Sequence record: NC_054922.1 | From: Escherichia phage vB_EcoM_KAW1E185 | Direction: 5' to 3' (one strand) | DNA: 64,000 bases | Shown here: in pieces, positions 1 through 64,000 of the stretch | Layout: every line of letters starts with the position of its first letter | Position numbering within the stretch: the stretch's first letter is position 1 | Made by a program: the position numbers and the translations under genes | Notes under the pieces: generated by a model | The model's database searches: none | The model's input: the letters and a program-made list of their open reading frames with translations, nothing else | What the model was told of the DNA's origin: nothing

Positions 1-2178
1 TTAGGCCGCAAGGGCCTTCATAGTTTTAGCGATTTGGGAAACTTCATCATCACTTAAAGAATTGCGATAACCGATGAAGTCGGAAACAATACGGAATTTC
101 TTGGTAAACTCAGCAACCATTTTATCACTGTTTTTTGAAGCATTACGTGATAATTCATCAAAAAGATTAGTTACGGTCCAGATGTCATGACCGATGGTAT
201 CTTTTCCACCATTGAAATATACACCCCGCAATGAACTAACCATATTACCAAGGCGAGTATATTCTTCGGAAACTTCATCTGTACTGAAATATTTCATCAT
301 AAAATCAAGTTCAGGATACTTAATAATTTTATCAATATATCGCTGAGCTGAACTTGAATAACCTACATACTTATCATAATCTACATCGTCAAAAGCATCT
401 ACATATAAATCACGTAGAGTTTCAAAAATACATTGGCACTGACCAAGTTCTTTTACCTTTTTCTGTAAAAGCGGACGAATAACATAAAACTCATTAATGC
501 CAATAAGATTAGCCATACGAATCAAAATACTCGTAGACGGATTACAAAGAGATGTAGTACCATCCATAGAGAAAATATCAGAACGATGCATGTATGCTAC
601 ATAGCCAGTAATTTCATCTGCTTCTGATGTGAGAGTAAACAGTTCCTCTTTTTCCCAGCGCCCGTCTTTAATTTCAAACTTAAATGCAGTAGCAGCTTTA
701 GGACGAGGAGCTGCACTTTTTACTACCTTTGGAATATAACTTTTAACTAAAGCTTCGATTTCTGACAAATAATGTATGTTAACTTCATCACTTTCAAACA
801 TTGCCATAATATCAGGAAGCAAATCAATCTGCGATTCTACTTCCGGATTAATAAACAGAAGACGCTCATTATGATGAATATTCAAAGTGTTATTAAATTC
901 ACTATCATCTAATGCACGTGCTAATCCACGGACAATATTAACACGATTTTTAATATCATCAATAACGATATTAATTTTTGTTGTATTAATACCAAACAGA
1001 CGATAACTTGATGCAACGGCTGAAGTTTCATGACTTTGCTTAATACGTTTCAGTCGAGGGTCAAGATTTACTTCATACACCACGCCTGCATTACATAACT
1101 TACTGTCAGGTTCAAACATGCTCTGCATCTTTTTATATGACAGATTTTTAGTCGTAAATTTGACTGAATTGCTAATCATATAATCTCGAGCAGAATATCC
1201 CATCTTCATCAATTCACGGTATGTATGACGAGGAGATGTAGATTCTTTAAATCGTTTTACATCTTCATTAAATGCCTGCTCACTGAGCTCTTTAACACGC
1301 TCAATAATATTTTTACGAGTGCGATCATCTAGTGAAAGAGCTTCGCGTGATGGAGCAATATCAAGTGAACCCATTGGAAACTTAATGTAATTCACTTCAT
1401 TGCGAATGCTTAGCCAGTTACGGTCTCTAATAACACCATCAATAGGATAAACAATACCACCGTAGATAGCATACAATCCACCACGATCTGGCCAATATCT
1501 TTCTGGATTTACGCCGTAATAGTCATCAAAATCCGGAAAATAATCAATTTCACGGTCAAGACCATTAATGATAGCCAAATCTTTGAATGGTCGCATGATA
1601 TAAGAAACTTCATAAGCAAAGTTTCTAAAGTCTTTTTCTTCAACTGGAACTACGATTTCAATACCAGTTTTATCATCTGGACCCATTTCTTTTACGAATG
1701 TAGGTTTAATCTGTGGGCCATCACCATCCATGTAAGCTACATAACCACGAATTTCACCTTTATGATACGAAGTAATACTAAATGTATCAGTATAACTAAA
1801 CGGAGATTTAGAACCTAAACCAAATCCACCAATGAAATCATTAGATTCAGCCTTAGATGAACTAAAGTATGAATTATACAACCCAGGAGAATTATCATCA
1901 CCCTGAATATCAAAATCACTCATACCCGGACCAAAATCTCGGCAAACAAATCGTGGATCTAATCGTCCTGGAACTTGAATGATAAATTTTTCAGGATTTC
2001 CATTAAGAGCATGGGCATCAATCATGTTGGTAATCAATTCACGAACAACTGCGCGAATTTTGTTTGTATACAAATCAGATGACAGAATTTTAAATACTTT
2101 AGGAGATGCTGTGATGCTAAATGCTTTTGATTTAGAACCATTGCCAAGAATAGTTTCTTTTTCAGTGGTGATAATCAT
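1..2178 (-). CDS. rIIA: rIIA protein (rapid-lysis locus, membrane-associated)
   Basis: 725-aa ORF, same length as T4 rIIA; window begins at its stop codon; followed by rIIA.1 and gene 39 as in T-even phages. Confidence 0.85.
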
Positions 2179-2188
2179 AATTTCCTCA

Positions 2189-2392
2189 TTAATTCATATT
2201 GCGTTTAATAACTTCAGCAACTTCTAGTAGTTCGTCTTTAGTTGCGGTGTCGGATTGAATTTTATCTCTAATATCTTTAAAGCGGTTTTTAAATTCTTCG
2301 GCTTCTCCCATATCGAAAAAGCGTTGAATGATTCTATATTCTCGATGAACTGCTTTATCAAAAAGTTCTAAATTTACTTTATATGATTTCAT
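2189..2392 (-). CDS. rIIA.1: rIIA.1-like small protein (67 aa)
   Basis: 67-aa ORF immediately upstream of rIIA in transcription order; position matches T4 rIIA.1. Confidence 0.5.
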
Positions 2393-2417
2393 TCCAATAT
2401 CCTCATTTGCCCAATTA

Positions 2418-2447
2418 ATTATACCACATCCTTGTGGTAAAGTAAAC
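2418..2447 (-). promoter_or_regulatory. T4-type early promoter (-35 GTTTAC, 18-bp spacer, -10 TATAAT)
   Basis: plus strand shows gtaaac at 2442-2447 and attata at 2418-2423; sits upstream of rIIA.1. Confidence 0.55.
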
Positions 2448-4267
2448 TACTGGCTCATCCATTCTTTGCGAAGGTCAGCATTATCTCCCATGAGCATTTC
2501 AAAAAGCTCTTTCCAGTTCTCAGGAAGTTTAACAACATCATATACTGGATTTTGAATCATCTCACGATATTCAGATTTTTCCAAAGAGCCAAGTCCTTTA
2601 ATATAACGGATGCTATGTTTAGGTAGAGCATCTTTGGCACTCTCATATTCAGCGACTGTATAAAACCATTCTTGTTTTTTACCGACCTGAGCGATGATTA
2701 CAGGAGTTTTGACAAAGCGAATTCGTCCTTGCTCAAACAGTTCTGGCCAATTACTAAAAAATCCAAGAAGAGAAGGATAAATGCTTCCTAGACCATCATG
2801 GTCAGCATCAGTCATAATAGCAATATTATGATAATTCAAGTTTTCAGCTTTTTCACCAAGAACTAATCCAGTGATTGCGCAAATATCAAATAGTTCTTTG
2901 TTTTTAAGCATATCAGCATATGACATACCCCAACTGTTGAGAACTTTACCACGCAATGGATAACCACCATGAAGTTCTTTATCACGAACATCAATAAGAT
3001 ATCCGATAGCAGAATCACCCTCAGTCAAGAAAAGAGTAGTATCAGCATCTTTACCGCAAAGATTCGCTTTGATATGTTTATGAACTTTAGCTTTAGAAGC
3101 CTTTTTAGCTGCTTTAGTTTCAGCTGCTTTTTCTGCTGCCAATTTACGAGCTAGTGCAGCTTCAATAATTGGCATCAGAATTGCTTCATTATTTAGAATA
3201 GCGCGTGAAATCTTTTTAGCGTCAAGTTGAATATGACTACGGATTTCACCAAATGGAGAAGTCAAACGCTCTTTAGTTTGAGAATCAAATCGCATGTTTT
3301 TCATATCACGGACAAACATAACGATAGTCAAACATTCTTTGACACGTGCTTTAGTTACATCAATTTTGAACTTACGTTTGATTTGTGGAATAAGGTCTTC
3401 ACAAATATCATCCATAACACAGTCAATGTGATGGCCACCATTCTTAGTGTGAATGTTATTCACATAAGTTAATTGGCGAAATCCATCCGGTGAACGACCA
3501 ACCGCAATAGAACAATTTTCTTGTTCTTGAACAATAGCATGTTCATCATACTGTCGTGCATATTTCTTAAAATTGCCCTGAACCTTTTTACCATTAAAGG
3601 TAAATTGAATATCAGGATAAACTACTGCAAGTGTCTGGAGACGATCCAGTGTAATGTCAAGATAAACTTGGGACAGCTCATTAGTTTCAAATGACATAAA
3701 ATCTGGAATGAAAGTAACACGAGTTCCTTTCCATTTTCCAGGAATAGTTTCCCAGGATTTATTTTCCATGCCATTTGAACAACGAACTACAATATTATTT
3801 TGACCATCGCCAGTTTCACCGACAAACATCACAGAAAAAATGTTAGTTAAACTAGAACCAACACCATTCATACCACCGGTGACACGTTCTTTATCATCAC
3901 CAAAGTTACCACCTGCTTTTGGAATAGTCCATGCAGCAACAGGACCAGGAATTTCTTCACCGGTAGGTGTTTTAACCATCGCTTGTGGAATACCACGACC
4001 GTTATCTTCAACTGTTACTTGATTGTTTTTGATAGTAACATTAATTTTATTTGCGAATTTAAACTTAGTACGAATACCTTCATCTACTGAGTTATCGATA
4101 ATTTCATCAATAAGCTTAACAAGACCAGGTACATACTGAACACTTTCCCATTTACCAAACAGAAAGCGCTCATGCATTTCATTAGCAGAAGAGCCAATAT
4201 ACATGCCGCTACGCTTTTTGATATGTTCAATATCGCTCAGAATTTTAATTTCATTCTTAATCATCAC
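2447..4267 (-). CDS. 39: DNA topoisomerase II large (ATPase) subunit, continuous gene 39 including the part that is gene 60 in T4
   Basis: 606-aa ORF; GyrB-like N-terminus and TOPRIM-like DADHDG near the C-terminus; uninterrupted reading frame. Confidence 0.85.
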   Translation of the reverse strand: MMIKNEIKILSDIEHIKKRSGMYIGSSANEMHERFLFGKWESVQYVPGLVKLIDEIIDNSVDEGIRTKFKFANKINVTIKNNQVTVEDNGRGIPQAMVKTPTGEEIPGPVAAWTIPKAGGNFGDDKERVTGGMNGVGSSLTNIFSVMFVGETGDGQNNIVVRCSNGMENKSWETIPGKWKGTRVTFIPDFMSFETNELSQVYLDITLDRLQTLAVVYPDIQFTFNGKKVQGNFKKYARQYDEHAIVQEQENCSIAVGRSPDGFRQLTYVNNIHTKNGGHHIDCVMDDICEDLIPQIKRKFKIDVTKARVKECLTIVMFVRDMKNMRFDSQTKERLTSPFGEIRSHIQLDAKKISRAILNNEAILMPIIEAALARKLAAEKAAETKAAKKASKAKVHKHIKANLCGKDADTTLFLTEGDSAIGYLIDVRDKELHGGYPLRGKVLNSWGMSYADMLKNKELFDICAITGLVLGEKAENLNYHNIAIMTDADHDGLGSIYPSLLGFFSNWPELFEQGRIRFVKTPVIIAQVGKKQEWFYTVAEYESAKDALPKHSIRYIKGLGSLEKSEYREMIQNPVYDVVKLPENWKELFEMLMGDNADLRKEWMSQ

Positions 4268-4316
4268 TTATCCTCGTTTGGTTTCGGGAATATTATACTC
4301 CGGTAATCATAAAGCT

Positions 4317-4334
4317 AAAGGCCCGAAGGCCTTT
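4317..4334 (-). terminator. stem-loop (7-bp stem, UUCG loop in minus-strand RNA) after the lipoprotein gene stop
   Basis: plus strand aaaggcc cgaa ggccttt; U-rich flank. Confidence 0.5.
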
Positions 4335-4603
4335 TATTTAAAACGAATAGTTGAATCCTTAAAGAACAGCCCAGAACATACTGTTCCTTCTACTTTCTGC
4401 CCAGTAGGTCCAACAGCACGAAATCCAGTATGTTGGAAATCATTTTCAGAGCAACCGAACCAGTTATATCCAGTGATTTCAATATTCGTAAAACCACTTG
4501 ATGATAAAATTTTAGTTGCATTATCAGCATCAGTGCATCCTACTAAAGATACTGCTAATACTAATGCTGCGATAGAACGATTAACATATTTCATAATTTT
4601 CAC
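4334..4603 (-). CDS. predicted lipoprotein (89 aa)
   Basis: N-terminal signal peptide with LVGC lipobox. Confidence 0.5.
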   Translation of the reverse strand: MKIMKYVNRSIAALVLAVSLVGCTDADNATKILSSSGFTNIEITGYNWFGCSENDFQHTGFRAVGPTGQKVEGTVCSGLFFKDSTIRFK

Positions 4604-4971
4604 TTAAATTTAATGGCTTGAAGGAGACTAATAATTCTTAAACGGCTTCTTTCATCTTTAACTGTAAAAGAAAGAGGGTCGCCAGATTTCATAGTAATAG
4701 TGCATTCAAAATCAAAATCTTCTGTGACTTCTTCGAAGAAGTCAAATTCTTCATCATAAATTAGAACACTACTTTGCAGACTGTGGAGAGTTTTTCCAGC
4801 ATTTCCAGATGCTGTACCAATCATTGTAACATTATGACCTTTCATATCTTCAACGATAAATTCGTTTGTCAATATTACAGCATTAATAGAACTATTCCTA
4901 TTACTAACAGAAAGTAGAAATTTCTGTTCTTCACCTTCACGAATACGATATTTCTTACCAATTTTAAACAT
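4600..4971 (-). CDS. hypothetical protein (123 aa)
   Basis: ORF coupled to the downstream gene by a 4-nt overlap. Confidence 0.45.
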   Translation of the reverse strand: MFKIGKKYRIREGEEQKFLLSVSNRNSSINAVILTNEFIVEDMKGHNVTMIGTASGNAGKTLHSLQSSVLIYDEEFDFFEEVTEDFDFECTITMKSGDPLSFTVKDERSRLRIISLLQAIKFK

Positions 4972-4973
4972 AA

Positions 4974-5150
4974 TTACCCTTTAAGTAAGTCGTAAAAACC
5001 ACCATTCACATGCTTAGGAGCAGAAGGCCGACGAGTAGACAGACGATGACATTTAGGGCAAACATCATTTTCTCGTTCAGAAATCTTTTTAATTTTTTCA
5101 TATTCATGCCCGCAATCTTCGGATTGGCATTTATAATCATACATTGGCAT
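4974..5150 (-). CDS. small zinc-ribbon protein (58 aa, CxxC...CxxC); below the ORF-track size cut-off
   Basis: own translation MPMYDYKCQSEDCGHEYEKIKKISERENDVCPKCHRLSTRRPSAPKHVNGGFYDLLKG; fills the gap between two ORFs exactly. Confidence 0.4.
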   Translation of the reverse strand: MPMYDYKCQSEDCGHEYEKIKKISERENDVCPKCHRLSTRRPSAPKHVNGGFYDLLKG

Positions 5151-5152
5151 AA

Positions 5153-5578
5153 TTATTCCTTAAAATGTGCTTTCAACATCTGATACAAGGACCATGCATG
5201 TTCATTATTTTCAATAGTAACTTTCATGACCGGGAATTCTGTGAAATCTTCTATTTGTTCTTGCTCTTTCTCTTCCTGCTCTTGCTCTTCGGCTGCCTGG
5301 TATGGATTTTCCACTTCATCAAAGAACACAGCTTCGCTCGTTGAAAGCCAGATAAAATCTTCATCCAAAATATCTTTACCAGAAGATAACGCCAATTTTC
5401 CACTAGATGTCACAAGTTTAGTAGGACGACCAAGATAGTCAATATCTGTAACTCTAAAAGGTTCCATACCAAGACGACGTGCATAAATTCCGTTTTCAGT
5501 ATGGTCTTTAATAAAAGCTTCTTGAGCTTGTTTATTTTTAAATTGATACCATTTATTAACTTCAAATCTAATAGCCAT
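5153..5578 (-). CDS. goF: goF-like protein (141 aa)
   Basis: 141 aa, same length and position as T4 goF (between gene 39 and cef); acidic [12 protein letters not shown] stretch. Confidence 0.45.
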
Positions 5579-5793
5579 TAATAAATTTCCTTCCAGTAAG
5601 TTGTACCGTCTTCAGTGATTTCACGGAATACACCGTAAATCGGTTGTTTATCACCAACCTTTTCATACACATAAACCGAAGTCAAGTGAGTAAACTTGAT
5701 GGTGTGTTCCTTTTGAACTACTACCAAATTTGGATCGAATAATACATCTTCAAATTCGTCATTAGTGCAGTTCTGAACAATTTTACGTTTCAT
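5578..5793 (-). CDS. cef: cef-like protein (71 aa)
   Basis: 71 aa, same length and position as T4 cef. Confidence 0.4.
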
Positions 5794-5806
5794 TACAATT
5801 TCCTCA

Positions 5807-6088
5807 TTAATTGAACAGTGGAGCGATGCGTTTCAGAAGAGTAGCAGCACCTTTGGCAAATTTTACATCATGAAAAACAGTTTCTTCTTCCGTTACAACA
5901 CGAGCTTTAATGTTTTCACAATCCCAATTTTTGCGAACAATCTTCAAAAGCTGCAGTAAATCTTTACATTCAGCAATATCGATAACACATCCACGAGAAT
6001 CTTCCATTATCGCACGATAACCGTAAGCCATACCATAATCGTTAAAAGATTGCTCGATGATAATTAAGTTTTCCATTTTATTCTCCAA
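5807..6088 (-). CDS. hypothetical protein (93 aa)
   Basis: ORF; promoter-like region upstream. Confidence 0.4.
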   Translation of the reverse strand: MENKMENLIIIEQSFNDYGMAYGYRAIMEDSRGCVIDIAECKDLLQLLKIVRKNWDCENIKARVVTEEETVFHDVKFAKGAATLLKRIAPLFN

Positions 6089-6175
6089 GTTGTTTTCTGT
6101 ATCAGTAGTTGATATTGATATAGTACCATAATCAACTACTGATGTATATAGTTTTATGAAAAAAAAATTTAAACT

Positions 6176-6667
6176 TTATGCATAGCGAGCTTTACTGTAG
6201 TGTTTAATCCAACTTTCAGGAATGACTTTGTATGTTCCTAAAAATACCGCGTTGTATAACTTAACGCCATCTTCTACCCATTGATCAGTAATGTATGCAC
6301 ACATAGCGCGAGTACGGTTAACAACACCTTCCTCACCTTCAGTAAATTCAAACTCATAAGGAGCAACGAACTTGATAGCTTGACCGAGTTTCCACTTAAA
6401 GTCTACACCTACATGCGAAGTATCAATCGTTTCAATTCCTTTAGCGGGAACAGCTTTCAAAAACGCAGGCTCAAGAAATTTCCATCGAACATAACCAAAC
6501 TGAGGTTTAGACATTCCATCTTTAGGAATGATACGCACTTTTACTTCAGAATCTTCATCTTTAACACCATGTTTAAGCTGAATGCTTACGACTTCAACCA
6601 ATTTTCCTGCTGCTTTAGAACGGGATTTATCAGATACACGAGCAATTTCACCGATATTAATATTCAT
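6176..6667 (-). CDS. motB: MotB-like protein (163 aa)
   Basis: size and position match T4 motB; C-terminus related to the neighbouring 145-aa ORF. Confidence 0.45.
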   Translation of the reverse strand: MNINIGEIARVSDKSRSKAAGKLVEVVSIQLKHGVKDEDSEVKVRIIPKDGMSKPQFGYVRWKFLEPAFLKAVPAKGIETIDTSHVGVDFKWKLGQAIKFVAPYEFEFTEGEEGVVNRTRAMCAYITDQWVEDGVKLYNAVFLGTYKVIPESWIKHYSKARYA

Positions 6668-6711
6668 AATTATCTCTCACTTGTTAAAAAGATTTTATAC
6701 TCCGCAGGACC

Positions 6712-6741
6712 ATTATACTCTGGTCCCAAGAGTTTGTAAAC
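6712..6741 (-). promoter_or_regulatory. T4-type early promoter
   Basis: gtaaac 6736-6741 and attata 6712-6717 on plus strand; 18-bp spacer; upstream of motB. Confidence 0.55.
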
Positions 6742-7178
6742 TAGCTTACACGAACATTAATCACTGCGCTGCGAGGAACTACAGAGTACTCTCCAGCATG
6801 AACTACGTTCAGAAGTTCAACACCATCTTCAATCCACTGATCAGTCACCCATCCACCCACAGGATTCGCGAATGGACGACGAATATAAACTGCCTTACAC
6901 AGCAGATCAGTTGGATCTTCAGGTTTTTCAATTTCTGTCAATAGACTAAAATCTTTTTCATAAATAATAAGCGGTGATACCATTCCATAATAGTTTCTAA
7001 TTTCAATATACATCATACCGATAAGAATTCCGCTATTAACACTAATAACAGTAAAAGGATATCCGCCAGTTAAACCAAGAAGTTCACAAAACTTATTATG
7101 AGCTGTATTAGACAGTACCGAAAAATTCTTAATTTCATCAAATTTTTTCAATTGATAAACAGCATTATTTTTAATCAT
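6741..7178 (-). CDS. MotB-family paralog (145 aa)
   Basis: C-terminal VTDQWIEDGVELLNVVHAGEYSVVP resembles ITDQWVEDGVKLYNAVFLGTYKVIP of the 163-aa neighbour. Confidence 0.45.
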   Translation of the reverse strand: MIKNNAVYQLKKFDEIKNFSVLSNTAHNKFCELLGLTGGYPFTVISVNSGILIGMMYIEIRNYYGMVSPLIIYEKDFSLLTEIEKPEDPTDLLCKAVYIRRPFANPVGGWVTDQWIEDGVELLNVVHAGEYSVVPRSAVINVRVS

Positions 7179-7188
7179 AATTTTCTCT

Positions 7189-7692
7189 TTAATCTAAGGT
7201 AATAAAGCCTTTTAATTCGGCATGGGATTTACGGAACATTACTTGATGCCCACCAATGATAACTTTATCTTCAGGAACTTCATATATAGCGAGATAAAAT
7301 CCTTTAGAAGATAATTCTTCACGCTCTTCTCGTGTGAACCATCTCATCATATCATATTCACTAGCAAAAGCAAAATGATAAAGAGCTATAAACCATCCTG
7401 GAATATAGTGATCTACGCCTACATATTCTTCTTTCTCAAAATTAGTATTAATTGCTATATTAGCATTTTTAACTAATAGTTTGTCTTCGTGCGGAAGAGG
7501 AATTCTTTTATTATCATTACTATGATGCATAAAATTAGGTCTGTCATAACCTACGTGTAATAACCACTCTTCGCTCCATGAATCCATTATACTCCTGTAC
7601 GGCGTTATTTGAACACAAAGATCTCGACGTATTGTTATAGCATCTTCATAATTAAGAATACTAAATGATGATTCAACACGATAAATTTTCAT
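7189..7692 (-). CDS. hypothetical protein (167 aa)
   Basis: ORF with early promoter upstream. Confidence 0.45.
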   Translation of the reverse strand: MKIYRVESSFSILNYEDAITIRRDLCVQITPYRSIMDSWSEEWLLHVGYDRPNFMHHSNDNKRIPLPHEDKLLVKNANIAINTNFEKEEYVGVDHYIPGWFIALYHFAFASEYDMMRWFTREEREELSSKGFYLAIYEVPEDKVIIGGHQVMFRKSHAELKGFITLD

Positions 7693-7719
7693 TTTATTAT
7701 CCTCAGTAGCTATGGTGTT

Positions 7720-7749
7720 ATAATACCACAGCTAACCGAGGAAGTAAAC
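7720..7749 (-). promoter_or_regulatory. T4-type early promoter (extended -10)
   Basis: gtaaac 7744-7749; -10 TATTAT preceded by TG; 18-bp spacer. Confidence 0.5.
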
Positions 7750-7754
7750 AACTT

Positions 7755-8438
7755 TTATCGTTTAGTTGGAAGAGATAGAGGATCGCATTCTTCCTCTGAT
7801 GGAGCGTCTTCAAGACCCATAGCATAGCGCAAAGCATACTTCATCATCAGGATGTCTTTCGCACAGTCATGAATGGAATCATGCGCAACGAATCCATCTA
7901 AAGTTCCTTTTGGAAGAGGACATGTGGTCATATCACGAACAAGCAGAAGTGCTTCAATTCTGGTACGAATATCACGCTGATTCCAGAATTTACAAGGTTC
8001 TAACTTAAACGTATCAAGCTCATTCTCGGAAACGCCGTTAAGACGTTGAATATCGCGAATGAGATCGACTAAAATTGGAAAATCAAACGACATTCCACGG
8101 CACCAACCTTGAGATTTCCAAGGATCGATATTATGCGCATTGATATAATCATTAAATTTTGCAATACCATCGATAGTGCTTACATCTTCATCTGATGGCG
8201 CAATATTTTTTCGAGCTTCAGGAGATTGATTCTTCCACCATTCGATAGTGCTTTTAGTAAAAAGACGATGTCCTTTTTGACTTTTTAAGTCAAATTTAAT
8301 TTTAATCCCACGTGAAACTAGTTCATCGAATGTTTCAACAACTTCTGGGTTAGGGTCAAAAGCAATTACAGCCAAATCAATAACAGCTGCTTTTTCACCG
8401 CTTCCCATTGTTTCAAAATCTATAATAAAATCAAACAT
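7755..8438 (-). CDS. dexA: exonuclease A (DnaQ-like 3'-5' exonuclease)
   Basis: 227 aa as in T4 DexA; N-terminal FIIDFET acidic motif. Confidence 0.8.
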   Translation of the reverse strand: MFDFIIDFETMGSGEKAAVIDLAVIAFDPNPEVVETFDELVSRGIKIKFDLKSQKGHRLFTKSTIEWWKNQSPEARKNIAPSDEDVSTIDGIAKFNDYINAHNIDPWKSQGWCRGMSFDFPILVDLIRDIQRLNGVSENELDTFKLEPCKFWNQRDIRTRIEALLLVRDMTTCPLPKGTLDGFVAHDSIHDCAKDILMMKYALRYAMGLEDAPSEEECDPLSLPTKR

Positions 8439-8713
8439 TAAATTTTCCTTGCTAAATCGCGAATTTGACCTACAGTATAATCTTGGATATAAACTTTATT
8501 AATAGGCTCATCAATAAATTTTGCCATAGATTCAATATCTTTTTGTATCTCTTCAAGACTGTATACTATCTTTAAAGCTTTTTCGCGAATAGTAATATTT
8601 TCAGGACTAGAATTTTCCTCAATGACAGCTTTAACATTTGTCATAAGAGATTTAAACTGATGCAAACTTAATTCAATCATTAATAACCGCCTTATAAAGA
8701 TGGCTAATTTCAC
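8438..8713 (-). CDS. hypothetical protein (91 aa), dexA.1 position
   Basis: ORF coupled to dexA. Confidence 0.4.
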   Translation of the reverse strand: MKLAIFIRRLLMIELSLHQFKSLMTNVKAVIEENSSPENITIREKALKIVYSLEEIQKDIESMAKFIDEPINKVYIQDYTVGQIRDLARKI

Positions 8714-8933
8714 CTAAAACATAATCACTGATTGTGACAGTTTTCACTTCACCACAAAAGAATTCTAACGCAATTAAATCTCGTTCAATTTCTTCTAATT
8801 GAAGCATTAACTTGCCAGATTCAATTTTTACATTTCTACGATTTTTACTATAAGCTAATTCATAAATTTCGCTAACTTTATCCTGAAGAAGATAAAACTG
8901 ATCTTTAGTTATTTCCACGAATAGCTTCCTCAA
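8673..8933 (-). CDS. hypothetical protein (86 aa)
   Basis: ORF; shares KxxxEIxxxQxxLxxxE-like pattern with its neighbours. Confidence 0.4.
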   Translation of the reverse strand: MRKLFVEITKDQFYLLQDKVSEIYELAYSKNRRNVKIESGKLMLQLEEIERDLIALEFFCGEVKTVTISDYVLGEISHLYKAVIND

Positions 8934-9165
8934 ATTTAATTAGTAATTTACAGACACTTTCATCTAGTGTAATTACCGTATCTGTATTACTGTGATATGA
9001 TTGTTTTTCAATTCGTTTAATTGCTAATATAGTATCACTTATAAGATAAAGCTTATGAAGGAGCTCAGCTCCTGTTACCATAACATCGAGATTATCTTGC
9101 TTATTAGTATGCTTCCTTATACCATCTATTAGACGATTTAAATATTTTGAATTGATGTTAATCAT
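8905..9165 (-). CDS. hypothetical protein (86 aa)
   Basis: ORF. Confidence 0.4.
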   Translation of the reverse strand: MININSKYLNRLIDGIRKHTNKQDNLDVMVTGAELLHKLYLISDTILAIKRIEKQSYHSNTDTVITLDESVCKLLIKFEEAIRGNN

Positions 9166-9171
9166 ATAGCC

Positions 9172-10491
9172 TCACACATAAAACACATCATAACGACCAC
9201 GTGTTACACCAACATAAAGAAGCTGCTGAGCTAGTTCAGCATCTGCATAATGAATACAAGGCGTATAAATGAAAGCACGGTCTACAGACATACCCTGAGC
9301 TTTATGGAATGTTGATGCAGGAAGTGCTTTCACTTTACTGAACTGCGATTTAGCATCCCAAAAATCACTCCATGGAGCTTTTCCGCCTTTATTCCAATTT
9401 TTATAAGTTTCTGCCGTTTTACCTAAAAATAGGTTAAACTTATATAGCTCTTCATCAGATGAAATTATTTTAATCTTTTCACGATAATATTCATCATCGC
9501 CATAAGTTTCTACTGTTAAATCCCAATGACGAATTAGATATTCTCCAGGAACACCACGAGCTTTAACAAATGTTGATGTATACTCTGCTTCTATAATACG
9601 AACTAATTGTCCGTTATTAAAAATAATTTCTGATACCGGTTTTCCGTCAATTTTATACGTTTTAATTAACGGTTCTTGCATTACAATAATTTCACCGACA
9701 ATAAAATCTTTATCAGTTTCAAAAATCTTTTTACGAATAATGCTATTTAACTTGTCAACAGATTTATTCGTAAATGCCATTACGCGATTTTCAAACAAAT
9801 CATCTAATGATTTGACGATTGAAAAATAATTTACCATAAAATCGCGTAAAGCGGTATCACCAGTAAATCCACGTACTCCATGCCCGTCAACAACTTTATC
9901 ATAAATCCACTTACCGTTACGAACGTCAGTAGCTACATCAATAATAGGAGCATTACTGCGTTTAACTTCAGTGAGTTCACACTGATAAAAATCTTTGTGT
10001 GTAAAGAATGGACTGATATAAGCAGTATTTTCTCCTGGATCAACAGGTCTAATTTGCTTATTATCACCTATTCCAATTATAGTACACCAAGGTGGAATAG
10101 TTGAAAGCAGAATTTTAAATAGCTTTCTATCATACATTGACACTTCGTCGCAGATTAATACCCTGCATTTAGCTAAATCTGGTACTTCCTTCTGTTCAAA
10201 AAGAACGTTTTCTTCATACGTAACTGGGTTAATTTTAAGAATACTGTGAATAGTACTCGCTTCTTTCCCCGACAGTTTTGAAAGAATCTTTTTAGCTGCA
10301 TGTGTAGGAGCTGCCAAAATGATACCAGTTTCGCCCGTAGATATTAAAGCTTCAATGATGAACTTAGTAAGAGTAGTCTTACCAGTACCAGCAGGTCCAT
10401 TAATAGTTACATGATGTTTCTTTTCTTTAATAGCCCTCATAACGATGTTAAAGGCATTTTTCTGGCCTTCAGTCAAATCATCAAATGTCAT
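9172..10491 (-). CDS. dda: Dda DNA helicase (SF1B)
   Basis: 439 aa as in T4 Dda; Walker A GPAGTGKTT. Confidence 0.9.
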   Translation of the reverse strand: MTFDDLTEGQKNAFNIVMRAIKEKKHHVTINGPAGTGKTTLTKFIIEALISTGETGIILAAPTHAAKKILSKLSGKEASTIHSILKINPVTYEENVLFEQKEVPDLAKCRVLICDEVSMYDRKLFKILLSTIPPWCTIIGIGDNKQIRPVDPGENTAYISPFFTHKDFYQCELTEVKRSNAPIIDVATDVRNGKWIYDKVVDGHGVRGFTGDTALRDFMVNYFSIVKSLDDLFENRVMAFTNKSVDKLNSIIRKKIFETDKDFIVGEIIVMQEPLIKTYKIDGKPVSEIIFNNGQLVRIIEAEYTSTFVKARGVPGEYLIRHWDLTVETYGDDEYYREKIKIISSDEELYKFNLFLGKTAETYKNWNKGGKAPWSDFWDAKSQFSKVKALPASTFHKAQGMSVDRAFIYTPCIHYADAELAQQLLYVGVTRGRYDVFYV

Positions 10492-10799
10492 CGTAAATTC
10501 CCTGCAATTGGTATACTAACAATACGCCCAGTATCTAGAATTCGTTGATATAATCTTTGTGTATCTACATCAGGCTTAACATGTTTAACTTCTATTTTAT
10601 TAAACCAAAACTTGCGTGGAGTCTCAACTAGTCTTGGAATTCCCATACCTAAAGCTAGTCGATACTGCTCTTTAAGAGTAGTAAATACTTTATCAGCAAT
10701 ATTCCATTCAAAAAATACAGCAGGACGATGTTCATCAAGTGGAACTGGCGCTGTAAATCCGTCTTTGTCTCGGTAAACTATCGCATATACATAAACCAT
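10488..10799 (-). CDS. hypothetical protein (103 aa), dda.1 position
   Basis: ORF overlapping the dda start by 4 nt. Confidence 0.45.
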   Translation of the reverse strand: MVYVYAIVYRDKDGFTAPVPLDEHRPAVFFEWNIADKVFTTLKEQYRLALGMGIPRLVETPRKFWFNKIEVKHVKPDVDTQRLYQRILDTGRIVSIPIAGNLR

Positions 10800-10800
10800 A

Positions 10801-11547
10801 TTATCCTCGGATAAGTTTAAAAATTGAACAATTTAGCGGGTATCCTCTTTTCAGTTTAAGTTTATCAATAAAAGACAAATTTTGATACCGCTCTACACCT
10901 TGAATAATTTTATCACACATATCATATTGCATTTCTGCTTCTGACAGCTTTTTCACAATTTTCCAATCCGAGCCTTTAAGAAGAACGTTCAATTTAACAA
11001 CTTCAGCGCCTTCTGCTATGCGAGAACCATCAATACGTGCTTTAAGTGCTATAATCCTTAGCTTAATGTCAGAGGTCTGTTTTGATTTAGAAAGCTGAGA
11101 AATGTGTTCAATTCGGTTTTCACGTTTTTTCTGTATAGCTTTAATTTGATTATAAGTCTTTTTGATTTTAGCCCATTTCTTTTCATCTAAATTTAGTTTA
11201 TGAACTTTTTTCGCAGATGAACGACCAATTCGCAAAGCAAATAAATCACGCTTTTCAATCAACTCTTCTAAAGTATAATCAGAACGAAATGTATTATACT
11301 TTTTCTTTACTGCAATAACATTCCCTTTAATGTATCCAACGTTATTATCAAAACGTTCTAATGATAATTTCTCTCCTTCAACACGATTATCAAAAGGTTC
11401 TCCTGAGTAAGCACAAACTTTCTGATCTAAAATGTTCTTAATGTAATTGAAGTCTAAGTTAAAATCTTTAGAACGTCTTTTTGCAGATGCCTGGGTATGC
11501 TCTAGACGACGTTTAATTTTACGAATTTGGTTATTAGACAGCTTCAT
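10801..11547 (-). CDS. srd: Srd-like protein (248 aa); identity by position only
   Basis: 248-aa basic protein at the T4 srd position between dda.1 and modA; early promoter upstream. Confidence 0.4.
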   Translation of the reverse strand: MKLSNNQIRKIKRRLEHTQASAKRRSKDFNLDFNYIKNILDQKVCAYSGEPFDNRVEGEKLSLERFDNNVGYIKGNVIAVKKKYNTFRSDYTLEELIEKRDLFALRIGRSSAKKVHKLNLDEKKWAKIKKTYNQIKAIQKKRENRIEHISQLSKSKQTSDIKLRIIALKARIDGSRIAEGAEVVKLNVLLKGSDWKIVKKLSEAEMQYDMCDKIIQGVERYQNLSFIDKLKLKRGYPLNCSIFKLIRG

Positions 11548-11583
11548 ATTTTTCTCACATCTTACGGACGGTTAACTACTTAT

Positions 11584-11613
11584 ACTATAACATTTTTACT
11601 TTAACTTGTAAAC
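11584..11613 (-). promoter_or_regulatory. T4-type early promoter
   Basis: gtaaac 11608-11613; -10 TATAGT (plus strand actata 11584-11589); 18-bp spacer. Confidence 0.55.
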
Positions 11614-11627
11614 AACTTTATGAAAAA

Positions 11628-11652
11628 TGCTTTAAAACTTTCATGGTATAAT
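11628..11652 (+). promoter_or_regulatory. MotA-box middle-promoter-like element on the plus strand (TGCTTTA, 12 bp, TATAAT)
   Basis: tgcttta 11628-11634, tataat 11647-11652; would drive transcription antisense to modA. Confidence 0.3.
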
Positions 11653-11669
11653 GAATCTAAGTCCTTCCA

Positions 11670-12272
11670 TTATAGATTAAATCCTTCAAAATCAAGAGTA
11701 TAGATAGTGTATGTTGAATACTTTTTGTACTCATATCTATCTGCAATTCTAAATACACTTCCAGCTGGTATCATTACTTCTTGTTCATCTGAAACTAATT
11801 CCATATTACGATAACGATGGCTATCCGGAAACTTAAAGTTTGGATTGTATTCTTTACAGCGTAGAGCTTTTATAGCATACTCCTGGAAATTGAATACCAT
11901 AGGAGCTTTGAATTCAAAAATAACTTGTGTGTTATATTCTAAACCAGAAGCAAAATGTAGAGCTATATTTTTATCATATGAAGCTGATACTACTTTATCA
12001 AATGTAATAATATCAATTCCTTGATTTAATACTTGTTTAGTCTCAGCTGGAACACCTCTCCAAAGAGGTTTATCGTTTGGAACCAAACGAGATTTGATTA
12101 TTTCATTTAACCAAGTATGGTCATCTGGTTTGTTGGTAATACAATGAATTAAAAGTTCAATTTCAGATAAATTAAACCCTTCAGAAAGCAATTCTTCACG
12201 AATAGAAGCACGCACCGATGCATCCATTGATTTTATTTTAAAATCTTTTAGTTGCATTACTGAGTATTTCAT
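11670..12272 (-). CDS. modA: ADP-ribosyltransferase ModA
   Basis: 200 aa as in T4 ModA; R (LWRGV), S-x-S (SAS) and E-x-E (EQEVMIP) motifs. Confidence 0.75.
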   Translation of the reverse strand: MKYSVMQLKDFKIKSMDASVRASIREELLSEGFNLSEIELLIHCITNKPDDHTWLNEIIKSRLVPNDKPLWRGVPAETKQVLNQGIDIITFDKVVSASYDKNIALHFASGLEYNTQVIFEFKAPMVFNFQEYAIKALRCKEYNPNFKFPDSHRYRNMELVSDEQEVMIPAGSVFRIADRYEYKKYSTYTIYTLDFEGFNL

Positions 12273-12892
12273 TCAACTACCTCAATATCATAAACTTTAA
12301 ATGTTCCAAATGAATCGTGTAATTTTTCTTTTGAAATAGAAGTTATTTTATACTTTCCAATTGGAATCATCCATTCTTGTTCATGCACAATCATCATTAA
12401 GTTATCAGTACGCTCTGAATCTAATCCATCAGTATCTTCATATGTATACTTAAACTCAGTATTAGGAGAAGAAAGTATAATATCGCTGATATGGTCAGAA
12501 TAATTAAAAGCTTTATCAGTTTTTAAACGAAGTATTGTTTCAGTGAAATATTCAGCATAAGAAAAAGAACACGCTGTGTGTAAACTAGTAGTAAATGAAT
12601 CTACCCTGTTCGTTGAAAACACTTCTCCAACCTGTAAATCTTTAATAAGTTCTTTTGTCGATTTTGATATACCACGATATAATTGATAAGGCGATTTAGT
12701 TAAATGCTTTTTAATGATTTTATTCAACTGTCTGTGAAGAGCTTCATTCTTTTTGGCTTCCATACATTGCCAAAGAACAGACTGCTCGAAGTCAGTAAAT
12801 TTTTCACAGACTTTTTTATACATATCATATTGAAAATCAACGCTTTCAGCTTTTATAGATAACTGTTCAACATCTGCAGGATTAATAATCAT
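12269..12892 (-). CDS. modB: ADP-ribosyltransferase ModB
   Basis: 207 aa as in T4 ModB; paralog of ModA; 4-nt overlap with modA. Confidence 0.75.
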   Translation of the reverse strand: MIINPADVEQLSIKAESVDFQYDMYKKVCEKFTDFEQSVLWQCMEAKKNEALHRQLNKIIKKHLTKSPYQLYRGISKSTKELIKDLQVGEVFSTNRVDSFTTSLHTACSFSYAEYFTETILRLKTDKAFNYSDHISDIILSSPNTEFKYTYEDTDGLDSERTDNLMMIVHEQEWMIPIGKYKITSISKEKLHDSFGTFKVYDIEVVE

Positions 12893-12918
12893 GATAGCCT
12901 CCGTATACTTCAGAAGCT

Positions 12919-12948
12919 ATCATATCATCGTTAGAAAGGAAAGTAAAC
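12919..12948 (-). promoter_or_regulatory. T4-type early promoter
   Basis: gtaaac 12943-12948; -10 TATGAT; 18-bp spacer; upstream of modB. Confidence 0.5.
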
Positions 12949-12959
12949 AACTTTTTGAA

Positions 12960-13142
12960 TTATTTTGCCCAGGGAGCCCAAGGCGGAGGGTCAAGATGGT
13001 ATGAAGCTAGTTCTTCTAGAAGAGCATCTGGGGCTTCAATTCCATAATTCTGTAATACTATACGGTATTCTTTCTTATAATCACTAGAATCATTCTGGAT
13101 ATTCGTAGAATGATTATCTTCTAACATCTCAAATAAATCCAT
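12960..13142 (-). CDS. hypothetical protein (60 aa)
   Basis: ORF. Confidence 0.35.
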   Translation of the reverse strand: MDLFEMLEDNHSTNIQNDSSDYKKEYRIVLQNYGIEAPDALLEELASYHLDPPPWAPWAK

Positions 13143-13150
13143 ACTAATTC

Positions 13151-13621
13151 CTAGCGATAAAAACCAAATTGACGATTAGCTTCAATAATCTTTCTTTCTT
13201 CTTCGGACATTCTCCAACGTAGTCCAACATCAAAATGAGCCCAGACCATCTTAACAAATGCATTTATATCTTTAATATCTTCAATAATGAATGTTTTACT
13301 TTTAGAAGGTTGACTCGCTAATTTAACTTTATCGTCTTCAAACATGTCAAAAAGACCATATTCATGAGCTCTTTTATAGCCTTTAATAGTTAAAGCTTCG
13401 GAAGAAGAAAACGGTGAATCAGTATTCTGCAAAATATCTTCAGTATGCTTTATAATTAGAATAACATTTTCTGGATATTTTCTTTCTTTTATATCTTTAA
13501 TTAAAAAATCCGGATTTTCTGCTAAAGGAATAATTAATGAGCATTTTTTATCAAGTGTATTTACTGATTTACCTTCTTTGGACATAAATTCTATTGAATA
13601 TAATTTTGCTACTTCAATCAT
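13151..13621 (-). CDS. hypothetical protein (156 aa), mrh region
   Basis: ORF. Confidence 0.4.
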
Positions 13622-13778
13622 GTGATTTCCTTTTGCCTACTAATGGACCGTCAGGAATTTTATTTTCCTGGATATACTTCTCATTTTCTTCCATCATTTT
13701 ACTGCCAATTTTAAGAAGCAAATCCAAGGCTTCATTTGCTTTAGCCTTTGCCTCTTCTAACGTCATATCTTTGCTCAT
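13614..13778 (-). CDS. small protein (54 aa), coupled at both ends; below ORF-track cut-off
   Basis: own translation [54 protein letters not shown]; ATGA overlap with the upstream ORF. Confidence 0.4.
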
Positions 13779-13978
13779 GATTTATCACCATAGATGTCTC
13801 TCATCAATTTAAGCGCTGAGAGTTCTAATTTCTTTTCTTTCTCAGCACTAATCATTGATTTCATCCATTCTTCCGATTCGTTCTGCATTTCTTTATTTGC
13901 TTGTTCAACCCAACCATCATCAATATACATTGAGTTTGGTCTATTGAACCATTCAAGAATCTTCTTGAGAGCTTTCAT
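13775..13978 (-). CDS. hypothetical protein (67 aa)
   Basis: ORF. Confidence 0.4.
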
Positions 13979-14450
13979 TTATTTTACCTAAAACAATAGT
14001 AGGAGCATTGTCAAATTTATGAATTTTTAGCAAATTTGGATTTAAATTATTCCATAAAGAGGTAATAAAATATGATAGCGCACTTTCGTCCGTAATTATA
14101 AATTTATTTCCTTTATCTATTTTCCAATCATATATTGAATCATATGAATAGAAGGATAACGGTTTATTATTATAATATGCTTCAGCAACATCAATATAGT
14201 TAGATTTAGTAAATGCTTGAATTGCCATAAATGGAGAATTTTGTACAGTTTCAATAATTCCGATCTTTTTAAGTTTTATTTCAACATCTTCTGGAATTGG
14301 CATTGAAATAAAATCTTCTACTAGATACATGTTATTGTCATATCTTTTATCAATCATTACTGCTACGGTAATTGGAACATCCTTGACAAACGCCATACTA
14401 ATGCTATTGATAGACATTTCAAACAAAATTGCTTCCATAATTTTCCTCAA
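13953..14450 (-). CDS. hypothetical protein (165 aa)
   Basis: ORF. Confidence 0.45.
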
Positions 14451-14788
14451 TCACAAGATGTAGATGAACAACTAGAATCACAAGAACTTCCACATGAATC
14501 GCCCGTCCATACATGAACAGGAACATTTGTATCATATGAATCAGAACTAGACTGTGTTTTCTGTGCATTAGATGATGTAGTAGGTGTTGACCAGCGCCAA
14601 GGATTTTTATAATATTCTTGGGCTTCTTCATAAGTCATAGTAACTGCTTCTACTGTTCCATCTCCCATATAAACATACTCAACTACAGTTAAAGGAAGGT
14701 AGTCATTTGAAATAGGAACTACACCTTCTCCGGGAGTTGTAGAGAAAAAATCTGTAAAGAAACTTTTAAACCAATTAAAGATAAACAT
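14447..14788 (-). CDS. hypothetical protein (113 aa) with Cys/Ser-rich C-terminal tail
   Basis: ORF ends ...[17 protein letters not shown]. Confidence 0.45.
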
Positions 14789-14994
14789 TACAAAAAGCCT
14801 CTCTTGAATTCGACTTGCTTTTCGCCATAATCATATCGAATTTCTGCATTAAATTCGACAGAACCATCTGCGTACATCATAAATGAATGAACAACAACTT
14901 CTGTAGACCATGGTTGCAGTTCATATTTCTTCATTACATGCCGTGAAATGATAATATCTAAATCTTCATTTGGTTTAATCCAACGATTTAACAT
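14788..14994 (-). CDS. hypothetical protein (68 aa)
   Basis: ORF. Confidence 0.4.
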   Translation of the reverse strand: MLNRWIKPNEDLDIIISRHVMKKYELQPWSTEVVVHSFMMYADGSVEFNAEIRYDYGEKQVEFKRGFL

Positions 14995-15064
14995 AGTGCT
15001 CTCCTCTATAAGATAATTCTATTATACCATACTCATTTTGATATGTAAACTGCAAAAACGAAAA

Positions 15065-15086
15065 AAGGAACCCCGAAGGATTCCTT
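15065..15086 (-). terminator. stem-loop downstream of soc
   Basis: aaggaacc ccgaa ggattcctt; imperfect stem with CGAA loop on plus strand. Confidence 0.4.
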
Positions 15087-15091
15087 AAATT

Positions 15092-15349
15092 TTAACCACC
15101 AATACCTGGAGTTGGCGTAACAGTCCAAAGACCTTCATTAGCAGTGATCCATTCAGTACGCTGATTTTCTTCATATACTGTAGAATATGCTGCTTTTTCA
15201 GAAGGGAATGTCTGATAATGAGCACCAGAAATTTTGTGAACATCAGAATAAAGAGGGAAAGCTACAGAAATTTCTTTACCCTGAATTGTACCACCATCAA
15301 CTGCTTGGTCAAATGTTTTGATATTAACATAACCGCGAGTACTAGCCAT
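15092..15349 (-). CDS. soc: small outer capsid protein Soc
   Basis: starts MASTRGYVNIKTF and contains EISVAFPLYSDVHKISGAHYQTFPSEKAAYSTVYEENQRTEWI as in T4 Soc. Confidence 0.85.
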   Translation of the reverse strand: MASTRGYVNIKTFDQAVDGGTIQGKEISVAFPLYSDVHKISGAHYQTFPSEKAAYSTVYEENQRTEWITANEGLWTVTPTPGIGG

Positions 15350-15365
15350 GTAATTCTCCTTTTAT

Positions 15366-15575
15366 TTAAATTACATGATTATTTATAATAAATTCTCGCG
15401 GAACGTTAAAATATCCGATTTTAGTTAATATAACAACATCACCGTTAATAATTACCGGAGAATAATCTTCTGGAGCATTAAATTTCCAATGGGCTCTAAT
15501 ATTATATCCATCAGAACCAAATGCTCGAGTAGCCGGTCTCCCGGCTTTTTGCCACGCGTAGAAATCAAATTTCAT
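15366..15575 (-). CDS. hypothetical protein (69 aa)
   Basis: ORF. Confidence 0.4.
   Translation of the reverse strand: MKFDFYAWQKAGRPATRAFGSDGYNIRAHWKFNAPEDYSPVIINGDVVILTKIGYFNVPREFIINNHVI
15380..15387 (-). promoter_or_regulatory. late promoter TATAAATA upstream of soc
   Basis: plus strand tatttata about 30 nt upstream of the soc start; soc is a late gene. Confidence 0.5.
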
Positions 15576-15766
15576 TTTGAATGCTCTATAATTAATTTTA
15601 AAGCTTCTTCACTGACAAAAATTTCGTCAGGACCTTCTATAACTTCAACCGTACGAAGTTGATTAGTTAAGAGCTCACATACGAGCTCCTTGTTATAATC
15701 TTTAAATAGCTGGTCAATACGTTTCTTATGGGCTTTCTTAAGCTGACGCTTATTTAAACGAGCCAT
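15572..15766 (-). CDS. hypothetical protein (64 aa)
   Basis: ORF. Confidence 0.4.
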   Translation of the reverse strand: MARLNKRQLKKAHKKRIDQLFKDYNKELVCELLTNQLRTVEVIEGPDEIFVSEEALKLIIEHSK

Positions 15767-16284
15767 TAATAACCTCGGTCTTGACGGGCGAAATTTTCGG
15801 CATTTTTCAGATAATAAAGTTTAAAGATTTCTTCAGCTGACATTCCAAGAGCAATAAATTTATTCATGAAAAAGTGAAATTGGTCAATCAGTTCAAATTT
15901 AATTTCAAGCTGATCTTCGGGAGATAAATCTTGAATTTTCTTGGATTGCATTTCAGAATAACGTTTCTTCCAAGGTTTCCATACAGCAGAAGCTTCTTTT
16001 TCACCATTACTCATACCACCAAGAGAAGTATATAGTTCGCGAGTTTCATCTGCGATATAATCGTCTTGGTTTCGCAACCAAGCAAGAACTTCTCCTGCGG
16101 TTTCAAGTGAATCAGGATGACGATTTGTTTCTGGTTTATCATTAGCCAAACGAATCTGTAAATGCCGCTGCATATCAAGCATAACCTGCAGTGGGTCAAT
16201 ATTGTGCATAATATTCTCAGCATATGCACGATTTGCTTTATCAACACCTTCGATCAAATGAGCACATTCATTAAAGTAAGCCAT
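15766..16284 (-). CDS. 56: dCTP pyrophosphatase (gene 56, MazG-like)
   Basis: 172 aa from the internal ATG with AAGGA Shine-Dalgarno (T4 gp56 is 171 aa); the ORF-track N-terminal extension looks non-coding. Confidence 0.7.
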   Translation of the reverse strand: MAYFNECAHLIEGVDKANRAYAENIMHNIDPLQVMLDMQRHLQIRLANDKPETNRHPDSLETAGEVLAWLRNQDDYIADETRELYTSLGGMSNGEKEASAVWKPWKKRYSEMQSKKIQDLSPEDQLEIKFELIDQFHFFMNKFIALGMSAEEIFKLYYLKNAENFARQDRGY

Positions 16285-16355
16285 TATTTTTCCTTTCAAT
16301 TCATGGGTTAGTAGATTAATTATACAATAAATATATAAAGCAATAAGGAGGACAT

Positions 16356-16556
16356 ATGGTACAAAAATTAATGGCACTTGTTGATGCCATAAAAGGTAAT
16401 AAAAAACGTATAGCTTTTACTATTTCTGCTATGGTAGGAATTTTACTCTGGAACTTTATTTTATCACCTGTTGCAATTGCACATGGTATTAATATTCCAG
16501 TAGTTACTCTTGATACATTCGTAGATTTAGCATTTGCTTTAGTTGGGTTAATTTAA
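16356..16556 (+). CDS. candidate plus-strand small hydrophobic protein (66 aa)
   Basis: ATG preceded by AAGGAGGA Shine-Dalgarno; product has two hydrophobic segments; sits between gene 56 and the gene 61 stop. Confidence 0.3.
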   Translation: MVQKLMALVDAIKGNKKRIAFTISAMVGILLWNFILSPVAIAHGINIPVVTLDTFVDLAFALVGLI

Positions 16557-17581
16557 GTCTTAGCATATTTAGATAGCCGCATTTTAGCCATCAACCCCTG
16601 GGCAATATTATTTTTCATATATTCCATAATTTGTTCAGGGGTTGCACCTTCCTTTCTAATCATATCATTAACATCTTTTGATTTCCAGGGAGATTTATCC
16701 CAAAACATAACCCTTTCTCCTGCATCAACTAATTTAGTCATTCGCTTGATAGTGTCAGGGTGACGAGGTTCATTATCTAAAACCCACACTCGTCTATCTT
16801 TAAATGGAACAACTTCTAGGTCTAATTGACCACCCGTAATAGCTATACCATTTTCAATAAAAAGCGAATCTATAGGTCCTTCTAGAACATATACATCACC
16901 ATCTTTAACTCGTTCGACTCCATATATTTTTGTTGCCTCAGGATAAGCTTTAATGGTGATATATTTTTGAGGAGCATCTTTCTTTAATGCACGTCCTTGA
17001 AAAGACTCAGCTTTTCCGTTAGCATTATAAATTGGAATAACAAGACGAGGCTCAGAAATTTCCTTTTTGTATGTTCCTGGTGCTATGCTATTAACTAATT
17101 TAGGCCATTCGGTTGTAAACCAAAGATATTTCCATTTATCCTTTGGAATACAACGAGCTTTTACATATTTTATAATTGGATGGTCTTCCGCCAGTTTATC
17201 TAATCTAACACATGACGGAAGAGATTTAATTATTTTCTTCTCAGGTCGCTTAGGAAGTTCTTTAGGTTTTTCTACTGGACGACTTTTACCTTTTTCTTTT
17301 CTTATTTCAAAGATATACTCACGATATAAATCAGGTTCAAACTCCTTTAAATATATTCCGATTGGTGCATGATAGTTACAGTTATAACAATGAATATTTC
17401 CTTCATTATTATCACCATAATACCATCCACGGGCTTTATTTTGGTCGGTTTTTGAATCTCCGCAAACAGGGCATCTAAACCGCAATTTAAAAGTTGAACT
17501 ATTATTTACTTGTGTGAATTTAGGTAAATGAGCTAATGCACGATACGCAAACTCATTATCAATCCAAGGTATTGATGACAT
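16553..17581 (-). CDS. 61: DNA primase (gene 61)
   Basis: 342 aa as in T4 gp61; zinc ribbon CPVCGD...CYNC; TOPRIM EGPIDSLF. Confidence 0.9.
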   Translation of the reverse strand: MSSIPWIDNEFAYRALAHLPKFTQVNNSSTFKLRFRCPVCGDSKTDQNKARGWYYGDNNEGNIHCYNCNYHAPIGIYLKEFEPDLYREYIFEIRKEKGKSRPVEKPKELPKRPEKKIIKSLPSCVRLDKLAEDHPIIKYVKARCIPKDKWKYLWFTTEWPKLVNSIAPGTYKKEISEPRLVIPIYNANGKAESFQGRALKKDAPQKYITIKAYPEATKIYGVERVKDGDVYVLEGPIDSLFIENGIAITGGQLDLEVVPFKDRRVWVLDNEPRHPDTIKRMTKLVDAGERVMFWDKSPWKSKDVNDMIRKEGATPEQIMEYMKNNIAQGLMAKMRLSKYAKT

Positions 17582-17583
17582 TT

Positions 17584-17748
17584 TTACTCTTCTTTTTCTT
17601 TAGATTCCTCTTTCTTCTTTTTAGGAATCTGTTCAGGACCTTTATTTACTACAGCACCTGACGTTGTTCCAGTAGAGATATTTTCAGGATTACCACCTGA
17701 ATCTCCAGCGACCATATCTTCTTTAATAAATTCTTTATATGTTTTCAT
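17584..17748 (-). CDS. small protein (54 aa) with capsid-targeting-sequence-like N-terminus; 61.1 position
   Basis: own translation MKTYKEFIKEDMVAGDSGGNPENISTGTTSGAVVNKGPEQIPKKKKEESKEKEE; resembles the internal-protein CTS MKTYQEFIAE. Confidence 0.4.
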   Translation of the reverse strand: MKTYKEFIKEDMVAGDSGGNPENISTGTTSGAVVNKGPEQIPKKKKEESKEKEE

Positions 17749-17749
17749 A

Positions 17750-17794
17750 TTAACCTCTATTCATAAAAGCATTAAAAATTTGGTCATCAATAGA
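17750..17794. repeat. 45-bp direct repeat, copy A (3' end of the 118-aa gene)
   Basis: ttaacctctattcataaaagcattaaaaatttggtcatcaataga; one mismatch to copy B. Confidence 0.8.
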
Positions 17795-18106
17795 TGGCGC
17801 AGTAATATTTTCTGCATCATTTAGCAAATCATTAATTTCATCAGATAGCATAACACATGTACCTTTATTTCCTGTAATTGTTACTGCACAATTACGAACG
17901 TTTTCTTTATCAAATTTTAGGTTAATATTTTCGTAGTGAAAATCCTTTAATGCTGAATATATTTTTAAAATGAAATTGTCTTTTACTACAATAAACCCAA
18001 CCTCACTATTAAAACGCGGTTCATGGAAACTGTAATAAACCTTTTCATCTATAAAATCGTATGAAATTTTTTCCATTTTTAAATATGAAAATTCAGAACT
18101 ATACAT
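17750..18106 (-). CDS. hypothetical protein (118 aa) sharing its C-terminus with the adjacent 208-aa protein
   Basis: ends SIDDQIFNAFMNRG. Confidence 0.45.
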   Translation of the reverse strand: MYSSEFSYLKMEKISYDFIDEKVYYSFHEPRFNSEVGFIVVKDNFILKIYSALKDFHYENINLKFDKENVRNCAVTITGNKGTCVMLSDEINDLLNDAENITAPSIDDQIFNAFMNRG

Positions 18107-18107
18107 A

Positions 18108-18152
18108 TTAATCTCTATTCATAAAAGCATTAAAAATTTGGTCATCAATAGA
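18108..18152. repeat. 45-bp direct repeat, copy B (3' end of the 208-aa gene)
   Basis: ttaatctctattcataaaagcattaaaaatttggtcatcaataga. Confidence 0.8.
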
Positions 18153-18734
18153 AACATTTGCTTTAGACTGTTTTTCTGATGGTAATTCATATCCACATAT
18201 TACAATTTTGTGATCAATATCAAAATACACAGAAGCAATATGATTAATGTTGTTTTCAGTAAAGTCTAAATCAACATCAATATCTTTTTGACCACAGCCC
18301 AAAGGATAAATAATGCGAGTAATTCGATTATCTTTAACAAATATTCCACCGACATACTCTGTGCTGCGTTTAAAGTCTACACGCCGACGAAATGAAAAAT
18401 ATTCAGGCTCTCTATGAGCTCGGCTCATAGGACACAACGAGTAACTAGAATAAGAGATGTCAAATCCTACGCCTTCGATATGAGCCAAAGTGTCATGATT
18501 AAACCAATTATAATCGTACGCCAAATCCATTAGATTATAATATGTAAAAGGCACCGGATTAACATCATTAGTCACAAGCATGTAATTAGCAACTGCTATA
18601 ATTTCATTGTTTTTAACGAATACAAACCGTGATTGATGCGAATGACCTGGACCCGCGTTTTCACGATTAATGATATAACACTGGGCACCTTTATATTTGT
18701 ATGTATCTTTGCACTTGTGCATTTGATAAAGCAT
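18108..18734 (-). CDS. hypothetical protein (208 aa), 61.2 position
   Basis: ends SIDDQIFNAFMNRD. Confidence 0.5.
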   Translation of the reverse strand: MLYQMHKCKDTYKYKGAQCYIINRENAGPGHSHQSRFVFVKNNEIIAVANYMLVTNDVNPVPFTYYNLMDLAYDYNWFNHDTLAHIEGVGFDISYSSYSLCPMSRAHREPEYFSFRRRVDFKRSTEYVGGIFVKDNRITRIIYPLGCGQKDIDVDLDFTENNINHIASVYFDIDHKIVICGYELPSEKQSKANVSIDDQIFNAFMNRD

Positions 18735-19027
18735 TATTCACCTATCACTTCAGCGATGATATTTTTATTATTAAAGTTTTTATCGCAATACAGAACATAA
18801 TTATACTGCATTACACCACCAGACTTAAGCTGTTTTTGCACTTCGGCTTTCATTTCAGGACGATCGCGCTCAACGATATTCATAATATCTGCTTCAATTT
18901 GAGTTTCAACCTCAGTCTGATCCGCAGTCATAGACCATTCACACAAATCTTTATCATATCCTGCCATAGCAGGCTGAGCAGCACAAGAAGCCAAAGTAAA
19001 AATTGTAGCAAAGATAAATTTTTTCAT
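18734..19027 (-). CDS. sp: spackle periplasmic protein (Sp)
   Basis: 97 aa with N-terminal signal peptide; size and position match T4 sp (61.3). Confidence 0.7.
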   Translation of the reverse strand: MKKFIFATIFTLASCAAQPAMAGYDKDLCEWSMTADQTEVETQIEADIMNIVERDRPEMKAEVQKQLKSGGVMQYNYVLYCDKNFNNKNIIAEVIGE

Positions 19028-19055
19028 GATAATCTCCTCAGTAGTTTATGTTTAT

Positions 19056-19085
19056 ATAGTATCTCAATTTCCAATAAAAGTAAAC
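19056..19085 (-). promoter_or_regulatory. T4-type early promoter
   Basis: gtaaac 19080-19085; -10 TACTAT; 18-bp spacer; upstream of sp. Confidence 0.55.
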
Positions 19086-19087
19086 AG

Positions 19088-19345
19088 TTATTTTAAAATT
19101 TCTGCGTAATCACATGTTACAAACTGTTTCTCTAGCTTAACGATCTTACGAAAATACCTTTTACACTGACGAATCTGCCTCTTCGTAGGGCGAACAGCAA
19201 ACTTAATAAATTCCACTCGACCAAATGGAGGGTTTTCTTCTGCTGGAATATCTAACACCAATTCCCACGTATCTGCAATAAGTGCTTTGAATTGCGTATT
19301 TTTCCTGACGTTATACGGAGTAGGTTTAAATAAAACAATATGCAT
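19088..19345 (-). CDS. hypothetical protein (about 85 aa), 61.4 position
   Basis: ORF track 19088..19387; internal ATG just after the dmd stop is the likelier start. Confidence 0.4.
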   Translation of the reverse strand: MHIVLFKPTPYNVRKNTQFKALIADTWELVLDIPAEENPPFGRVEFIKFAVRPTKRQIRQCKRYFRKIVKLEKQFVTCDYAEILK

Positions 19346-19346
19346 A

Positions 19347-19529
19347 TTATCCTCGGCAATCCACTTCACACACTTTCTTGTCATCAATGAAAGCTTTAAC
19401 TAATGCTTTATTAACTTCAGCATATTGAGTAGTAGCCCATTGAACATCATCTTTCATCATTGTGATTTCTTTAGTAAACATGCTTTCATTCTTAAACCAC
19501 CCCATAAAAACTACCTTTACCAATTCCAT
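19347..19529 (-). CDS. dmd: Dmd (discriminator of mRNA degradation; antitoxin against RnlA/LsoA)
   Basis: 60-aa ORF MELVKVVFMGWFKNESMF..., matches T4 Dmd as recalled. Confidence 0.75.
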   Translation of the reverse strand: MELVKVVFMGWFKNESMFTKEITMMKDDVQWATTQYAEVNKALVKAFIDDKKVCEVDCRG

Positions 19530-19558
19530 AACAATCTCCTCATTTAACCAACAAGACT

Positions 19559-19588
19559 ACTATACCATAGTCTTGTCAGCTTGTAAAC
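19559..19588 (-). promoter_or_regulatory. T4-type early promoter
   Basis: gtaaac 19583-19588; -10 TATAGT; 18-bp spacer; upstream of dmd. Confidence 0.55.
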
Positions 19589-21015
19589 TAAAATTTTAAT
19601 TCATTTGCCAAAGCATCTAACTGAGCTCGAGTGGATTCATTTCTTTGATAACGATTCTGCTCAGCCTGAATCTGTTGTGAACCTGCTACTTCACTCACTT
19701 CAGTTGGAGTAGAATCTTGTTCAATTTCTACCCATTTCTGATTTCCCTTTTGAACACCCATCAAAAACTTATTCCATTTGTTCTTATCACCATATCGTGA
19801 TTTGATTTGCTTAATGAGTTGTTGTTCAGCAGCTGCTAGCTCCTCGGTTTCAATGACCGCAAGCATAAAATCGGCTGTTGCTGGAAGACCAGCAGATTCT
19901 GCAATATCGCTCATGTTAACATCAGAAGAATCCCAAGCTTGTTTACCAACCTGTGCTGCAGTCCAAAGAACAGTTTCGGTTTCAACAGCAAGAGCACGCA
20001 ATTCCTCTGCAATAGCTTTAACAGTTGTGTAACTATTTTCTGAATAAACTCTGATGCGACAAGATTTACAAATACCTAGATAGTCGACAATAATGATTGT
20101 TGGAACAAAATTCTTTTTGAGCTTCAATTCATTCAAGAGAGACCTGAATGTGTTAGCATCTGCTCCGCCAGTAGGATACTGTTTAACGATTAAACGGCCG
20201 AGAGTAGATTTCTCACGCCATTTTTCCATTTTTCCTTTATACTCAGCGTAAGAAATATGTCCATCATCAATGTCATCAAGAGAAACATCGAGCATGTTAG
20301 CATCAATACGTTTAGCACAGACTTCTTCTGCCATTTCCATGGAGATATAAAGAACGTTATGACCAAGCTGCAAATAATCTGCTGCTAATGAACACAGACC
20401 TAATGACTTACCAACGTTAACGCCAGCCATTAAAACGTTCAGTGTTCCAGTCTCAGCTCCGCCTTTAGTAATTTTGTTTAGAATTCTGAGTTTAAATGGA
20501 ACCTTACGAGCTTTATTCATATAAGATAGCCAACGCGCTTCATAGTCATCCATCCAATCATGACCAACGTAGCTATCAAATGAAATTGATAATGCTTGGC
20601 GCATGATGTCAGGAATAGCACCTACATCTGGCATTTTCTTATTTCGTTTTTCCGGAGGAAGCTCAGCATTAGTTTGAATTTCGATTATTTTAGACGTAGC
20701 ATTAAACATCGCCCTTTGCTGAACATATTTTTCTGTTTCTTTTATTAACCAACTGTGGTCTTCCGGAGAATCAGCCAGTTTTGAAATAAGTGTTTTTACA
20801 CCAGAATATTCTGTTTCAGTAAATGAACTATTTTCTAATGCAACATTTAACGCATTAATAGATGGAACGCTATGATACTCATTGACATGAGATTTAATTA
20901 ATTTGAATGTATTTTTAGCTGGACCACTTTCAAAATATTCTGAATCCATATATGGCCAAACTTTTGAAAAATAAGTTTGATCAAATATGAGATGAGAAAG
21001 AATAATTTCTACCAC
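19588..21015 (-). CDS. 41: replicative DNA helicase (gene 41, DnaB-like)
   Basis: 475 aa as in T4 gp41; Walker A GVNVGKS. Confidence 0.9.
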   Translation of the reverse strand: MVEIILSHLIFDQTYFSKVWPYMDSEYFESGPAKNTFKLIKSHVNEYHSVPSINALNVALENSSFTETEYSGVKTLISKLADSPEDHSWLIKETEKYVQQRAMFNATSKIIEIQTNAELPPEKRNKKMPDVGAIPDIMRQALSISFDSYVGHDWMDDYEARWLSYMNKARKVPFKLRILNKITKGGAETGTLNVLMAGVNVGKSLGLCSLAADYLQLGHNVLYISMEMAEEVCAKRIDANMLDVSLDDIDDGHISYAEYKGKMEKWREKSTLGRLIVKQYPTGGADANTFRSLLNELKLKKNFVPTIIIVDYLGICKSCRIRVYSENSYTTVKAIAEELRALAVETETVLWTAAQVGKQAWDSSDVNMSDIAESAGLPATADFMLAVIETEELAAAEQQLIKQIKSRYGDKNKWNKFLMGVQKGNQKWVEIEQDSTPTEVSEVAGSQQIQAEQNRYQRNESTRAQLDALANELKF

Positions 21016-21024
21016 ACTTACTCC

Positions 21025-21387
21025 TTAAAAGAATTTAAATTTTTTCTTTGACCTTTTATTAAATGCATCTTGCAGTTGCATTGTAATACATTTTTCTACA
21101 TGAGGAGCTAACTCAGCTTTTCTTTCTTGGTCAAGAACAGCAAAGTCCATTACAACCTTTCCATCAACCCAATCCAGTTTAGTTACATACACTATATGTG
21201 TAGAACCATCTTCTAGTTTAATGACAATCTCCTGGATAACATTTTCCATAGCAGATTTAATTATCTTAAGAGACTCATTAAAAAGACGTTCTTTTCTTTC
21301 TTCTTCCCCCTCCGAAGAGGGGGATTCATCGATAATTTCTAGATCTAAATCTAAATCATCTTTATTCATTAAATTCTTCCATATCAC
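21025..21387 (-). CDS. 40: gene 40 protein (head assembly)
   Basis: 120 aa; position between uvsX and 41 as in T4. Confidence 0.5.
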   Translation of the reverse strand: MIWKNLMNKDDLDLDLEIIDESPSSEGEEERKERLFNESLKIIKSAMENVIQEIVIKLEDGSTHIVYVTKLDWVDGKVVMDFAVLDQERKAELAPHVEKCITMQLQDAFNKRSKKKFKFF

Positions 21388-22543
21388 TTAACTGCTCGAG
21401 GTCAGTTTCTAAATCAGCAGCTGATTTACTTTTACTTTCTGGAGATTTAAATTTTTCAACCTTTGAGTTAATCAATTCATCAACTTCAGCTTCAACAATT
21501 TCATTGCTATCAATAGCACCTAACTGATAAGCACGTTTAATAGCATCTCGGAATGGTTGATGCTTAAATAAAGGACCCCAGAATGTAGTGCAGTTGGTAT
21601 CTTTTGCACGCCAAGATTTTTCTTCGCGAATCATCTCACCGGTTTCTTCATCAAGAAATTCACGGGCATACCAGCCATTTTTAGGTTTTACTACAAATCC
21701 TAATTCTAGAGCCATATCTAACAATCCAGAATAAGGATCGATACCACCGTCAAATTTAACATCAATAAAGAATTTACTTTTTTCTTTAACGGTACGAGAT
21801 TTTTCTACATTTAGAACAAATTGATACCCCTGAAGATCAGAACCATCTTTAATCTGGCGTTTACCGATAATGAATACGGTATCAGCCGAATACATTACGC
21901 CTGTACCACCTGTCATCACGGTTTTACTAAACATTTCAATTGTTTCAATTGTATGGTTAACCGCAACGCACGGAATATTTTTAATGCTAAAATAAGGAGT
22001 AACAATACGGAATAATGACTTCAGTGATTTAGCACGAGTCATATCTGCCACAGATTTTTCATTCAAGGCATCTTCCGTTTCTTTCTTAGAAGCCATATTA
22101 CCAATTGAGTCGATGAATACAATAACCTTTTCACCACGCTCAATAGCTTCAAGCTGGTTCACCATATCAATTTTCAGCTGTTCAACTGACTGGATTGGCG
22201 TATGAATTACACGTTCCGGGTCAACTCCCATGGATCGCAAATAAGCTGGAGTAATACCAAATTCGCTATCATAGAATAGACAAACCGCGTCAGGATATTT
22301 GTTCAAATATGCCGCAACCATAGTCAAAGACATATTTGATTTAAAGTGTTTAGAAGGCCCTGCGAAAATAGTTAAACCAGACTGCATACCACCATCAATC
22401 GCGCCAGAAATAGCAATATTAAGCATTGGGATTTTTGTACGGATTACATCCTTTTCATTAAAGAATTTAGATGTAGTCAGTTCAGCAGTCATTTTAGAAG
22501 TGGAAGCTTTAATCAAACGGGATTTTAAATCTGCAATAGACAT
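21362..22543 (-). CDS. uvsX: UvsX recombinase (RecA-like)
   Basis: 393 aa; Walker A GPSKHFKS; acidic C-terminus; T4 UvsX is about 391 aa. Confidence 0.9.
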   Translation of the reverse strand: MSIADLKSRLIKASTSKMTAELTTSKFFNEKDVIRTKIPMLNIAISGAIDGGMQSGLTIFAGPSKHFKSNMSLTMVAAYLNKYPDAVCLFYDSEFGITPAYLRSMGVDPERVIHTPIQSVEQLKIDMVNQLEAIERGEKVIVFIDSIGNMASKKETEDALNEKSVADMTRAKSLKSLFRIVTPYFSIKNIPCVAVNHTIETIEMFSKTVMTGGTGVMYSADTVFIIGKRQIKDGSDLQGYQFVLNVEKSRTVKEKSKFFIDVKFDGGIDPYSGLLDMALELGFVVKPKNGWYAREFLDEETGEMIREEKSWRAKDTNCTTFWGPLFKHQPFRDAIKRAYQLGAIDSNEIVEAEVDELINSKVEKFKSPESKSKSAADLETDLEQLSDMEEFNE

Positions 22544-22620
22544 TCATTTTTTCCATAGGCATCATTATATTTTCCTCACTGGTTAAAGATAGAGTAATTA
22601 TAACACAATAAATTTAGGCA

Positions 22621-23469
22621 TTAATCAACTGCTATTGGATGAATAGCATTAAACTTATGAAATGCTTCTGATTTTTCTTTACGCGAAACACACATGCGAA
22701 GAACCTTTAGTGGTTCATCTTCTTCACCCAACGATTTTCGTTTTTCAATATTAGAAGTTTTCCAACGAGCTTGCTCTGGAAACTCTCTATTGATTTGCTC
22801 AAGCGCTCTATTATGTTTAGAATTACTGCGAATTGAACTACACCCACCAGGAGCTTGTGCTTTTCCAGATACAACCAGATATTTGAACAAGGCCAAATGC
22901 GGATAACCTTGATTAATTAAATTGAGAAATGCATACATATCTTCGCACAAATCAATTTTTCCATACCCAATTTGTTCTGTTGTAAGTTTTCCAAGGTCAT
23001 ACCATGTATTCGTGAATCCATATGAATTTTCACGATAATTACCCCAAGATGAAGTAATTTTAAAAATAGGTAGACGAGCATGACCATGATAATACCCACA
23101 ATCCATGGCATCCTCAACATATTGAATCAATTCATAGAACTGTTCACGAGTCAATTGATTGACTTTATCTACGCAACGACGATCATCTCTTTTTCGCATT
23201 GAACTCATACGAATAGTAGTATCATCGTCAATCATCCAGATTCGTTGACCTGCATACATATCAGTAATTGCTTTACGAGTACCGGCAATTCCGTTTACAT
23301 CATCAGGAATAGTTATAATTTTAGCTCTAGACCCATAGGCGTCATAATAAGCTTTTTCTTCATGTTCACGTACTACGATATGAGGTTCATAATCAGTCGG
23401 AAACATATCAAGGGCAGAAACTGCCCCTACACGTTGATAGCTCGGAATTACGAATTGAATCATTTCCAC
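22621..23469 (-). CDS. glycosyltransferase at the beta-gt locus; candidate beta-glucosyl-HMC alpha-glucosyltransferase as in T2/T6
   Basis: 282 aa (T4 beta-gt is 351 aa); DxD-like IWMIDDDTT; sits between uvsX and gene 42. Confidence 0.45.
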   Translation of the reverse strand: MEMIQFVIPSYQRVGAVSALDMFPTDYEPHIVVREHEEKAYYDAYGSRAKIITIPDDVNGIAGTRKAITDMYAGQRIWMIDDDTTIRMSSMRKRDDRRCVDKVNQLTREQFYELIQYVEDAMDCGYYHGHARLPIFKITSSWGNYRENSYGFTNTWYDLGKLTTEQIGYGKIDLCEDMYAFLNLINQGYPHLALFKYLVVSGKAQAPGGCSSIRSNSKHNRALEQINREFPEQARWKTSNIEKRKSLGEEDEPLKVLRMCVSRKEKSEAFHKFNAIHPIAVD

Positions 23470-24200
23470 TCACCGTTATAATCTTTTTTCACAATATGAG
23501 TTTCGCCAGTATTCCACCAATGATCAACCAAGTAAAAATGACGAGAATATACATGAAGACTTCCAACATTCCATATAATAGAACCTGCTTTATACTGACG
23601 AGTTGAATCGCCTGCATTCAAATCAGATACTAATTTATCTAATACGTATTTTTGCCATGCATAATCATTACGGAATCCGAAGACCACGTCATTTGAGCGC
23701 ATGCTTACTACTGCATTGACTTTCTTGTCACGAATCAGATACTGTACGGTATTCGTACACATGAAATCTGACATACCATCTTTATTATAGTCAAACTGCA
23801 TAGATGGACGAGTATAAATCATGATACCACGTCGAGAATCAGGATTTTGACCAAGTTCAGCTAAACACATATCATACTGGGCATAGTTATCTTCTGACCA
23901 AATAGCCCAACCATAATTCGAGTTAATTTCGCCTTTAGAAGATGCTACCTGCTGCCAAATCTTTGGTGTTTCACCTGGAATATCTTTAACAAACAAGCTT
24001 TTAGATTTATACCATTCAAGTTCACGCTGAATGTATTCATCATTAAGAGCGCCAAAAATAAACGGTTCATCTGCTACAAATGATGCGCCAATAATTTCAA
24101 TAGTTTTAACACCAGTTTTATCAACTACGAAATCTTTTTCCTTTAATGCAAGCCCCAAATGAAGACGGATTTCTTCAACTGTCATAGAGTCACTAATCAT
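23460..24200 (-). CDS. 42: dCMP hydroxymethylase (gene 42)
   Basis: 246 aa as in T4 gp42; thymidylate-synthase-like fold motifs. Confidence 0.9.
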   Translation of the reverse strand: MISDSMTVEEIRLHLGLALKEKDFVVDKTGVKTIEIIGASFVADEPFIFGALNDEYIQRELEWYKSKSLFVKDIPGETPKIWQQVASSKGEINSNYGWAIWSEDNYAQYDMCLAELGQNPDSRRGIMIYTRPSMQFDYNKDGMSDFMCTNTVQYLIRDKKVNAVVSMRSNDVVFGFRNDYAWQKYVLDKLVSDLNAGDSTRQYKAGSIIWNVGSLHVYSRHFYLVDHWWNTGETHIVKKDYNGEWK

Positions 24201-24207
24201 TTAAACC

Positions 24208-24357
24208 TCAATTGATGCATTCATATTTAAATTGTAACAGTAATAAGCTCCAACTTAAAATAATAGTTGGAATCATAAGAGGAACCGTTACACTATAGTA
24301 TATACTTATTATAATCATCAAGATTAAAAGCAACACTGCTATAATTTTGCTTTTCAT
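24208..24357 (-). CDS. hydrophobic peptide (49 aa), ATGA-coupled to imm; below ORF-track cut-off
   Basis: own translation MKSKIIAVLLLILMIIISIYYSVTVPLMIPTIILSWSLLLLQFKYECIN. Confidence 0.35.
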   Translation of the reverse strand: MKSKIIAVLLLILMIIISIYYSVTVPLMIPTIILSWSLLLLQFKYECIN

Positions 24358-24605
24358 TCCTTCTCTCTGATGATAATTACCTGATTTGGTTGTGCAGACT
24401 TTTTGGTTTCACCCGCAATTGACCAAATAAATGTAATAAACCAACCAATAATTGACCAGTTAAACAGTAAAGATGTGAAAAAGATTCCTACTGTCGATTT
24501 TGACCCACGCATCAAGGCGATGAACCATGGAAGCATGTATATAATAATAGCCAACACACCTGAAACTAAAACCATAAAAATTGAACCTGCTACTAAAGTT
24601 TCCAT
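24354..24605 (-). CDS. imm: Imm superinfection immunity membrane protein
   Basis: 83 aa, two transmembrane segments; same length and position as T4 Imm. Confidence 0.7.
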   Translation of the reverse strand: METLVAGSIFMVLVSGVLAIIIYMLPWFIALMRGSKSTVGIFFTSLLFNWSIIGWFITFIWSIAGETKKSAQPNQVIIIREKE

Positions 24606-24612
24606 CTTTTCC

Positions 24613-24993
24613 TCACTTAGTCAAATTTTTTACGCATGAATTATAAGAATTCACTACATACTCCATCGGAGCATTTTTACCTGTGCGCCATTGGTAATTA
24701 TTAGCCCAATTTGTCCAAATTTCGGCGCAGTAGTTTTCAATTTTTTCTTCGCGTGTAATTACATCAGAATTACGATATGCTTGAGCAGATTCATCTGGAC
24801 GAATAGCTTCGTCAAAATTCGCCTGCATTTGTTCTACTGTCTGTTTTGGAGCTTCTTTATAACACTTGACATTAGGATTATAAAACTTGCTTGAACAGTT
24901 TACAATTTTTCCTGCATCAGACTGATTTACTACCGGTCCTTGAGCTACACAACCAGTAAGACCTAATGCAATAACCAAAATAGCGATTTTCAT
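24613..24993 (-). CDS. predicted lipoprotein (126 aa)
   Basis: signal peptide with LGLTGC lipobox. Confidence 0.45.
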   Translation of the reverse strand: MKIAILVIALGLTGCVAQGPVVNQSDAGKIVNCSSKFYNPNVKCYKEAPKQTVEQMQANFDEAIRPDESAQAYRNSDVITREEKIENYCAEIWTNWANNYQWRTGKNAPMEYVVNSYNSCVKNLTK

Positions 24994-25003
24994 AATAATT
25001 TCC

Positions 25004-25252
25004 TCAAATGCAAGTAGTAATTACTCCAGTAGTGCTTATGCAGGTATTACCCATTTGCACACCTAAAGATCCATTTGTATTCACATGAAGATTATCATCA
25101 ATTTTAACTGATATTTTACCATTAGTGTGAATAACGGTGCTAGATTCAATCACAGGTTGAGTATCATTTTCAACACTAACAAATGGAACTGCTGCTAATG
25201 CAACTAAACAAACTGCTAAGCATCCCATAACAATTTTCATTTTATTCTCCAA
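25004..25252 (-). CDS. secreted small protein (82 aa)
   Basis: N-terminal signal peptide. Confidence 0.4.
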   Translation of the reverse strand: MENKMKIVMGCLAVCLVALAAVPFVSVENDTQPVIESSTVIHTNGKISVKIDDNLHVNTNGSLGVQMGNTCISTTGVITTCI

Positions 25253-25277
25253 ATCTGTATCAGTAGTTGATAGTTGT

Positions 25278-25307
25278 ATAGTACCATGGAAGAACAGTCT
25301 TGTAAAC
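25278..25307 (-). promoter_or_regulatory. T4-type early promoter
   Basis: gtaaac 25302-25307; -10 TACTAT; 18-bp spacer. Confidence 0.5.
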
Positions 25308-25393
25308 AGTTTTGTGAAAATTTTTTAGGGAATTCTAAATGTCCAGAATCATCTGTTTTTCATAAGTATAGATTTATATTACTTGTATGAAAA

Positions 25394-25411
25394 AGGGACC
25401 CGGAGGTCCCT
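25394..25411 (-). terminator. rho-independent terminator-like hairpin downstream of gene 43
   Basis: agggacc cgga ggtccct, perfect 7-bp stem, followed by a U-run in minus-strand RNA. Confidence 0.6.
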
Positions 25412-25423
25412 AGATTTATTTTA

Positions 25424-28120
25424 TCAGCCAAACAGGAAGTCTAACGAAGCTTTTTCTTCATAGTCCATACCAGCCGATTCACACATGCCTGCAAGCGGTT
25501 TAACAAACGATTTTTGGAACAAAGTTGAGTAGTCAATCCAAGACAGTACGTCAGAACGAATTTCTTTTGGAAGTTCTGTACCCGACGGCCAAGCAATGCA
25601 TTTGTCACCAAATGGATTTCCTTCACGCAATGGAAGAACCATTACTTTATTTCCATCCAAAATTGGAGCTACACCTAAACCGCTAACAGCTCGACGATAA
25701 GTTAGCACACCACGAATATGGAACGGACATTTAAATCCTGGCCAACCTTTATCATCATATTTCGCTATATCGTTCGCAGTTTTTACTTCAGCAATAACTT
25801 TATAGTCAAGTTGACGATATTCTTTCTCGAAGTTCTTGTAATATTCTTGGACAGACTCTTCACCTTCCTGAAGAATACGACGAATACTTTCTTCGAGAGC
25901 TTCTTGGACCGCTTTAGGCGTTGAACTCTGCTGAGTTTCCATACCCATGATTTTTAGATGCGGTTCAGCAAATCGCTTATCTTCCATATCATATACGTTC
26001 AGAGCATAACGCTTTTTCGCTTTCCAAAATCCACCAACGCCCTTTGAACCAAGTGGAGGGCAAGAAATAGCTTCACGGTCCATATGCATCAGATGCTCGC
26101 GGTTATTCATATAATCACATAACTCACGATATGCAACATCAATCATAGGTTCCATCTTTTTCTTACCGAACTGATTCATGAATTCAACTAAATCGTTCTG
26201 CTCTTTGAATCGGTCAAGACCAACTTTTTCAATAACTTTATCTACACAAACATATACCGAATCAGTATCACCTGCTGCGATGAAATCTTCGCCATTAGTT
26301 CCACATACTTTATTCAGATACTCATTAATTTTACGAGCAATCCACTGAATACCGACTTGACCAAAAATTGTAATAGCAGTAGCATTTCGCAAATCATAGT
26401 AGCGGAAATGAATATTACCAAGAGCACCGTAAAGGCTGTTAATAAGAATTTTACGGTTCAGCTGATTTGTATTAGCAAGTGTAGCCGCTTTTTCACATTC
26501 TTCAATCAAACTATTGAGAACAGATTCAGTATAATTCGATAGTTCATTTAAGAAATCATCACTGAACTTAACATATCGTTCAACTTCCGGTTTAGTTGAA
26601 CAAGACCCTGCGCCTTTCATAATAATCTTTTTAATAGCTTCGGCATTCATTTCTTCAGCGAACATTTTCTTTTTCCAATCTTTACGCTGGAAAAATACTT
26701 TAGCGATTTCCTTTGGAATGATACCTTCTTGATGCTTATCATACATCCATCCGTTCGGAGAACAAGAATATTCATCACTCGGTTTAGGAGCTGTTCCTGC
26801 GATATATTCATGAATTGGATGAACTTTAAACTGACCACGAATAGTCTCAGGACTAATGTTAACCTGACGAATAATGCTCGGATACAGAGACGTCAAGTCA
26901 AAACTCATAATATATCGACGAGCAATTGGTTTAGGTTCAAATACAAATGCACCCGGAAAACTTTGTTTAACGTGCGAACCTTGTTGAGGAATAACCTTGT
27001 GTTCACCTTTCAATGAGTTAAAAATAATAGCATCCCAAGTTTTAATAGGACTCATTACACCAGAAAAAGGCATTTTAGCGTAATAAGACATACTTAAAAC
27101 TAGATCGATAAACCCGCGAATTTTATCAATTGCTTGAACTGATTCTACGTCAATGATGTTATAACTAATGTATCGTTGATGATTAGTCTCACGAAGTTTA
27201 TTAATAGGACCGTCGTATGGTAATTTACCTTTTTTGGTTTCATGTTGAGCAACTGATTCCAAAGAGAATGACGGCAAATTAGTAAAAGCAAATTTCTTGT
27301 ACAAATCTAAATAATCAAGAATAGATACACCATCAATAGAATAAATTTCTTTGCTGCCGTACATATTTTGAATTAGTTTAGATTTTACTCGACCGATTGG
27401 AGAGAAGCGTTTCATACTACGTTCACCGAGAACCATTTTAACGCGATTCATGATATACGGAACGTCAAATCCCTCAATATTCCAACCAGTAAAAATAGCA
27501 GGTCGTTTCTGTTCCCAGAGATTGATATATTCCATGAGCATATCACGCTCATTATCGAATGGCATATAAATTACTCGGTCAAGAATTTCTTGAGGAACTT
27601 CATCACCACCTTCACAGTCAAGCTTAGCAGCTAACTTTGCATCCCATTTTGATACTGAACCATACATTGAATTCAAAAGGTCGAAAACATAAAAACGATC
27701 ATCAATTGAATCGTAATGAGTGATAGCATCAATTTCATATTCAGCTTTCATTGGGTCAGGAAATTTATCACCAGTAACCTCAATGTCACAGTTAGCTACA
27801 CGAACAAATTTTCGGTCATAAACAATTTCTGAACCGTATGTATCACTGATATAAGCGAGTTTAAAATCGTTCATACCGAGAGCTTCGAGACCGATGTCTT
27901 CCATTCGTTTCATCCAATCTCGAGCATCTTTCATTGATGGAAATTTTTGAGGAGCGCAGTTTTTACCATAGATGTCTTTGTACTTTGACTCTTCCTTACA
28001 ATGCCTAAACATAGTTGGAAGATATTCTACTTCACGAGTACGTTCCTTTCCATTTTCATCAATATAACGTTCAACAATATTATTTCCGACTGTTTCAATA
28101 GAGATATAAAATTCTTTCAT
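25424..28120 (-). CDS. 43: DNA polymerase (gene 43, family B)
   Basis: 898 aa as in T4 gp43; exonuclease and polymerase motifs (YGDTDS-like GDTDSVY). Confidence 0.95.
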   Translation of the reverse strand: MKEFYISIETVGNNIVERYIDENGKERTREVEYLPTMFRHCKEESKYKDIYGKNCAPQKFPSMKDARDWMKRMEDIGLEALGMNDFKLAYISDTYGSEIVYDRKFVRVANCDIEVTGDKFPDPMKAEYEIDAITHYDSIDDRFYVFDLLNSMYGSVSKWDAKLAAKLDCEGGDEVPQEILDRVIYMPFDNERDMLMEYINLWEQKRPAIFTGWNIEGFDVPYIMNRVKMVLGERSMKRFSPIGRVKSKLIQNMYGSKEIYSIDGVSILDYLDLYKKFAFTNLPSFSLESVAQHETKKGKLPYDGPINKLRETNHQRYISYNIIDVESVQAIDKIRGFIDLVLSMSYYAKMPFSGVMSPIKTWDAIIFNSLKGEHKVIPQQGSHVKQSFPGAFVFEPKPIARRYIMSFDLTSLYPSIIRQVNISPETIRGQFKVHPIHEYIAGTAPKPSDEYSCSPNGWMYDKHQEGIIPKEIAKVFFQRKDWKKKMFAEEMNAEAIKKIIMKGAGSCSTKPEVERYVKFSDDFLNELSNYTESVLNSLIEECEKAATLANTNQLNRKILINSLYGALGNIHFRYYDLRNATAITIFGQVGIQWIARKINEYLNKVCGTNGEDFIAAGDTDSVYVCVDKVIEKVGLDRFKEQNDLVEFMNQFGKKKMEPMIDVAYRELCDYMNNREHLMHMDREAISCPPLGSKGVGGFWKAKKRYALNVYDMEDKRFAEPHLKIMGMETQQSSTPKAVQEALEESIRRILQEGEESVQEYYKNFEKEYRQLDYKVIAEVKTANDIAKYDDKGWPGFKCPFHIRGVLTYRRAVSGLGVAPILDGNKVMVLPLREGNPFGDKCIAWPSGTELPKEIRSDVLSWIDYSTLFQKSFVKPLAGMCESAGMDYEEKASLDFLFG

Positions 28121-28158
28121 AGATATTCCTTAGTTTATAGCCCGAGTTATTAGGCTCT
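28121..28158 (-). promoter_or_regulatory. gene 43 translational operator (autoregulatory hairpin plus RBS)
   Basis: minus-strand reads GAGCCTAATAACTCGGGCTATAAACTAAGGAATATCTATG, matching the T4 gp43 operator as recalled. Confidence 0.65.
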
Positions 28159-28179
28159 TGATATATTATACTCCAAATA

Positions 28180-28195
28180 AGGGGCCGAAGCCCCT
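28180..28195 (-). terminator. stem-loop (GGGGC UUCG GCCCC type)
   Basis: aggggc cgaa gcccct on plus strand. Confidence 0.5.
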
Positions 28196-28200
28196 TTGCT

Positions 28201-28437
28201 TTAAATTTCTATTGTACGACGCGATATAACGGACTTGCCATCTGTATTTGTGGTTTTGATAATCGCATGAAATGCGCGTTGGCGTGGGTAAACTAATCGT
28301 TGGAATTCTTTTTGGAATTCTATTTGTTTATCTTCCGGGAGGTCAAAAACCAGTTGGGTAGAAGACAGACCATATGTTTGTTTTAGATTTTCGAATATTA
28401 GAAAAGCTTCGGTAAACTGAATCTCTGATTGTGTCAT
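28201..28437 (-). CDS. hypothetical protein (78 aa)
   Basis: ORF track 28201..28488; internal ATG avoids the overlap with regA. Confidence 0.35.
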   Translation of the reverse strand: MTQSEIQFTEAFLIFENLKQTYGLSSTQLVFDLPEDKQIEFQKEFQRLVYPRQRAFHAIIKTTNTDGKSVISRRTIEI

Positions 28438-28447
28438 ATAATTTACC

Positions 28448-28816
28448 TTAATTACCAATCGTATATTTAGGAACGAGTTTCCATTCATGTTTTTGTTTAA
28501 AAGAAATAACTCGGAAGTTATTAGTTAAATCTTTCATAAAAGTTCTTTGACCAGGAACGATTTCAATCAGTCCCCAATCTTCTAATAGCCATGCAATCGA
28601 ATCACGACGAACTTCATCTTCTTCTGTCATTTCAACTTGACGGCCATCCATACGAAGCATTTCTTTAAAATGAACGATATAGTATAGTCCTTTTTTCTGA
28701 AGAATATGACAGGACTGATACAGAACTTTATCTTTATTATTAGCAATTCCCATACGAGTCAAAGTTTCTTTTACTTTCAGAAAATCTTCAGGTTTTTTAA
28801 GAGTAATTTCAATCAT
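28448..28816 (-). CDS. regA: RegA translational repressor
   Basis: 122 aa as in T4 RegA; sits between 62 and 43. Confidence 0.85.
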   Translation of the reverse strand: MIEITLKKPEDFLKVKETLTRMGIANNKDKVLYQSCHILQKKGLYYIVHFKEMLRMDGRQVEMTEEDEVRRDSIAWLLEDWGLIEIVPGQRTFMKDLTNNFRVISFKQKHEWKLVPKYTIGN

Positions 28817-28817
28817 T

Positions 28818-29381
28818 TTACCATTCCAATGCTAGTTTTTTGAGTTGTTTCTGTTCTTTTACGTTCTTAGTCACTTCTTTCAAAAAATCATCCGTGACTA
28901 AACCTTTTAGTTCTTTTAATACTAAAGGAAGTTTTCCATTTTTAGTAAGAATTGATTTATAGTTAATTGCATCATTTGTATTAACTTGATACCGCTTAGC
29001 AAGTAACTTAATAATCAATACTTCGGTGGAATCTTCAACTAGTTTTGCCCATTTACCATATCTTTTACCACGAGGAACTGCAGCCATTAGATAATTAAAA
29101 TGGGCTTCATCACTTAAGCCTGATCCAATTAAATTCATAGCATATACAGCTGGCATGCACTCTGGAAATTGTGACAATGCATTTTCAACCATGAATTTTG
29201 AATAATCTTTTTGAACAATAGAGCATTTAGTTTTATTATTAATAGCTCCAATTATTTCAAAAAATTCATTTTCAGCTTTTTCTTTAAAAGAATCAGCAGC
29301 GGATTGGACAGCTGTCCAATCTTTTGAATACCAAGCAACTTGATGCTCGTTTAATTGAATATCATCTTCAAATAAGCTCAT
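28818..29381 (-). CDS. 62: clamp-loader subunit gp62
   Basis: 187 aa as in T4 gp62. Confidence 0.8.
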
Positions 29382-29382
29382 A

Positions 29383-30357
29383 TCACTTCCACTGCATTTC
29401 GCATGCTAATTGAATGAAAAGATAAGCTAAATGCAATTCAGTATTAGCTGCAATACCATGATACTGATTATTTTCGCCGACAATTTCGTACATACGAATA
29501 ATACTCTGTGGAGTTACACGTGAATAGATTTCTTCGGCAAGTTTACCTACGAACCACGAATAATCGGCTGCATATTTTGGTGCTAAAGCTCTGAGTTGTT
29601 TAACATCTTTATTTTTGAGAGACTCAAGAACATCATCAATAGCACCACGATCGTTAGTAACCAGTGATAAAATACCAGCATCCAAAACACCTTTAGATGA
29701 ATAACTATCGAGCTCGCCAATAGTTTTACGAAAATCAGGAAAATTCTTTTTAACCAAAGCTGCTACAACTTTCATATCAGCTATAGCAATACCTTCATGT
29801 TTACAGATTTCGGTCAACCGACGAATCATCTGCTTCATCATTTCAATTTTATCTTCATCGGTCGGTTGACCGAATGTGATAACTCGGCAGCGTGACTGAA
29901 GCGGTTTAATAATACCATCAATATTGTTAGCAGTAATAATAATACTACAGTTTGAGCTGTAAGCTTCCATAAAGGAACGAAGATGTCGCTGAGATTCTGC
30001 TAAACCTGAACGGTCAAATTCATCAATAACGATTACTTTTTGACGACCATCAAATGAAGCGGCGCTGGCAAAATTAGTCAAAGGACCACGAACGAAATCA
30101 ATTTTACAATCTGACCCATTCACAAACATCATATCAGCATTTACATCATGACACAATGCTTTTGCTACAGTTGTTTTACCTGTTCCTGGAGAAGGAGAAT
30201 GAAGAATAATATGTGGAATCTTACCTTTACTTGTAATAGATTTAAAGGTTTCTTTATCAAAGGCGGGAAGAATACATTCATCGATAGTAGATGGACGATA
30301 TTTCTGTTCAAGAATGTGTTCTTTTTCATTTACGGTAATCATAATTTCCTCATTCAA
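29383..30357 (-). CDS. 44: clamp-loader ATPase gp44 (AAA+)
   Basis: 324 aa; Walker A GTGKTT; DEFD Walker B. Confidence 0.9.
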
Positions 30358-30376
30358 GTTTTAGTGTAAATTATAA

Positions 30377-30390
30377 AGGGCCGAAGCCCT
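30377..30390 (-). terminator. stem-loop between genes 45 and 44
   Basis: agggc cgaa gccct. Confidence 0.45.
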
Positions 30391-30393
30391 CTA

Positions 30394-31080
30394 TTAAAAA
30401 TCGTGGGTAGAATCAGCTTCAAGAGCTACTACATAATTCGCATGTTCACCTTCAAATTTAGCAGCGCCTTGTTTACCTTTTGCCCAGAGCAGAAGTTTAT
30501 AATTTCCTGGTTGCATTTTCATATTTGCCATATTGATAATGAAATTAAATGTGTTTTCACCATCATAATCACCAAGAGTCAAAGAATATTTAACACGAGT
30601 CAAAGCAGAATCTTCTACTTTATTAAAACCGTTAATTACGATTTTACCTTCTTTTACTGTGATAGCAATTGTATCAATCTGCAGACCGCGAGATACACGC
30701 AACAGCTGTTGAAGGTCTTCAGCTTTAATTTCGGTAACAACAGATGCTACCGGGAATGGAATTGGTTTATTAGGAGCAACTACTGTACTCGGATCGGCTG
30801 CTGGCCAAAAAATTGTTGAACGGGCATCAGCAATTTTAATATTTCCATCTTCTGACTGGGAAATTTCTGCATCATCATTAACTAGAGACAGAATACCGAG
30901 AAAACCGTTCAAATCGTAAATTGCTACATCAAAATCAATAGTGTCAGAAATATTTGCTTCCGCGTAAGTTGTACCATTAACTGCGCGAGTCATAATAAAT
31001 TGACCGGATTTAAGCATAATACCAGAGTTAATAGTAGCGAAATTTTTGAGCAGAGCAGTAGTATCTTTAGACAGTTTCAT
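30394..31080 (-). CDS. 45: sliding clamp gp45
   Basis: 228 aa as in T4 gp45. Confidence 0.85.
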   Translation of the reverse strand: MKLSKDTTALLKNFATINSGIMLKSGQFIMTRAVNGTTYAEANISDTIDFDVAIYDLNGFLGILSLVNDDAEISQSEDGNIKIADARSTIFWPAADPSTVVAPNKPIPFPVASVVTEIKAEDLQQLLRVSRGLQIDTIAITVKEGKIVINGFNKVEDSALTRVKYSLTLGDYDGENTFNFIINMANMKMQPGNYKLLLWAKGKQGAAKFEGEHANYVVALEADSTHDF

Positions 31081-31109
31081 GTAATTTCCTTCAATTCAAA
31101 TGAGATTTA

Positions 31110-31134
31110 ATTTTATAACTAATTTAATAAAGCA
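31110..31134 (-). promoter_or_regulatory. MotA-dependent middle promoter upstream of gene 45
   Basis: minus-strand TTGCTTTA, 11-nt spacer, TAAAAT. Confidence 0.5.
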
Positions 31135-31135
31135 A

Positions 31136-31525
31136 TTAACGATTAAAATCAGCCGCAATTGTTTCCGCAACAATTTGAGCAGCAACAATTAGACGTTCAT
31201 CTGCATTACCGCAATAATCATCTTCAAGACGTTCACCACATGAAGTCATAATAAATTTAGCACCGGCGTTTAGGGATTCTGTAGTATGTTTGCGCATTAG
31301 TTCAATCCATTTATTACTTACTTCACGATCGATAGCTTCATAATACGCATGACGAGCAGGTGCAGATTTAATTTTGTTCTGAATAACTTCCATTGCGTTA
31401 TCAGAAAGAGACAAAACCCATGCTCGACGAATTTTATTTTGGTTTTGTGGATTTGATTCAGAACGCACGTGTTTTGGCTGAATATCTTTTACATCAACAG
31501 TATAATTCACAGTAATTTTAGTCAT
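31136..31525 (-). CDS. rpbA: RNA polymerase-binding protein RpbA
   Basis: 129 aa, same length and position as T4 rpbA. Confidence 0.5.
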
Positions 31526-31534
31526 AATACACCT

Positions 31535-31723
31535 TTAGTCATAATAATCAGTAACAGTCCAAGCTTCATTTCTATTGGACATTATTTTTGTATATTCTGC
31601 TTTAAATGCATTCCTAAGCATAGATTCAGTAACTATATGCTCTTCATTAGAAAAATTATTTCTCAGAATATATCGTTTTATTTCAGGAATAGTTAATAGA
31701 TGCTGTCCGGTTGAATATTCCAT
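31535..31723 (-). CDS. hypothetical protein (62 aa)
   Basis: ORF. Confidence 0.4.
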   Translation of the reverse strand: MEYSTGQHLLTIPEIKRYILRNNFSNEEHIVTESMLRNAFKAEYTKIMSNRNEAWTVTDYYD

Positions 31724-31778
31724 GTTTTTCCTCCATAGAGATTATACTCTAATAAATTAAAGCATAATCTCTTATAAA

Positions 31779-33461
31779 TTAAACCATTACAGTAAATCGA
31801 CCAACTTTCTTCATTTGAAGATGCTGACCGTATGCTTGTGGGTCATGGTCTCTATGCGAAATAACAAAAACATTAGTATTTTTTAAACTATCTAAAATAG
31901 TTGAAATAGCTTTTACACCTTCAACGTCGGTCGCTGAATCAAAAACTTCATCAAGAATTAGTGTGTTTATTTTAACACCTGAAACTTTTTCAGCAATATC
32001 ACGCCAAGTAAATAAAAGAGCAATATCAATTCGTGCTTTTTCACCTTGACTGAATGAAGCATAACTAAAATCTTCACGACCACGGGATTTAATTGTCTCA
32101 TTAAATTCTTCATCTAATGTAAACACATAATCCGCTTCCATTATTTTAAGATAATAGTTAATCTGCTTATTAAATAATGGAATGTACTTTTTAATAATAG
32201 CACCTTTAATACCAGAATCTTTGAGCATATCAGTCAAAATTCCTCGGTGGTATTTTTCCATTACTAAATTAGTTTTTGTCTTAACAATTTTATCAAGTTC
32301 TTCTTGAAGCAGTGCTATTTCATCAGCATGGTCAATAAACTCAGAAGATGCTTTTTCTATAGCCGCTTTAACTTTTTTAGCTTTATCTACCGTCGTGATT
32401 AGAGATTGCTTTTTATTGCGAATATCATTTGCCAACGACTGCTGGGTTTTAATATTATCTCGGTATTCATCAACAAGAACTTTTAAATTATCACGATGTG
32501 TTGAAAGCTGTTCAAACGAATGCGTGCATTCAGAAACTTTATCTTTAATTTTAGAAACAACTTTATCACCGGAACTTAATTGTGACAAACAGGTTGGACA
32601 TAATCCACCTTCGTGATACATATTAATGACTTTATTATATGAGTCAATTTTTGATTTAATTAAAACTGCTTCTTGACCGATTTTATTAAATGCATCAGTC
32701 GGGTCTTCATCCAAAACAATATTAACTAATCTTTCATTAGCTTCTTCTATTTCCGATTTTAGCGTTCTAGCTTCTTTTGCCAAATCATCGTACATATTTT
32801 GCAGACGAGTAAGGTTGTCACCCGTTAATTTTTTCTGGCGTTCAACGTTATCATTATATATTTTAATTTGTTGGATAATACTATCTTTTTTAACATCAAG
32901 CACTTGGTTCTGCGAATTTAATTCACGTATTAGTGCTTTATTAAGCTTATCCATTTCAGCTAATGTTCCTACCTCGAGCAGGTCTTCCACAAGCTTTCTT
33001 CGCGCAGGGGTCGACAAACCCATGAAAGGGGTATACCCTGCTGTACCAAGGACAACAATCTGCTTGAAACTGGCATATGACATTCCGATAAGCTGTTCAA
33101 ATTCTGCTTGGAAATCTTTACTGCTGGCAGATTCATTAAGACGTGTACCGTTAACGGTGATTTCGAAAACGTTTGGTTTTTGTCCTCTTTTGATATAGTA
33201 TTTTTTCTCATCATATTCCATCCACAGTTCAACTAAAAGTTCTTTCTTATTTGTGCTGTTTATTAATTGACCTTTCTTTACATCACGAAATGGCTTACCA
33301 AAAAGCCCAAATGTGATGGCTTCTAGCATAGTAGACTTACCACCGCCATTTCGGCCAGTAATAAGAGTTTTTTGAACCTTATCTAATTGAATGTCAATAG
33401 GATTTCCACCTACTGACATTATATTTTGATACCTAACTCGGTTTAGTTTAAAATTCTTCAC
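31779..33461 (-). CDS. 46: recombination endonuclease subunit gp46 (Rad50/SbcC-like)
   Basis: 560 aa as in T4 gp46; Walker A GRNGGGKST; long coiled coil; CPTC zinc hook. Confidence 0.9.
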   Translation of the reverse strand: MKNFKLNRVRYQNIMSVGGNPIDIQLDKVQKTLITGRNGGGKSTMLEAITFGLFGKPFRDVKKGQLINSTNKKELLVELWMEYDEKKYYIKRGQKPNVFEITVNGTRLNESASSKDFQAEFEQLIGMSYASFKQIVVLGTAGYTPFMGLSTPARRKLVEDLLEVGTLAEMDKLNKALIRELNSQNQVLDVKKDSIIQQIKIYNDNVERQKKLTGDNLTRLQNMYDDLAKEARTLKSEIEEANERLVNIVLDEDPTDAFNKIGQEAVLIKSKIDSYNKVINMYHEGGLCPTCLSQLSSGDKVVSKIKDKVSECTHSFEQLSTHRDNLKVLVDEYRDNIKTQQSLANDIRNKKQSLITTVDKAKKVKAAIEKASSEFIDHADEIALLQEELDKIVKTKTNLVMEKYHRGILTDMLKDSGIKGAIIKKYIPLFNKQINYYLKIMEADYVFTLDEEFNETIKSRGREDFSYASFSQGEKARIDIALLFTWRDIAEKVSGVKINTLILDEVFDSATDVEGVKAISTILDSLKNTNVFVISHRDHDPQAYGQHLQMKKVGRFTVMV

Positions 33462-33721
33462 AAAAGATTCCTTTTAATGTATCTTTTAGACCATTCTATC
33501 ATATCATCATAATCTAAAAAGTATTCATCAAATTCAGCCATGCAAACAACACCTTGTGCTGTTTTTGATGTAATATAAATTATTCCAACATATCTAGAAT
33601 CTTCTTCGGTATAATCAATATTTGCTATGAATTCATCATTAATGTCAAATGTCGAAAACTTCACAGTATGCATCCTTAATACAAGATACAGCCATATCTC
33701 GCAATGATTTAGGTGTGTCAT
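33458..33721 (-). CDS. hypothetical protein (87 aa or shorter)
   Basis: ORF overlapping the next ORF; start uncertain. Confidence 0.35.
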   Translation of the reverse strand: MTHLNHCEIWLYLVLRMHTVKFSTFDINDEFIANIDYTEEDSRYVGIIYITSKTAQGVVCMAEFDEYFLDYDDMIEWSKRYIKRNLL

Positions 33722-33908
33722 TATCTAAAATGTTGAAGTTAAAAGATACAGCCCAGTCAGTGCAGACCGTAACCTTTTTAATACAATTATCTTCAACCTC
33801 TAGCGGTTCAAACCAGTATTCAATAATTTCTTTATGCCCAATATCATCTTTTACTTCGCATTCAAAATGCTGACTCATCATAACATTTTTAAATTCATCA
33901 AAAGTCAT
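33645..33908 (-). CDS. hypothetical protein (87 aa)
   Basis: ORF coupled to gene 47. Confidence 0.4.
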   Translation of the reverse strand: MTFDEFKNVMMSQHFECEVKDDIGHKEIIEYWFEPLEVEDNCIKKVTVCTDWAVSFNFNILDNDTPKSLRDMAVSCIKDAYCEVFDI

Positions 33909-34924
33909 TGTGTTGCCTCTACATATAACTGATTTGCATATTGAATAAGTGCTTCACGGTCAGAATCAGTGATGTCTGGAATTGCATTAATATACTCTTC
34001 CATTAATGTCTGAAGCGATTGAACTTCAACTTCTTCACTGTCATCTGACTCGACAGAGTTATCAATCTTTGACACAACTCGTAATGAATGCACAACTTTT
34101 TCTAGTTCAGATTCGAACTTCGTTAGATTTTTATCTACTTCAGTTACTATAACACGTACTGATAGATTTGTAAAATCTTTATAGTCAATTTTTCCTTTAA
34201 ATGGATAATGAATTCTACGATGCCAGGTAGTATTGTTTGGAATAAATTCCATTCGTTCTGTTTCTGTATCAAACATCCAGAACCCACGAGGGTCATTCTC
34301 GTCACCTGCAGTTAGTGTCCATGGTGTCCCAATATATCTGACGTTAGCAGCCTCAGAGATAGTATGGAAGTGACCAGACCACACCTCTTTATAAGTCTTA
34401 AGGAAATCAGGTTCAAGACCGTGAGATTTCATTCCTTTATAAAAATAAAATCCATTCAGCTCCCAGTGACCAACACAAAAAGAAGCAGATGAAGTTTTGA
34501 TGTGTTCAAGAATTTCACCAGTATTTTCTTCACACATCCAAGGAATTAAATCAATCAAACATCCGTCAAAATCTACTGTAGTAGGCTTATCATATACTTT
34601 AACATTATGATATTTAGCCAAAAGCTCAGTAGAGGCATTTGGAGTTAAAGTATTTTTAAAGTGCATATCATGGTTTCCTACAACAGTATGTAGGGTAATA
34701 CCAGCATCATCAAGCATTTGAACTATTTCACGAGCGAACTCCATAGTTTTATGCGTGATTGCTTTTCGCACATCAAAAATATCGCCGTATTGAATCCATG
34801 TAGTAATTCCATTTTTCTTAGAATATTCTATTGCTTGTTTAATTCCATCCAACTGAATGGATTGAACCCACTCATCATCGGCTTTAACGCCTAAATGCCA
34901 ATCACCTAAATTTAAAATTTTCAT
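33905..34924 (-). CDS. 47: recombination endonuclease subunit gp47 (Mre11/SbcD-like)
   Basis: 339 aa as in T4 gp47; phosphoesterase motifs GDWH, GNHD. Confidence 0.9.
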   Translation of the reverse strand: MKILNLGDWHLGVKADDEWVQSIQLDGIKQAIEYSKKNGITTWIQYGDIFDVRKAITHKTMEFAREIVQMLDDAGITLHTVVGNHDMHFKNTLTPNASTELLAKYHNVKVYDKPTTVDFDGCLIDLIPWMCEENTGEILEHIKTSSASFCVGHWELNGFYFYKGMKSHGLEPDFLKTYKEVWSGHFHTISEAANVRYIGTPWTLTAGDENDPRGFWMFDTETERMEFIPNNTTWHRRIHYPFKGKIDYKDFTNLSVRVIVTEVDKNLTKFESELEKVVHSLRVVSKIDNSVESDDSEEVEVQSLQTLMEEYINAIPDITDSDREALIQYANQLYVEATQ

Positions 34925-35061
34925 ATATCAAGAACCGTCATTGAAATGCAAAATAAAATTATTGAAATAAATCCATCTGGAGTGCTAAAGAACCCAATCC
35001 AACATGCTCTAGTGAATAGATAAAATGCAAGAAAAAGTATCACATATCCAAGAAATATCAT
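34921..35061 (-). CDS. hydrophobic peptide (46 aa), ATGA-coupled to gene 47; below ORF-track cut-off
   Basis: own translation MIFLGYVILFLAFYLFTRACWIGFFSTPDGFISIILFCISMTVLDI. Confidence 0.35.
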   Translation of the reverse strand: MIFLGYVILFLAFYLFTRACWIGFFSTPDGFISIILFCISMTVLDI

Positions 35062-35084
35062 TATATCAAACTCCGTATAAAGCT

Positions 35085-35102
35085 AAAGGGCCGAAGCCCT
35101 TT
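35085..35102 (-). terminator. stem-loop overlapping the agt stop codon
   Basis: aaagggc cgaa gcccttt. Confidence 0.5.
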
Positions 35103-36303
35103 ATTTTGTAATAATGTCAAACTGTTCTTTAAAGCAGAAGCTTGAATCTTGATGCTGATACAAAAATTCATATGCTTTTTCACGCTCACGGTCATAAAGA
35201 GCTCGGTCAGATGACAGTTCTTTAATACGTTCAAATGTTGATTCCATATCATTTTCATCAAACCAAATGATACCGCTATCATGCGAGGTCAAAGGAGTAT
35301 TATCAACACGGAATTTTAAATTTTCGCCAGTAGATTTCCAAAATACCGGAATTGTTCCACATGCACCAAGCTCGAGATGAGTATATTCTAAAGAGCGCTG
35401 TAGATATTTTTTATCCAACTTACTCAACTGATAACCAAATCCGGATTTACTCATACGTTCAAGCATTTCGTTATTTACATAACGATCGAGAATTTGCGTT
35501 GGTAAATTAGGAGCAATTTTAATTTGGTCTACTTGATGAAGACGATAATACTCGTATGGAATTCCTTTTTCTTTAATAGGAATGAACGCTGGAGAACGTT
35601 CCAGACCTTCCATAATAGTACTTAGTCCTGCAGGTTTAAGATGTTTTTCATGAAAATCAAACATCTGATAAAAACCTTTCCATGTAGTCGTACGACCAAT
35701 CCAACGGTTGATATTCATGTTAATTTCAGAAACATCTTTCCAGTAGGTTGACCGAACCTTCGCAATATCCATAGGAGGCTGAAAGTTATATACTGTCGGT
35801 GCTTCTTCAATATCATCAAACAGAGAAACTGTTTCAGGATACCATTCTTTCATCAGAACTTTATTAAAATCACCATTATCAGAATGGCTAAAAATAACAT
35901 CAGCTCGACGAACAGTTTCTTCTAATCCCAAATTTCGGCGCAAAGAAAGAGAAGAATGGTCATGTTGATAAACTACAACACGAACAGAAGGTTTAATGTT
36001 ATCAATAATTTTTTTATAGTTATTAATAGTGTCTTCTTCAACCGAAGTAGCAGGAACTGAATTGATAATTAGAATATCACAATCATTTACCAGCTTAAGT
36101 GTTTTATCGTATTCTTTTGCCAATAAAACCGGAATTGAAAATGATTTATAATCATGTGCACAGTTACGAGTAAATGATTTATCTTTAGCATAAACCAAAG
36201 TTACTTCATGACCATTTTTAATAAACCAATCACGTTGCTCGAGCGAGAATTTTGTTACACCACAACCTTCAAGACCTCGAGCCATAAAAATACATACTTT
36301 CAT
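35101..36303 (-). CDS. agt: alpha-glucosyltransferase
   Basis: 400 aa as in T4 alpha-gt. Confidence 0.85.
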   Translation of the reverse strand: MKVCIFMARGLEGCGVTKFSLEQRDWFIKNGHEVTLVYAKDKSFTRNCAHDYKSFSIPVLLAKEYDKTLKLVNDCDILIINSVPATSVEEDTINNYKKIIDNIKPSVRVVVYQHDHSSLSLRRNLGLEETVRRADVIFSHSDNGDFNKVLMKEWYPETVSLFDDIEEAPTVYNFQPPMDIAKVRSTYWKDVSEINMNINRWIGRTTTWKGFYQMFDFHEKHLKPAGLSTIMEGLERSPAFIPIKEKGIPYEYYRLHQVDQIKIAPNLPTQILDRYVNNEMLERMSKSGFGYQLSKLDKKYLQRSLEYTHLELGACGTIPVFWKSTGENLKFRVDNTPLTSHDSGIIWFDENDMESTFERIKELSSDRALYDREREKAYEFLYQHQDSSFCFKEQFDIITK

Positions 36304-36327
36304 TTAATATCCTCATTGTTTTGGTTT

Positions 36328-36351
36328 ATTTTACCAAAAATTTATAAAGCA
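36328..36351 (-). promoter_or_regulatory. MotA-dependent middle promoter upstream of agt
   Basis: minus-strand TTGCTTTA, 11-nt spacer, TAAAAT; overlapping TATAAATT late-promoter-like element. Confidence 0.5.
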
Positions 36352-36354
36352 ATA

Positions 36355-36372
36355 TAGGAGCCGAAGCTCCTA
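36355..36372 (-). terminator. stem-loop
   Basis: taggagc cgaa gctccta. Confidence 0.45.
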
Positions 36373-36486
36373 TCCGCATAATACGCCATACAAAGGCTCG
36401 TTAGAACTTTTAAATTTTATGCGCTTATATTTTATAGTTCCTTCTGCTTTAGCTTTATCATGAGACGCTTTAAAGAGTCTCATCAT
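36370..36486 (-). CDS. candidate small basic protein (38 aa)
   Basis: AAGAGGAAA Shine-Dalgarno before ATGATG; own translation MMRLFKASHDKAKAEGTIKYKRIKFKSSNEPLYGVLCG. Confidence 0.25.
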   Translation of the reverse strand: MMRLFKASHDKAKAEGTIKYKRIKFKSSNEPLYGVLCG

Positions 36487-36546
36487 TTCCTCTTTAGAGG
36501 AACGAATTTTATTATAATCTATTTCAGAAGTCTGGGTGTTCATCTT

Positions 36547-36753
36547 TCATAACTGCCACCATTTTTTGACTTGATAAGAATCAACCCACACTTTCATATT
36601 AGGGTCTGCTCTTACAATAGGAGGATTAACTTCTTTAATTGAACTATCATGGTATTCTTTTTCAGAAATTTTCACACAAAGATGACCATTCAAAGATTCA
36701 GTAAATCCTGCATTAATTTTAAGACGCTTGAATTTTACGTGTGTAAGCATCAA
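36547..36753 (-). CDS. hypothetical protein (68 aa)
   Basis: ORF. Confidence 0.35.
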   Translation of the reverse strand: MMLTHVKFKRLKINAGFTESLNGHLCVKISEKEYHDSSIKEVNPPIVRADPNMKVWVDSYQVKKWWQL

Positions 36754-37036
36754 TCATATCCTCAATCTGCGATCTAGTAGTCTTCCAAAGAATACTGATG
36801 AGTTCATCGTTATATGGCTGTTTTAGAATATCCCGACTTTTCTTGATAGCATATTCGTATTGAGCAAAATTATTATTTTCAGCTGCGATCTGAGCGTGCT
36901 TATAAAGACGATTCAGTTCGCGTTTATTTTTAGACAATAACTTATTTGCTTTTCTTTCTGCTTCAAGACGGTTCTTTTCTTCAATAGAAGAAATAAGCTT
37001 TTCCACTTCATCATTAATTTCGGGTTTATCAGTCAT
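36719..37036 (-). CDS. hypothetical protein (105 aa)
   Basis: ORF. Confidence 0.4.
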   Translation of the reverse strand: MTDKPEINDEVEKLISSIEEKNRLEAERKANKLLSKNKRELNRLYKHAQIAAENNNFAQYEYAIKKSRDILKQPYNDELISILWKTTRSQIEDMIDAYTRKIQAS

Positions 37037-37037
37037 A

Positions 37038-37256
37038 TTATTTCTCTAATATAAAATAAAAATCATCATCTGTTAAATGATACCTGTAATTTAATTCTAC
37101 ACCATTAGATTTAAAAGCGGTATCATACGGATTTTCTGGATCAATATCAATGTCAAGAGCTAAAACTTCCCTGAGATACATTTTAAGTAAATAGGGAATA
37201 GCTTCAACTTCAGGTATTTCTTCCAAGAATCCGGAGAGGTTAATCGTTAGCCTCAT
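37038..37256 (-). CDS. hypothetical protein (72 aa)
   Basis: ORF. Confidence 0.4.
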
Positions 37257-37803
37257 ATAAAAAATCCAAACTAGGAGAATCGTCTACAACACTTTTCTTT
37301 TCAGCCCCCGGTGTTCTATAGGTTGATTCTTCGTAATGCGTCATTTTATCGTAGATGTCTTGAATAAAAGTTTCATCTACTAACGCAACCATATCGTCGT
37401 CACGACTGTCATAGACATTGTGAACGAAGTAACTATATTTCTTTGCAACTTCCTTACGTTCTTTTTTAATACGCTGGACGAATGCATTAAAACAAGCTTG
37501 AGTTATATACGCATGTGGGTTTTTATATTTCGTTTCATCAAAATTATGAAGCCCCTTAATAGAAGCTTCTATACCATCTGCAATCATTTCTTGTTTCCAA
37601 GACTGGGTGTATCCTGAAAAGTTGAAACGTTTAGATAAGCCTTCTGCAATAAGCATAATGGCTAATCCAATAGTATCATTTTGACGAACTACTTTATTTG
37701 GGTCTTTATTATTTGCTAATTCTGTTTTCCAATCAATAATAGCTTGTAAAAGCTCTTTATTGTTTACGTAATTATATTTAGGCTTAGTTTCTGACATTTT
37801 CAC
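37240..37803 (-). CDS. 55: late sigma factor gp55
   Basis: 187 aa (T4 gp55 185 aa); position between agt and the nrd genes. Confidence 0.85.
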
Positions 37804-37871
37804 CTCTTAGCTCAATTCATAGATCTATTATATCATAATATTTGAAGATCTATCTTAAAGCATAGAGGATA

Positions 37872-38144
37872 TCAGTTATCTAAGTAAACAGTATGCTTGG
37901 AATACTTTTCCATCATCTTTTTAAATTCATGAATATCTATATAATGACTAGTTAAATCAGCATGATATAAAAAGTCTAAAAACTTTTCATGTGTACTAAC
38001 ATATTCACTTTCATTTAATTCAGAAACATGACTTTCCCAATATCCAACACCAGTTTTATTTGGGAAAAATGAAATTTTCATGTATTGGTCAACATAGAAA
38101 ATGCCATAATTTTCAATAGTAATAGAAATATTAATAAATTTCAT
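37872..38144 (-). CDS. hypothetical protein (90 aa)
   Basis: ORF. Confidence 0.4.
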   Translation of the reverse strand: MKFINISITIENYGIFYVDQYMKISFFPNKTGVGYWESHVSELNESEYVSTHEKFLDFLYHADLTSHYIDIHEFKKMMEKYSKHTVYLDN

Positions 38145-38356
38145 ACATTCATCAACTTAGCCGCTTCAAGAGCTGCATCTAGTGAATCAAATTGGTCAAC
38201 ATATTCAATCAATTCGCCATAATTGGCATATAACCACCATTGGCTAAATTCATACTCAAGGATGAATCCATTTCCTTCAATTTGAGTTAAACCATTGCCG
38301 TTTGTATTTACTTCATATCCGGCAAGACGCAAATCGTTAATAAGAGCTTCGTTCAT
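38141..38356 (-). CDS. hypothetical protein (71 aa)
   Basis: ORF. Confidence 0.4.
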   Translation of the reverse strand: MNEALINDLRLAGYEVNTNGNGLTQIEGNGFILEYEFSQWWLYANYGELIEYVDQFDSLDAALEAAKLMNV

Positions 38357-38358
38357 AA

Positions 38359-38685
38359 TTATACCTTAGTAATTTTCAGGTCTGCAAATTTTTTCTTGCG
38401 TTGATTTTTCATGCGACGAATAGTTTTATCGGAAATTTCATGCTTTTGATAAGCTTTAGATTCTACACCAAAAGCTTTAACATCAAATTCTGACAAGATA
38501 TATTGAACCAACAATTCACGGACAGTATTGCGTCCAATCTTCTGATCATTCTGTTTCATCGTCTGATGAAGCTCTTTTTCCCATTTATCCAAAATTTGAG
38601 GAGTTACAATATCGCCTTTTTCTAGCAAAGAAACTACTTTATCATATGCGTAAGAATTAATGACGTTTTTAATTTGAATAGTCAT
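38359..38685 (-). CDS. hypothetical protein (108 aa)
   Basis: ORF. Confidence 0.4.
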   Translation of the reverse strand: MTIQIKNVINSYAYDKVVSLLEKGDIVTPQILDKWEKELHQTMKQNDQKIGRNTVRELLVQYILSEFDVKAFGVESKAYQKHEISDKTIRRMKNQRKKKFADLKITKV

Positions 38686-38723
38686 ACATTATCCTCAATT
38701 ACGTTAAAATTTTATTATCCAAA

Positions 38724-38739
38724 AAGGGCCGAAGCCCTT
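38724..38739 (-). terminator. stem-loop
   Basis: aagggc cgaa gccctt. Confidence 0.45.
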
Positions 38740-38938
38740 AGCTAAACTTTTTGGCACCCTTCCAGCCTTCATACATCATTGCGGCTGATATTAATATTGC
38801 TCCTGAGCAACTTGAATATTTGTGATTCCAAAACCAGTTTAGAAAAACTTCATCATCAATACCTTGGGCTATCATATTTTCAAAGAACTGACGACGAGAT
38901 TCGGCAATTCGTTGTGATAATTTAGATTCAGGATTCAT
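38738..38938 (-). CDS. hypothetical protein (66 aa)
   Basis: ORF. Confidence 0.4.
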   Translation of the reverse strand: MNPESKLSQRIAESRRQFFENMIAQGIDDEVFLNWFWNHKYSSCSGAILISAAMMYEGWKGAKKFS

Positions 38939-39070
38939 TTAAATTTTCCAGTTACCGTTTTCATCAATAAATTTAATCCAGTCATTTACTGACCACTTAG
39001 TTGTATCACCTTTTGGAGTAACATTTAAAGTGTATAACCCCTGCTTAAAAAGCATTCGTTTGATATTCAT
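38939..39070 (-). CDS. hypothetical small protein (43 aa from internal ATG)
   Basis: ORF track 38939..39154; internal ATG has a GAGGA Shine-Dalgarno. Confidence 0.3.
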   Translation of the reverse strand: MNIKRMLFKQGLYTLNVTPKGDTTKWSVNDWIKFIDENGNWKI

Positions 39071-39077
39071 AATTTCC

Positions 39078-39371
39078 TCAGCTGTAACGATAACACTCGT
39101 TTGATTTACGTTTAGCAACTCGTTGAGAAGTATTATAATCAAAATCATCATCAATGTAAACAGATTTTTTCAACTTTCTTACTTCACCACGTAATTGACG
39201 ATTTAACTCATCTTTAACTTCTGAATCAATGCCTTTCATTCTACGCCATTTATCTGAGCGAAAAATGTTTTCAACCATATCTTTATGACTTACACCATCA
39301 GGAGCTTTACGCTTTCCAAAATAGTCATAATCACGAACTTTTAAGTCTTTACGACGATACGTTTTACCCAT
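39078..39371 (-). CDS. hypothetical basic protein (97 aa)
   Basis: ORF track 39078..39416; ATG with AAGGAAA Shine-Dalgarno at 39371. Confidence 0.4.
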   Translation of the reverse strand: MGKTYRRKDLKVRDYDYFGKRKAPDGVSHKDMVENIFRSDKWRRMKGIDSEVKDELNRQLRGEVRKLKKSVYIDDDFDYNTSQRVAKRKSNECYRYS

Positions 39372-39540
39372 GGAGTTTAATTTCCTTAGCAACTGAACTA
39401 AATACAGCACGATCACAAATCATACGTTTGTTCCATTTAATCACAGTATAATGAACATCTAGATCATCGACTGCTGTAACAATAACGATATGTCCGTTAA
39501 CACGATAATACTGGTCAATTTTAATCTCTTTATCAACCAT
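39364..39540 (-). CDS. small protein (58 aa); below ORF-track cut-off
   Basis: own translation MVDKEIKIDQYYRVNGHIVIVTAVDDLDVHYTVIKWNKRMICDRAVFSSVAKEIKLHG; GAGGA Shine-Dalgarno. Confidence 0.35.
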   Translation of the reverse strand: MVDKEIKIDQYYRVNGHIVIVTAVDDLDVHYTVIKWNKRMICDRAVFSSVAKEIKLHG

Positions 39541-39570
39541 ATCAATTCCTCAAAGGTAATTCATATGTTA

Positions 39571-39600
39571 ATAATACCATAGTTTGAACTTGTTGTAAAC
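39571..39600 (-). promoter_or_regulatory. T4-type early promoter
   Basis: gtaaac 39595-39600; -10 TATTAT; 18-bp spacer. Confidence 0.5.
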
Positions 39601-39698
39601 AACTTTGTGAAAAATATTTTAGGGAATGATAAGAAAGGAACGATAGCTTAGAATGGTAATATACAGAATGTGAGAAAGAAAGGCCCAGAGGGCCCGTC

Positions 39699-40019
39699 TT
39701 AATCTTCTATGATATCTCTATCATATCCAAGTGAAATGAGAGTTTCTTTGAAGTGTTTAATGTTCTTTTGTCTAGAATCATTAATGAAAATGACTGGATA
39801 ACGAATGTTAAGAGATGTGAATCCAGCGCGTTTAGCAAGAGATACAATCAGCGGACGATCATACTCAATCTTACCATTATTTGTAAGAACTTTATAGAAA
39901 GTAAAAGGAGCATTGAGCTCCTTTAGAAGTTTTGTAACTGATTGACATCCAGGACAACGACCTACTTCATCTGGAATTCCATAGACTTCAATCTTATTCT
40001 TTAAGTTCGAGTTTTGTTC
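39699..40019 (-). CDS. nrdH: NrdH-like glutaredoxin (CPGC active site), probable GTG start
   Basis: CPGC redox motif; no in-frame ATG before it; GTG at 40019 with AAGGA 10 nt upstream. Confidence 0.5.
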   Translation of the reverse strand, partial: EQNSNLKNKIEVYGIPDEVGRCPGCQSVTKLLKELNAPFTFYKVLTNNGKIEYDRPLIVSLAKRAGFTSLNIRYPVIFINDSRQKNIKHFKETLISLGYDRDIIED

Positions 40020-40305
40020 CACGAGAAATAATTCCTTGGTAAGCCCAATAAGGAGGATTAACAGAATCCTCGCCAGAGTTTTCTTCAGGAAAATAAACCT
40101 GGATAACAAATCCAGATGCATCAAAGGTAAAATAAACCGTAGGCAGTTCACCTAACAATTCGGCACGAGCATTAATTTCTTCGAGATCTCGTTCACGTCC
40201 AGCCCAAAAACTAGGATTTAGACTACATTCGTAAAAATAATAGTCATTACCGAACATATCAAAACCCTTCCAACTCTCTACCACATACCGCTCAAAACTA
40301 ATCAT
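39994..40305 (-). CDS. hypothetical protein (103 aa)
   Basis: ORF. Confidence 0.4.
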   Translation of the reverse strand: MISFERYVVESWKGFDMFGNDYYFYECSLNPSFWAGRERDLEEINARAELLGELPTVYFTFDASGFVIQVYFPEENSGEDSVNPPYWAYQGIISRGTKLELKE

Positions 40306-40307
40306 AA

Positions 40308-40523
40308 TTAAGCCTTTTTATCAAGAACAGAATTCAGCTTGTTAGTAATTTTATCCAGACGCTCATTGAACTCACTAGAAGATAAGCCCTTTTCTGGAGA
40401 AATTAAACTAATCACGAAAAATACAACAATAAAAGGAATAAGAAAAATAGCTCCAACTGCCATAAACAGAAAGAACGTTACAGTTGTAAGAAAATCAGCT
40501 AAACCTTTACGAAATTTATACAT
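40308..40523 (-). CDS. small membrane protein (71 aa)
   Basis: central hydrophobic segment. Confidence 0.4.
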   Translation of the reverse strand: MYKFRKGLADFLTTVTFFLFMAVGAIFLIPFIVVFFVISLISPEKGLSSSEFNERLDKITNKLNSVLDKKA

Positions 40524-40638
40524 ATTTTACCCTTAATTGATTAACCAAGCATTGATAAGCACTAAACTATATTGCGAATAAAATTCTGGACCAAAATGAA
40601 AAATCATATCATTTATAGTGTCCATAATATAATTCAAT

Positions 40639-41109
40639 TTAATCATGTTTCCACACCCCATCGGTATTTGACCAAAGTCGCTGATTATCTGATCCTCGCC
40701 ACAGCTTTTTAGTCGGAAGATTTTTCTCATACTTCCCATCAATAATAACATCAACATATTTAAGCATTTCTAGTTGTTTAATATCTTCAAACTTATATCC
40801 TGTCCACAACCAAATGCTTTTATTGGGATAAAGATTTTTTACTGTTTGAACAATGCAATGAATAACATCTTGGTTATCAGGATAGAGAGGGTCACCTCCG
40901 GTTATAGTTAATCCTTCTATATAATCATTATTCAAACATTCAATTAATTGTTCTAGTGTTTCACCAGTGAATGGAATACCATTTCTAGCATTCCATGTTG
41001 ATTTATTATAACACCCTTCGCATTTATGCAAACAACCTGTAACGAAAAGAACGACCCTGCATCCAGGGCCATTCACAAAATCGCAAGGATAAAATCTATC
41101 ATAATTCAT
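40639..41109 (-). CDS. nrdG: anaerobic ribonucleotide reductase activating protein
   Basis: 156 aa as in T4 NrdG; radical-SAM CxxxCxxC (GCLHKCEGC). Confidence 0.85.
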   Translation of the reverse strand: MNYDRFYPCDFVNGPGCRVVLFVTGCLHKCEGCYNKSTWNARNGIPFTGETLEQLIECLNNDYIEGLTITGGDPLYPDNQDVIHCIVQTVKNLYPNKSIWLWTGYKFEDIKQLEMLKYVDVIIDGKYEKNLPTKKLWRGSDNQRLWSNTDGVWKHD

Positions 41110-42923
41110 TGGTGTTTAACCCTATGCATGATTTCTTTATTTTTACCGAGATTAAATCCGCGTTCGTTCGGATTTCCCAAATAACCACATGTTCTTCTTA
41201 TTGTGTTCATCTTTTTAGGGTCAGTTTCTCCACAAATAGAACAAACAAATCCGTTTTCAGTAGGAGTCATTTCATGGGTACTTCCACACGTAAAACATTT
41301 ATCTACTGGCATATTAACACCAAAATAATCTAAATGTTGTGCAGCATAATCCCATACGGCCTCAAGACCTTTTAAGTTATTTTTCATATCAGGAAGTTCA
41401 ACATAAGAAATGTGGCCGCCTGTCGCAATGAAATGATATGGTGCTTCGCGAGAAATCTTTTCAAACGGAGTAATATTTTCTTCTACTGAAACATGGAAAC
41501 TGTTAGTGTACCAACCTTTATCGGTAACATCCTTTACACTTCCATATTTTTCGGTATCGAGTTTACAGAAGCGATAACAAAGGTTTTCAGCAGGAGTAGA
41601 ATACAAGCTAAAAGCAAAACCGGTTATTTCAGTCCACTGTTTAAGATGAGCATTCATTTTAGTTAAAATTTCTCGTCCAATATCACGACCGACAAGAATA
41701 TTCAATTCGTGAATACCAATGTATCCCAAAGACACTGAACTTCTACCGTTTTTAAATAACTCAATTATGTCGTCATCAGGTTTAAGACGAACCCCGAATG
41801 CACCTTCTTGGTAAAGAATAGGAGCAACAGTAGCTTTAACTCCTTTTAAGGAACTAATTCTACACATCAAAGCTTCAAAACATAAATCCATTCGTTCATT
41901 GAATAATTCAACAAATTTCTGTTCATTGAATTGTGTTCCAATATAAGAATCTAACGCAATGCGAGGAAGATTCAGTGTTACAACACCAAGATTATTACGT
42001 CCATCAAGAATTTCATTACCAGTCGAATCTTTCCATACGCTCAAGAAGCTGCGGCAACCCATTGGAGAAACAGGAATAGATGAACCAGTGATAGCTTTAT
42101 TGTTCTTAGCTGAAATAATATCAGGATACATCCTTTTGCTTGCACACTCTAGAGCAAGCTGTTTAATATCATAGTTCGGATCGTCTTTATAAAGATTAAC
42201 ACCTTCTTCAACAAACATAACAAGCTTAGGGAAAATAGGAGTTATCCCATCACGACCAAGACCTTTAATACGATTTTTCAGAATTGCTTTCTGAATCATT
42301 CGTTCAGTCCAGTCAGTTCCCGTACCAAATGTAATTGTTACAAAAGGAGTCTGTCCGTTTGAACTAAAGAGAGTGTTTACTTCATATTCGTAAGCTTGAA
42401 ATGCATCGTATACGTCTTTTTCTGTTTTAGATTGAGCATAATTCAACGCATCAGCGATTTGCCATTTTTCTGCATCCTCAATATGTTTTGCATAGGTGCG
42501 TTTAACATAAGGAGAAAGTACTTTATCTACATTCGCAAAAGTCGTTCCGCCGTATTGGTGAGAAGCAACCTGTGCAGTAATTTGTGCCATAATTGCAGTA
42601 GCAACGCCAATTGATTTAGGAGTTTCAATCTGTGCATTACCAAGCTTAAATCCGTTCTCAAGCATTCCTTTTAAATCTACTAAACAACAATTAGTAAATG
42701 GAAGAGCAGGGGAATAATCAATATCGTGGAAATGGATAATTCCGCTTTCATGCGCTTTCATAATAAAAGACGGGACCATATTTTTGGCAATGTGTTTAGA
42801 CACAATACCAGCCATAAGGTCCCGTTGAGTTGGAAAAACACGAGAATCTTTATTAGCATTCTCGTTTAAAAGGTCTTTATTAGTTTTATGAATCAATCCT
42901 TCAATTTCTTTTTCAATTGTCAT
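41106..42923 (-). CDS. nrdD: anaerobic ribonucleoside-triphosphate reductase
   Basis: 605 aa as in T4 NrdD; C-terminal glycyl-radical motif RTCGYLG and zinc ribbon; uninterrupted. Confidence 0.95.
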   Translation of the reverse strand: MTIEKEIEGLIHKTNKDLLNENANKDSRVFPTQRDLMAGIVSKHIAKNMVPSFIMKAHESGIIHFHDIDYSPALPFTNCCLVDLKGMLENGFKLGNAQIETPKSIGVATAIMAQITAQVASHQYGGTTFANVDKVLSPYVKRTYAKHIEDAEKWQIADALNYAQSKTEKDVYDAFQAYEYEVNTLFSSNGQTPFVTITFGTGTDWTERMIQKAILKNRIKGLGRDGITPIFPKLVMFVEEGVNLYKDDPNYDIKQLALECASKRMYPDIISAKNNKAITGSSIPVSPMGCRSFLSVWKDSTGNEILDGRNNLGVVTLNLPRIALDSYIGTQFNEQKFVELFNERMDLCFEALMCRISSLKGVKATVAPILYQEGAFGVRLKPDDDIIELFKNGRSSVSLGYIGIHELNILVGRDIGREILTKMNAHLKQWTEITGFAFSLYSTPAENLCYRFCKLDTEKYGSVKDVTDKGWYTNSFHVSVEENITPFEKISREAPYHFIATGGHISYVELPDMKNNLKGLEAVWDYAAQHLDYFGVNMPVDKCFTCGSTHEMTPTENGFVCSICGETDPKKMNTIRRTCGYLGNPNERGFNLGKNKEIMHRVKHQ

Positions 42924-43393
42924 TTTAAACTCTTTCTAAGCTGCTTCTTAAATGAAGCTATTAACTGTGTTTTGGTGTCAGATTCATTATATTCAAATCC
43001 TCTTTGAAGCATCTCGGCCATCATTTCCTCTTTTCCTAAACGAGAAAATTCCTTTGATTTATCTCCAACAAAGTTAGGGTGAATATTATTTTGGGTGTAA
43101 TCGGATTTTAAATAAGTAAGTAAATTTTCTAACCATTCAAGATAATCAACACCTTGTCCCTTTAAGCCAGAACGATTAAATTTATGCTTCATTTGACCTT
43201 CTGCGGCATTACAGAGATTACAAAGCAATCCACGTACCTTTCCTGCTTTTGGTCCATTTAATTCATGGTCATGGTCGAGGTGATTAGCTTGAACATCAGG
43301 ATTTAGTTCTCGTTGGCAAATTAAGCATTTACCGTTTTGTGCATTATAAAATTTTTGTTTTTCTTCTTTGTATAATTTGCCAGTCAATAACAT
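42920..43393 (-). CDS. 49: endonuclease VII (Holliday junction resolvase, gene 49)
   Basis: 157 aa as in T4 gp49; N-terminal Cys cluster CLICQ...HLDHDH. Confidence 0.8.
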   Translation of the reverse strand: MLLTGKLYKEEKQKFYNAQNGKCLICQRELNPDVQANHLDHDHELNGPKAGKVRGLLCNLCNAAEGQMKHKFNRSGLKGQGVDYLEWLENLLTYLKSDYTQNNIHPNFVGDKSKEFSRLGKEEMMAEMLQRGFEYNESDTKTQLIASFKKQLRKSLK

Positions 43394-43441
43394 AATAAAC
43401 CCTTACCTTAAATAGATAAGGGTATTTATTATTTTCAAGTA

Positions 43442-43888
43442 TTAAAATGCTCGGTCAGAAAAAGAAATTTGAGTTTCAAGCCATTCAATATATTCTGCCG
43501 CAGCTTGCATCAAATTTCCTTCGTAATCATCAATATCTTTTTTCAACGCCGATTTAGCTAATGCGTATGAAATACGTTCACCTTGAAAACCGGCTTTAGG
43601 CTTCTGAACAACTTGATTAGTTCGCTCTACAACTTCTTCAATTTCGCCATTTTCGACTGATTCAGTATTCCACAAACACCAATACGTAATTGGCTTATCG
43701 TAGATGTTAATAATCTTTCCATCAGAAAGTTCAATTTCAATAATTCCAGTATCAGGTTCTATATCATCTTCACATTCTTTTGCAAGTTCACGAACTTTAA
43801 AGACAGTACCTGCACTAAGTTCCGGCCAGTAATTACACAGCCCTGTATCAGCACGATTAATTCTAAACCACTTATCTACTATAATCAT
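43442..43888 (-). CDS. hypothetical protein (about 148 aa), pin region
   Basis: ORF track 43442..43906 starts at TTG; the first in-frame ATG is at 43888. Confidence 0.4.
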   Translation of the reverse strand: MIIVDKWFRINRADTGLCNYWPELSAGTVFKVRELAKECEDDIEPDTGIIEIELSDGKIINIYDKPITYWCLWNTESVENGEIEEVVERTNQVVQKPKAGFQGERISYALAKSALKKDIDDYEGNLMQAAAEYIEWLETQISFSDRAF

Positions 43889-43928
43889 GTCCCATCTCCA
43901 TATCAATTAAGTCATTTATCGTTGGTTC

Positions 43929-43958
43929 ATTATATACTGTTTCTTCATCAGTGTAAAC
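43929..43958 (-). promoter_or_regulatory. T4-type early promoter
   Basis: gtaaac 43953-43958; -10 TATAAT; 18-bp spacer. Confidence 0.55.
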
Positions 43959-44011
43959 CGGTTCTTCCGGCTCTGGCTCTACAGTTTCCCATCTAGCCGC
44001 CCACCAAGGTT

Positions 44012-44332
44012 TTATAGCGTAATCCATTCTCTTACTGTCTGAGTTACTACACGTTCTCGAAGCTCAACCAGTTCAACGGTAGGAACTGCATAATACCAGT
44101 CAGAATGGTAAGAACCTGAGCGAGATTCATTTACAGAAACATATACGTAGTGTTTTGGGCTAAAGTAAATTACTTGACGATATTGGCATTTGCCTTGTTG
44201 AGTCCATTCTTCGGATTCAATCGGAATAAGATAGTCGGAAAAATCGAAATCATAGTTTTCTGAAAATGCATCATGGTCTTCGATGATTTCACTCAGAACT
44301 GCATCAACATCTAATTTATTTTCAGTATTCAT
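44012..44332 (-). CDS. hypothetical protein (106 aa)
   Basis: ORF. Confidence 0.4.
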   Translation of the reverse strand: MNTENKLDVDAVLSEIIEDHDAFSENYDFDFSDYLIPIESEEWTQQGKCQYRQVIYFSPKHYVYVSVNESRSGSYHSDWYYAVPTVELVELRERVVTQTVREWITL

Positions 44333-44343
44333 TTTTTCACCAA

Positions 44344-44553
44344 TTAGTTTCGCAATTTATTAAGTTCTTCATAATCAATCCAGGATTCTAGTCCTGATGG
44401 CAAATCAGATTCAATTTCCCAAAGAAGTTCTTCAATTTTATGAAGACGATCTAATTCTTCAGCTGGAATAGTAACCATTGATGGAGCTCTTGCTGCACTA
44501 ATATCGTAAATCATATTTACCCCAGTTTGACCATGCAATCGCCGTATTTCCAC
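44344..44553 (-). CDS. hypothetical protein (69 aa or shorter)
   Basis: ORF; start uncertain (GTG at 44553 or ATG at 44514). Confidence 0.35.
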   Translation of the reverse strand: MEIRRLHGQTGVNMIYDISAARAPSMVTIPAEELDRLHKIEELLWEIESDLPSGLESWIDYEELNKLRN

Positions 44554-44732
44554 TTAGAAATAGACTTTTCACCATTAGAATAATAAACTTCGAGTTTAGC
44601 ACGATTATTTTTAATTTGAATAACCTTGGCTGTCATCAAAGTTCCATACCCATAATAAACTGCAACTTCATCACCTACATATACCGCGCTTCCGCGGTAG
44701 TCATGGATATAATCAGTTCCTTCGAGCATCAT
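44517..44732 (-). CDS. hypothetical protein (71 aa)
   Basis: ORF. Confidence 0.4.
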   Translation of the reverse strand: MMLEGTDYIHDYRGSAVYVGDEVAVYYGYGTLMTAKVIQIKNNRAKLEVYYSNGEKSISKWKYGDCMVKLG

Positions 44733-44992
44733 TTAAAGTATTCCCGCAATTGGTCAAATCCACCAATATGACTTCCATCAGGAGCAAATACCTGAGGCAT
44801 CGTCAGTCCAATTTGAGTATCACGACCTAGTTTCGTCAGAAGCTCAGCAATTTTCTCATCATCAAAAACACCTTTTTCCGGCATAATGTTGATAAATTCA
44901 AACGGCTGTTTCTTCACAGTCAAAAGACGTTTTGCATTATCGCAATACACACATTTATGGATGTTGCTATCATAACCATATACTTTAAACAT
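44729..44992 (-). CDS. nrdC: thioredoxin/glutaredoxin NrdC
   Basis: 87 aa as in T4 NrdC; CVYC active site. Confidence 0.8.
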   Translation of the reverse strand: MFKVYGYDSNIHKCVYCDNAKRLLTVKKQPFEFINIMPEKGVFDDEKIAELLTKLGRDTQIGLTMPQVFAPDGSHIGGFDQLREYFK

Positions 44993-44993
44993 A

Positions 44994-45236
44994 TTATTCC
45001 TTAATTCCTAGTACTTGTTTAAAAGTCTCGTCGTAATCAAGACTTTGGCCCGTTTGTTCTTTATGTTTGTATATAATATCACTTACTTCTGATAGCATAT
45101 TTTTGTATGAACGAGTTACAGCAGATTTAAGCACGCTGTATCTATCAGGAAATTTACCATGTTCATTATAATAAGCTATTGCTAATTCACGGACTGCCTT
45201 TTCAGCAGTCTCCATATATTCTTTACGCTTGGTCAT
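44994..45236 (-). CDS. hypothetical protein (80 aa)
   Basis: ORF. Confidence 0.4.
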
Positions 45237-45238
45237 TT

Positions 45239-45628
45239 TTAATCCAAAATATTATTAGGCATTGGTTGAACACTCACAAGTTCTTTAAAGAACTCAGTAG
45301 AGTCAGGCAATTTAACCATTTCCGGAGCATGCTTATTAAATTTATGTTTACAATGACGGCATTTATATTCAAGCTCTGGTTTACGCCAGTTAATCAATTG
45401 AACTTGTTCAGTACCGCATTCAGGGCAATTAGGAACGTTTTTAGAAGCTCTTTCACGTCGTTCAACCATAGCCATAATAGCATCCCATGCTGGAGGTTTA
45501 AAATCTAAATCGTTGCAGCCGTGAATCTTTCCACGCATTTCCAGATCGTCTTCTTCACCAGCCATAATAATTTTAATTAGACTAGAATTACTTGAAGCTG
45601 CAATGTCTTCTAATAGACGCTTTTTCAT
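45239..45628 (-). CDS. zinc-ribbon protein (129 aa)
   Basis: CPECG...CRHC motif. Confidence 0.45.
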
Positions 45629-46551
45629 TTCAATACCCCAATAGCATTACGTAAACCATTTGCTTTGGCGGTTAAAGCCTTAAGAACTTTAGTATGCTCT
45701 TCAATTTGTTTTTCAACTTCAATCAAACGAGCATTGAGATATTCGCGTTCTTCTTTCATAGTATCATTTCCATGATTGGATTTTGGTGTAGGTTTAAATT
45801 CACTAGGGTCCTTTAATTTAATAACAAATTTAGTTTCAAACAGTGAAAGACCATAATTCGTATTATCATCAAAGGATTTGACTACATCCATATCAGATAA
45901 TAACACGCGCAAATTATAAGCCAAAGAACTAATAGTTTCATTGTGTTTATTAGCTTCGCGTGGTTTCATATACGGAAGATTTTTATATATCTCATGCGGA
46001 GCGCAAACGATAATTGACAATTCAAATTGTCCATTCTGGGACGATGGAATGAATTTAGCCGTAACCCAGTCTTTTACATTCACATTAATAGTACGGTTAT
46101 CACCATGACAAAACAGTCTACGAGAATGCTTAAAAAGCATATTCACGTTATTATTGAATTCGTGTGAAAATTCACTAGCAAATTTTTCTTTACTATCTTT
46201 AGAAAACCATTCTTCTAAATAAGTTCTTTTCACGTCGTTAATAATATTAAATGTAACAACACTAGCATTTGATACATTAGTCTTAATGTAGCTTGGATAC
46301 ATAAATTTTTTAACATTATTAACAGCTATCACAGAAGATAATAATCGGGAACGTTTGAACCACTCGAGCAAAGAACCAAGAGAATGTGAATACGCATTTT
46401 GTGTATCTTTACAAATATGGTTTTCCCATCCAATATAGTCTAAAAAATCACGAAGAATATTATTGATTACTGCTCTGTGTCCTATCTGATAATTACGATG
46501 TTTAGTAATAAGACTGTCAAAATAATCAATATAATGTTTACGAGTTTTCAT
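45625..46551 (-). CDS. coiled-coil paralog family member 1 (308 aa)
   Basis: starts MKTRKHY; central SRLLSSV motif; C-terminal heptad-rich region. Confidence 0.5.
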   Translation of the reverse strand: MKTRKHYIDYFDSLITKHRNYQIGHRAVINNILRDFLDYIGWENHICKDTQNAYSHSLGSLLEWFKRSRLLSSVIAVNNVKKFMYPSYIKTNVSNASVVTFNIINDVKRTYLEEWFSKDSKEKFASEFSHEFNNNVNMLFKHSRRLFCHGDNRTINVNVKDWVTAKFIPSSQNGQFELSIIVCAPHEIYKNLPYMKPREANKHNETISSLAYNLRVLLSDMDVVKSFDDNTNYGLSLFETKFVIKLKDPSEFKPTPKSNHGNDTMKEEREYLNARLIEVEKQIEEHTKVLKALTAKANGLRNAIGVLK

Positions 46552-46605
46552 GTTCTTCTCACTTGGTTAATGATTTATACTCCGAGCCATCCTTGGCTTT
46601 AAATT

Positions 46606-47607
46606 TTACTTAATTAACTGTAAAGCCTGTTCTAAACGATCAAGACGATTAACAGATTCTTCCCAAATCCTTTTAGCCTGCTCATATTCTTTCTGCGCTT
46701 TATTAGAAATTTCTAGAACTTCTTTATAAGCTTTTTCTAATGCAATAACTTCTGGACGAATTTCTACCGGTTCAGGTGAATCATCAAGATTATCCATTAG
46801 TTCCTCAAGGGTAGTTTCTTCTTTAGGAGTATTCACAATTTCATCACATTTTTGTTGGTAAATTTCTTTATCAGTAGGTGAATAAGCACATTTCACTTCA
46901 CGAAGACTAACTACAATTTTATATCCTTCCCAACCGCATATATTTTTAAAAGGATATGTATGAATATTTTCTACTGTTTCCATACAAAGTAATGCGGTCT
47001 CTAATTGACGAGTTATAGTGCTAGCAATTGAGAAAAATTTATTAATATTCTTTTGGCTAGTTTCTGGTGTAAAAAATCCATAATTCACAAAAATAGCTAC
47101 TTTATTTTTATCAAGTTCATATTCTTTTATGATAATCATATCAGAAGCCAAAGGATGAATTTGACGATAATCGCCATAACATAATTTAGAAGCTGATTTT
47201 AAAATTTGCTTTTTGAAAAGTCTGAAATTACTGATCCAACGACGAGTAAAAATATTCTCAGGGTCTTCTTTATTATTAAGATGATAAGAATTAACATCAC
47301 CGAACCAATTATATCCTACTACATCTTTGGTTCGTTTAATTTCTTTCCCAAAATTACCAAGAATATCCCGATTAACCAAATATGAAAGAAGACGAGACTC
47401 TTTAAAGGTTTTCTTGATAACATCTTTATCTACACGGCTAGAAATTTTACGAATTTCATGAATAAATTTAGCAGAAGAAACAATACTTGCATCAACACTA
47501 TTGAGCCACTGATTGATAATAGAAAGAACGCTATTTTGGCCAAACATCGGTATAGCTTTATCATCAATAACTCTATTGAATGATTTGATATATTCGTTAC
47601 GAGTCAT
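46606..47607 (-). CDS. coiled-coil paralog family member 2 (333 aa from internal ATG)
   Basis: ORF track 46606..47637; ATG at 47607 has TGAGGAG Shine-Dalgarno; starts MTRNEY; motif SRLLSYL. Confidence 0.5.
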   Translation of the reverse strand: MTRNEYIKSFNRVIDDKAIPMFGQNSVLSIINQWLNSVDASIVSSAKFIHEIRKISSRVDKDVIKKTFKESRLLSYLVNRDILGNFGKEIKRTKDVVGYNWFGDVNSYHLNNKEDPENIFTRRWISNFRLFKKQILKSASKLCYGDYRQIHPLASDMIIIKEYELDKNKVAIFVNYGFFTPETSQKNINKFFSIASTITRQLETALLCMETVENIHTYPFKNICGWEGYKIVVSLREVKCAYSPTDKEIYQQKCDEIVNTPKEETTLEELMDNLDDSPEPVEIRPEVIALEKAYKEVLEISNKAQKEYEQAKRIWEESVNRLDRLEQALQLIK

Positions 47608-47635
47608 AATAATCTCCTCAGTAGAAAGTAAGAAC

Positions 47636-47665
47636 ATTATACCACATCCTTGTGGCGAAGTAAAC
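47636..47665 (-). promoter_or_regulatory. T4-type early promoter
   Basis: gtaaac 47660-47665; -10 TATAAT; 18-bp spacer. Confidence 0.55.
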
Positions 47666-48669
47666 TAGTTTAGTGCATTTAGTGCGTTGTTCAATTTAGA
47701 ACGTTGCTTCGTGAGATTTTTTACTTTTTCTTGAGCTTTTTCTAGCATCTTTTCAGCTTCTAACACTTCATTAATTGCTTTAACGAGTTCATCATCTACT
47801 GCCTTGATAGACTTCTCAATCGCATCCGCGTGCCATTTTTCAACAGGTTTAAGACTCGGATTTTCAACAGGAAGAAAATTCACTTTATTGAATTTCCATG
47901 CATCATTATTACCTGAACTATACATCCAAAATTTAGGATCGTTTGATGAGTAATTAGTTTGGGGTTCAGGTTTTTTCTCTTGTGTAACTTCGTCCTTTCT
48001 CAAAAAATCATATTTAAATGAAACAATCATGTCAAGTTCATATGTTGTCGTATCTAATTTAAATCGTTCGAAATGCTGCGAAATCTTAGATTGAACAGCA
48101 GCAACAACATCCATATACTTAAATGCTTCTGTCAGCTGTGATTTAAGACATTCACAAATTGAAAGAGAATTTTTTGTATTAGGTTTAAAGCTAATTCGTG
48201 CAGTTCTATTATTTTCTTTTAATGGTCTTACTTCCATCTGAAGAGTATAACCATCAAATTTCAGATTCTTTAAGTTAATATCAGAGCCTTTTAATCGACT
48301 AGCAGTAGACAAAATTTGCTTTAATTGTTTACGAAATAGAGCAATAAATCTCCATTCAAGACGATAATGATTTGGATTAAAAAATCCTGTTGATAAATCA
48401 ACCTTACTCTGACCAACGCCTTGAACAAATAGAGGATTTTTATAATCAATAGTTTTACAGAAATCGGTGAGCTGCTCACGAGCAGTCATTTGTGTAATAT
48501 ATCCCGCTTTACTAAAATGACGTAACCATTCACTGCTATTCATATACTTAAAGTGAATGGAACTATTAACTCTATCAGGGTCTAAATTATTTTGGCACAA
48601 AAATGTCATAACATCACGAGTATAGCTGGCATTACGAACCATATCTTCAATTTGAGAACGAGTTTTCAT
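47665..48669 (-). CDS. coiled-coil paralog family member 3 (334 aa)
   Basis: starts MKTRSQ; C-terminal coiled coil. Confidence 0.5.
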   Translation of the reverse strand: MKTRSQIEDMVRNASYTRDVMTFLCQNNLDPDRVNSSIHFKYMNSSEWLRHFSKAGYITQMTAREQLTDFCKTIDYKNPLFVQGVGQSKVDLSTGFFNPNHYRLEWRFIALFRKQLKQILSTASRLKGSDINLKNLKFDGYTLQMEVRPLKENNRTARISFKPNTKNSLSICECLKSQLTEAFKYMDVVAAVQSKISQHFERFKLDTTTYELDMIVSFKYDFLRKDEVTQEKKPEPQTNYSSNDPKFWMYSSGNNDAWKFNKVNFLPVENPSLKPVEKWHADAIEKSIKAVDDELVKAINEVLEAEKMLEKAQEKVKNLTKQRSKLNNALNALN

Positions 48670-48677
48670 GGTGTTCC

Positions 48678-49586
48678 TTAAGATTTAAGTAAATCAACAA
48701 TTTTAATTAACTTTTCACGCTCAGATTTAGCTTTACTACTCAATCCAGATAGTCTGAAAATTTCATCATCATATTGTTGAATAGAAATATTCAGCTCTTC
48801 AATTTGCTTATTAAAATAATCAATTTGCTCAGAATGTTTTTCGTTACTACGAACTGGTACAGGTTTTGTAGGCAATTTAGTTGAACTGGATTCATCCGGG
48901 CGATAAATTAAAATACAACTTGAACCAATTGGACATTTTGCACCAGATGAATATTCTAATGTTCCGGCTTCTTTTAAAACTTCAAAAGCTAAACAGAGAT
49001 GATGCCCCATATTAACATAATCTGTAGAGCGAGCTCTGATATAATAATCATCGCCCCGAATACTAAATTTAAAGCATTTAAGGTCTTCTGTATTATTGGT
49101 CTTAAAAATCATTTGTTTATCTAGACCTTTAGCTAATCGAGCGCCTAATGCTAATAATCGTCGTTGATTTTCCCACAAATCTGCGATCATTTGGTCAAAT
49201 GATAATTTCGGCATTAGTCGACCGTAAAGATCATAGCCTTTATTATAATTGCGAAGAATTTCACTTGCATTAATACGAGACAATGCTCCAATTTTATTAA
49301 GGGCTTTCATAATGCGATTAGATAAACCCATTCCAGACCCGTTTGTTCGCTGTAAATGTTTTTCTAATCCAAATCCAATATCAACTTTAAACTTATCTAA
49401 AATTTCTGCATGAACATCTCTGTCAATAACATTCAAATCCAAAGTTGGGTTAAATCTATGAAAAAATTTATCTGGCTCTCCACGACGAAGTACAGTCCAT
49501 TCATTCAATTTTTTATTAACTAAAGATTTAATTACTGCATTGACATTATTAATTACTACTGACATATTTTCCTCACTCAATTTCAA
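48678..49586 (-). CDS. coiled-coil paralog family member 4 (302 aa)
   Basis: similar size and architecture; C-terminal coiled coil. Confidence 0.45.
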   Translation of the reverse strand: MKLSEENMSVVINNVNAVIKSLVNKKLNEWTVLRRGEPDKFFHRFNPTLDLNVIDRDVHAEILDKFKVDIGFGLEKHLQRTNGSGMGLSNRIMKALNKIGALSRINASEILRNYNKGYDLYGRLMPKLSFDQMIADLWENQRRLLALGARLAKGLDKQMIFKTNNTEDLKCFKFSIRGDDYYIRARSTDYVNMGHHLCLAFEVLKEAGTLEYSSGAKCPIGSSCILIYRPDESSSTKLPTKPVPVRSNEKHSEQIDYFNKQIEELNISIQQYDDEIFRLSGLSSKAKSEREKLIKIVDLLKS

Positions 49587-49980
49587 TTTTACTAAATACG
49601 CAGAATATGATGGAAAAGACTATATAAGCACCGCATACAGATTGAACTAATACCATTCCAAAGAACCAAACAATATTATCAAACAATGTCTGTTTTACGT
49701 CGAAAGGACGTAAACTTACAGTAATATTATCGCCTTTTTCTATTGATGAATACATCTCTGGGGAAATATATTCGCTAAATCTATAACCGTCTTTGAGTTC
49801 ATATACGGCAATAAACGATAAACTAGACCCCTTTCCTTGTGTTCCTGTAAAGGTATTAACTATAGTAACATCATAATCTTTATAATGCATATAATCATTA
49901 ATTGCGTAATAACCATATGCAATTACTATGCATAAACAACATATCAATAAATTCAATCTTTTAATTATCAACTGTTTCAT
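49573..49980 (-). CDS. membrane protein (135 aa)
   Basis: hydrophobic segments at both ends. Confidence 0.45.
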   Translation of the reverse strand: MKQLIIKRLNLLICCLCIVIAYGYYAINDYMHYKDYDVTIVNTFTGTQGKGSSLSFIAVYELKDGYRFSEYISPEMYSSIEKGDNITVSLRPFDVKQTLFDNIVWFFGMVLVQSVCGAYIVFSIIFCVFSKIEIE

Positions 49981-50035
49981 AATAATCTCAATTAAAAGGG
50001 CTTAGAACCATTATACCATCCTTGGTATAAAGCGG

Positions 50036-50563
50036 TTATGCGAGTACCGTCTTTAACCGTTCTTCAAATTTCCGAAGAGTGTTCTGGCGTTCAGCTCTTT
50101 GCTTTTTGTAAGTTTCAATACGCTCTGAAATGAGAGTGTATCGTTCATTTACTGATTCTTTCATAAAATCAGGAATTTCACGAGAAGCTTTAATCTCGTC
50201 AAATTTATCAATAACAGCTTGCTCTTCAGCAATTAAGTTATCATACATCAAAATATCTTTCTTGATGAACTCAATATCTTCTTGAGTTACACGAGATAAT
50301 TTAGATGCTTTATCCTTTTTGTACTGTTCGTTAGTATCACGAGACCAGTGTAATGTACGATTTTTATTCGTATTCTTGTAAATTTCTACAATACCAATCT
50401 CATCGATAATAACGATCCAATTCCAACGGGATTTGTAAATTTGTCCTCCATCAACCGTGATTTCACCACCGATTGAGACATCATTAAAGAACTTGCTTTG
50501 AGCTTCAGATTTAAATTTACCATCATTGTAGTTTACCAAGTTGAAAATATCTTTAGCATTCAT
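50036..50563 (-). CDS. hypothetical protein with C-terminal coiled coil (175 aa)
   Basis: ORF track 50036..50623; ATG at 50563 has GGAGGA Shine-Dalgarno. Confidence 0.45.
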   Translation of the reverse strand: MNAKDIFNLVNYNDGKFKSEAQSKFFNDVSIGGEITVDGGQIYKSRWNWIVIIDEIGIVEIYKNTNKNRTLHWSRDTNEQYKKDKASKLSRVTQEDIEFIKKDILMYDNLIAEEQAVIDKFDEIKASREIPDFMKESVNERYTLISERIETYKKQRAERQNTLRKFEERLKTVLA

Positions 50564-50591
50564 TTTCTGTTCCTCCGTAGTTGATAGTTGT

Positions 50592-50621
50592 ATAATACCA
50601 CAGAGGAACAGTCTTGTAAAC
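50592..50621 (-). promoter_or_regulatory. T4-type early promoter
   Basis: gtaaac 50616-50621; -10 TATTAT; 18-bp spacer. Confidence 0.5.
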
Positions 50622-50623
50622 AA

Positions 50624-50926
50624 CTAAAAGAAACTTCTTTCACAATTTTTTCCACTGAACCAAGCGCTCACTGCTTTCTTAGTCTCAGGAGCAGTGTTAT
50701 CCATAAACCATTCAAAGGCAGCCTTTTTATGATTCTGGAGGGCTTCTCGGGCTTTAATCTGCTCACGGTCTATTAACACTAACATATGAGCCTTTCTTGT
50801 CACCAAGGGCTTCTTATGATTTTTTGAATACTCCCAATCATTTGTCCAACGCATTGTCGTTGCGAACTGAAATACTGCTTCTTTAATTTTAGTTTCGTAA
50901 ATTTCACGAGCCTTTGAGTATAACAT
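50624..50926 (-). CDS. hypothetical protein (about 100 aa)
   Basis: ORF track 50624..50938; GGAGG lies inside the first codons so a later ATG is the likelier start. Confidence 0.4.
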   Translation of the reverse strand: MLYSKAREIYETKIKEAVFQFATTMRWTNDWEYSKNHKKPLVTRKAHMLVLIDREQIKAREALQNHKKAAFEWFMDNTAPETKKAVSAWFSGKNCERSFF

Positions 50927-51027
50927 CATTACCTCCATTTACCAGTTTAATTCTAGTCATCTTTTTGATGGCAGTCCATATAATCTATTTCTGAACTGCC
51001 TTTTTGTCATAGAAGGCCTCTTATGAA

Positions 51028-51996
51028 TTATTTCAGAAGAGTAACCTCAGCGATTTCTTCCCAACCATTTTTGTCGGTCATAATAAAGTCAGCAAGATAA
51101 AGAGCAGTACGCAGTGAAACATTGCGTAAACGATTAACATTGACTTTCATCCATGATAATGCTTTATAAGTTTCTTCATCAGAAAGACCGCGCTTTTGCA
51201 TCATGTCAGTTGAAAGAATAACATCTTCAACCCTGACCATAATTTCTTCATTAGTGTGAACACCCAAATCCAAATAAACTGAGCGGGACACTAATGCTTG
51301 TAAATGTGGAGCAAGTTTAGTACCACGGTCTAATTCGCGGTCAATGTCAACGTTTGTGATAAAAACAATCGTTCCTTTAAATTCAAACTCACGCTCAATG
51401 CCTTTTTCTTCCAAGTAAGAAGATGCAGTGCTCCAGCAGACTTTACGGGTCTCTCCGGTGTCCAGAGCAGCTTTCAGAAGATTAAGAATGTCCATATCAG
51501 AGAAAACATCCACATCATCAATCAAAAGGACAGAATTCTCTTCACGATTATTCCAAAGCTGTTCATAAAGACCGATACCGGAGATTTTACCGTTAATGCT
51601 TTTATATTCAATGTATCCAATATCATTTGCTTTATTTAAAGCTTTATCTAAAGAATACGTTTTACCAATACCCGCCGCACCAGAGATAATTAATGAACGA
51701 ATATTTCCATTAATAATACCATTCGTCATCATTCCCATAACATTAAATCTTTTATTAATGCGGGTTTTCATATCTTCATACGATTCTTTAACTTCTTCAA
51801 CTTTTACACCATCATATGAAATGTCTGATTTGTAAACCCAAACACCGCGACGTTTACCGTCAATTTCAACAAAAACTTTACCATCTCCTTGTGCATCTAC
51901 CGGAGCATTATCTGGGAACCATTCGCCTAAGAGCTCAAAAGTTCCAGAGATTTCTTTACCGAAGTAGATACCCTTATTGATAGTTACAGTTTTCAT
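51028..51996 (-). CDS. P-loop (AAA+-like) ATPase with about 100-aa N-terminal domain (322 aa)
   Basis: Walker A GAAGIGKT, Walker B VLLIDDVD; AGGAG Shine-Dalgarno. Confidence 0.6.
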   Translation of the reverse strand: MKTVTINKGIYFGKEISGTFELLGEWFPDNAPVDAQGDGKVFVEIDGKRRGVWVYKSDISYDGVKVEEVKESYEDMKTRINKRFNVMGMMTNGIINGNIRSLIISGAAGIGKTYSLDKALNKANDIGYIEYKSINGKISGIGLYEQLWNNREENSVLLIDDVDVFSDMDILNLLKAALDTGETRKVCWSTASSYLEEKGIEREFEFKGTIVFITNVDIDRELDRGTKLAPHLQALVSRSVYLDLGVHTNEEIMVRVEDVILSTDMMQKRGLSDEETYKALSWMKVNVNRLRNVSLRTALYLADFIMTDKNGWEEIAEVTLLK

Positions 51997-52053
51997 TTTA
52001 TTCTCCTTTGATTTGATAGGACTACTATAACATAGTCCTATCAGTTTGTATAC

Positions 52054-52254
52054 TTATTTTGACATTTCTTCGATGTCACGACGATACCCGTCACGAACTT
52101 CACGAAGAGCTTCAAGGCCACACATAGGCTCGATACCAGTAATGTGAACTTGATTAATCTGATACTCTACATCTTCTAACTGAGCGAAAACATAACGACG
52201 TTCAGCTGCACACCCAGATTTAGCTTTACCGAAACGTTTATTCAAAGTAGTCAT
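52054..52254 (-). CDS. hypothetical protein (66 aa)
   Basis: ORF with early promoter upstream. Confidence 0.4.
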   Translation of the reverse strand: MTTLNKRFGKAKSGCAAERRYVFAQLEDVEYQINQVHITGIEPMCGLEALREVRDGYRRDIEEMSK

Positions 52255-52292
52255 TTTGTATCTCCAATTTACTCATTTGTTTTGATAGTTGT

Positions 52293-52322
52293 ATAATACC
52301 ATAAAGCTTTATGCTTGTAAAC
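52293..52322 (-). promoter_or_regulatory. T4-type early promoter
   Basis: gtaaac 52317-52322; -10 TATTAT; 18-bp spacer. Confidence 0.5.
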
Positions 52323-52353
52323 AGTTTTGTGAAAAAATTTTTGAAATAAAAAA

Positions 52354-52371
52354 GGGAGCCCGAAGGCTCCC
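52354..52371 (-). terminator. stem-loop after the nucleotidyltransferase gene
   Basis: gggagcc cgaa ggctccc, perfect 7-bp stem. Confidence 0.55.
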
Positions 52372-52373
52372 TA

Positions 52374-53387
52374 TCATTTATAATAACTTCGGTGGTTTTC
52401 AAGATAGACCTTCTCAAGGAAGTCATCCCAGAAACTCATGTCTACTGTTTTAGGCATACCGTTCTTAGAAGCTTCAGTAGATGCTGCTTCTACTTGATCG
52501 ACCACATCTTCCAAAAACTCTTGAACCGTTTTAAATGGATGTTTACCCAACTTCACGTCGAGAATAAATGGAGCATCTTGGAGTGGATAAACCAAGTCAC
52601 CAGTTTTGTAAATTTCCAATAGTTGGAGTCCACCACGGCAAGCATGACTCAGAGCTTTCCAGTCAATACCTTCATTGGCTTCGGCCTTACGAGCACGTTC
52701 ACCATATTCAGCATCTAATTTGTTCAGTGACTGCTTAAGCTCAATAAGAGAAAGCGTTGTCTGATATTTACGACCCAACACAGTGTAGAACGTTTGTGGG
52801 CCTGTTTTCTCATGATTATGGAACACCCATTCACAGAATTCGTTTTCTGGAAGACGATGCTTAATATCTTCAACTTTAGTGCGACGCTGCTTAATAGAAC
52901 CATCTTCTTGGTAATCAATCCACTGCTCAGGGATTTGATTAACTACTTTCAATACATCACGTAATGCAGCCAAACGAGAACCCTTGACACCGTATTTAGA
53001 AGCTTGCTTGCGGACATATCCTAAATAGGATTTCATGTTAGTCGTATAAAAACGAGAACGGTTGTCTTGAATAAACTTCCACACATCAGGCAAATCAGAT
53101 TTAACCACTAGTTCAGGTGGAGTGTGAAGCATATCCAATGCTACAGTTTCACCATCTGTTGCTAATTTAAAGAAATATTTAAGACTGTATAGTTCATGGT
53201 CAATATCATCTTTAGTGTTTTTAGATGATGTGTTGTTAGTGTTTTTACTCATGTGCTCTTTGACATTTCCGATAAGAATATCACGAGCAGGAGGAACAAA
53301 AATTTCTTTAAAATCTACATCAGATTCTGGAGTAGAAGTTCCATAAAGATGACTACCAAAATAGCTTTTCATTACTGTTTTCATCAT
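52374..53387 (-). CDS. predicted Pol-beta-superfamily nucleotidyltransferase (337 aa)
   Basis: N-terminal FGSHLYGTSTPESDVDF (G-S...D-x-D) and a downstream LDMLH acidic motif. Confidence 0.5.
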   Translation of the reverse strand: MMKTVMKSYFGSHLYGTSTPESDVDFKEIFVPPARDILIGNVKEHMSKNTNNTSSKNTKDDIDHELYSLKYFFKLATDGETVALDMLHTPPELVVKSDLPDVWKFIQDNRSRFYTTNMKSYLGYVRKQASKYGVKGSRLAALRDVLKVVNQIPEQWIDYQEDGSIKQRRTKVEDIKHRLPENEFCEWVFHNHEKTGPQTFYTVLGRKYQTTLSLIELKQSLNKLDAEYGERARKAEANEGIDWKALSHACRGGLQLLEIYKTGDLVYPLQDAPFILDVKLGKHPFKTVQEFLEDVVDQVEAASTEASKNGMPKTVDMSFWDDFLEKVYLENHRSYYK

Positions 53388-53845
53388 TCAGCCTTATATT
53401 CAATAACAGGACATACTTTAGCTTTACGAGCTTTTAAAAATTCAACGATAATCGATTTCTTGGGTTGAATAGGAGGTAAACCTTTATACGCCCTATCAAT
53501 ATTTTCTATGTGTAAAGCATAATCCTTTTTCCATTTATAATCTTTATATTTTTCATGCAAATGTGCAGGAATAACAAATGAACCGATAATAAGTAAAACA
53601 ACCAAAAGCGCAAGTATAAATGCTGATGGAAGAAGAGTCCATAAACTACCAAAAATAAGCCAACGTTGTAGGCTTTCTGCACAAATAATTGTTAGCCCTA
53701 CGAGTATAGCACATCCAAAAATAGAAACGAAAAATGTAGGAATGGCAATAGACCAAAAATATGCGCATAGTGTCTTAGGTCGTTGCCATTCATCGTTAAA
53801 CAATTTGAATAATTTATAGTGCCAAGAGTTTTCATTAATAATCAT
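53384..53845 (-). CDS. membrane protein (153 aa, about three transmembrane segments)
   Basis: hydrophobic segments; coupled to the nucleotidyltransferase gene. Confidence 0.5.
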   Translation of the reverse strand: MIINENSWHYKLFKLFNDEWQRPKTLCAYFWSIAIPTFFVSIFGCAILVGLTIICAESLQRWLIFGSLWTLLPSAFILALLVVLLIIGSFVIPAHLHEKYKDYKWKKDYALHIENIDRAYKGLPPIQPKKSIIVEFLKARKAKVCPVIEYKAE

Positions 53846-53847
53846 AA

Positions 53848-54369
53848 TTATCCTTTCATTGAAGGCGTAACAGTTGTTAAATACTTAATCATAGCTTCAG
53901 CTTCTGATTTTGATAATGAAATTTCTCCATTGTTTTGACGAATAGAAATAAAATCCGGATGACGGTCACCACCAGCTTTTAAAACACACATATAAGTATC
54001 AACTTCATCTTCAATATTTGAAATGATTGAAGCAGTTCCACATGAATGCGGTTTTTGATAAATCAATGCAGCTTTTCTTCCGCCATTTGACTGTTCATAA
54101 ACTTTTAATACATCAAACAAATCACTTCTTTTATCAATAGCTAAAATGTTATTTTCATCTTCAATGTTAAATCCTTCGGATACTTCATAAAGTGTCACCC
54201 ATAAATCGCCAATATCAATAACAGCGTTCACTTTTCCATGACTTTCAAGAGCATGACAAATTTTCTTGATTTCGTCATAACTCATTTTAATAATATCATC
54301 TCCTTGAATAAGAAAGATGTCATTTTTAAATTCAACACGAATTAAACCACTTCCACTTGAAATAAACAT
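53848..54369 (-). CDS. hypothetical protein (173 aa), paralog of the next gene
   Basis: shares GFNIEDE and C-terminal EAEAMIKYLTTVTPSM with the 181-aa neighbour. Confidence 0.45.
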   Translation of the reverse strand: MFISSGSGLIRVEFKNDIFLIQGDDIIKMSYDEIKKICHALESHGKVNAVIDIGDLWVTLYEVSEGFNIEDENNILAIDKRSDLFDVLKVYEQSNGGRKAALIYQKPHSCGTASIISNIEDEVDTYMCVLKAGGDRHPDFISIRQNNGEISLSKSEAEAMIKYLTTVTPSMKG

Positions 54370-54375
54370 ATTTCC

Positions 54376-54921
54376 TCACTTTGAAATCATAGTTGGAATA
54401 ACAGAATCAAGATAAGTCTTTAGTGCAATAGCTTCGTCTTTGGTAAATGTGACAATATGTGCTCGAAAATCATCAATTTGACGAATAGTTAAGACATCTC
54501 CATCTTCATAACATTTTGATACGTTTAAAACAGTTTCATCATTCTGATTGCAAGCGTTAGTAATAATAGCATTGCAATTTTTAAACCATTTTAAACTATG
54601 TTTTCTTTCATTAGAATAATAAAAATATTTAATCTTATCTATAAAACTATCCCAATGGATAACTGATAAGCATATTGACTCGCTTTCAATATTAAATCCT
54701 GGGCATGAAGAATAAAAATGAATTTTATGCTCATCATTAATGCTTACAATTTTATCAGTATAAGGATTTTCAATTTTGGTTAAATGAATGATTTCACTAG
54801 GCGTAAAATACAGCATATCGTCTTCTTGTGTCAAACGATACATATTATTTACTTTTTCTATAGCTAATTCACCAAAAAGTGAACTAACTTCTAATACTAA
54901 TCGTTTCGCCGCTACCGTCAT
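54376..54921 (-). CDS. hypothetical protein (181 aa), paralog of the previous gene
   Basis: GFNIESE and C-terminal EAIALKTYLDSVIPTM. Confidence 0.45.
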   Translation of the reverse strand: MTVAAKRLVLEVSSLFGELAIEKVNNMYRLTQEDDMLYFTPSEIIHLTKIENPYTDKIVSINDEHKIHFYSSCPGFNIESESICLSVIHWDSFIDKIKYFYYSNERKHSLKWFKNCNAIITNACNQNDETVLNVSKCYEDGDVLTIRQIDDFRAHIVTFTKDEAIALKTYLDSVIPTMISK

Positions 54922-55053
54922 TACATACTCCTCTGAATCATATCAATAATGTTGTTCACCAGATTATAAGTAAACATTGGGTAATTATATTGAATCATTA
55001 CATACACAACAAACAAAACTTTCATTCTCTTCTCCTTGGCAGTTGACAAGATT

Positions 55054-55083
55054 ACTATACCATAACCTTGCCAACTTGTAAAC
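55054..55083 (-). promoter_or_regulatory. T4-type early promoter
   Basis: gtaaac 55078-55083; -10 TATAGT; 18-bp spacer. Confidence 0.5.
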
Positions 55084-55085
55084 CA

Positions 55086-55259
55086 TTAAATGACGTTTTC
55101 AATAAAATTCTGAAGCTTTGTGTGAGCATCAACCATGATTTTCATTTCTTCTTTTGCGAAAGCTGTACCTCTTTCCCGAGCAGAATACTCATAGTCAGAA
55201 ACTGCATTAGCATATTCTTCAATTAGCTTCATTAAAAACATCTGCTTTTCAGTTTTCAT
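55086..55259 (-). CDS. small helical protein (57 aa); below ORF-track cut-off
   Basis: own translation MKTEKQMFLMKLIEEYANAVSDYEYSARERGTAFAKEEMKIMVDAHTKLQNFIENVI. Confidence 0.35.
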   Translation of the reverse strand: MKTEKQMFLMKLIEEYANAVSDYEYSARERGTAFAKEEMKIMVDAHTKLQNFIENVI

Positions 55260-55443
55260 TATTCCACCTAATCATTTCAAGATATTGAACTAACTTAGCT
55301 TTGGATTTATCCAAATCTCTTTTAGCTGCTTCTATACCGTCGTATGAATATCCTTCACAATGCTCAACTGCTAATTGATATGAATCTATTTCAATATCAC
55401 GTGCTAATTTAATGATTTTTTCAAACTGTTCACGTGTTAGCAT
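55249..55443 (-). CDS. small helical protein (64 aa)
   Basis: ORF; starts MLTREQ like the small ORFs next to tk. Confidence 0.4.
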   Translation of the reverse strand: MLTREQFEKIIKLARDIEIDSYQLAVEHCEGYSYDGIEAAKRDLDKSKAKLVQYLEMIRWNNEN

Positions 55444-55445
55444 AA

Positions 55446-55649
55446 TTAAACTCTCGTATTATGATCGATAATTTCATCAAGAAACATATCTAACGCTTCT
55501 AAAGCATTATCAACTTTAGCTTCAAGTTCTTCAATACCTTTATTTGCAATGCCTGACGAAAACCAAGCAAAGTCACTAAATTCCTCATCTGCTTTACGAA
55601 TTAAAGCTACCAGTTCCTTAATTTTATCCGCTTGTTCGATACTAATCAT
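55446..55649 (-). CDS. small helical protein (67 aa from internal ATG)
   Basis: ORF track 55446..55685; TAATG overlap with the upstream ORF at 55649. Confidence 0.4.
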   Translation of the reverse strand: MISIEQADKIKELVALIRKADEEFSDFAWFSSGIANKGIEELEAKVDNALEALDMFLDEIIDHNTRV

Positions 55650-55882
55650 TATTCCACCACATATGAAAGAGAGAATATTGCACACGCCATGTGAGTTGCA
55701 ACTTCATCACACATATTATAACGTTTCTTAAGAAGTTCTACAAGTTCTTCACTAGTAACTTCATCCATGTCGACGAAAAAATCACCATTAATGATGACGT
55801 AGATATTTCCTTCTTGATTGAGTGCTTCAATTTTCATGATGTTCTCCTCTTTATCCGATAGTTGTATAGTACCACAGCTCAA
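55649..55882 (-). CDS. hypothetical protein (77 aa)
   Basis: ORF. Confidence 0.4.
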
Positions 55883-55895
55883 ACGGAAAGTAAAC
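55866..55895 (-). promoter_or_regulatory. T4-type early promoter
   Basis: gtaaac 55890-55895; -10 TACTAT; 18-bp spacer. Confidence 0.5.
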
Positions 55896-55910
55896 CGGTA
55901 AAATGAAAAA

Positions 55911-55928
55911 AGTCTCCCGAAGGAGACT
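55911..55928 (-). terminator. stem-loop
   Basis: agtctcc cgaa ggagact. Confidence 0.5.
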
Positions 55929-55932
55929 AATG

Positions 55933-56319
55933 TTATTCGAGGGAAAGAAGATACTTACTCTGGTAAAACATTCCAGTAATATCATCTATCGTACTTTGAA
56001 TGGCTGGAGGCATTTCTTTATAAATGCTGTTAGATTGGTCTAGTATGCGATCAATCATTTTAATTGTGTCGGTAGGAAGTTTACTGGCATCTGGAATTGA
56101 AGGTGTGTATTTTCTACCAGAATACCCCAAATATTGCTCACCAAATTTATCAATCAAATCTGGCAACTCGGAAAAAATAAAATCGTATGCTTTGTGTCTA
56201 GCATAACTTTTAGTTTCAAAATGTGCAGAATGAAAATAAGCTTGTGCAGCCATTAATAAACCTAAGTATTCATCTGCCTTTGAAGGTTTTCCACTTTGTG
56301 AAAAGTCGCTGAATTTCAT
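55933..56319 (-). CDS. hypothetical protein (128 aa)
   Basis: ORF coupled to rI. Confidence 0.4.
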
Positions 56320-56611
56320 TCAGTCTCCAATTTAATGTTCATAATTCTAGCGTATGAATGTGCCATCTCCGCGCCTCGTTCTATACATTCAAAATCAGAA
56401 GAGCACGGGTCATTTTTATAGGTCGTTCTCATAAAACTATAGAATTGTTCAGACGATTCTACGCTTTTATTTTCAAAAAGCATATAAACATGTCTAATAC
56501 CAGATTCCATAAATTTATCAAAATGAGGATCGACATTCGCTTCAATCGGTGGAGATAAAGCAAACGCTAATCCTAAGCATGGCAAATAGTGCCGTTGCTT
56601 TTAAGGCCATA
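56316..56611 (-). pseudogene. rI: rI lysis-inhibition regulator with apparent +1 frameshift in the N-terminal signal-anchor region
   Basis: ORF 56316..56585 encodes the RI body (LSPPIEANVDPHFDKFMESG...) from a TTG; the AGGAGG-preceded ATG near 56611 encodes MALKATALFAM then terminates out of frame. Confidence 0.5.
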
Positions 56612-56622
56612 AAGGCCTCCTA

Positions 56623-56835
56623 TCATTTTTGTCCTGTATTTACTTTATGCCGATGCACGGCCTTAACTTTATCAAGGTATTTTTCAAAATTTCGCAATCT
56701 AGTATAGTCTGCCGGAGATTGGTTGAGTGATACTTCTCGACGCAAAGCTGAAATGATATTTCCAACTTCCCTACGAATTTCATCTAATTGAAGAACAGTA
56801 AGATTGCGAAGTTGCTTTTCAGTTAATTGTAGCAT
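56623..56835 (-). CDS. hypothetical protein (70 aa)
   Basis: ORF. Confidence 0.4.
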
Positions 56836-56877
56836 ATATACCCCTTTAGTTAGATAAACCTATTTATAACTTTTGCA

Positions 56878-57459
56878 CTAACCGAGCTTTTTAGTTAATT
56901 CATTCCAATGTTTTCTGCACAAAGAAACATAAATTTCATCACCAATACAGATTTGATTACCTTCTTTAACTGGTGTTCCATCTTCCATTAATCGAGCTGT
57001 CATAATCGCTTTTTTACCACAATGACAAACTGCCTTTAGTTCAATAAGTTTATCTGCAATCGCTAAAAGTTCTTTAGAACCTTCAAATAATTTTCCAGCG
57101 AAATCAGTCCTTAATCCATAAGCCATAACAGGAACATTATATGTATCAACAATTCGACTCAATTGATGTACTTGTTCAGTTTTTAAAAACTGGGCTTCAT
57201 CTACAAATACGCAATGAATATCTTTTTGTGCTTCAGCCCATTTATAGAACTCGAAAATATCCATATCATCTGTAATAATATTCGCTTCCTGCTTAATTCC
57301 AATGCGAGAAACGACTTCACAGACAGAATCGCGAGTATCAATAGCAGGCTTAAGAACTAATACACTCATTCCACGTTCTTTATAATTATGCGCAGCAGTC
57401 AAAAGAGAAGCAGATTTTCCAGCATTCATTGCTGCATAAGTAAAAATTAAACTCGCCAT
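56878..57459 (-). CDS. tk: thymidine kinase
   Basis: 193 aa as in T4 Tk; P-loop AAMNAGKS; C-terminal zinc-binding cysteines. Confidence 0.85.
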   Translation of the reverse strand: MASLIFTYAAMNAGKSASLLTAAHNYKERGMSVLVLKPAIDTRDSVCEVVSRIGIKQEANIITDDMDIFEFYKWAEAQKDIHCVFVDEAQFLKTEQVHQLSRIVDTYNVPVMAYGLRTDFAGKLFEGSKELLAIADKLIELKAVCHCGKKAIMTARLMEDGTPVKEGNQICIGDEIYVSLCRKHWNELTKKLG

Positions 57460-57460
57460 C

Positions 57461-57649
57461 TTAGTCCTTAGTTAAATTTTCTAAATATGTTTCTAAATCA
57501 TTTTCAGCTTTATCGATAGATTTTACTAATTCGTAATATGTTTCGGCATCTCCATATTCAGAAGATATTTCAAAAGACAAATCCTTTTCTAAACTAATAA
57601 TTTCACCAACTAAAAATAATATTTCGTTCTTTTGTTCGCGAGTAATCAT
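57461..57649 (-). CDS. small helical protein (62 aa)
   Basis: ORF; MITREQ start. Confidence 0.4.
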   Translation of the reverse strand: MITREQKNEILFLVGEIISLEKDLSFEISSEYGDAETYYELVKSIDKAENDLETYLENLTKD

Positions 57650-57831
57650 AAGGAATTTATATAATTAATAAGTTCTTGTTCTTTATTATCGAATTCTTTA
57701 GAAAGTTCTTCGTACTCGTTTGCACTAAAAGGACCGCATTCATTACAAACTTTTTCCAATTCGCTATTTTTATCCATAACTTCGTGGATAAGAGAAAAGA
57801 GTTTGTCTTTTTGTTCTTTGCTTAGGCTCAT
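57646..57831 (-). CDS. small protein (61 aa)
   Basis: ORF; MSLSKEQ start; 4-nt overlap with the next ORF. Confidence 0.4.
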   Translation of the reverse strand: MSLSKEQKDKLFSLIHEVMDKNSELEKVCNECGPFSANEYEELSKEFDNKEQELINYINSL

Positions 57832-58001
57832 ATATTAATTTCCAGAAGTTTTAAAATAATTCGCTTTTGCTTAAATATTTCCATAGTTAAATGATCAGTA
57901 TCTTTTTGACCAATTCCAATGGCAAAACCTTTATTAGCAGCGAGTTCAATTAAATTATCAAGTTCACGTAACACTTCGTACTGTAACTCAGAACTATTCA
58001 T
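57828..58001 (-). CDS. small protein (57 aa); below ORF-track cut-off
   Basis: own translation MNSSELQYEVLRELDNLIELAANKGFAIGIGQKDTDHLTMEIFKQKRIILKLLEINI; ATGA overlaps at both ends. Confidence 0.4.
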   Translation of the reverse strand: MNSSELQYEVLRELDNLIELAANKGFAIGIGQKDTDHLTMEIFKQKRIILKLLEINI

Positions 58002-58210
58002 TTCGGTTTACCTTCTTTAACGAAATCTGGATAAGGATAAAATCCCGAATAAAATCCTTCACCTTTATGATTGACGCATCCTTTATTAGAACAATAGCAC
58101 CAATAATCGAAATCACAAGCCATTTCATCGTTGCATAAAGCAAAAACAACCGGCCACTTACACTTTTCACAATGGGCATTTTTAAGAATACTAGTTTGGC
58201 TCATAACCAT
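57998..58210 (-). CDS. Cys-rich small protein (70 aa), likely zinc-binding
   Basis: eight Cys residues in CEKCKW...CNDEMACDFDYWCYCSNKGC. Confidence 0.45.
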   Translation of the reverse strand: MVMSQTSILKNAHCEKCKWPVVFALCNDEMACDFDYWCYCSNKGCVNHKGEGFYSGFYPYPDFVKEGKPK

Positions 58211-58413
58211 GTCACCTTTAAGCAGTATTCTTCTACATGCTGTTTACGACCTTTCTTATCAATAAAGGTATATTCAACGAATGTTCCAATGTAGTCTTTA
58301 TCTACATCATGTGGACTATTAATTGGACATTTAGTACGGCAAATGCGTTCCCATTGACGAATAATTACTGCCTTATTCTTTGGGTCATACGGATGTGGAT
58401 AATGTATATTCAT
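58201..58413 (-). CDS. hypothetical protein (about 70 aa)
   Basis: ORF track 58201..58428; ATG immediately after the macrodomain stop is the likelier start. Confidence 0.4.
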   Translation of the reverse strand: MNIHYPHPYDPKNKAVIIRQWERICRTKCPINSPHDVDKDYIGTFVEYTFIDKKGRKQHVEEYCLKVTWL

Positions 58414-58877
58414 AATAACGGTTCCCAATCAACAATCACAATTTCTAATTTAGAGGAATATGTATCTAAAATCCCCTCAATAATATCCCAGTTCCCTTTA
58501 CCTATGCCTGCACCAATCCTAGGCATATAGATTGTAGGTTTAATCAGTTTATTTTCACCAAACTCATTTAATTCTAACATACAATTCATTAAAGCGGAAT
58601 ACTCAAAATTTGGCCCCGGTTGAAATTGAGTATAAAGATTGAAGCAGTAAGCTTTATGAGTCCTAAAGTATTTTTCATAGACTGAGTAAGAACCGAGTTT
58701 AGTTACATCGCCCCATTCTGTCTGTAATTTATCAGCTTCCAAAATCTTAGGAAAAGCTTTAGCTAATTGACCAGCTACTCCTGATCCCATCGTGTGGAAA
58801 CAGTTACAGCCATGAGCGATATTTTTACCTTCAGCGAAAAGGGCGACAATATCGCCCTTGATATATTTTACAATCAT
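58410..58877 (-). CDS. macrodomain protein (ADP-ribose binding/processing, MacroD/YmdB-like)
   Basis: GDIVALFAEGKNIAHGCNC, GSGVAGQLAK and C-terminal IGAGIGKG motifs typical of macrodomains. Confidence 0.65.
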   Translation of the reverse strand: MIVKYIKGDIVALFAEGKNIAHGCNCFHTMGSGVAGQLAKAFPKILEADKLQTEWGDVTKLGSYSVYEKYFRTHKAYCFNLYTQFQPGPNFEYSALMNCMLELNEFGENKLIKPTIYMPRIGAGIGKGNWDIIEGILDTYSSKLEIVIVDWEPLL

Positions 58878-59221
58878 CTAGTACTCAATCCTCGATTATA
58901 AGAATCTACTAAACGGTCAACCATTGAATGACAAGCGGCTTTATCTTTCTCCTCCGCAACTGAACATTCTAAGGTATTCCACTTTTTAGCATATCGTTTT
59001 AATAATGTATCATTTTTGTATCTGCTTGATTTATCTCTTTCTCCGTCTTTATATGCATATATTAATTTCTGTGCAAATTCAGCTTGGCATGCTTTATTTT
59101 TCCCACAATAATCTGCCGCAGTGCGGTTTACATATTCTCTAATTTCAGTATATGATGTATCTGCTGATGCAGAAGCAGAAAATGAAATTAATCCTATACA
59201 TAAAACCAAAATTTTAGTCAT
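58874..59221 (-). CDS. vs: Vs (valyl-tRNA synthetase modifier)-like protein
   Basis: 115 aa with N-terminal signal-like segment; size and position match T4 vs. Confidence 0.5.
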   Translation of the reverse strand: MTKILVLCIGLISFSASASADTSYTEIREYVNRTAADYCGKNKACQAEFAQKLIYAYKDGERDKSSRYKNDTLLKRYAKKWNTLECSVAEEKDKAACHSMVDRLVDSYNRGLSTR

Positions 59222-59759
59222 TTACTATTTCCAAAAGTTTATTATTTTTAAGGTAATTAGCCTTTTCTAGGACTTCAGAAGCATATTTAGAACCAGCTTT
59301 AACATTCCATCCCGAATTATAAGAGGATATTGCTTTTCTTATATCGCCCTTATGTATATTTAACCAATAAGAAAGTTCAATGTACGCCCATGAAGCTGAA
59401 TTGGATCGTTTATTCAACATTCTTTTTATTTCAGCATCGGTCATATTATAACCAAGTTCCTTAACTCTTGCTCGCATAGTAGGCAAATAATTTTGGAACA
59501 TTCCATAGGCGTGATGCTTTGGTTTAGATTTTAAATTAACTCCGCCAGAGCTTTCTTGCCATAAAATGGCTGCCATTATATGACCTAATCCGCTCTTGTG
59601 GATATTTTTATGTGTTTTATATTTTCCATCCTTAGAAAATTGTTCCCCGAATTGATACGCGTAACGCATGTTATCGAGTTGGACATTACTGAAAGTATGC
59701 TCGGAGCTATGTGCCATCATTGAAATGGCCAATAGACCAGCGAGTAGTGCTTTTCTCAT
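59214..59759 (-). CDS. lytic transglycosylase-like protein (vs.1 position)
   Basis: signal peptide; QESSGG...GMFQ catalytic-region motif. Confidence 0.55.
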   Translation of the reverse strand: MRKALLAGLLAISMMAHSSEHTFSNVQLDNMRYAYQFGEQFSKDGKYKTHKNIHKSGLGHIMAAILWQESSGGVNLKSKPKHHAYGMFQNYLPTMRARVKELGYNMTDAEIKRMLNKRSNSASWAYIELSYWLNIHKGDIRKAISSYNSGWNVKAGSKYASEVLEKANYLKNNKLLEIVND

Positions 59760-59766
59760 GCTTACC

Positions 59767-60228
59767 TCATTGAGTTTTAATTACTGCTTTAGAAGCCTTT
59801 CCTGGTAAACGACGACTGTTAATAATTGCCATCCTACATTGAAGTGACGGGTCTTTGAACTTCTCATTAGGTTTACAAACTGTAAATCCAAGCCAAAGAT
59901 TTCCATCTGTGATTTCTAAACGTCCAGGACGATATTCAACCCCATCAATAAAATCCTCGTCAATGTCAGGACGCGGAGGCATACTCAGGAATTCATTAAC
60001 TTCTAAAACATGGTCTTTTATTTTATGGAATAATTCAAAAACATATGTCTCATCAATCTCCCGCTGAATTGCGCGATCAAGAAGATGCTGAGAATATTTT
60101 AGATGAAACGATGAGACCCCTGCTGCTTTTGATGCCTCACGAATCTCATTGTTAATTTGACGAAACTCCGACTCAAAGTGACGACGAAGCTTATTTCGAC
60201 GGATAAAAACTTCTGTATTGATAGTCAT
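59767..60228 (-). CDS. regB: RegB endoribonuclease
   Basis: 153 aa as in T4 RegB; position after vs. Confidence 0.7.
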   Translation of the reverse strand: MTINTEVFIRRNKLRRHFESEFRQINNEIREASKAAGVSSFHLKYSQHLLDRAIQREIDETYVFELFHKIKDHVLEVNEFLSMPPRPDIDEDFIDGVEYRPGRLEITDGNLWLGFTVCKPNEKFKDPSLQCRMAIINSRRLPGKASKAVIKTQ

Positions 60229-60255
60229 GTTGTTCTCCTCTTAACTGATAGAAAA

Positions 60256-60285
60256 ATTATACCACAGTCAAGAGGAAAAGTAAAC
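60256..60285 (-). promoter_or_regulatory. T4-type early promoter
   Basis: gtaaac 60280-60285; -10 TATAAT; 18-bp spacer; upstream of regB. Confidence 0.55.
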
Positions 60286-60287
60286 AG

Positions 60288-60566
60288 TTATTCTTTAAAT
60301 CTAATCAATTTATTCATAGACTTTGAAACTTCTGCACGAACCTCATGTAGATTTTTGAGCTGTTCAAGACGCTGCGTATAGTAAGCAATTTCATCTTCTT
60401 CGAGACAGTCCTGCGAATCTTCTTTAAGATAACGTGCATAGTCCTGGAAAGCGTTACGGACTACTTCCTGGAAGTCATCAAGACTTTGAATTTTCTTAGG
60501 AGCAGCAGACACACGACGAGGGGCAGTATAATACTCATAACCAAACCCTGCGCTTAATTGAGCCAT
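60288..60566 (-). CDS. hypothetical protein (about 92 aa)
   Basis: ORF track 60288..60608; internal ATG abuts the upstream stop. Confidence 0.4.
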
Positions 60567-60832
60567 TAGTATTTTTCCTCTGGTTGGAACACAGCACGAC
60601 AAGCCCACATACTGGCTTCTTTGAGTTTCGTTTTAGCAATAGCTAACTGATCGAGGCTTTCAGCATAATTCTTCGCGAGTTCAAAGTCTTCGCAATCGTC
60701 CCACGCTTCCCAGAATTCATCGTATAAAGCGTCAAAGATAAGTCCTAAACGAACTTCAGCGTCTTTGATAGCATTCACTTTACCGATTTTCTCTTCAGTA
60801 TGTGGTTTATAACCCTTAATATCTTCAATCAT
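60566..60832 (-). CDS. hypothetical acidic protein (about 88 aa)
   Basis: ORF track 60566..60868. Confidence 0.4.
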
Positions 60833-61046
60833 ATTTGACTTCCTCACCAGTACATAAATCATATTCAACTAAACGAATGGGTTCATGAATGCCATATCCC
60901 TGAACAGAAATTTCTGTCGTAGGATAAATTCCATCAATATCACCCATATTCCACGCTTCATTAAATTGCTGTTCACCTGAATTACTAAACCACTCGGCGA
61001 AAGCATTTAGCACATCTTTAGAACCTTCAATAATTATCTTTGCCAT
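60825..61046 (-). CDS. hypothetical protein (73 aa)
   Basis: ORF. Confidence 0.4.
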   Translation of the reverse strand: MAKIIIEGSKDVLNAFAEWFSNSGEQQFNEAWNMGDIDGIYPTTEISVQGYGIHEPIRLVEYDLCTGEEVKYD

Positions 61047-61408
61047 TACAAACTCTCGGTGAAGGTACGAGCGATAACGTCGCGCTGCTGTTCCGGAGTC
61101 AGAGAGTTAAAGCGAACTGCATAACCGGATACACGGATGGTCAGCTGCGGATATTTTTCCGGATGCTTAACTGCATCTTCCAGAGTTTCACGACGCAAAA
61201 CGTTAACGTTCAGGTGTTGACCACCTTCAATTTTAACTGTAGGTTGTGGCTCAATTTCAATTTCACGGGCATGCAAACCATAGAAAATTTCTGGGTCTAC
61301 AAAAGAGTCCTCTTTAAAGGTTTTAGAGACAATAATTCGTGCTTGAATACCATCTTCAAAATAAATAGTACCTTTATGTGTGCCTTCAAGAATTTGATAT
61401 GCTTTCAT
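61046..61408 (-). CDS. GrcA/YfiD-like autonomous glycyl-radical cofactor
   Basis: C-terminal ...[59 protein letters not shown] with RVSGY glycyl-radical motif. Confidence 0.7.
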
Positions 61409-61415
61409 ATAAACC

Positions 61416-61745
61416 TCAATTAGAAAATAAATTTATCCAAGATTGTTCTTTAATTAAAAATGGCTCAGAATCATATGCCATTAAACTTTGCGTAATTAAT
61501 CCTTTAAAAGGTCCATCAATAAATTCCATGGTAAAATATGGAATTTTATTCATTAGCCGTGCATTAGGAGCAGTGCACAAAACTCTGCATCCTTTGAATA
61601 CGCCTTTTTGTAATTTGTATTGCTTAGGATAAAATTCACTTAAAATGTTATTTTTTGCCAAAATTTCAAAATGATTCACCAATTTATTTTTAATAGTTTT
61701 TGGTGAAAAATAAAGATATTCAAAAAGTTGCGCATCTGTCATCAT
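61416..61745 (-). CDS. hypothetical protein (about 109 aa)
   Basis: ORF track 61416..61796; ATG just after the upstream stop. Confidence 0.4.
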
Positions 61746-62281
61746 TGCATTCCGATTACGAAAAACTGTGGACGAGTAATACCACCAATGCAACATTTAC
61801 TATTACAGCAGTAGTGTACAGTGTCAATATGGACACTATAAATCTTATCCATATCAGGAGATTTGACAGGCTCATCAATTATATACAAAATTCGCGAAAG
61901 CGATAAACCTCTGAACTTGCTTCCTTTATTACCAATAAAACTGCGCACAGAATCAGTAAATAAACGAAAACGTATATCATCATTAGAATAACGCGAAAAT
62001 TCCTTTTTGATGTTATTTGCAGAAATTTTAGCGTAAGCTGAAGTATTAGAAAGAACAATAACTGTTCCGCCATCATACAACCAATTAGCAGCAAAGTTAG
62101 TCACAGCAATTGATTTACCAGATTGACGTCCACCGTCTAGTCGAAGTGTGCAGTACTGTTTAAGTAATTCTTCAAATGGCGGGATATATTCGTTTTTACA
62201 AATTTCTTCTACTCTAGCATCAGAATGGTGTGTAAAAGCATTCATCAGGGATAGATAAGGACCAGTTAAAAATGTTCTCAT
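61742..62281 (-). CDS. P-loop NTPase (179 aa)
   Basis: Walker A GGRQSGKS and Walker B ILYIIDEP. Confidence 0.5.
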   Translation of the reverse strand: MRTFLTGPYLSLMNAFTHHSDARVEEICKNEYIPPFEELLKQYCTLRLDGGRQSGKSIAVTNFAANWLYDGGTVIVLSNTSAYAKISANNIKKEFSRYSNDDIRFRLFTDSVRSFIGNKGSKFRGLSLSRILYIIDEPVKSPDMDKIYSVHIDTVHYCCNSKCCIGGITRPQFFVIGMQ

Positions 62282-62421
62282 TTCTTCTCTCTAAGTTTGG
62301 GCCATTCCATGGCGCATGAATTGTCCATTTCTGTATTTACCCATTACCGCACTTGGGCTCGACCTTATTACAGGTTGGCGGGAATCCCTCATAGAATCAT
62401 GAGGTCCAGGTTGTTCCCATG

Positions 62422-62895
62422 TTATTTGAACGATTTAACGTACTGAATAGAACCTTTACTATTCACAAAGGCAATTTTACCATTTTTGTTATACATGGTA
62501 GCAGTACGTTGATAGCCATAAGTTTGTTTACCAGATTGATAACCAACTAATGCGAAATTATCTTCACCCATTTTATTCTGCTTAGCACGAATGCGTTCAT
62601 GACCATGTGCCATAAGAACCTTAGCATCACCAGTTGCAATGGATCTACGAGTTTTTTCATCTTCAACTGTATTAACAAAGTCGTCAAATGAATCAAATTT
62701 AGCATGAGATTTATTATACAGTTTTCCATCTACTGCATAATTATATCCTTGTACATCCATCTCAACTTCTGTACCATCATCCAGTACAGCAGTGATTTTC
62801 TGTCCTTTTTTAAATTTCAAAAGATCAGTAAAAGATTCAGCAATAATTTGAGAATTAATAGCTGCTTCAGTAATAAATTCTTGATATGTTTTCAT
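62422..62895 (-). CDS. internal protein (IP) with capsid-targeting sequence
   Basis: starts MKTYQEFITEA (T4 IP CTS is MKTYQEFIAE); located just before gene e as the ip genes are. Confidence 0.7.
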   Translation of the reverse strand: MKTYQEFITEAAINSQIIAESFTDLLKFKKGQKITAVLDDGTEVEMDVQGYNYAVDGKLYNKSHAKFDSFDDFVNTVEDEKTRRSIATGDAKVLMAHGHERIRAKQNKMGEDNFALVGYQSGKQTYGYQRTATMYNKNGKIAFVNSKGSIQYVKSFK

Positions 62896-62955
62896 GTGTA
62901 TCCTTTAAATGTAAATATTTTAATTAATAATTTATCTCTTCAAGTAACTGTGAAT

Positions 62956-62985
62956 ATACTATCACAATTCTAGGAGAAAGTAAAC
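62956..62985 (-). promoter_or_regulatory. T4-type early promoter upstream of the IP gene
   Basis: gtaaac 62980-62985; -10 TAGTAT; 18-bp spacer. Confidence 0.5.
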
Positions 62986-62989
62986 AACT

Positions 62990-63520
<531 letters not shown>

Positions 63521-63976
63521 TTAAAAGAGGTTGTTCATTATTCGGTAAAGTGAAGGACCCATCACATATTGCCACTGAGTACGAGGAATAAGAGCAAAAG
63601 CGTCCATCTCTGGAATCATAACGCCATCTTTATTTTCAAAATAAGACTCGCAATGGCAATTTCTGAACATCTCATGCTCTACTGGAATCGTATAATAAAA
63701 TAACTGTAAGTCTTTATTACTAGAATATTTAAATACACCTAGGTCTTCTAGAAGGTCTGGATTATAATTGCTAAAACCGGTCTCTTCTAAACATTCTCTT
63801 CGTGCTGCATCTAATGCGCTCAAATCAGAACATTCTACACGACCTTTTGGAATATCCCAGCGATGTGCCATCATTCCAGGCTTACGAGAACCAGTAACTC
63901 GTCCCATAAATAAATCTTTATCTTCTGTCATAAAGATAATACCAGCTGATAATGTTTTCATTTTAATTTCCTGCAT
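63521..63976 (-). CDS. nudE: Nudix hydrolase NudE
   Basis: 151 aa; Nudix box GRVECSDLSALDAARRECLEETG; adjacent to e as in T4. Confidence 0.8.
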   Translation of the reverse strand: MQEIKMKTLSAGIIFMTEDKDLFMGRVTGSRKPGMMAHRWDIPKGRVECSDLSALDAARRECLEETGFSNYNPDLLEDLGVFKYSSNKDLQLFYYTIPVEHEMFRNCHCESYFENKDGVMIPEMDAFALIPRTQWQYVMGPSLYRIMNNLF

Positions 63977-64000
63977 TCAGTGATAAAGCTATTTAAATTT

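Follow-up and report, generated by a model that had tools for sequence, protein, structure and literature searches.

Introduction

Assembly of the T4 head is among the best-studied assembly pathways, and the capsid-targeting sequence (CTS) loads foreign proteins into T4 capsids in vaccine and delivery work. To our knowledge, how the ten CTS residues target the prohead core is not understood. The internal proteins (IPs) of these phages are basic, abundant, expressed late and hypervariable between phages, and their loci lie near e or 57B. Within the CTS, positions 4 and 7 determine targeting, and positions 8 and 10 determine processing (Mullaney & Black, summarised in PMC9026906). In the capsid protein gp23, residues 66-91 form the N-fist (PMC7136217). 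The N-terminal region of gp23 is placed by the T4 head cryo-EM literature inside the unexpanded prohead, probably touching the scaffold core, and head length is altered by the gp23 N-terminal mutations A66D, A94V and G97S.

Here we describe a short ORF in a 64,000-nucleotide stretch of DNA from Escherichia phage vB_EcoM_KAW1E185 (NC_054922.1; the whole stretch is called the window). The ORF corresponds to T4 gene 61.1 and shares features with several of these systems. Like T4 IPI, IPII and IPIII, 61.1 has a leader of the form M-K-T-Y-x-E-F-I-x-E with the same determinants and an [LI]-x-E site. Unlike them, it is acidic, early and strongly conserved rather than basic and hypervariable, it lies beside the primase gene in the 41-61 locus and not near e or 57B, and its body is a capsid segment. 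It shares 43-55% identity with gp23 over 37-40 ungapped residues, including the cleavage Glu, GD-G, I-A-x-G-x-T-S-G-A-V, G-P and then a basic pair or patch; however, the likeness is limited to about 45 residues, the HK97-fold body is absent, and 61.1 is encoded separately, is expressed early and does not resemble gene 23 at the nucleotide level. In being small and acidic, with a Glu-type site near the N-terminus, it also resembles the gp21-processed prohead components gp67, gp68 and gp24, the last with a 10-residue propeptide (gp24 MAKINELLRE/S, gp67 MEGLIE/A; here and below a slash marks the cut), but those belong to the late head cluster 20-67-68-21-22-23-24 and are tied genetically to a head role, whereas 61.1 lies outside that cluster.

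Results

Identity, conservation and context of the ORF

By sequence, the window ORF is an orthologue of T4 gene 61.1 (NP_049649; UniProt P39228). Its 54-aa translation, MKTYKEFIKEDMVAGDSGGNPENISTGTTSGAVVNKGPEQIPKKKKEESKEKEE, is 96% identical to T4 gp61.1 and matches phrog_1823, the short-form 61.1 family, over residues 1-54 (E = 7e-34), with a syntenic position upstream of gene 61. The features of the locus are collected in Table 1. That this is a real ORF, as the original prediction held, was borne out by its ATG, 54 aa, TAA and tight packing between its neighbours: the 118-aa ORF upstream stops 1 nt short of the 61.1 ATG, and the gene 61 ATG lies 2 nt past the 61.1 stop.

Table 1. Position and make-up of 61.1 and of the features compared with it in the window.
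Feature	Coordinates	Strand	Description
ORF 61.1	17584..17748	minus	54 aa + TAA stop, ATG start; T4 gene 61.1 orthologue
Codons 1-10, MKTYKEFIKE	17719..17748	minus	CTS-like decapeptide; predicted gp21 site I-K-E, cut after Glu10
Codons 11-42, DMVAGDSGGNPENISTGTTSGAVVNKGPEQIP	17623..17718	minus	Copy, by alignment, of the mature gp23* N-terminus: N-fist and N-arm start
Codons 43-54, KKKKEESKEKEE	17587..17622	minus	Lys-rich patch, then acidic tail
Shine-Dalgarno AGAGG	17754..17758	minus	5 nt 5' of the 61.1 ATG, within the end of the preceding ORF
Gene 61 (DNA primase)	16553..17581	minus	Downstream neighbour of 61.1; from the ORF list and annotation
Internal head protein (comparator)	62422..62895	minus	Canonical CTS MKTYQEFITE; phrog_3155 'internal virion protein' (E = 6e-102), DUF7412

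A published list of the few ORFs that are conserved in T4-like genomes but have no known function includes 61.1 (PMC1524935), and it is annotated in relatives as hypothetical or as a 'major capsid domain-containing protein'. Searches of Pfam and NCBIfam with the 54-aa ORF gave no match (none in Pfam at E ≤ 1). Members of the family were present in 1431 phage records, throughout the Straboviridae. The median dN/dS was about 0.13, with synonymous sites saturated (41 unique sequences), and on this measure 61.1 is held by strong purifying selection.

A 61.1 homologue was found just upstream of gene 61, on the same strand, in 64/64 IMG/VR loci. The gap was mostly 3-60 nt and ranged from 3 to 658 nt, with extra ORFs between the two genes in KP15 and RB49. 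In T-even phages, 61.1 lies at the edge of a counter-defence island (dmd, 61.4, sp, adfA); this variable island sits between gene 41 and 61.1 and not around 61.1, and in Aeromonas SW69-9 and Proteus PM2 nothing but 61.1 separates gene 41 from gene 61. The purine-rich 3' end of 61.1 directly precedes the gene 61 start.

Placement of the ORF in the early region was also correct. The RNA of T4 61.1 is classed as early, and no late promoter (TATAAATA) was present on the 61.1 coding strand within 39 kb upstream, the nearest upstream one being at least that far away. Late, or early plus late, expression of the kind seen for IPs was therefore not found for 61.1, whereas the in-window IP gene is preceded by gene e and two such motifs (63498 and 63511). 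This comparator had rightly been described as an IP starting MKTYQEFITEA; it is encoded on the minus and not the plus strand. In a T4 infected-cell proteome time course the 61.1 protein was not detected, which is weak evidence because the peptide is small and trypsin-poor, and literature searches found no functional or virion-proteome statement on 61.1.

The N-terminus resembles the CTS

Residues 1-10 were 8/10 identical to MKTYQEFIAE and MKTYQEFITE, as had been noted at the outset, and 9/10 identical to the CTS of JS98 IPIII (MKTYKEFIAE). Of the 977 ORFs in the window that begin with Met and are 25 aa or longer, just two scored above 4/10 to the CTS, namely the IP (10/10) and 61.1 (8/10). A relaxed pattern, M[KR][TS][FY]xx[FVIL], occurred once outside the family in 5877 Met-ORFs from 64 related loci. 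The first 30 nt of 61.1 and of the in-window IP gene were identical at 27 positions, and all 8 shared residues used the same codon. Y4, F7, I8 and E10, the IP-type determinants, are all kept, which supports the predicted likeness. The match of MKTYKEFIKE to the CTS is thus far beyond chance, and we regard the decapeptide as a credible CTS on the strength of these comparisons.

A single gp21-type [LI]-x-E site is present, at residues 8-10. The predicted motif reads I-K-E/D, and the Asp at P1' is atypical: most 61.1 members have Asp or Glu at this position, compared with Ala or Ser at the few gp21 sites that we examined (gp23 E65/A, gp24 E10/S). The cleavage-type Glu is invariant or nearly so in alignments of the family, and P3 is hydrophobic in the Straboviridae members. 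In T-even-type phages, 9-12 residues precede the conserved Glu, and this leader has the sequence characteristics of a CTS.

The prefix M-K-T-[YF]-x-[ED]-F is common to short-form orthologues of several Tevenvirinae genera and recurs in marine relatives (HTVC008M gp143, MKTFTDF; C48C1 gene 102, MKTFQEF), although [LI]-x-E is not strictly kept in the marine homologues. A pelagiphage neighbour gene begins MKSFKDF, and in HTVC008M neighbouring genes that start like a CTS form a cluster, in which one gene encodes a very basic product, like an internal protein. Weak matches of the 61.1 N-terminus to internal-virion-protein PHROGs were also seen (phrog_5341, E = 0.076). We considered an unconstrained N-terminus from a comparison within JS98, where the IPs read MKTY.EFI.E and 61.1 reads MKSFKEVMNE; this was dropped, since MKSFKEV conforms to the relaxed CTS pattern, of which background ORFs are essentially free, and in view of the pelagiphage start MKSFKDF.

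The body is a copy of the gp23 maturation junction

The original prediction described the remainder of the peptide as Gly/Ser-rich with a Lys/Glu-rich tail, and its composition is indeed of this kind. What that description missed is that the Gly/Ser-rich part copies the gp23 cleavage site and N-fist, and the likely role of the peptide therefore changes. Alignments show that 61.1 reproduces gp23 residues about 57-101 as a free-standing peptide. This stretch runs from the end of the propeptide through the gp21 cleavage site and the N-fist into the beginning of the N-arm. BLASTP against T4 gp23 gave 43% identity over residues 57-93, ungapped (E = 1e-8), and a further 61.1-gp23 comparison gave E = 2e-11. 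Profile alignment of the 61.1 family with gp23 by hhalign (97.3% probability, E = 2e-11) extended the similarity to gp23 residue 101. When the family profile was searched against the whole PDB, only gp23 chains matched (E = 1.7e-6), and the matches were confined to gp23 51-101. Homology was found for the propeptide junction, the N-fist and the N-arm start; the 54 aa contain nothing of the HK97-fold body (A and P domains, E-loop).

Glu10 aligned with gp23 Glu65 in both BLASTP and hhalign, and Y4, F7 and I8 aligned with gp23 F59, F62 and L63 in BLASTP. The Lys patch is conserved throughout the family and aligned with gp23 M98-V-R-R101 in the family alignments and by hhalign. The spacing of Glu and basic patch in 61.1 goes with that in the cognate capsid protein, at 32 and 34 aa respectively in T4 and about 20-23 aa for both proteins in the marine phages.

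Recent gene conversion from gene 23 was rejected: nucleotide identity was 46%, third positions were random and the longest identical run was 5 nt. The absence of DNA-level similarity to gene 23 indicates that the copy is ancient. In two marine phages the segment scored highest against the capsid protein of its own genome (HTVC008M gp143, E/DIANVAGDGAV and own capsid protein E/IANVTGSAV; Melnitz gp30, E/DAPANASGSAV and own capsid protein E/AAPTNSTGSAV). In a third, C48C1, no clear match of the mimic to its own capsid protein was observed. Within enterobacterial, Acinetobacter and Klebsiella phages the gp23 N-terminus hardly varies, so that a test there for co-variation of 61.1 and gp23 carried no information. 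An apparently KP15-specific match, 'KIASG', was set aside, as it is simply the 61.1 family consensus. In two T4 head cryo-EM papers there is no mention of unmodeled, extra or unidentified density, which is weak evidence against a place in the head.

Long forms of the family

In many genera 61.1 occurs in long forms of ~160 aa without an N-terminal CTS, the leader being replaced by a helical N-domain of ~105 aa (profiles phrog_2086 and phrog_18642). The window ORF matched phrog_2086 at positions 109-154 only (E = 2.6e-16). It contains the C-terminal [LIVM]-x-E-[DE]-M-V-A-G-D ... G-P ... K-K-K segment, and the ~105-aa N-domain is not encoded anywhere within the 64-kb window. AlphaFold2 predicted the N-domain of a long form to be confidently helical and the capsid-like tail to be disordered. 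Foldseek searches with this model found no match in the PDB with E < 1, and the matches in BFVD were uncharacterised phage proteins only. For the long forms and for wider relatives, Pfam yielded no match above threshold. The N-domain may have an analogue in the long propeptides of the giant-phage head proteins SPN3US gp50, gp53 and gp54, which have a removable N-terminal module of more than 100 residues followed by a Glu-type site (PMC5694885); no relationship in sequence or fold to these propeptides was seen.

Discussion

We tentatively propose, as a plausible reading of these comparisons, that 61.1 acts in trans as a copy of the junction at which the capsid protein is matured, that the prohead scaffold and protease would recognise this copy, and that it is probably packaged and cut after Glu10. 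Within the prohead, the gp23 N-terminal segment sits next to the scaffold core and is cleaved by gp21; the peptide would share the surface of that segment and would also offer an IP-type CTS, so that recognition by the same machinery would be most likely. It would enter the prohead core during assembly, and gp21 would cleave it after Glu10, freeing from the 5.9-kDa full-length protein an N-fist-like peptide of 44 residues (4.6 kDa) that carries the Lys patch. This product would begin at Asp11 and might be seen as the semi-tryptic peptide DMVAGDSGGNPENIS(I/T)GTTSGAVVNK. In the long forms, the N-domain could serve as a removable delivery module. What the freed peptide might do is the weakest step: it may occupy, or compete for, the docking sites of the gp23 N-terminus on the scaffold or lattice, or act as a competing substrate that tunes the action of gp21.

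Head proteins are normally made late. The early transcription of 61.1 and the lack of a late promoter nearby count against a head role, as do its acidic product (pI 5.46, and 5.03 after the predicted cut), the atypical P1' residue, the long forms that have no CTS, the less than strict retention of [LI]-x-E in marine homologues and the lack of a clear capsid-protein match in C48C1. The constant linkage of 61.1 to the primase gene is an observation of which a head-assembly role gives no account.

A broader version of this proposal, which we put forward as speculative and rather improbable, is that the 61.1 family is a near-universal and unrecognised head-assembly component of the T4 superfamily. 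The copy of the gp23 junction and N-fist would co-evolve with the capsid protein, be delivered by the CTS in T-even phages or by the ~105-aa N-domain elsewhere, be released by gp21, and then dock at the sites of neighbouring N-termini on the lattice or scaffold (for example near the vertices or portal) or time gp21. The alignment places the four functional positions of the CTS on residues immediately ahead of the gp23 cleavage site, which leads to the testable hypothesis that the CTS imitates the end of the propeptide, with Y4/F7/I8/E10 matching gp23 F59/F62/L63/E65. If true, this would account for the way in which the CTS directs proteins to the core. Three elements come together in a single 54-residue peptide, namely a CTS, a site of the gp21 type and a segment copied from the N-terminus of the capsid protein, and the 165-bp gene offers a simple genetic handle on the interactions between scaffold, protease and capsid N-terminus, including the control of head length.

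Several other readings have to be weighed against packaging of a capsid-junction copy. The peptide may instead remain in the cytoplasm, where gp61.1 made early would bind in advance a host or phage factor that recognises the N-terminus of newly made gp23, such as a capsid-sensing defence, EF-Tu/Lit, a chaperone or a protease, and would in this way block or tune the contact with gp23. The early RNA class and missing late promoter are in keeping with such a decoy, as are the location at the edge of the counter-defence island in T-even phages, the modelled disorder of the capsid-like segment, which would suit a linear-motif mimic, and the way in which the segment follows the cognate capsid protein. 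There is also a precedent, in that gp23 triggers Lit exclusion via a conserved region in its N-terminal quarter that binds EF-Tu. However, the similarity to gp23 stops at about residue 101, which we take to lie before the core of the Gol region. A review describes Gol as 29 residues long and places it where the first quarter of gp23 is most conserved. Counter-defence genes tend to be patchily distributed, whereas 61.1 is near-universal in the Straboviridae, whose hosts differ widely; the variable island is located between 41 and 61.1, which stands alone between 41 and 61 in several genera; and a decoy leaves the conserved Glu, the hydrophobic P3 and the CTS-like leader unexplained. We consider a decoy unlikely; if correct, the peptide would belong to a previously undescribed type of conserved capsid mimic.

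The suggestion made in the original prediction, that the peptide is carried into the head by its CTS, processed by gp21 and injected with the DNA to serve in the next host as an early anti-restriction or other effector in the manner of IPI, did not hold up well. It draws on the quality of the N-terminus and its [LI]-x-E site, and finds some favour in the weak phrog_5341 match and the HTVC008M cluster. The 44 residues left after the cut are, though, predicted to be disordered, acidic and without a fold, and the conserved part copies a capsid segment and has nothing inhibitor-like about it. IP genes are hypervariable and lineage-specific, in contrast to the dN/dS of about 0.13 found here, and 61.1 is acidic (pI 5.0-5.5), early rather than late and fixed beside the primase gene, with many ~160-aa forms that have no CTS. 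An injected IPI-like anti-restriction effector is therefore unlikely, and distinctly so. A slim chance can likewise be given to an accessory function in the replication cluster, in which 61.1 would deliver ribosomes to gene 61 or set its level, or its product would act with the helicase-primase. The same-strand placement immediately 5' of gene 61, with a spacing of 2 nt in the window, the early co-transcription with replication genes and the purine-rich tail, which could be the ribosome-binding region of gene 61, point in this direction. Yet coupling alone cannot produce selection at the amino-acid level with saturated synonymous sites, nor can it make 61.1 resemble the capsid protein and track it; the gap reaches 658 nt, ORFs intervene in KP15 and RB49, and the homologous locus of C48C1 lies about 36 kb from the primase gene. 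As for a chance ORF or a decaying fragment without function, the very short length, the lack of a Pfam or NCBIfam family and the failure to detect the protein in one proteome study would be compatible with it, but 61.1 has a good ribosome-binding site and appears in the list of conserved ORFs (PMC1524935), and this extremely improbable reading is effectively refuted by conservation in 1431 records with a dN/dS of 0.13.

RESULTS

ORF 61.1 is the orthologue of T4 gene 61.1 and begins with a CTS-like leader

The window is a segment of a Tequatrovirus (T4-like) genome, 98% identical across 1.8 kb to Escherichia phages teqhal, PinkRuby and others. ORF 61.1 was identified as the orthologue of T4 gene 61.1 (96% protein identity; phrog_1823, E = 7e-34). 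T4 gp61.1 begins MKTFKEFIKE and, besides codon 4, the sole difference is T26, which is I26 in T4. The stop codon of a 118-aa ORF upstream ends 1 nt short of the ORF 61.1 ATG, and a Shine-Dalgarno sequence (AGAGG) lies 5 nt upstream. T4 61.1 RNA is classed as early, and a time-resolved proteome study (PMC9697503, supplement) did not detect the protein; our literature search for 61.1 function found no paper with any statement on it. A MotA-box-like sequence, AATGCTTTTA, is followed after 12 nt by TAATAT, and resembles a middle promoter whose transcript would begin in the first 61.1 codons, and would thus serve gene 61 and not 61.1.

Features of the window and of comparison sequences from other phages (coordinates prefixed L)
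Feature	Coordinates	Strand	Remarks
ORF 61.1	17584..17748	-	54 codons, ATG start; reads MKTYKEFIKEDMVAGDSGGNPENISTGTTSGAVVNKGPEQIPKKKKEESKEKEE
CTS-like leader	17719..17748	-	positions 4, 7, 8 and 10 align with gp23
Codon 4 of ORF 61.1	17737..17739	-	Tyr as in canonical CTSs; Phe in T4 gp61.1
Putative MotA-box-like middle promoter	about 17746..17775	-	within end of preceding ORF
Gene 61 (primase)	16553..17581	-	ATG 2 nt past ORF 61.1 stop
118-aa ORF	17750..18106	-	between 61.2 and 61.1; paralogue of C-terminal half of AdfA/61.2
Gene 61.2 orthologue (AdfA, anti-DarT factor)	18108..18734	-	Pfam PF23813, E = 1.9e-135
sp	18734..19027		counter-defence island member
dmd	19347..19529		counter-defence island member
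Internal protein (IP)	62422..62895	-	starts MKTYQEFITE
T4 gp23	L002:4946-6511		residues 57-65 align with leader
Long form with N-domain, Acinetobacter phage DP45	L006:2165-2641		phrog_2086 / phrog_18642
Long form with N-domain, KP15	L003:2144-2632		phrog_2086 / phrog_18642
Long form with N-domain, VH7D	L005:2183-2662		phrog_2086 / phrog_18642
HTVC008M gp139, gp142, gp143	L082:2694-5538		three neighbouring genes with CTS-like starts
C48C1 N-domain gene and 58-aa short form	L088:3091-3267, L089		about 36 kb from primase

The original prediction that the N-terminus resembles the ten-residue capsid-targeting sequence (CTS) of T4 internal proteins was borne out, with identity at 8/10 positions. The comparator is an authentic internal virion protein (phrog_3155, DUF7412). 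When the 977 Met-initiated ORFs of 25 aa or more in the window were compared with the CTS, none but this IP (10/10) and ORF 61.1 exceeded 4/10. Identity to the JS98 IPIII leader (MKTYKEFIAE) is 9/10, and Lys5 is therefore present in real CTSs. Within the CTS, residues 4 and 7 are the main determinants of targeting and residues 8 and 10 those of processing (Black laboratory work, reviewed in PMC9026906). All four determinants (Y4, F7, I8 and E10) are found in ORF 61.1, where I8-K9-E10 is the single [LI]-x-E motif. The first 30 nt of ORF 61.1 match the IP gene at 27 positions, and each of the eight shared residues is encoded by the same codon in both. Outside the family, M[KR][TS][FY]xx[FVIL] occurred once among 5877 Met-ORFs from 64 related 8-kb loci. 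Judged by sequence, the leader passes as a CTS.

The peptide copies the N-terminal segment of gp23

Since some records name the ORF product 'major capsid domain-containing protein', we compared it directly with gp23, the T4 major capsid protein. BLASTP aligned residues 2-38 with T4 gp23 57-93 without gaps (43% identity, E = 1e-8), placing Glu10 on gp23 Glu65, the maturation site of the prohead protease gp21. The KP15 homologue was 55% identical to KP15 gp23 61-100 (E = 2e-11), and profile-profile comparison of 20 family members with the gp23 N-terminus gave a probability of 97.3% (E = 2e-11, gp23 63-101). When the family profile was searched against every PDB chain, T4 gp23 was the sole match (E = 1.7e-6, residues 51-101). 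ORF 61.1 shares homology with a stretch of 45 residues in gp23, yet is no capsid protein; the original prediction, correct about the CTS-like start, had overlooked this copy. Recent gene conversion from gene 23 was ruled out: the nucleotide sequences are 46% identical, third positions agree no more often than at random, and the longest run common to both is 5 nt.

Residues 66-91 of gp23 form the 'N-fist' (PMC7136217). Before prohead expansion, the N-terminal region of gp23 is a disordered, inward-pointing segment that probably touches the scaffold core; on expansion it moves to the outside, forms the N-arm and N-fist and contributes to the Soc site, and A66D, A94V and G97S in this region alter head length (PMC9546572, PMC9958956).

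The family is conserved beside the primase gene in Straboviridae

The peptide was found by tblastn in 1431 phage records, all T4-like, from hosts including Escherichia, Klebsiella, Acinetobacter, Aeromonas, Vibrio and Proteus. Two architectures were seen. Short forms (51-64 aa) occur in the sampled Tevenvirinae genera (Tequatrovirus, Dhakavirus) and their IMG/VR relatives, as well as in Krischvirus and Biquartavirus, with leaders that include MKTYKEFIKE, MKTYKEFVNE, MKTFKDFINE, MKTFKEFVNE, MKSFKEVMNE, MKTYKEFVKLNE and MKTYKEFVTE. The RB49 leader, MIGFKQFVEENKLKE, retains F4, F7 and V8, and one variant, MTLLEKYKQSLSE, is not a CTS. Long forms (123-177 aa, a few around 245 aa) carry a helical N-domain of about 105 aa ahead of the same capsid-like segment, and occur in Slopekvirus (KP15), Schizotequatrovirus (VH7D, KVP40), Acinetobacter phages, Bragavirus and many others. 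Family alignments show the Glu, as well as M-V-A-G-D, I, G, G, P and a Lys patch, to be invariant or nearly so, and the P3 residue is L, I, V or M in Straboviridae members. Across 29 core codons of 41 distinct sequences, synonymous sites were saturated (median pS 0.71 vs pN 0.18), median dN/dS was 0.13, and pN was below pS in 99.8% of pairs.

The homologue immediately precedes the primase gene, in the same orientation, at all 64 IMG/VR loci, and the gap is mostly 3-60 nt; the spacing to gene 41 ranges from 3 to 3175 nt. Aeromonas SW69-9 and Proteus PM2 have no other gene between 41 and 61. The counter-defence island of T-even phages (dmd, 61.4, sp, adfA) was therefore inserted between 41 and 61.1, and is not the native context of 61.1. 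In the window this island comprises AdfA/61.2, sp, a 61.4-like ORF and dmd. The 118-aa ORF is 35% identical to the C-terminal half of AdfA/61.2 (E = 2e-9; C-terminal SIDDQIFNAFMNR common to both) and matches Pfam AdfA at 1.1e-7; T4 lacks it, and there 61.2 abuts 61.1.

Distant relatives track their own capsid proteins

An exhaustive profile search of a 1.84-billion-protein library returned 1860 clusters at E <= 1e-3, most of which match the N-domain alone in proteins of 160-470 aa, corresponding to phrog_18642; no Pfam family was found for these. The N-domain is fused to various C-terminal extensions, up to 470 aa. Its AlphaFold model is confidently predicted to be helical, and no match was found among PDB folds. 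Relatives in annotated genomes belong to T4-superfamily phages, among them the Kyanoviridae HTVC008M (a Pelagibacter phage), Melnitz (a Methylophilales phage) and C48C1, in which the N-domain and capsid-like segment are separate adjacent genes.

With a slash after the Glu, HTVC008M gp143 reads MKTFTDF...QQE/DIANVAGDGAV...VVKKKK and its own capsid protein FLGE/IANVTGSAV...LVRR; Melnitz gp30 reads ...IKTE/DAPANASGSAV...VVVKKK and its own capsid protein FLSE/AAPTNSTGSAV...LVRR. Each scored best with its own capsid protein (36 vs 17 and 41 vs 33), and Straboviridae members matched Straboviridae capsid proteins only (70-110 vs about 20-30). The Glu-to-basic-patch distance also follows the cognate capsid protein (61.1-like vs capsid: T4, 32 vs 34 aa; HTVC008M, 21 vs 20; Melnitz, 23 vs 22; C48C1, 20 vs 23). 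The C48C1 segment, MKTFQEFMKQFEEE/ITNN...DSSTVIVRKK, gave no convincing sequence match to its own capsid protein; the distance of this locus from the primase gene indicates that the Straboviridae linkage is not universal in the superfamily.

HTVC008M gp139 starts MKSFKDFQNVNE, gp143 MKTFTDF and gp142, which is very basic and internal-protein-like, MRTYRAFKKD; no CTS-like starts were found in the remaining 84 kb of the genome. Together the three may constitute a cluster of internal-protein genes in this marine T4-like phage. Melnitz gene 31 starts MKTFLQF, and C48C1 gene 102, directly after the N-domain gene, starts MKTFQEFMKQ. This recurrence at marine 61.1 loci indicates that the MKT[FY]x[ED]F start has long been present in this gene neighbourhood and was not borrowed recently from an IP gene of a T-even phage.

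DISCUSSION

Our analysis establishes the T4 61.1 identity of the ORF, its CTS-quality leader and its homology to the gp23 maturation junction and N-fist, together with antiquity, purifying selection, early transcription and fixed primase linkage in Straboviridae; an ORF without function is effectively excluded. We tentatively favour the reading that the peptide is a ligand and substrate of the scaffold/gp21 machinery that handles gp23, taken into the prohead and cut after Glu10, since it displays both the CTS and the gp23 segment that lies against the scaffold core and is cut by gp21. Once the peptide entered the prohead, the predicted cut would free a 4.6-kDa N-fist-like peptide, which may dock at, or compete for, gp23 N-terminus sites on scaffold or lattice, or may tune gp21; the N-domain of long forms would be a removable delivery module. 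Several observations count against this prohead role: expression is early only, the P1' residue and the product are both acidic, long forms have no CTS, and marine homologues lack a strict [LI]-x-E. This role also leaves the primase linkage unexplained. That the peptide is a primase leader or replication accessory is improbable. Doubtful too, but less remote, is that it acts in the cytoplasm as a mimic or decoy of the N-terminus of nascent gp23.

The original prediction had gone further, to packaging and injection in the manner of the anti-restriction protein IPI. Although its leader is like theirs by the CTS sequence test, ORF 61.1 differs from internal proteins in three hallmarks: it lacks a late promoter, a basic and hypervariable character, and the IP locus. 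The two decisive hallmarks, cleavage and presence in particles, are predictions here, and ORF 61.1 should therefore not be filed as an internal protein; we give little credence to an injected IPI-like effector.

Gene 61.1 itself is already known and annotated, and the gp23 connection has so far been present only as an automatic product name; our literature search turned up no publication that discusses its CTS-like start, its gp23 copy, its two architectures or the way it tracks capsid proteins. ORF 61.1 is rated here as a putative prohead-type protein bearing a CTS and gp21 site, whose cargo would be a capsid-segment mimic. These hypotheses are cheap to test, and a T4 head specialist would find the result surprising.

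CTS positions 4, 7, 8 and 10 align with gp23 F59, F62, L63 and E65, which stand just ahead of the gp23 maturation site. This alignment suggests that the CTS may imitate the end of the capsid propeptide. The 10-residue propeptide of gp24, MAKINELLRE, has a comparable E6/L7/L8/E10 layout.

Follow-up and report, generated by a model that had tools for sequence, protein, structure and literature searches.

The 64-kb stretch of DNA analysed here, referred to throughout as the window, belongs to a T4-like phage of the genus Tequatrovirus, and the locus of interest within it is the dmd-tifA-sp-adfA anti-toxin island, the features of which are given below in window coordinates. Reading along the minus strand, on which all the genes concerned lie, gene 41 (19588-21015) is followed by dmd (19347-19529) and tifA (61.4; 19088-19387), two known anti-toxin genes recognized as ORFs and from the T4 and RB32 annotations, and then by sp (spackle; 18734-19027), a conserved gene that lies upstream of adfA and serves as the upstream anchor of the locus. 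Next come the 208-aa gene adfA (T4 61.2; 18108-18734), a 118-aa gene (17750-18106) of the RB32ORF033c type that is a variable accessory and is not found in T4, and gene 61.1 (54 aa; 17584-17748), a conserved gene that forms the downstream anchor of the module; the primase gene 61 (16553-17581) completes the series. The order of genes around adfA is the same as in T4 and RB32, with adfA placed between sp and 61.1, upstream of gene 61. Genes dmd, tifA (61.4) and adfA have been grouped as a probable anti-TA island (PMC9391042; PMC11257639; PMC11825919), of which the remaining genes around adfA are candidate anti-toxins.

By its sequence the 208-aa gene is adfA, a member of the anti-DarT factor A family. 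Its product matches the Pfam family PF23813 (Anti-DarT factor A) over positions 1-210 of 211 (E 1.9e-135; 449.4 bits, against a cut-off of 27) and is 95% identical to T4 gp61.2, the product of the gene identified as the anti-DarT factor adfA (PMC9391042); the original prediction, which had proposed with low certainty that the T4 61.2 position occupied by this gene is an anti-DarT locus, was correct on this point. In alignment, the AdfA of the window has His (in NINHIAS) at the position equivalent to residue 164 of RB69 AdfA, where the substitution R164H lets the RB69 protein bind and neutralise DarT1 (PMC11825919); deletion of adfA from T4 gave no phenotype against DarTG1 (PMC11257639). The AlphaFold model of AdfA (pLDDT 65.9) predicts two similar domains, each of beta-sheet and helix, together with a tethered C-terminal helix, and the two halves of the protein match each other when aligned by hhalign with the tails removed (E 3e-3).

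The 118-aa gene is a single-domain paralogue of the C-terminal half of AdfA, a short form and not an orthologue of AdfA. Its product belongs to phrog_4122 (PHROGs; E 2e-72) and matches PF23813 at positions 113-211 only (31.9 bits, gathering cut-off 27; E 1.1e-7), the same Pfam family to which its homologues P0001-P0005 have a precomputed assignment. A BLASTP alignment with the neighbouring AdfA spans 105 residues at 35% identity (E 2e-9), and between the bodies of the two proteins 24 of 78 aligned residues agree (about 31%); with the tails removed, hhalign of the 118-aa family against the C-domain of AdfA gave an E-value of 1e-4 at a probability of 58%, and a weaker match to the N-domain (E 5e-3). 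The AlphaFold model (pLDDT 82.8) predicts a five-strand sheet followed by helix, strand and helix, a unit that occurs twice in AdfA with its secondary-structure elements in the same order, and a Foldseek search retrieved a 212-aa protein of AdfA size (E 1e-4). In comparison with AdfA, the 118-aa protein passes the Pfam cut-off and has the C-terminal tail and what is predicted to be the same domain fold, but it is built of a single domain instead of the two of the ~208-aa architecture. Because dN/dS between its alleles is 0.06-0.32, we regard it as a functional coding gene under purifying selection. The residue at the 164-equivalent position is Asn, and N, H or D across its subfamily. The gene is present in about 297 of the roughly 540 records matching the region, and the short gene of RB32 was annotated in 2006 as 'similar to gp61.2'. 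T2, described in a 2025 paper as being without an adfA homologue (PMC11825919), carries this short gene. The short paralogue is already present in databases and in a Pfam family, and appears to have been overlooked experimentally.

The direct repeat at the gene ends

A repeat search of the window identified a two-copy direct repeat of 49 nt, identical at 48 positions, with a start-to-start spacing of 358 nt. The proximal copy (18104-18152, minus strand) takes in the final 14 codons of adfA (S-I-D-D-Q-I-F-N-A-F-M-N-R-D), the stop codon TAA, a single T and the ATG that opens the 118-aa gene; the distal copy (17746-17794, minus strand) likewise takes in the final 14 codons of the 118-aa gene (ending in M-N-R-G), TAA, T and the ATG of 61.1. 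The 45-nt repeat with 44 identities that had been noted originally is real, and is contained in this longer unit, which runs on into the next ATG. It was also right that the two proteins share a C-terminal tail and that the 118-aa gene lies between direct repeats: 13 residues are identical (SIDDQIFNAFMNR), after which the 208-aa protein ends in D and the 118-aa protein in G, and the sole mismatch between the repeat copies falls in that last codon, GAT (Asp) in adfA versus GGT (Gly) in the 118-aa gene. The 5' edge of the repeat is sharp, since the two genes agree at only 3 of the 12 bases upstream of the Ser codon. At the other end, the junction that couples one gene to the next, GAGG-T-TAA-T-ATG, is conserved. 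The window contains no other repeat of at least 45 nt at 98% identity; the other repeat families in it are early-promoter-like (TATAAT...GTAAAC on the listed strand), have identities of 63-94% and are located elsewhere.

That an error of assembly or sequencing had duplicated the 3' end of a gene, the circumstance against which the original prediction was to be judged, is virtually excluded. The same adfA to 118-aa junction occurs in RB32, RB33, RB18, Sf21, Lutter and JK38 and, as a lower bound, in at least 156 phage records, these being independent genomes from many laboratories, and the architecture is found in IMG/VR contigs as well. The 1.8-kb region aligns end to end at 97% in many independent Tequatrovirus genomes (RB32, RB33, RB18, PhiZZ6 and others), and the intervening 118-aa ORF is conserved, under purifying selection and, in its predicted structure, confidently folded.

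A C-terminal motif of the AdfA family

The sequence DDQIFNAFM was invariant in all 20 aligned members of the family, even where the bodies were only 24-31% identical to AdfA, and the segment directly preceding it varied in both length and sequence in the same alignment. With 61.1 as an unbiased anchor, 31 loci were retrieved from across the Tevenvirinae; the majority of those with an sp-like gene have, directly downstream of sp, a gene or genes that end in the tail motif or in a looser form of it, DSQIFNYWM, DDDIFNAWM and DDQIFNFWI being such forms in more distant Tevenvirinae. The 216-aa AdfA of RB69-like phages ends in SVDDQIFNAFMNRG, the 145-aa and 117-122-aa genes of Gaprivervirus-like phages in DDQIFNAFM[NK]R[GD], the 126-aa genes in DSQIFNYWMKK, the 111-aa genes in DD[DE]IFNAWMKR and the 138-aa gene in DDQIFNFWIGHV. 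The motif is present on single-copy genes of the family and in other genera, and on this point the original prediction, which had read the shared tail as the footprint of a duplication or insertion, has to be corrected: the two genes are old paralogues, and the tail is primarily an invariant C-terminal motif of the family.

Its distribution is narrow. A degenerate pattern of the tail DNA was found in only 16 IMG/VR contigs, 15 of which are contigs that bear the locus according to the 61.1 anchor scan, and the motif does not occur elsewhere in the 64-kb window. Exhaustive HMMER interrogation of 1.84 billion proteins confined the AdfA family to T4-like phages, with 10 cluster representatives, and returned no bacterial or functionally annotated relatives; word-indexed protein searches retrieved close relatives only (5 and 16 proteins). 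For a tail-bearing 145-aa family of Gaprivervirus-like phages, with its tail removed, hhalign gave an E-value of about 0.1, at which sequence homology is not shown, and a Foldseek match (E 2.3e-4, 16% identity) supports a structural relationship only.

In the AlphaFold models the tail forms a short helix, at residues 106-115 of the 118-aa protein and 196-205 of AdfA (pLDDT ~55-65). The linker preceding this helix has a pLDDT below 50 in both models, from which the helix is predicted to be tethered and not packed. The plan of the family is one or two fast-evolving domains of beta-sheet and helix, a flexible linker of variable length and sequence, and an invariant C-terminal amphipathic helix. 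We infer that the tail serves proteins across the AdfA family as a helix for partner binding or for oligomerisation and that, in the former case, the partner bound would be a common one. In pUT18 fusions, the T18 fragment is joined to the C-terminus of the insert. A published two-hybrid strain list contains pUT18-adfA constructs (PMC11257639). If T18 is so placed in these, a free AdfA C-terminus is dispensable for the binding of DarT1. We also considered the tail as a sliding-clamp-binding motif like the C-termini of gp43 and gp55 of the window, and the resemblance (S-I/L-D...F) is too weak for such a claim. As far as we could find, neither the invariance of the tail nor its nature as a tethered helix has been remarked upon in the literature.

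Tail DNA, haplotypes and allele joints

The two tails of the window use the same codon at 13 of 13 residues, including the rare codons GAC (21%) and AGA (14%), and agreement at all 13 has a probability of about 4e-4 computed from the codon usage of the window; in the bodies of adfA and the 118-aa gene, 104 of 234 nt are identical and the same codon is used at 9 of the 24 identical residues. In a sample that is small, and in which one lineage-specific difference (N/K) changes the amino acid, the tails of paralogues from one lineage are separated by 3.1 differences in 39 nt and those of orthologues, compared between Tequatrovirus and Gaprivervirus-like phages, by 6.9 in 39, while the bodies show the reverse (44% nucleotide identity for paralogues and 58-61% for orthologues): it is by phage lineage, and not by gene copy, that the tails sort. 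Both Tequatrovirus tail copies have AAT-AGA where both Gaprivervirus-like copies have AAG/AAA-CGA, and the second Asp codon is GAT in both copies of the Sf21 lineage and GAC in both copies of the lineage of the window. In the IMG/VR contig L014 the proximal tail has acquired the CAG and TTC states found in the distal copies, and in this it departs from the orthologous tails of L012 and L005. The N/K component of this clustering could reflect co-adaptation instead of conversion, and the tails of Lutter differ at 3 positions in 45 nt, so that near-identity within a genome is not universal. The pattern resembles the concerted evolution of tandem paralogues, in which part of two diverged genes is near-identical and groups by genome instead of by copy; it differs in that the tract is very short (~45 nt) and falls on a peptide under strong selection, an overlap that makes selection and conversion hard to separate.

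Two explanations of the identity would dispense with exchange between the copies. Shared ancestry and purifying selection might by themselves have preserved a peptide written in preferred codons, with no conversion and no role in recombination, and much of the tail lends itself to this account: the peptide is invariant across the family, most of it is encoded by codons that are the commonest in the window (ATT, TTT, AAT, GAT, CAA and GCT), and tails of different genera are still 83-95% identical in DNA. Peptide conservation and codon bias are nevertheless insufficient, because all 13 codons agree, the rare GAC and AGA among them, and because the tails cluster by lineage while the bodies cluster by paralogue; allele mosaics and gene presence or absence, moreover, break exactly at the repeats (see below). 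We therefore consider ancestry with selection unlikely as the whole explanation; comparison of the sequences points to tails kept alike by gene conversion or recombination, as in concerted evolution. A second possibility is that the identity is kept as a regulatory DNA or RNA element, whether a MotA middle promoter, a Shine-Dalgarno or translational coupling signal, or a hairpin. Predicted middle-promoter-like matches of the form TGCTTT-N13-TAATAT do lie in the distal (17747-17771) and proximal (18105-18129) copies on the minus strand, at both of which the Lutter record annotates a 'promoter'. Assessed against the Mot consensus (a/t)(a/t)(a/t)TGCTTtA with an 11-13 bp spacer and TAtaAT, the sequence TAATGCTTTT-N12-TAATAT of both copies has a single mismatch in the Mot box and fits the loose pattern TGCTTY-N12-14-TANNNT, which has 24 matches in the window against 7.8 expected, mostly on the strand of the early and middle genes; in addition, the last bases include GAGG, placed 5 nt ahead of the following ATG. 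On the other side, the GCTT core is lost from the RB69-like (GCATTT) and Gaprivervirus-like (GCCTT) tails in which the peptide is kept, and the Mot pattern at the tails is not conserved in other genera that encode MotA. The -10 hexamer overlaps the next ATG, so that a transcript would begin inside that gene; the hairpin is neither significant (z -1.7 and -0.6) nor conserved in other genera; and a literature search for T4 transcription-start data or a map of such sites found none. A regulatory element is thus very unlikely to be what maintains the repeat, and regulation is better regarded as a possible secondary function than as its cause.

Comparison of the sp-61.1 interval among related phages, the check originally proposed, distinguished three haplotypes. 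T4, PE37 and three further loci (L006, L007 and L010) have adfA only, with adfA leading directly into 61.1 and a single tail; in T4 itself 61.2 adjoins 61.1, the 118-aa gene is missing and the repeat is present once. The window, RB32, Sf21, Lutter, JK38 and Sa45lw have adfA and the 118-aa gene, with two repeat copies. T2, RB14, L008 and many others have the 118-aa gene only, and in T2 the stop codon of sp is followed by 14 nt left over from the end of the repeat (TAGAGGTTAGTATG). In all five adfA-only genomes examined the tail has the distal type of end, AGAGGT, on two different adfA backgrounds, and in all seven two-gene genomes the proximal copy ends in AAAGGT or AGAGAT. These ends agree with deletion by a crossover within the repeat, and leave the direction of change unsettled because insertion in register predicts the same; the T4 type could be ancestral, the 118-aa gene having been inserted by two in-register crossovers. 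The original prediction had anticipated that recombination between the repeats would delete the gene and leave a chimeric ORF. What such a deletion leaves would be merely a normal adfA with its last residue changed from D to G, and an adfA of this kind is indeed present in T4.

Joints between alleles fall at the same places. In Lutter, JK38 and Sa45lw, adfA is largely of the Sf21 type (~140 informative sites) and the 118-aa gene is of the window type (55 of 57 sites), the change from one type to the other taking place between positions 18112 and 18103, where the proximal repeat has its 3' edge; Sf21 ceases to diverge from the window at 17783, within the distal repeat. The three mosaic genomes probably share one ancestral exchange, and the mosaic evidence therefore amounts to few independent events. 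The two-gene arrangement itself is old and predates the split between the genera, since Gaprivervirus EAWsc9, L012 and L014 have the same layout, with a 46%-identical orthologue of the 118-aa gene behind a tail-bearing gene.

These observations bear on whether the 118-aa gene is a foreign cassette recently inserted behind adfA, with the repeats as its footprint, as the original prediction of a recombination-mediated insertion would suggest. In its favour, T4 is without the gene and has a single repeat copy, repeats lie at both ends of the gene, and they coincide with the mosaic joints; to this extent the prediction stands, in that the gene is a module of variable presence delimited by repeats at which alleles are joined. 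The age of the layout does not fit recent insertion, however, nor does the nature of the gene, which is a diverged paralogue of adfA and not foreign. The tail occurs on single-copy family genes in many genera, and so was not made by insertion, and the gene is carried by some 297 of about 540 related records. Recent acquisition of a foreign cassette is, on balance, highly improbable. Searches of Pfam and PHROGs found no mobility gene (transposase, HNH or GIY-YIG endonuclease, or integrase) in the 358-bp unit, which holds only the 118-aa ORF, and a transposon, homing-endonuclease or integrase cassette with a target-site duplication was accordingly rejected.

The tails as probable recombination joints in a counter-defence locus

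We consider it probable that adfA and the 118-aa gene are AdfA-family paralogues with an invariant family tail, that their tails are homogenised by conversion or recombination, and that the 49-bp repeats serve as joints for gene loss and allele exchange, which would account for the loss of one gene or the other in related phages. Paralogy, the invariance of the tail, the excess of codon identity, the clustering of tails by lineage, the three haplotypes and the mosaic joints at the repeats are all shown by the sequences compared. Wherever two genes of the AdfA family stand side by side, the shared tail and the coupling junction automatically give a short direct repeat; in Tequatrovirus the tails would additionally be held near-identical by gene conversion or homologous recombination between the copies. 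Homologous recombination in T4 is very active, and 49 bp of near-identity recurring at 358 bp would offer a substrate to its recombination system. Exchange between the repeat copies would remove the 118-aa gene and leave adfA intact, exchanges at the repeats may also add or swap the 118-aa gene, and the tails would act as joints at which diverged alleles of adfA and the 118-aa gene reassort between phages.

Promoter-early stem-loop (PeSL) elements, reportedly described by Arbiol, Comeau and Krisch in 2010 as modular shuffling cassettes of T4-type phages, provide one point of comparison. Like the repeat, they are short and conserved, lie where genes meet in hyperplastic regions, and have been proposed to let small accessory ORFs be gained, lost and exchanged; the repeat differs in being the 3' coding end of genes and not an intergenic early promoter with a stem-loop. 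Neither a sigma-70 or early-promoter match nor a terminator-like hairpin was found at the repeats (the RNA-fold z-scores being those given above), and a cassette of the PeSL type, with its flanking early promoter and stem-loop, was rejected. A further parallel is the deletion and amplification of T4 segments between short repeats, as in deletions at rII and in the segmental amplification of dmd-tifA (Srikant et al., eLife 2022); T4 readily undergoes both kinds of change in this very island through short homologies (PMC9391042). There as here, direct repeats flank a dispensable segment; the setting is the same anti-toxin island, and the natural empty site, that of T4, has exactly one repeat copy. 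Those events used fortuitous homologies of 2-10 bp, whereas the present homology is 49 bp long, coding and conserved by selection on the peptide, for which reason we view the repeat as a standing, reusable joint and not an accident.

A bolder reading joins the two roles of the tail: as a peptide it would be an adaptor helix to one shared partner, with toxin specificity residing in the variable domains, and as DNA it would be a portable, in-frame recombination joint. Possible candidates for the shared partner are a surface conserved among DarT-type toxins, a factor of the replisome and a factor of the host. We regard this combined reading as doubtful. If it is true, T-even phages can insert, delete, amplify and swap modules of anti-toxin specificity in register, and the sp-61.1 interval is a plug-and-play array of cassettes for counter-defence genes.

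The gene adfA is one of few characterised phage inhibitors of toxin-antitoxin defence, and more than half of sequenced T4-like coliphages, T2 included, carry a second, single-domain AdfA-like gene. The 118-aa protein is a putative anti-toxin factor of other specificity than AdfA, and its gene readily suggests itself as a candidate counter-defence factor directed at a different target. No part of the AdfA family is better conserved than its tethered helix of 10 residues. Current views are refined by these findings for a known system and are not overturned; the locus is a natural case, and a clean one, of a peptide motif under selection that doubles as recombination homology, through which an accessory counter-defence gene is readily lost, regained and reassorted.

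Allelic and structural variation among tail-bearing genes

Alleles of adfA (T4 61.2, encoding anti-DarT factor A; 18108-18734, minus strand) are mosaic, and the relevant stretch is the 5' third of the gene (18550-18734). Among Tequatroviruses, alleles of two or more deeply diverged types occur, the window and Sf21 alleles having 73% amino acid identity; differences between the RB32 gene and that of the window are confined to the first ~30 codons, and in PE37 and Sa45lw the N-terminal part of the gene is of type 2 and the C-terminal part of type 1. Codon 165 of adfA in the window encodes His and aligns with the specificity-determining residue R164/H164 of RB69 AdfA. Its equivalent in the adjacent 118-aa AdfA-family paralogue is codon 72 (17891-17893), which falls within the domain's first helix and varies across the short-paralogue family: Asn in the window, His in Sf21-type alleles and Asp in more distant members.

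In Gaprivervirus-like phages, the place of adfA is taken by a third family bearing the shared C-terminal tail, that of the 145-aa genes (L005, 1362-1799; L011, 2158-2595), which is labelled "serine/threonine protein kinase" in the EAWsc9 record. A length of 145 aa is also the size of phrog_8539, whose match to the 118-aa protein covered the tail only. Without the tail, no sequence homology of the 145-aa family was detectable (E about 0.1); Foldseek links the family to the 118-aa model (E 2.3e-4).

Features of the repeated tail

In the window, the proximal tail, at the end of adfA, finishes with the codon GAT (Asp) rather than GGT (Gly) (18108-18113), and the same substitution occurs in the proximal tail of two-gene Gaprivervirus-like genomes (L005, 1794-1799; L012, 2226-2231; L014, 2232-2237). 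It converts the Shine-Dalgarno sequence GAGG preceding the short gene to GAGA, and may represent a parallel change that reduces translation of that gene. At the protein level, the AdfA tail SIDDQIFNAFM bears only a loose resemblance (S-I/L-D, then Phe residues) to the known clamp-binding C-termini of gp43 (25424-28120) and gp55 (37240-37797), one of which in the window is SLDFLFG; clamp tethering of AdfA would be a speculative idea.

Both repeat copies also contain predicted minus-strand matches to the T4 MotA middle-promoter pattern (distal, 17747-17771; proximal, 18105-18129), a pattern three-fold enriched in the window. Transcription from the distal match would begin within 61.1 and could supply primase gene 61. 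Direct-repeat families of 32-67 nt (19038-19104, 6102-6168, 25260-25326, 39553-39619, 50574-50640, 52275-52341 and others) resemble T4 early promoters serving genes on the minus strand, judging from their plus-strand reading TATAAT...GTAAAC. One such repeat adjoins sp on its upstream side.

Gene-content differences in and near the anti-toxin island

Phage T2 is said to lack an adfA homologue naturally (PMC11825919). The T2 locus (PV648363.1) contains a 118-aa AdfA-family gene (1489-1857) immediately 3' of sp, preceded by a 14-nt leftover of the repeat end, TAGAGGTTAGTATG, an arrangement suggesting that adfA was deleted in T2.

Between gene 56 and gene 61, where T4 carries dam, the window has no dam (16285-16552); in its place is a plus-strand 66-aa membrane-like ORF (16356-16556), the RB32 equivalent of which, at the same position, is annotated as similar to RB69ORF029w. 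Within the island itself, a Tequatrovirus contig from IMG/VR (L008) has an additional 84-aa ORF between 61.4 and sp (2027-2281), an insertion that is a further sign that the anti-toxin island is hyperplastic.

Follow-up and report, generated by a model that had tools for sequence, protein, structure and literature searches.

A gene very probably encoding a T2/T6-type beta-glucosyl-HMC-alpha-glucosyltransferase between uvsX and gene 42 of Escherichia phage vB_EcoM_KAW1E185

Introduction

Gentiobiosyl-hmC has long been known from the DNA of the classical phages T2 and T6, at 5% in T2 and 72% in T6. The T2/T6 enzyme links a second glucose beta-1,6 to alpha-glucosyl-hmC and thus yields gentiobiosyl-hmC (PMC6024577; PMC13216743; bioRxiv 10.64898/2026.02.25.707755). 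The position of this enzyme, also called TAGT (TET-associated glycosyltransferase), is stated explicitly to be syntenic with that of T4 beta-GT (PMC13390438). An alpha-GT or a beta-GT accompanied by a TAGT is the usual arrangement, and the alpha plus beta pair of T4 is a rarity (PMC13216743, 2026 NAR). [quoted passage not shown]

The nucleosides that result have been measured by HPLC/MS in a study of the Durham Collection, which includes EH2 and Solly. These two and five further Tequatrovirus phages contain about one third 5-hmdC and about two thirds alpha-gentiobiosyl-mdC, with the mono-glucosyl form at background (PMC13390438), and in the Durham phages Geo, EL and BGP hmC, mono-glucosyl and gentiobiosyl forms stand at about 1:2:2 (PMC13390438). 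The second glucose matters to host defence. A T6 strain deleted for ba-gt carries alpha-glucosyl-hmC only, shows heightened sensitivity to the Brig1 glycosylase and has DNA that Brig1 can degrade in vitro (PMC11078745). BapA frees glucose from the DNA of T6 delta-g-gt and frees none from that of wild-type T6 (bioRxiv 10.64898/2026.02.25.707755). Gentiobiosylated DNA is still cut by GmrSD and BrxU (PMC13216743; PMC13390438).

Here we analyse a stretch of 64,000 nucleotides of Escherichia phage vB_EcoM_KAW1E185 (NC_054922.1), which we call the window, and in particular the gene between uvsX and gene 42. An original prediction, made from the letters of the sequence, had proposed that this gene encodes a glycosyltransferase of T2/T6 type in the place of T4 beta-gt.

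Results

The locus and its comparison with T4

The features on which the comparison rests are as follows (window coordinates).

21362..22543: uvsX, flanking ba-gt
22532..23477, no strand assigned: cassette without DNA similarity to T4 (blastn against the T4 locus; T4 annotation)
22621..23469, minus strand: ba-gt ORF as listed, 282 aa from GTG at 23469 (ORF list)
22621..23463, minus strand: ba-gt (ggt/TAGT) CDS, 280 aa, from ATG 23463 to TAA 22621..22623
23460..24200, minus strand: gene 42, dCMP hydroxymethylase (hmC precursor), from the ORF, 96% DNA identity to the T4 gene 42 region and the annotations of matching records
35101..36303, minus strand: alpha-gt, DNA alpha-glucosyltransferase, 400 aa, Pfam PF11440 AGT

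Compared by blastn, homology to T4 ends at position 22531 and restarts at 23478, leaving a 946-bp cassette that stands in for T4 23556..25496, a 1.9-kb segment holding segA and b-gt. On either side of the cassette, uvsX and gene 42 share 90-96% identity with their T4 counterparts, and the order uvsX/ba-gt/gene 42 is the same in T2, T6, EH2 and Geo. GC content across the region is even, at 0.33-0.38.

The original prediction held that T4 keeps its 351-aa b-gt at this locus and that the window phage has something else there, and on both counts we agree: T4 has both b-gt and segA in the syntenic slot, and strong homology to T4 b-gt was looked for in three ways and not found. BLASTP of T4 b-gt against the ba-gt ORF detects no similarity (the best alignment spans 8 residues, with E=5.8), tblastn finds no T4 b-gt homolog anywhere within the 64-kb window, and Pfam PF09198, the family of T4 b-gt, has no match to the window ba-gt at E<=1. 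What does not stand is the impression that a different glycosyltransferase at the beta-gt locus is unusual, for this is the usual arrangement in Tequatrovirus. The two genes have a good deal in common, namely the slot beside gene 42, a UDP-glucose donor, a beta bond and an hmC-DNA substrate. They differ in length (351 aa in T4, 280 aa in the window), in sequence, which is dissimilar, in fold (GT-B in T4, GT-A as predicted for the window protein) and in acceptor, which is the hydroxymethyl of bare hmC for T4 b-gt and would be the 6-OH of alpha-glucosyl-hmC for the window enzyme.

The partner gene needed for that acceptor is present. The alpha-gt at 35101..36303, claimed to be intact, is indeed so: its 400-aa product matches the full Pfam PF11440 AGT model (785 bits, E=8e-237, model positions 1-355 of 355) and is 99.5% identical to that of EH2 and 99.8% identical to that of Solly.

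Start codon and extent of the gene

The ORF as listed begins at a GTG (23469), but the DNA offers a better start two codons 3' of it. ATG 23463 lies 6 nt after GGTGA and overlaps the stop codon of gene 42 as ATGA, and the equivalent start is the one annotated in T2, EH2 and Geo, where the gene is 843 nt long and encodes 280 aa. Because of this RBS spacing, the ATGA overlap and the annotation in the three related phages, we prefer ATG 23463 and have dropped GTG 23469, before which there is no RBS spacing; the most likely extent of ba-gt is thus 22621..23463, 280 aa. Of the 282-aa DDD protein first described between uvsX and gene 42, the ORF, its site and its DDD motif are retained and the length is corrected. 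The ATGA overlap also suggests that gene 42 and ba-gt are co-transcribed and translationally coupled.

Relatives of the window protein

Two independent family models recognise the protein. PHROG 842, named 'beta-glucosyl-HMC-alpha-glucosyltransferase', matches it with E=2e-89 over positions 3-269 of 270, and Pfam PF20691 (TET-associated glycosyltransferase, TAGT) matches with 38.9 bits (cutoff 27.5) over model positions 2-205 of 205. Every feature of PF20691 membership that can be tested is found in the window gene. At the level of individual proteins, it is identical to that of T2 (AP018813) at 278 of 280 residues (99.3%), to that of T6 (MH550421) at 276 of 280 (98.6%) and to that of vB_Eco_EH2 throughout (100%). 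Together, these matches bear out the T2/T6-type assignment of the original prediction.

The likeness to each of these relatives goes beyond sequence identity. T2 ba-gt has the same length (280 aa), locus, DDD motif and alpha-gt partner as the window gene, and differs from it at two residues, R11 (H in T2) and P251 (S in T2). T6 ba-gt likewise shares length, locus, DDD motif and alpha-gt partner and differs by three substitutions, at window residues Y40, D55 and R106; the lesions found in both deposited T6 ba-gt sequences (see below) are absent from the window gene. The EH2 gene, from the Durham Collection and annotated 'glucosyl transferase', encodes a protein with no differences at all, in a 3-kb region whose DNA is 99.0% identical to the window.

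The gene is also widespread. A tblastn search of 50,697 phage records finds a homolog in 687, of which 470 are at 95% identity or more; the carriers are mostly Tequatrovirus phages of Escherichia, Shigella, Yersinia and Salmonella, many of whose annotations say ba-gt, and several independent isolates encode a protein 100% identical to that of the window. The window as a whole is that of an ordinary Tequatrovirus, with 97.4-98.1% identity over 25 kb to the dozen best matches listed, and at least 80% of this 25-kb stretch is covered in 480 records.

We therefore regard it as very probable that the gene encodes the T2/T6-type beta-glucosyl-HMC-alpha-glucosyltransferase (ba-gt/ggt/TAGT), the enzyme that adds the second glucose after alpha-gt. 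Nothing was found against this identification. The gene is already known, being the same gene as T2/T6 ba-gt, and it brings no new biology, since alpha-gt plus TAGT is the commonest arrangement in the genus (PMC13216743). For the window phage, the practical value lies in a correct annotation and in a predicted T6-like modification pattern.

Predicted fold and conserved residues

No solved relative of the window protein turned up when the PDB was searched by sequence (best E=1.6, to an unrelated protein), and the fold was taken from an AlphaFold2 prediction (pLDDT 94.9). The model consists of one GT-A domain, and its top structural matches are all GT-A enzymes or nucleotidyltransferases; the two-domain GT-B fold of T4 type, which the published structures of T4 alpha- and beta-GT have, is not what the model shows. 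Among the bacterial inverting GT-A enzymes of GT2 (TarS, TarP, K4CP, SpsA), identity to the window protein is only 8-16%. The acceptors of that group are teichoic acid or polysaccharide, whereas that of the window enzyme would be a sugar on DNA, and unlike that group the window protein has neither a membrane nor an oligomerisation domain.

Searching 1.84 billion cluster representatives yielded 336 relatives, and the family alignment was built from 85 members reaching down to about 20% identity. Only four columns are invariant in this 85-member alignment (R11, D80, D175 and G207), and the window protein has all four. It also has every one of the near-invariant residues, I6, P7, R63, I66, D79, D81, G186, G206, R212 and P229. 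Three sites deserve their coordinates.

23431..23433, minus strand: R11 codon (CGT), invariant (alignments; exact-word DNA counts)
23221..23229, minus strand: D79-D80-D81 codons, DXD motif, sequence gacgatgat
22939..22944, minus strand: E174-D175 codons (ED motif), D175 invariant in the alignment

Within the DXD motif, conservation in the same alignment is complete at D80 and at least 90% at D79 and at D81. As in GT-A enzymes generally, D79-D80-D81 would bind the metal and the diphosphate of the UDP-sugar, and by analogy with GT2 enzymes D175 would be the catalytic base of an inverting enzyme; R11 probably contacts the nucleotide. With UDP-alpha-glucose as donor and a beta linkage in the product, inversion of configuration is expected.

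Predicted glucosylation pattern

The proposed pathway has three steps. Gene 42 and the replication machinery would, as is established for such phages, put hmC into the phage DNA. The alpha-gt would then place an alpha-linked glucose on roughly three quarters of the hmC, an activity that we assign from its 99.5-99.8% identity to the enzymes of phages whose DNA has been measured. Finally, the 280-aa enzyme would use UDP-glucose to attach a second glucose, by a beta-1,6 bond, to the first, giving gentiobiosyl-hmC. Because the window phage shares its ba-gt protein with EH2 and has an alpha-gt this close to those of EH2 and Solly, we predict T6-like virion DNA with about two thirds gentiobiosyl-hmC, about one third bare hmC and little mono-alpha-glucosyl-hmC.

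The same enzyme could be weak, as it is in T2, leaving DNA that is mostly mono-alpha-glucosylated with a few percent gentiobiosyl-hmC. Since the enzymes of T2 and T6 share about 98% identity and are associated with gentiobiosyl-hmC at 5% versus 72%, sequence alone is insufficient to give the extent of diglucosylation. The T2 protein in particular is 99.3% identical to that of the window and goes with about 5% gentiobiosyl-hmC (PMC6024577; bioRxiv 10.64898/2026.02.25.707755), and near-identity is thus no guarantee of high diglucosylation. However, the R11H change of T2, at a residue invariant in 85 members, is absent from the window protein, and the two phages that share its ba-gt sequence (EH2) or nearly its alpha-gt (EH2 and Solly) both have about two thirds gentiobiosyl-hmC (PMC13390438). 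We consider a weak enzyme unlikely.

A second reading concerns the order of events rather than their extent: the gene could encode a primary glycosyltransferase that acts on bare hmC, a functional substitute for T4 beta-gt and not a second-step enzyme. It does occupy the b-gt locus, the Pfam name TAGT comes from an association with TET dioxygenases, which make 5hmC, and a TAGT homolog occurs without an alpha- or beta-GT in 288 of 753 phages (PMC13216743). But T2, T6 and the Durham carriers keep about 25-33% of their hmC unglucosylated and have no beta-glucosyl-hmC (PMC13390438), and the T6 deletion described above gives DNA with alpha-glucosyl-hmC alone (PMC11078745), so that a primary role is very improbable. 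That the gene is an inactivated remnant, or the ORF wrongly called, is more improbable still: lesions do exist in laboratory phages (an amber at codon 10 in T6 MH550421; DDD reduced to DD in T6 AP018814 and in HP3.2), but the window frame is full-length and keeps all invariant residues, the structure model is confident, and the identical protein recurs in several independent isolates.

Variation in ba-gt and alpha-gt

Searching with an exact 41-nt word, we find the R11 to H change (CAT codon) in 8 records only, 7 of T2 and one of SV76, which is of the same length as T2; the CGT form encoding R11, which is the window allele, occurs in at least 108 records by exact-word search. As R11H alters an invariant residue in a phage with only about 5% gentiobiosyl-hmC, it is a candidate hypomorphic change that may lie behind the difference in gentiobiosyl-hmC between T2 and T6.

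The deposited T6 sequences carry changes of their own. In MH550421, codon 10 is changed from CAG to TAG (amber), a change found in no other record, and the annotated gene starts at M20. In AP018814 (the same sequence as NC_054907), one GAT is lost from GAT-GAT-GAT, turning DDD into DD, and Escherichia phage HP3.2 has the same deletion. Because such lesions appear in the classical 72% gentiobiosyl phage, sequenced T6 stocks may differ from historical T6; the lesions may reflect drift of laboratory stocks or a hotspot of triplet-repeat slippage within the catalytic motif. A tentative and rather improbable idea is that natural and laboratory variation in ba-gt (R11H, GAT loss, amber 10) tunes the DNA, like a dial, between the mono- and the di-glucosylated state; were it true, the window allele would represent the fully 'on' state.

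The alpha-gt gene varies as well. In Tequatrovirus records it falls into two main allele groups: identity to the window is 99% or above in 388 records and 90-95% in 63, the latter including RB55, HY03 and EL; in 49 more it is 95-99%. Durham phages of the 90-95% alpha-gt group show hmC, mono-glucosyl and gentiobiosyl forms at 1:2:2 and not the mostly-gentiobiosyl pattern. Geo differs from the window by 7 substitutions in ba-gt and by 34 residues in alpha-gt, which is 91.5% identical (366/400).

Consequences for host defence

That glycosylation bears on sensitivity to host defences, as the original prediction also proposed, is documented in T6 for Brig1 (PMC11078745) and BapA (bioRxiv 10.64898/2026.02.25.707755). 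Judged by this work on T6, the second sugar in the window phage would mask alpha-glucosyl-hmC from Brig1 and BapA and would be no shield against GmrSD or BrxU. The significance of ba-gt is that it sets whether hmC carries one or two glucoses, with sensitivity to Brig1 and BapA/Brig3 changed and that to GmrSD and BrxU unchanged.

Neighbouring features

The homing endonuclease gene segA, which lies between b-gt and uvsX in T4, is absent from the window phage. A sigma-70 scan near ba-gt gave 17 sites against 10.4 +/- 3.7 expected, none of them convincing as a dedicated promoter; the scan covers sigma-70 promoters, and the middle and late promoters of T4 type fall outside its coverage. Two further features lie within ba-gt and beyond gene 42.

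23409..23429, minus strand: GC-rich hairpin (GGGGCAG-UUU-CUGCCCU) with a U-rich run after it, in ba-gt codons 12-18, flagged as terminator-like
24208..24357, minus strand: ORF of 49 aa, very hydrophobic (MKSKIIAVLLLILMIIISIYY...), between gene 42 and imm

We do not take the hairpin as a terminator, its folding being only marginally above that of shuffled sequences (91-nt region, z = -2.07; 6 of 200 shuffles fold equally well). Its sequence is identical in T2 and T6. The 49-aa ORF overlaps the stop codon of imm by 4 nt. A near-identical peptide is encoded in the same spacer of T4, where the RefSeq table has no CDS, and the annotations of EH2 and Geo call it 'Phage protein'. Finally, the 77-nt spacer between ba-gt and uvsX (22544..22620, minus strand) contains TGCCTAA, followed after about 12 nt by TGTTATAAT; this pair resembles the MotA box and extended -10 of a T4 MotA-dependent middle promoter, and we take it to be a putative promoter of this kind for uvsX.

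Follow-up and report, generated by a model that had tools for sequence, protein, structure and literature searches.

Four consecutive genes of a T4-like phage, nrdC.3, nrdC.4, nrdC.5 and nrdC.6, encode true, though very distant, paralogs, as judged from profile comparisons made through a bridging family, from colinear motifs, from structural matches and from conserved gene order. The window, by which we mean the whole 64,000-nucleotide stretch of DNA that was analysed, is from a Tequatrovirus and is 97% identical to phage 303Ecol101PP. The four-way paralogy appears to be unreported in the searchable literature; the genes themselves, and the function of one of them, were already known. We consider it reasonably likely that the four proteins belong to an expanded family of oligomeric, non-enzymatic binding proteins directed against host defences, which goes back to ancient tandem duplications of a single early gene.

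All four genes, together with their neighbour nrdC.7, correspond to the T4 genes of the same names and lie on the minus strand. An earlier note on this DNA had described four consecutive genes, and four minus-strand open reading frames are indeed present where it placed them; its sizes of 302 to 334 residues hold for three of these (308, 333 and 334 residues) but not for nrdC.6, which encodes 295 residues and would reach 302 only from an upstream TTG. The product of nrdC.3 (45625-46551, 308 residues) is 92% identical to T4 NrdC.3 and matches phrog_1435 (E=3e-100), a PHROG in common with nrdC.4 (46606-47607, 333 residues; E=6e-168), whose precomputed Pfam family is PF26897. The third gene, nrdC.5 (47665-48669, 334 residues), is the ortholog of T4 nrdC.5, with 90% identity at the same locus, and matches Pfam PF23882 (DUF7235) across residues 1-334 with 391 bits (E=4.9e-117), the gathering score being 30 bits. 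Against that threshold NrdC.3 reaches only 10.6 bits, through its C-terminus alone, and NrdC.4 and NrdC.6 are without a match. The last gene, nrdC.6 (48678-49565, 295 residues), matches phrog_2257 (E=3e-153) and has PF26899 as its precomputed Pfam family; its ATG at 49565 has a GAGGAA Shine-Dalgarno sequence and agrees with the T4 annotation.

Just upstream of nrdC.4 lies a site resembling a T4 early-type promoter (47636-47664, minus strand), which matches the consensus with GTTTACT, a 17 nt spacing and TGgTATAAT. This site scored 10 out of 12 in the promoter scan, carries the extended -10 TG and is followed by a GAGGAG Shine-Dalgarno sequence and the ATG at 47607. A longer, 343-residue reading of nrdC.4 from 47637 was rejected, given that its start falls within the -10 box and that the ATG at 47607 has the Shine-Dalgarno sequence. 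Promoter-like sites were not enriched across the region (44 vs 35±8 in shuffles), and only the site ahead of nrdC.4 is convincing as a predicted promoter, judged by its position and sequence.

Pairwise identity among the four paralogs does not exceed 26%, and BLASTP between them scores only for NrdC.3 with NrdC.4 (E=0.003) and for NrdC.3 with NrdC.5 (E=0.02). When family profiles were compared directly with hhalign, those of NrdC.3 and NrdC.4 were joined (98.2%, E=5.5e-14), but the comparisons were too weak for NrdC.5 and NrdC.6 (43% for NrdC.4 with NrdC.5, 17% for NrdC.4 with NrdC.6 and about 1%, or 1.3%, for NrdC.5 with NrdC.6), so syntenic intermediates were needed to make the link. The bridging profile, F7a, represents a syntenic single-copy family that occupies this locus in other genera of T4-like phages, and it aligned with the families of NrdC.4 (95.2%, E=2.6e-8, 254 columns), NrdC.5 (98.5%, E=3e-15) and NrdC.6 (95.9%, E=5e-9). 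As controls, unrelated neighbouring families gave at most 0.5% and reversed profiles at most 1.9%. The HHalign check suggested in the earlier note thus bears out its divergent paralogs, with common ancestry established through F7a.

BLAST provided bridges of its own. The single-copy proteins of phages IME523 and PM2 match the NrdC.6 family in the central domain (E~1e-6), and Marfa gp080 matches the NrdC.4 and NrdC.3 families over ~280 residues (E 1e-4 to 4e-5) as well as the C-terminus of the NrdC.5 family (E=8e-7). Moreover, IME523 gp085 is matched by the NrdC.5 and NrdC.6 HMMs alike, at about 1e-9. It could still be argued that the four proteins are unrelated and resemble one another merely as proteins with coiled-coil ends; most pairs are insignificant in direct BLAST, the hhalign value for NrdC.5 with NrdC.6 is minimal, and Pfam and PHROGs give three separate families. 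However, the strong bridge links persist when the C-terminal 62 residues are removed (NrdC.3 with NrdC.4, 98%; F7a with NrdC.4, 94%, with NrdC.6, 78%, and with NrdC.5, 70%) and stand far above the controls. Considered together with the colinear motifs and the Foldseek matches described below, this makes a chance resemblance of unrelated proteins extremely improbable, and contradicted by the present evidence.

The weak central motif recorded in the earlier note is real, but two motifs had been merged in it: M1, which includes SRLLSSV/SRLLSYL, and M2, with the consensus F..EF..N...iL..A[SR][KR]L..G.D. Besides these, a third helix motif (M3) and a KP[VI] motif align in all four proteins, and the MAFFT alignment keeps all of these, together with the terminal helix, in register throughout. 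In NrdC.3 the motifs occupy residues 61-84 (46300-46371), 128-153 (46093-46170) and 210-227 (45871-45924), respectively, and in NrdC.4 residues 64-87, 124-148 (47164-47238) and 198-215. The corresponding positions are residues 48-71, 108-132 (48274-48348) and 175-192 in NrdC.5, and 85-108, 126-150 (49116-49190) and 186-203 in NrdC.6. An exhaustive search recovered 13 distant full-length members, every one of which carries M2; no column of the alignment is invariant across the superfamily. The terminal amphipathic helix, which ends L..L[KN] and is colinear in all four window proteins, spans residues 263-308 of NrdC.3 (45628-45765), 284-333 of NrdC.4 (46609-46758) and 277-334 of NrdC.5 (47668-47841), and takes the form of a helical hairpin at residues 241-295 of NrdC.6 (48681-48845). 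Two neighbouring families were considered as further members, namely nrdC.8, which also has a heptad-rich terminal helix, and a conserved family of 256 residues, and both were rejected with hhalign values of at most 1.2%. A candidate in-register chimera of two paralogs, P0120, proved to be an out-of-register nrdC.5::nrdC.3 deletion fusion that is uninformative on homology.

The databases keep these proteins apart. NrdC.3 and NrdC.4 are full-length members of PHROG 1435/Pfam PF26897 and NrdC.6 of PHROG 2257/PF26899, and our analysis merges these families and DUF7235 into one superfamily; relative to T4 NrdC.5, the DUF7235 protein, the other three window genes encode distant paralogs that share its domain order.

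The predicted layout, common to all four, begins with an N-terminal helical domain carrying M1 and M2, after which come a small beta-beta-alpha-beta(-beta) module with M3, a variable disordered linker running up to KP[VI] and, at the end, a heptad-rich helix or hairpin which probably drives oligomerisation. The C-terminal coiled coils proposed in the earlier note are supported by heptad periodicity in all four proteins, where the final ~60 residues are hydrophobic at 11-15 of 18 a/d positions compared with 9-12 of the 45 others, and by helices in the models of NrdC.5 and NrdC.6. The AF2 model of NrdC.6 (pLDDT 78, pTM 0.65) has a confident C-terminal hairpin at residues 242-294. NrdC.5 was modelled from a shallow alignment made up mostly of sequences 85-94% identical, giving a pLDDT of 45, and only its C-terminal helix (residues 275-333) is confident; the order of its secondary structure is similar to that of NrdC.6, and in these two models the pLDDT of the terminal helix rises to 94. 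Foldseek with the NrdC.6 model retrieved the single-copy members of IME523 (E=3.5e-7) and PM2 (E=2e-6), along with gp111 of fHe-Yen9-01, which is weakly NrdC.5-like. A fold common to all four proteins is a tentative prediction, drawn from one good model, that of NrdC.6, and from the sequence profiles. The N-terminal helical domain had no assignable fold, and a relative of the superfamily with a solved structure was not found. Foldseek also matched the NrdC.6 model to similar-sized uncharacterised proteins of phages Acj61, Acj9, Merlin and CBH8.

The superfamily, with 30 clusters in a set of 1.84 billion representatives, is restricted to T4-like phages, and its copy number differs between genera, ranging from 1 to 4. 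Phages of Enterobacter, Edwardsiella, Pectobacterium, Klebsiella and Acinetobacter carry a single copy of 309-337 residues beside nrdC.2; this is probably the surviving ancestral form, of which nrdC.3-nrdC.6 are ancient tandem duplicates. At 15 loci from 10 genera, taken around homologs of nrdC.3, nrdC.6 or nrdC.11, the position beside nrdC.2 within the nrdC-nrdC.11 region is kept, except in the Tegunavirus fHe-Yen9-01, which has one member placed between its homologs of nrdC.11 and nrdC.10. The order of the families from nrdC.2, which runs NrdC.3, NrdC.4, NrdC.5, NrdC.6, is likewise conserved with lineage-specific losses. Natural deletions, fusions and internal duplications occur in the array, and some natural isolates, Pinarejo and ESCO47 among them, have lost members. 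The array is covered to at least 80% in 460 records, and near-full-length nrdC.3 or nrdC.6 is found in 650-686.

Judged by dN/dS, evolution of the array in Tequatrovirus outpaces that of its flanks by a factor of 3-10, the values being 0.10-0.33 compared with 0.02-0.07 in seven flanking genes, and every gene remains below 1. Variation within the genus falls mostly in predicted loops and linkers, at about residues 21-60 and in the region after the beta-module, while hardly any change is seen in residues 61-180 or in the terminal helix. In nrdC.6 conservation comes close to that of an ordinary gene (96.6% identity, dN/dS 0.10), a point against a family-wide arms race. By contrast, nrdC.3 falls into two allele classes, at 92-99% and about 60% identity, and a Mosigvirus-type allele was found in one Tequatrovirus. 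The diversifying selection invoked in the earlier note is therefore suggested rather than demonstrated, since the array does outpace its flanks but gene-wide dN/dS stays below 1 and the variation is concentrated in loops and linkers, a pattern that fits relaxed constraint as well as adaptive surface change.

The function of this family is best approached through NrdC.5. Srikant, Guegler and Laub (eLife 2022, PMC9391042) found that NrdC.5 counteracts the NADase defence Dsr1, in that T4 nrdC.5 supplied in trans restores plating of the deletion mutant on MG1655 carrying ECOR17 dsr1, and they term nrdC.5 an early gene. Counteracting Dsr1 is the sole function known for DUF7235 proteins. Dsr1 is a SIR2 NADase whose sensor recognises the phage major capsid protein (PMC13581612). 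At 90% identity to the T4 protein, the NrdC.5 of the window probably retains anti-Dsr1 activity, and paralogy with a protein of this activity makes NrdC.3, NrdC.4 and NrdC.6 good candidate anti-defence factors. The host-range or anti-defence role raised in the earlier note gains support from the effect of T4 NrdC.5 on Dsr1, from the fast evolution of the array and from its variation in copy number. In the literature we found no follow-up on the mechanism of NrdC.5 and no function reported for nrdC.3, nrdC.4 or nrdC.6. An experimental phenotype exists for just one of the four paralogs, NrdC.5, which counts against extending the anti-defence reading to all.

In our favoured mechanism the members of the family would act as non-enzymatic binders, would be produced early in infection and would neutralise host immune proteins stoichiometrically, presumably by direct binding. 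The fast evolution of the array, the divergent and exchanged alleles of nrdC.3 and the natural deletions, fusions and internal duplications are the kind of signature that an arms race would leave. NrdC.5 would neutralise the SIR2 NADase of Dsr1, and the other paralogs would have diverged to cover further variants or different defence systems. Early production is suggested by the early-promoter consensus ahead of nrdC.4 and by the labelling of nrdC.5 as an early gene, and a non-enzymatic action by the lack of any invariant column and of any enzymatic domain in the four proteins in Pfam, NCBIfam and PADLOC; NCBIfam and PADLOC returned only sub-threshold chance matches, such as BrxC on the coiled coil. 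DSAD1 of phage SPbeta is a direct protein inhibitor of the sirtuin defence DSR2, which is related to Dsr1, and works by binding. DSAD1 is of roughly similar size and blocks its SIR2 NADase in a way that may resemble NrdC.5, which by analogy we propose could be a direct SIR2-NADase inhibitor; we saw no similarity of sequence or fold between the family and solved inhibitors of SIR2 or NADase defences (DSAD1, Tad1/Tad2-type sponges). A more elaborate and rather speculative version, which we hold to be unlikely as it stands, is a modular inhibitor kit, in which the conserved core and coiled coil would form homo- or mixed oligomers and the variable N-terminal patch and linker would give each copy its specificity, with capsid-sensing or NAD-depleting immune proteins (Dsr1 variants, Avs7-type sensors, other SIR2 systems) as candidate targets.

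Alternatively, these could be host-takeover or regulatory early proteins that bind nucleic acid or host machinery, with the rescue by NrdC.5 being indirect, for example through the timing or amount of the capsid trigger or through NAD+ economy. Three of the four are basic proteins with a pI of about 9.3, a property that would equally favour attachment to nucleic acid and so counts against our own reading, and the helical N-terminal domain without an assignable fold would be compatible with such a role. The eLife experiment demonstrates sufficiency in trans during infection rather than physical interaction, and the maintenance of a single copy at the locus across distant T4-like genera is reminiscent of a housekeeping-like accessory function. 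However, none of the libraries searched revealed a domain for binding DNA or RNA, the phage can do without these genes in the laboratory, some natural isolates lack them, as noted above, and rapid evolution with allele swapping is typical of host-interaction genes and less so of regulators of conserved machinery. We therefore regard this explanation as rather improbable.

It is also conceivable that NrdC.5 alone acts against defence and that NrdC.3, NrdC.4 and NrdC.6 are relaxed duplicates with a redundant function or no distinct one. A dN/dS that is raised yet below 1, variation lying mostly in disordered segments and the absence of individual paralogs from several lineages with no obvious consequence would all accord with this. 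It is harder to reconcile with four open reading frames that are intact in hundreds of genomes and with a strongly conserved core in each family, and the paralogs were already separate when Tequatrovirus, Mosigvirus, Dhakavirus and Gaprivervirus parted and have stayed so, which neutral decay would not allow. Relaxation of the other three copies is thus quite unlikely in our estimation.

Other T-even loci offer a useful comparison for an anti-defence array. The fast-evolving dmd-tifA-adfA 'anti-TA island' and the genes of the internal proteins IPI-IPIII are likewise non-essential, lie in plastic regions and differ between closely related phages, and each determines host range by counteracting one particular host defence. 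Those loci consist of unrelated small genes, whereas nrdC.3-nrdC.6 are four genes of ~300 residues with one ancestor and one architecture, including the coiled coil. If these are paralogs of a proven anti-Dsr1 factor, three concrete counter-defence candidates follow, and the retargeting of a single scaffold becomes addressable, with the conserved core and two variable patches as a guide to chimera sites. The candidates would then also include the single-copy genes of Klebsiella, Enterobacter and Acinetobacter phages, a point relevant to the choice of therapeutic T4-like phages by host range. Were the inhibitor-kit idea true, T4 would carry three more uncharacterised anti-defence proteins, and the family would represent a new immune-antagonist fold whose expansion is specific to phages that infect Escherichia or its close relatives. 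T4 is the best-studied phage, yet databases hold nrdC.3, nrdC.4 and nrdC.6 apart from nrdC.5. Our analysis also corrects the widespread annotation of these genes as thioredoxins: the thioredoxin/glutaredoxin label of many GenBank records has no Pfam or NCBIfam match behind it, CxxC occurs in none of the four sequences, and the name has spread from the locus designation nrdC.N.

Finally, the membrane protein which the earlier note placed after the array is encoded by nrdC.7 (49573-49980, minus strand; 135 residues, phrog_2547). Its product does have two transmembrane-like segments by hydropathy, at about residues 4-28 and 103-130, but the gene lies upstream of the array on the coding strand and outside the system. 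In ESCO47 and PM2 the nrdC.7 homologs flank the array at its opposite end, and 8 other loci with family members lack one; synteny thus rules it out as a partner gene, and nrdC.7 is a mobile accessory neighbour rather than a conserved component of the array.

The window comes from a T4-like phage belonging to Tequatrovirus, and the 4.36-kb stretch considered here shares 97.4% identity with Escherichia phage 303Ecol101PP and 90-99% with about 490 other records. Comparison with the annotated T4 genome identifies its five minus-strand ORFs as nrdC.3, nrdC.4, nrdC.5, nrdC.6 and nrdC.7, flanked by nrdC.2 and nrdC.8 within a plastic region bounded by gene 49 (endonuclease VII) and mobD. Given that these genes are known T4 ORFs, one with a published anti-defence function, they do not represent a novel type of system. 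What appears to be new, being unreported in the literature searched, is that the first four belong to one superfamily together with a single-copy gene. The four divergent tandem paralogs described in the earlier note are confirmed as an observation, and the interpretation placed upon them is supported.

BLASTP among the four proteins matches NrdC.3 with NrdC.4 (E=0.003) and with NrdC.5 (E=0.02), and gives no match for the remaining pairs. Families were gathered from other T4-like genera by three homology searches and from the loci of 16 annotated phages. Compared directly with one another, the family profiles confirmed the NrdC.3-NrdC.4 link (98.2%, E=5.5e-14), were only suggestive for NrdC.4-NrdC.5 (43%, E=2.4e-4, 232 colinear columns) and gave no convincing link between NrdC.6 and any other family. 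It was synteny that gave the decisive evidence. In several genera a single gene of 309-337 aa lies directly upstream of nrdC.2, the position of nrdC.3 in T4: Kanagawavirus (IME523, PEi20), Mosugukvirus (PM2), Marfavirus (Marfa), Jiaodavirus (PKO111, ORF unannotated) and Acinetobacter Lazarusvirus (Berthold). The products of these genes link all four families. By plain BLASTP, those of IME523 and PM2 match the central domain of the NrdC.6 family (E~1e-6), whilst Marfa gp080 matches the NrdC.4 and NrdC.3 families over ~280 residues (E 1e-4 to 4e-5) and the NrdC.5 C-terminus (E=8e-7); IME523 gp085 is matched by the NrdC.5 and NrdC.6 HMMs alike (E about 1e-9). In hhalign, the single-copy profile aligns with those of NrdC.4 (95.2%, E=2.6e-8, 254 columns), NrdC.5 (98.5%, E=3e-15, 249 columns) and NrdC.6 (95.9%, E=5e-9, 201 columns), and the controls were clean: nrdC.8 and a conserved 256-aa protein, both from unrelated families nearby, scored at most 0.5%, and column-reversed profiles at most 1.9%. 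The profile alignment thus bears out divergent paralogy, and one superfamily that takes in nrdC.3, nrdC.4, nrdC.5 and nrdC.6 as well as their single-copy counterparts in other T4-like phages is well supported.

A coiled-coil artefact as the source of this similarity can be ruled out, since the links persist when the C-terminal 62 residues are removed (single-copy profile against NrdC.4 94%, NrdC.5 70% and NrdC.6 78%; NrdC.3-NrdC.4 98%). The neighbouring nrdC.8 (window 50036-50563, 175 aa) also ends in a heptad-rich helix; it was rejected as an array homolog (hhalign <=1.2%) and is strongly conserved (98.9% identity, dN/dS 0.04).

When the four window proteins and members of their families are aligned together in MAFFT, four motifs and a terminal helix fall into register: M1 (F/L.K.G.LS...A..IL..F.), M2 (F..EF..N...iL..A[SR][KR]L..G.D.), M3 (L...A[LF]..M[DE].V.) and KP[VI], which is followed by the terminal helix ending L..L[KN]. 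The weak central motif noticed earlier is real, but had run two motifs, M1 and M2, together. The unannotated 324-aa ORF of Klebsiella phage PKO111 (NC_031095; locus L008, 15996-16970), itself a superfamily member, has the M2 motif FCSEFNANLRRILNRSICLLKGDDR and the C-terminal helix. The AF2 model of NrdC.6 is usable (pLDDT 78, pTM 0.65). It begins with seven helices, continues through a beta-beta-alpha-beta-beta module (165-221) and a disordered linker, and closes with a helical hairpin at the C-terminus (242-294). Foldseek of this model against predicted viral structures ranks its own family first, followed by proteins of 300-346 aa from IME523 (E=3.5e-7) and PM2 (2e-6), identified as the single-copy family, and from Acinetobacter phages Acj61 and Acj9, Merlin, fHe-Yen9-01 (a distant NrdC.5-like member) and CBH8. 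The NrdC.5 model is poor because its alignment is shallow (pLDDT 45, confident only for the C-terminal helix, 275-333); at this low confidence its order of secondary-structure elements resembles that of NrdC.6.

Searched exhaustively with profiles, 1.84 billion representative proteins gave no more than 30 clusters at E<=1e-3; those that were both full-length and novel come from contigs whose size is T4-like (up to about 173 kb), so the superfamily is small and apparently confined to T4-like phages. Beside nrdC.2 the order is always nrdC.3, nrdC.4, nrdC.5, nrdC.6, with losses in some lineages: all four are present in T4, RB6, SG1, G2133 and the window, nrdC.3 is missing from Dhakavirus IME08 and Gaprivervirus VR26, nrdC.4 from Mosigvirus HX01, and both nrdC.4 and nrdC.5 from ESCO47, whilst in Pinarejo all that is left of nrdC.6 is a 47-aa C-terminal remnant (locus L006, 7001-7141). 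The duplications are therefore older than these genera (Tequatrovirus, Dhakavirus, Gaprivervirus and Mosigvirus). Close Tequatroviruses differ in what they carry between nrdC.9 and nrdC.11 (RB6, locus L013, 2308-3027; loci L014/L015, 1426-1969); the differing genes include one for an intron-like endonuclease, a DUF4031 gene and some small ORFs, confirming the plasticity of the region. Natural rearrangements were found inside the array: P0122, from Shigella phage Sf25, is a NrdC.6 of 378 aa in which an internal segment of ~83 aa is duplicated in tandem, and P0120 is an out-of-register nrdC.5::nrdC.3 fusion with nrdC.4 deleted. Yersinia phage fHe-Yen9-01 (Tegunavirus) has two very distant members (locus L016, 16382-17323 and 9459-10337); its gp111 lies between nrdC.11-like and nrdC.10-like genes, away from nrdC.2, and its gp94 matches the NrdC.3, NrdC.5, NrdC.6 and single-copy profiles.

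The earlier note had also proposed diversifying selection. Across six Tequatroviruses, seven flanking genes show 98.6-99.7% identity and dN/dS of 0.02-0.07, compared with 76.8% (minimum 60%) and 0.33 for nrdC.3, 92.6% and 0.30 for nrdC.4, 91.5% and 0.20 for nrdC.5, and 96.6% and 0.10 for nrdC.6. The array genes do therefore evolve faster, but no gene reaches a dN/dS above 1. Variation gathers around residues 21-60, in the stretch that follows the beta module and in the linker, with the M1-M2-beta core and terminal helix nearly invariant, a pattern that fits surface or loop diversification and equally fits relaxed constraint on disordered segments. There are two nrdC.3 allele classes in Tequatrovirus, at 92-99% and about 60% identity; the Pinarejo allele (locus L006, 9287-10216) shares 86% identity with its Mosigvirus HX01 counterpart and only 60% with that of T4, and this sequence comparison suggests exchange between genera.

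The published phenotype concerns one superfamily member, T4 nrdC.5. Plating of a T4 clone with compensatory deletions failed on ECOR17 and on MG1655 with the ECOR17 dsr1 gene, and was regained once T4 nrdC.5 was expressed in trans (Srikant, Guegler and Laub, eLife 2022, PMC9391042), which supports the anti-defence or host-range reading put forward earlier. Dsr1 is a SIR2 NADase whose sensor domain, which Avs7 also has, is triggered by the phage major capsid protein (2026 Nature, PMC13581612). The literature searched held no paper on the mechanism of NrdC.5 or on the function of nrdC.3, nrdC.4 or nrdC.6. As no polar residue is invariant across the superfamily alignment and no enzymatic domain was found, we favour a model, by analogy with DSAD1 and DSR2, in which NrdC.5-type proteins would bind the defence protein stoichiometrically; no similarity to DSAD1 or other solved inhibitors was detectable. 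Membership of the superfamily turns the other three genes of T4, and likewise the single-copy genes, into concrete candidates for encoding counter-defence proteins, with a predicted fold that has no solved relative.

The membrane protein noted beside the array, nrdC.7, is a genuine two-TM protein, but not a conserved neighbour: in ESCO47 and PM2 its homologs flank the array on the opposite side, and eight other loci with family members lack them. It belongs to the same plastic region as an accessory gene in its own right.

Databases divide the four proteins between separate families: PHROG 1435 is common to nrdC.3 and nrdC.4, with Pfam PF26897 on record only for the nrdC.4 family; nrdC.5 is DUF7235 (PF23882, PHROG 2351) and nrdC.6 is PF26899 (PHROG 2257). 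Many GenBank records label nrdC.3 to nrdC.11 (window 45625-53387 region) 'thioredoxin', evidently spread from the locus name nrdC.N; a thioredoxin domain and CxxC motif are absent from all array proteins. A CxxC...CxxC zinc-ribbon-like motif is carried by nrdC.2 (window 45239-45628), which is 129 aa here and in Pinarejo and 104 aa in T4, and whose start overlaps the nrdC.3 end.

Two start codons need correction. On the minus strand, nrdC.4 starts at ATG 47607 (333 aa) behind a GAGGAG ribosome-binding site; the upstream ATG 47637 falls within the -10 box of a predicted T4 early promoter of textbook type (GTTTACT-17 nt-TGgTATAAT, minus strand). Similarly, nrdC.6 starts at ATG 49565 on the minus strand, giving 295 aa in place of the 302 aa previously counted from a TTG. 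The intact 295-aa gene also occurs in another T4 record (OL964735); in the T4 reference AF158101.6 (locus L001, 6001-6887) it is annotated as 275 aa and needs two tblastn pieces, implying a frameshift close to the C-terminal helix. The region's top sigma-70 consensus match (TTGACA-17-TATGAT, 11/12; window 48007-48035) lies inside the nrdC.5 CDS on the coding strand and may be chance or an internal promoter. At window 52293-52372, behind nrdC.11, there is a strong hairpin terminator with a stem of 8 bp, 6 of them GC, before a T-run, directly followed by an early-promoter-like TTTACA-17-TATTAT with an extended -10 TG.
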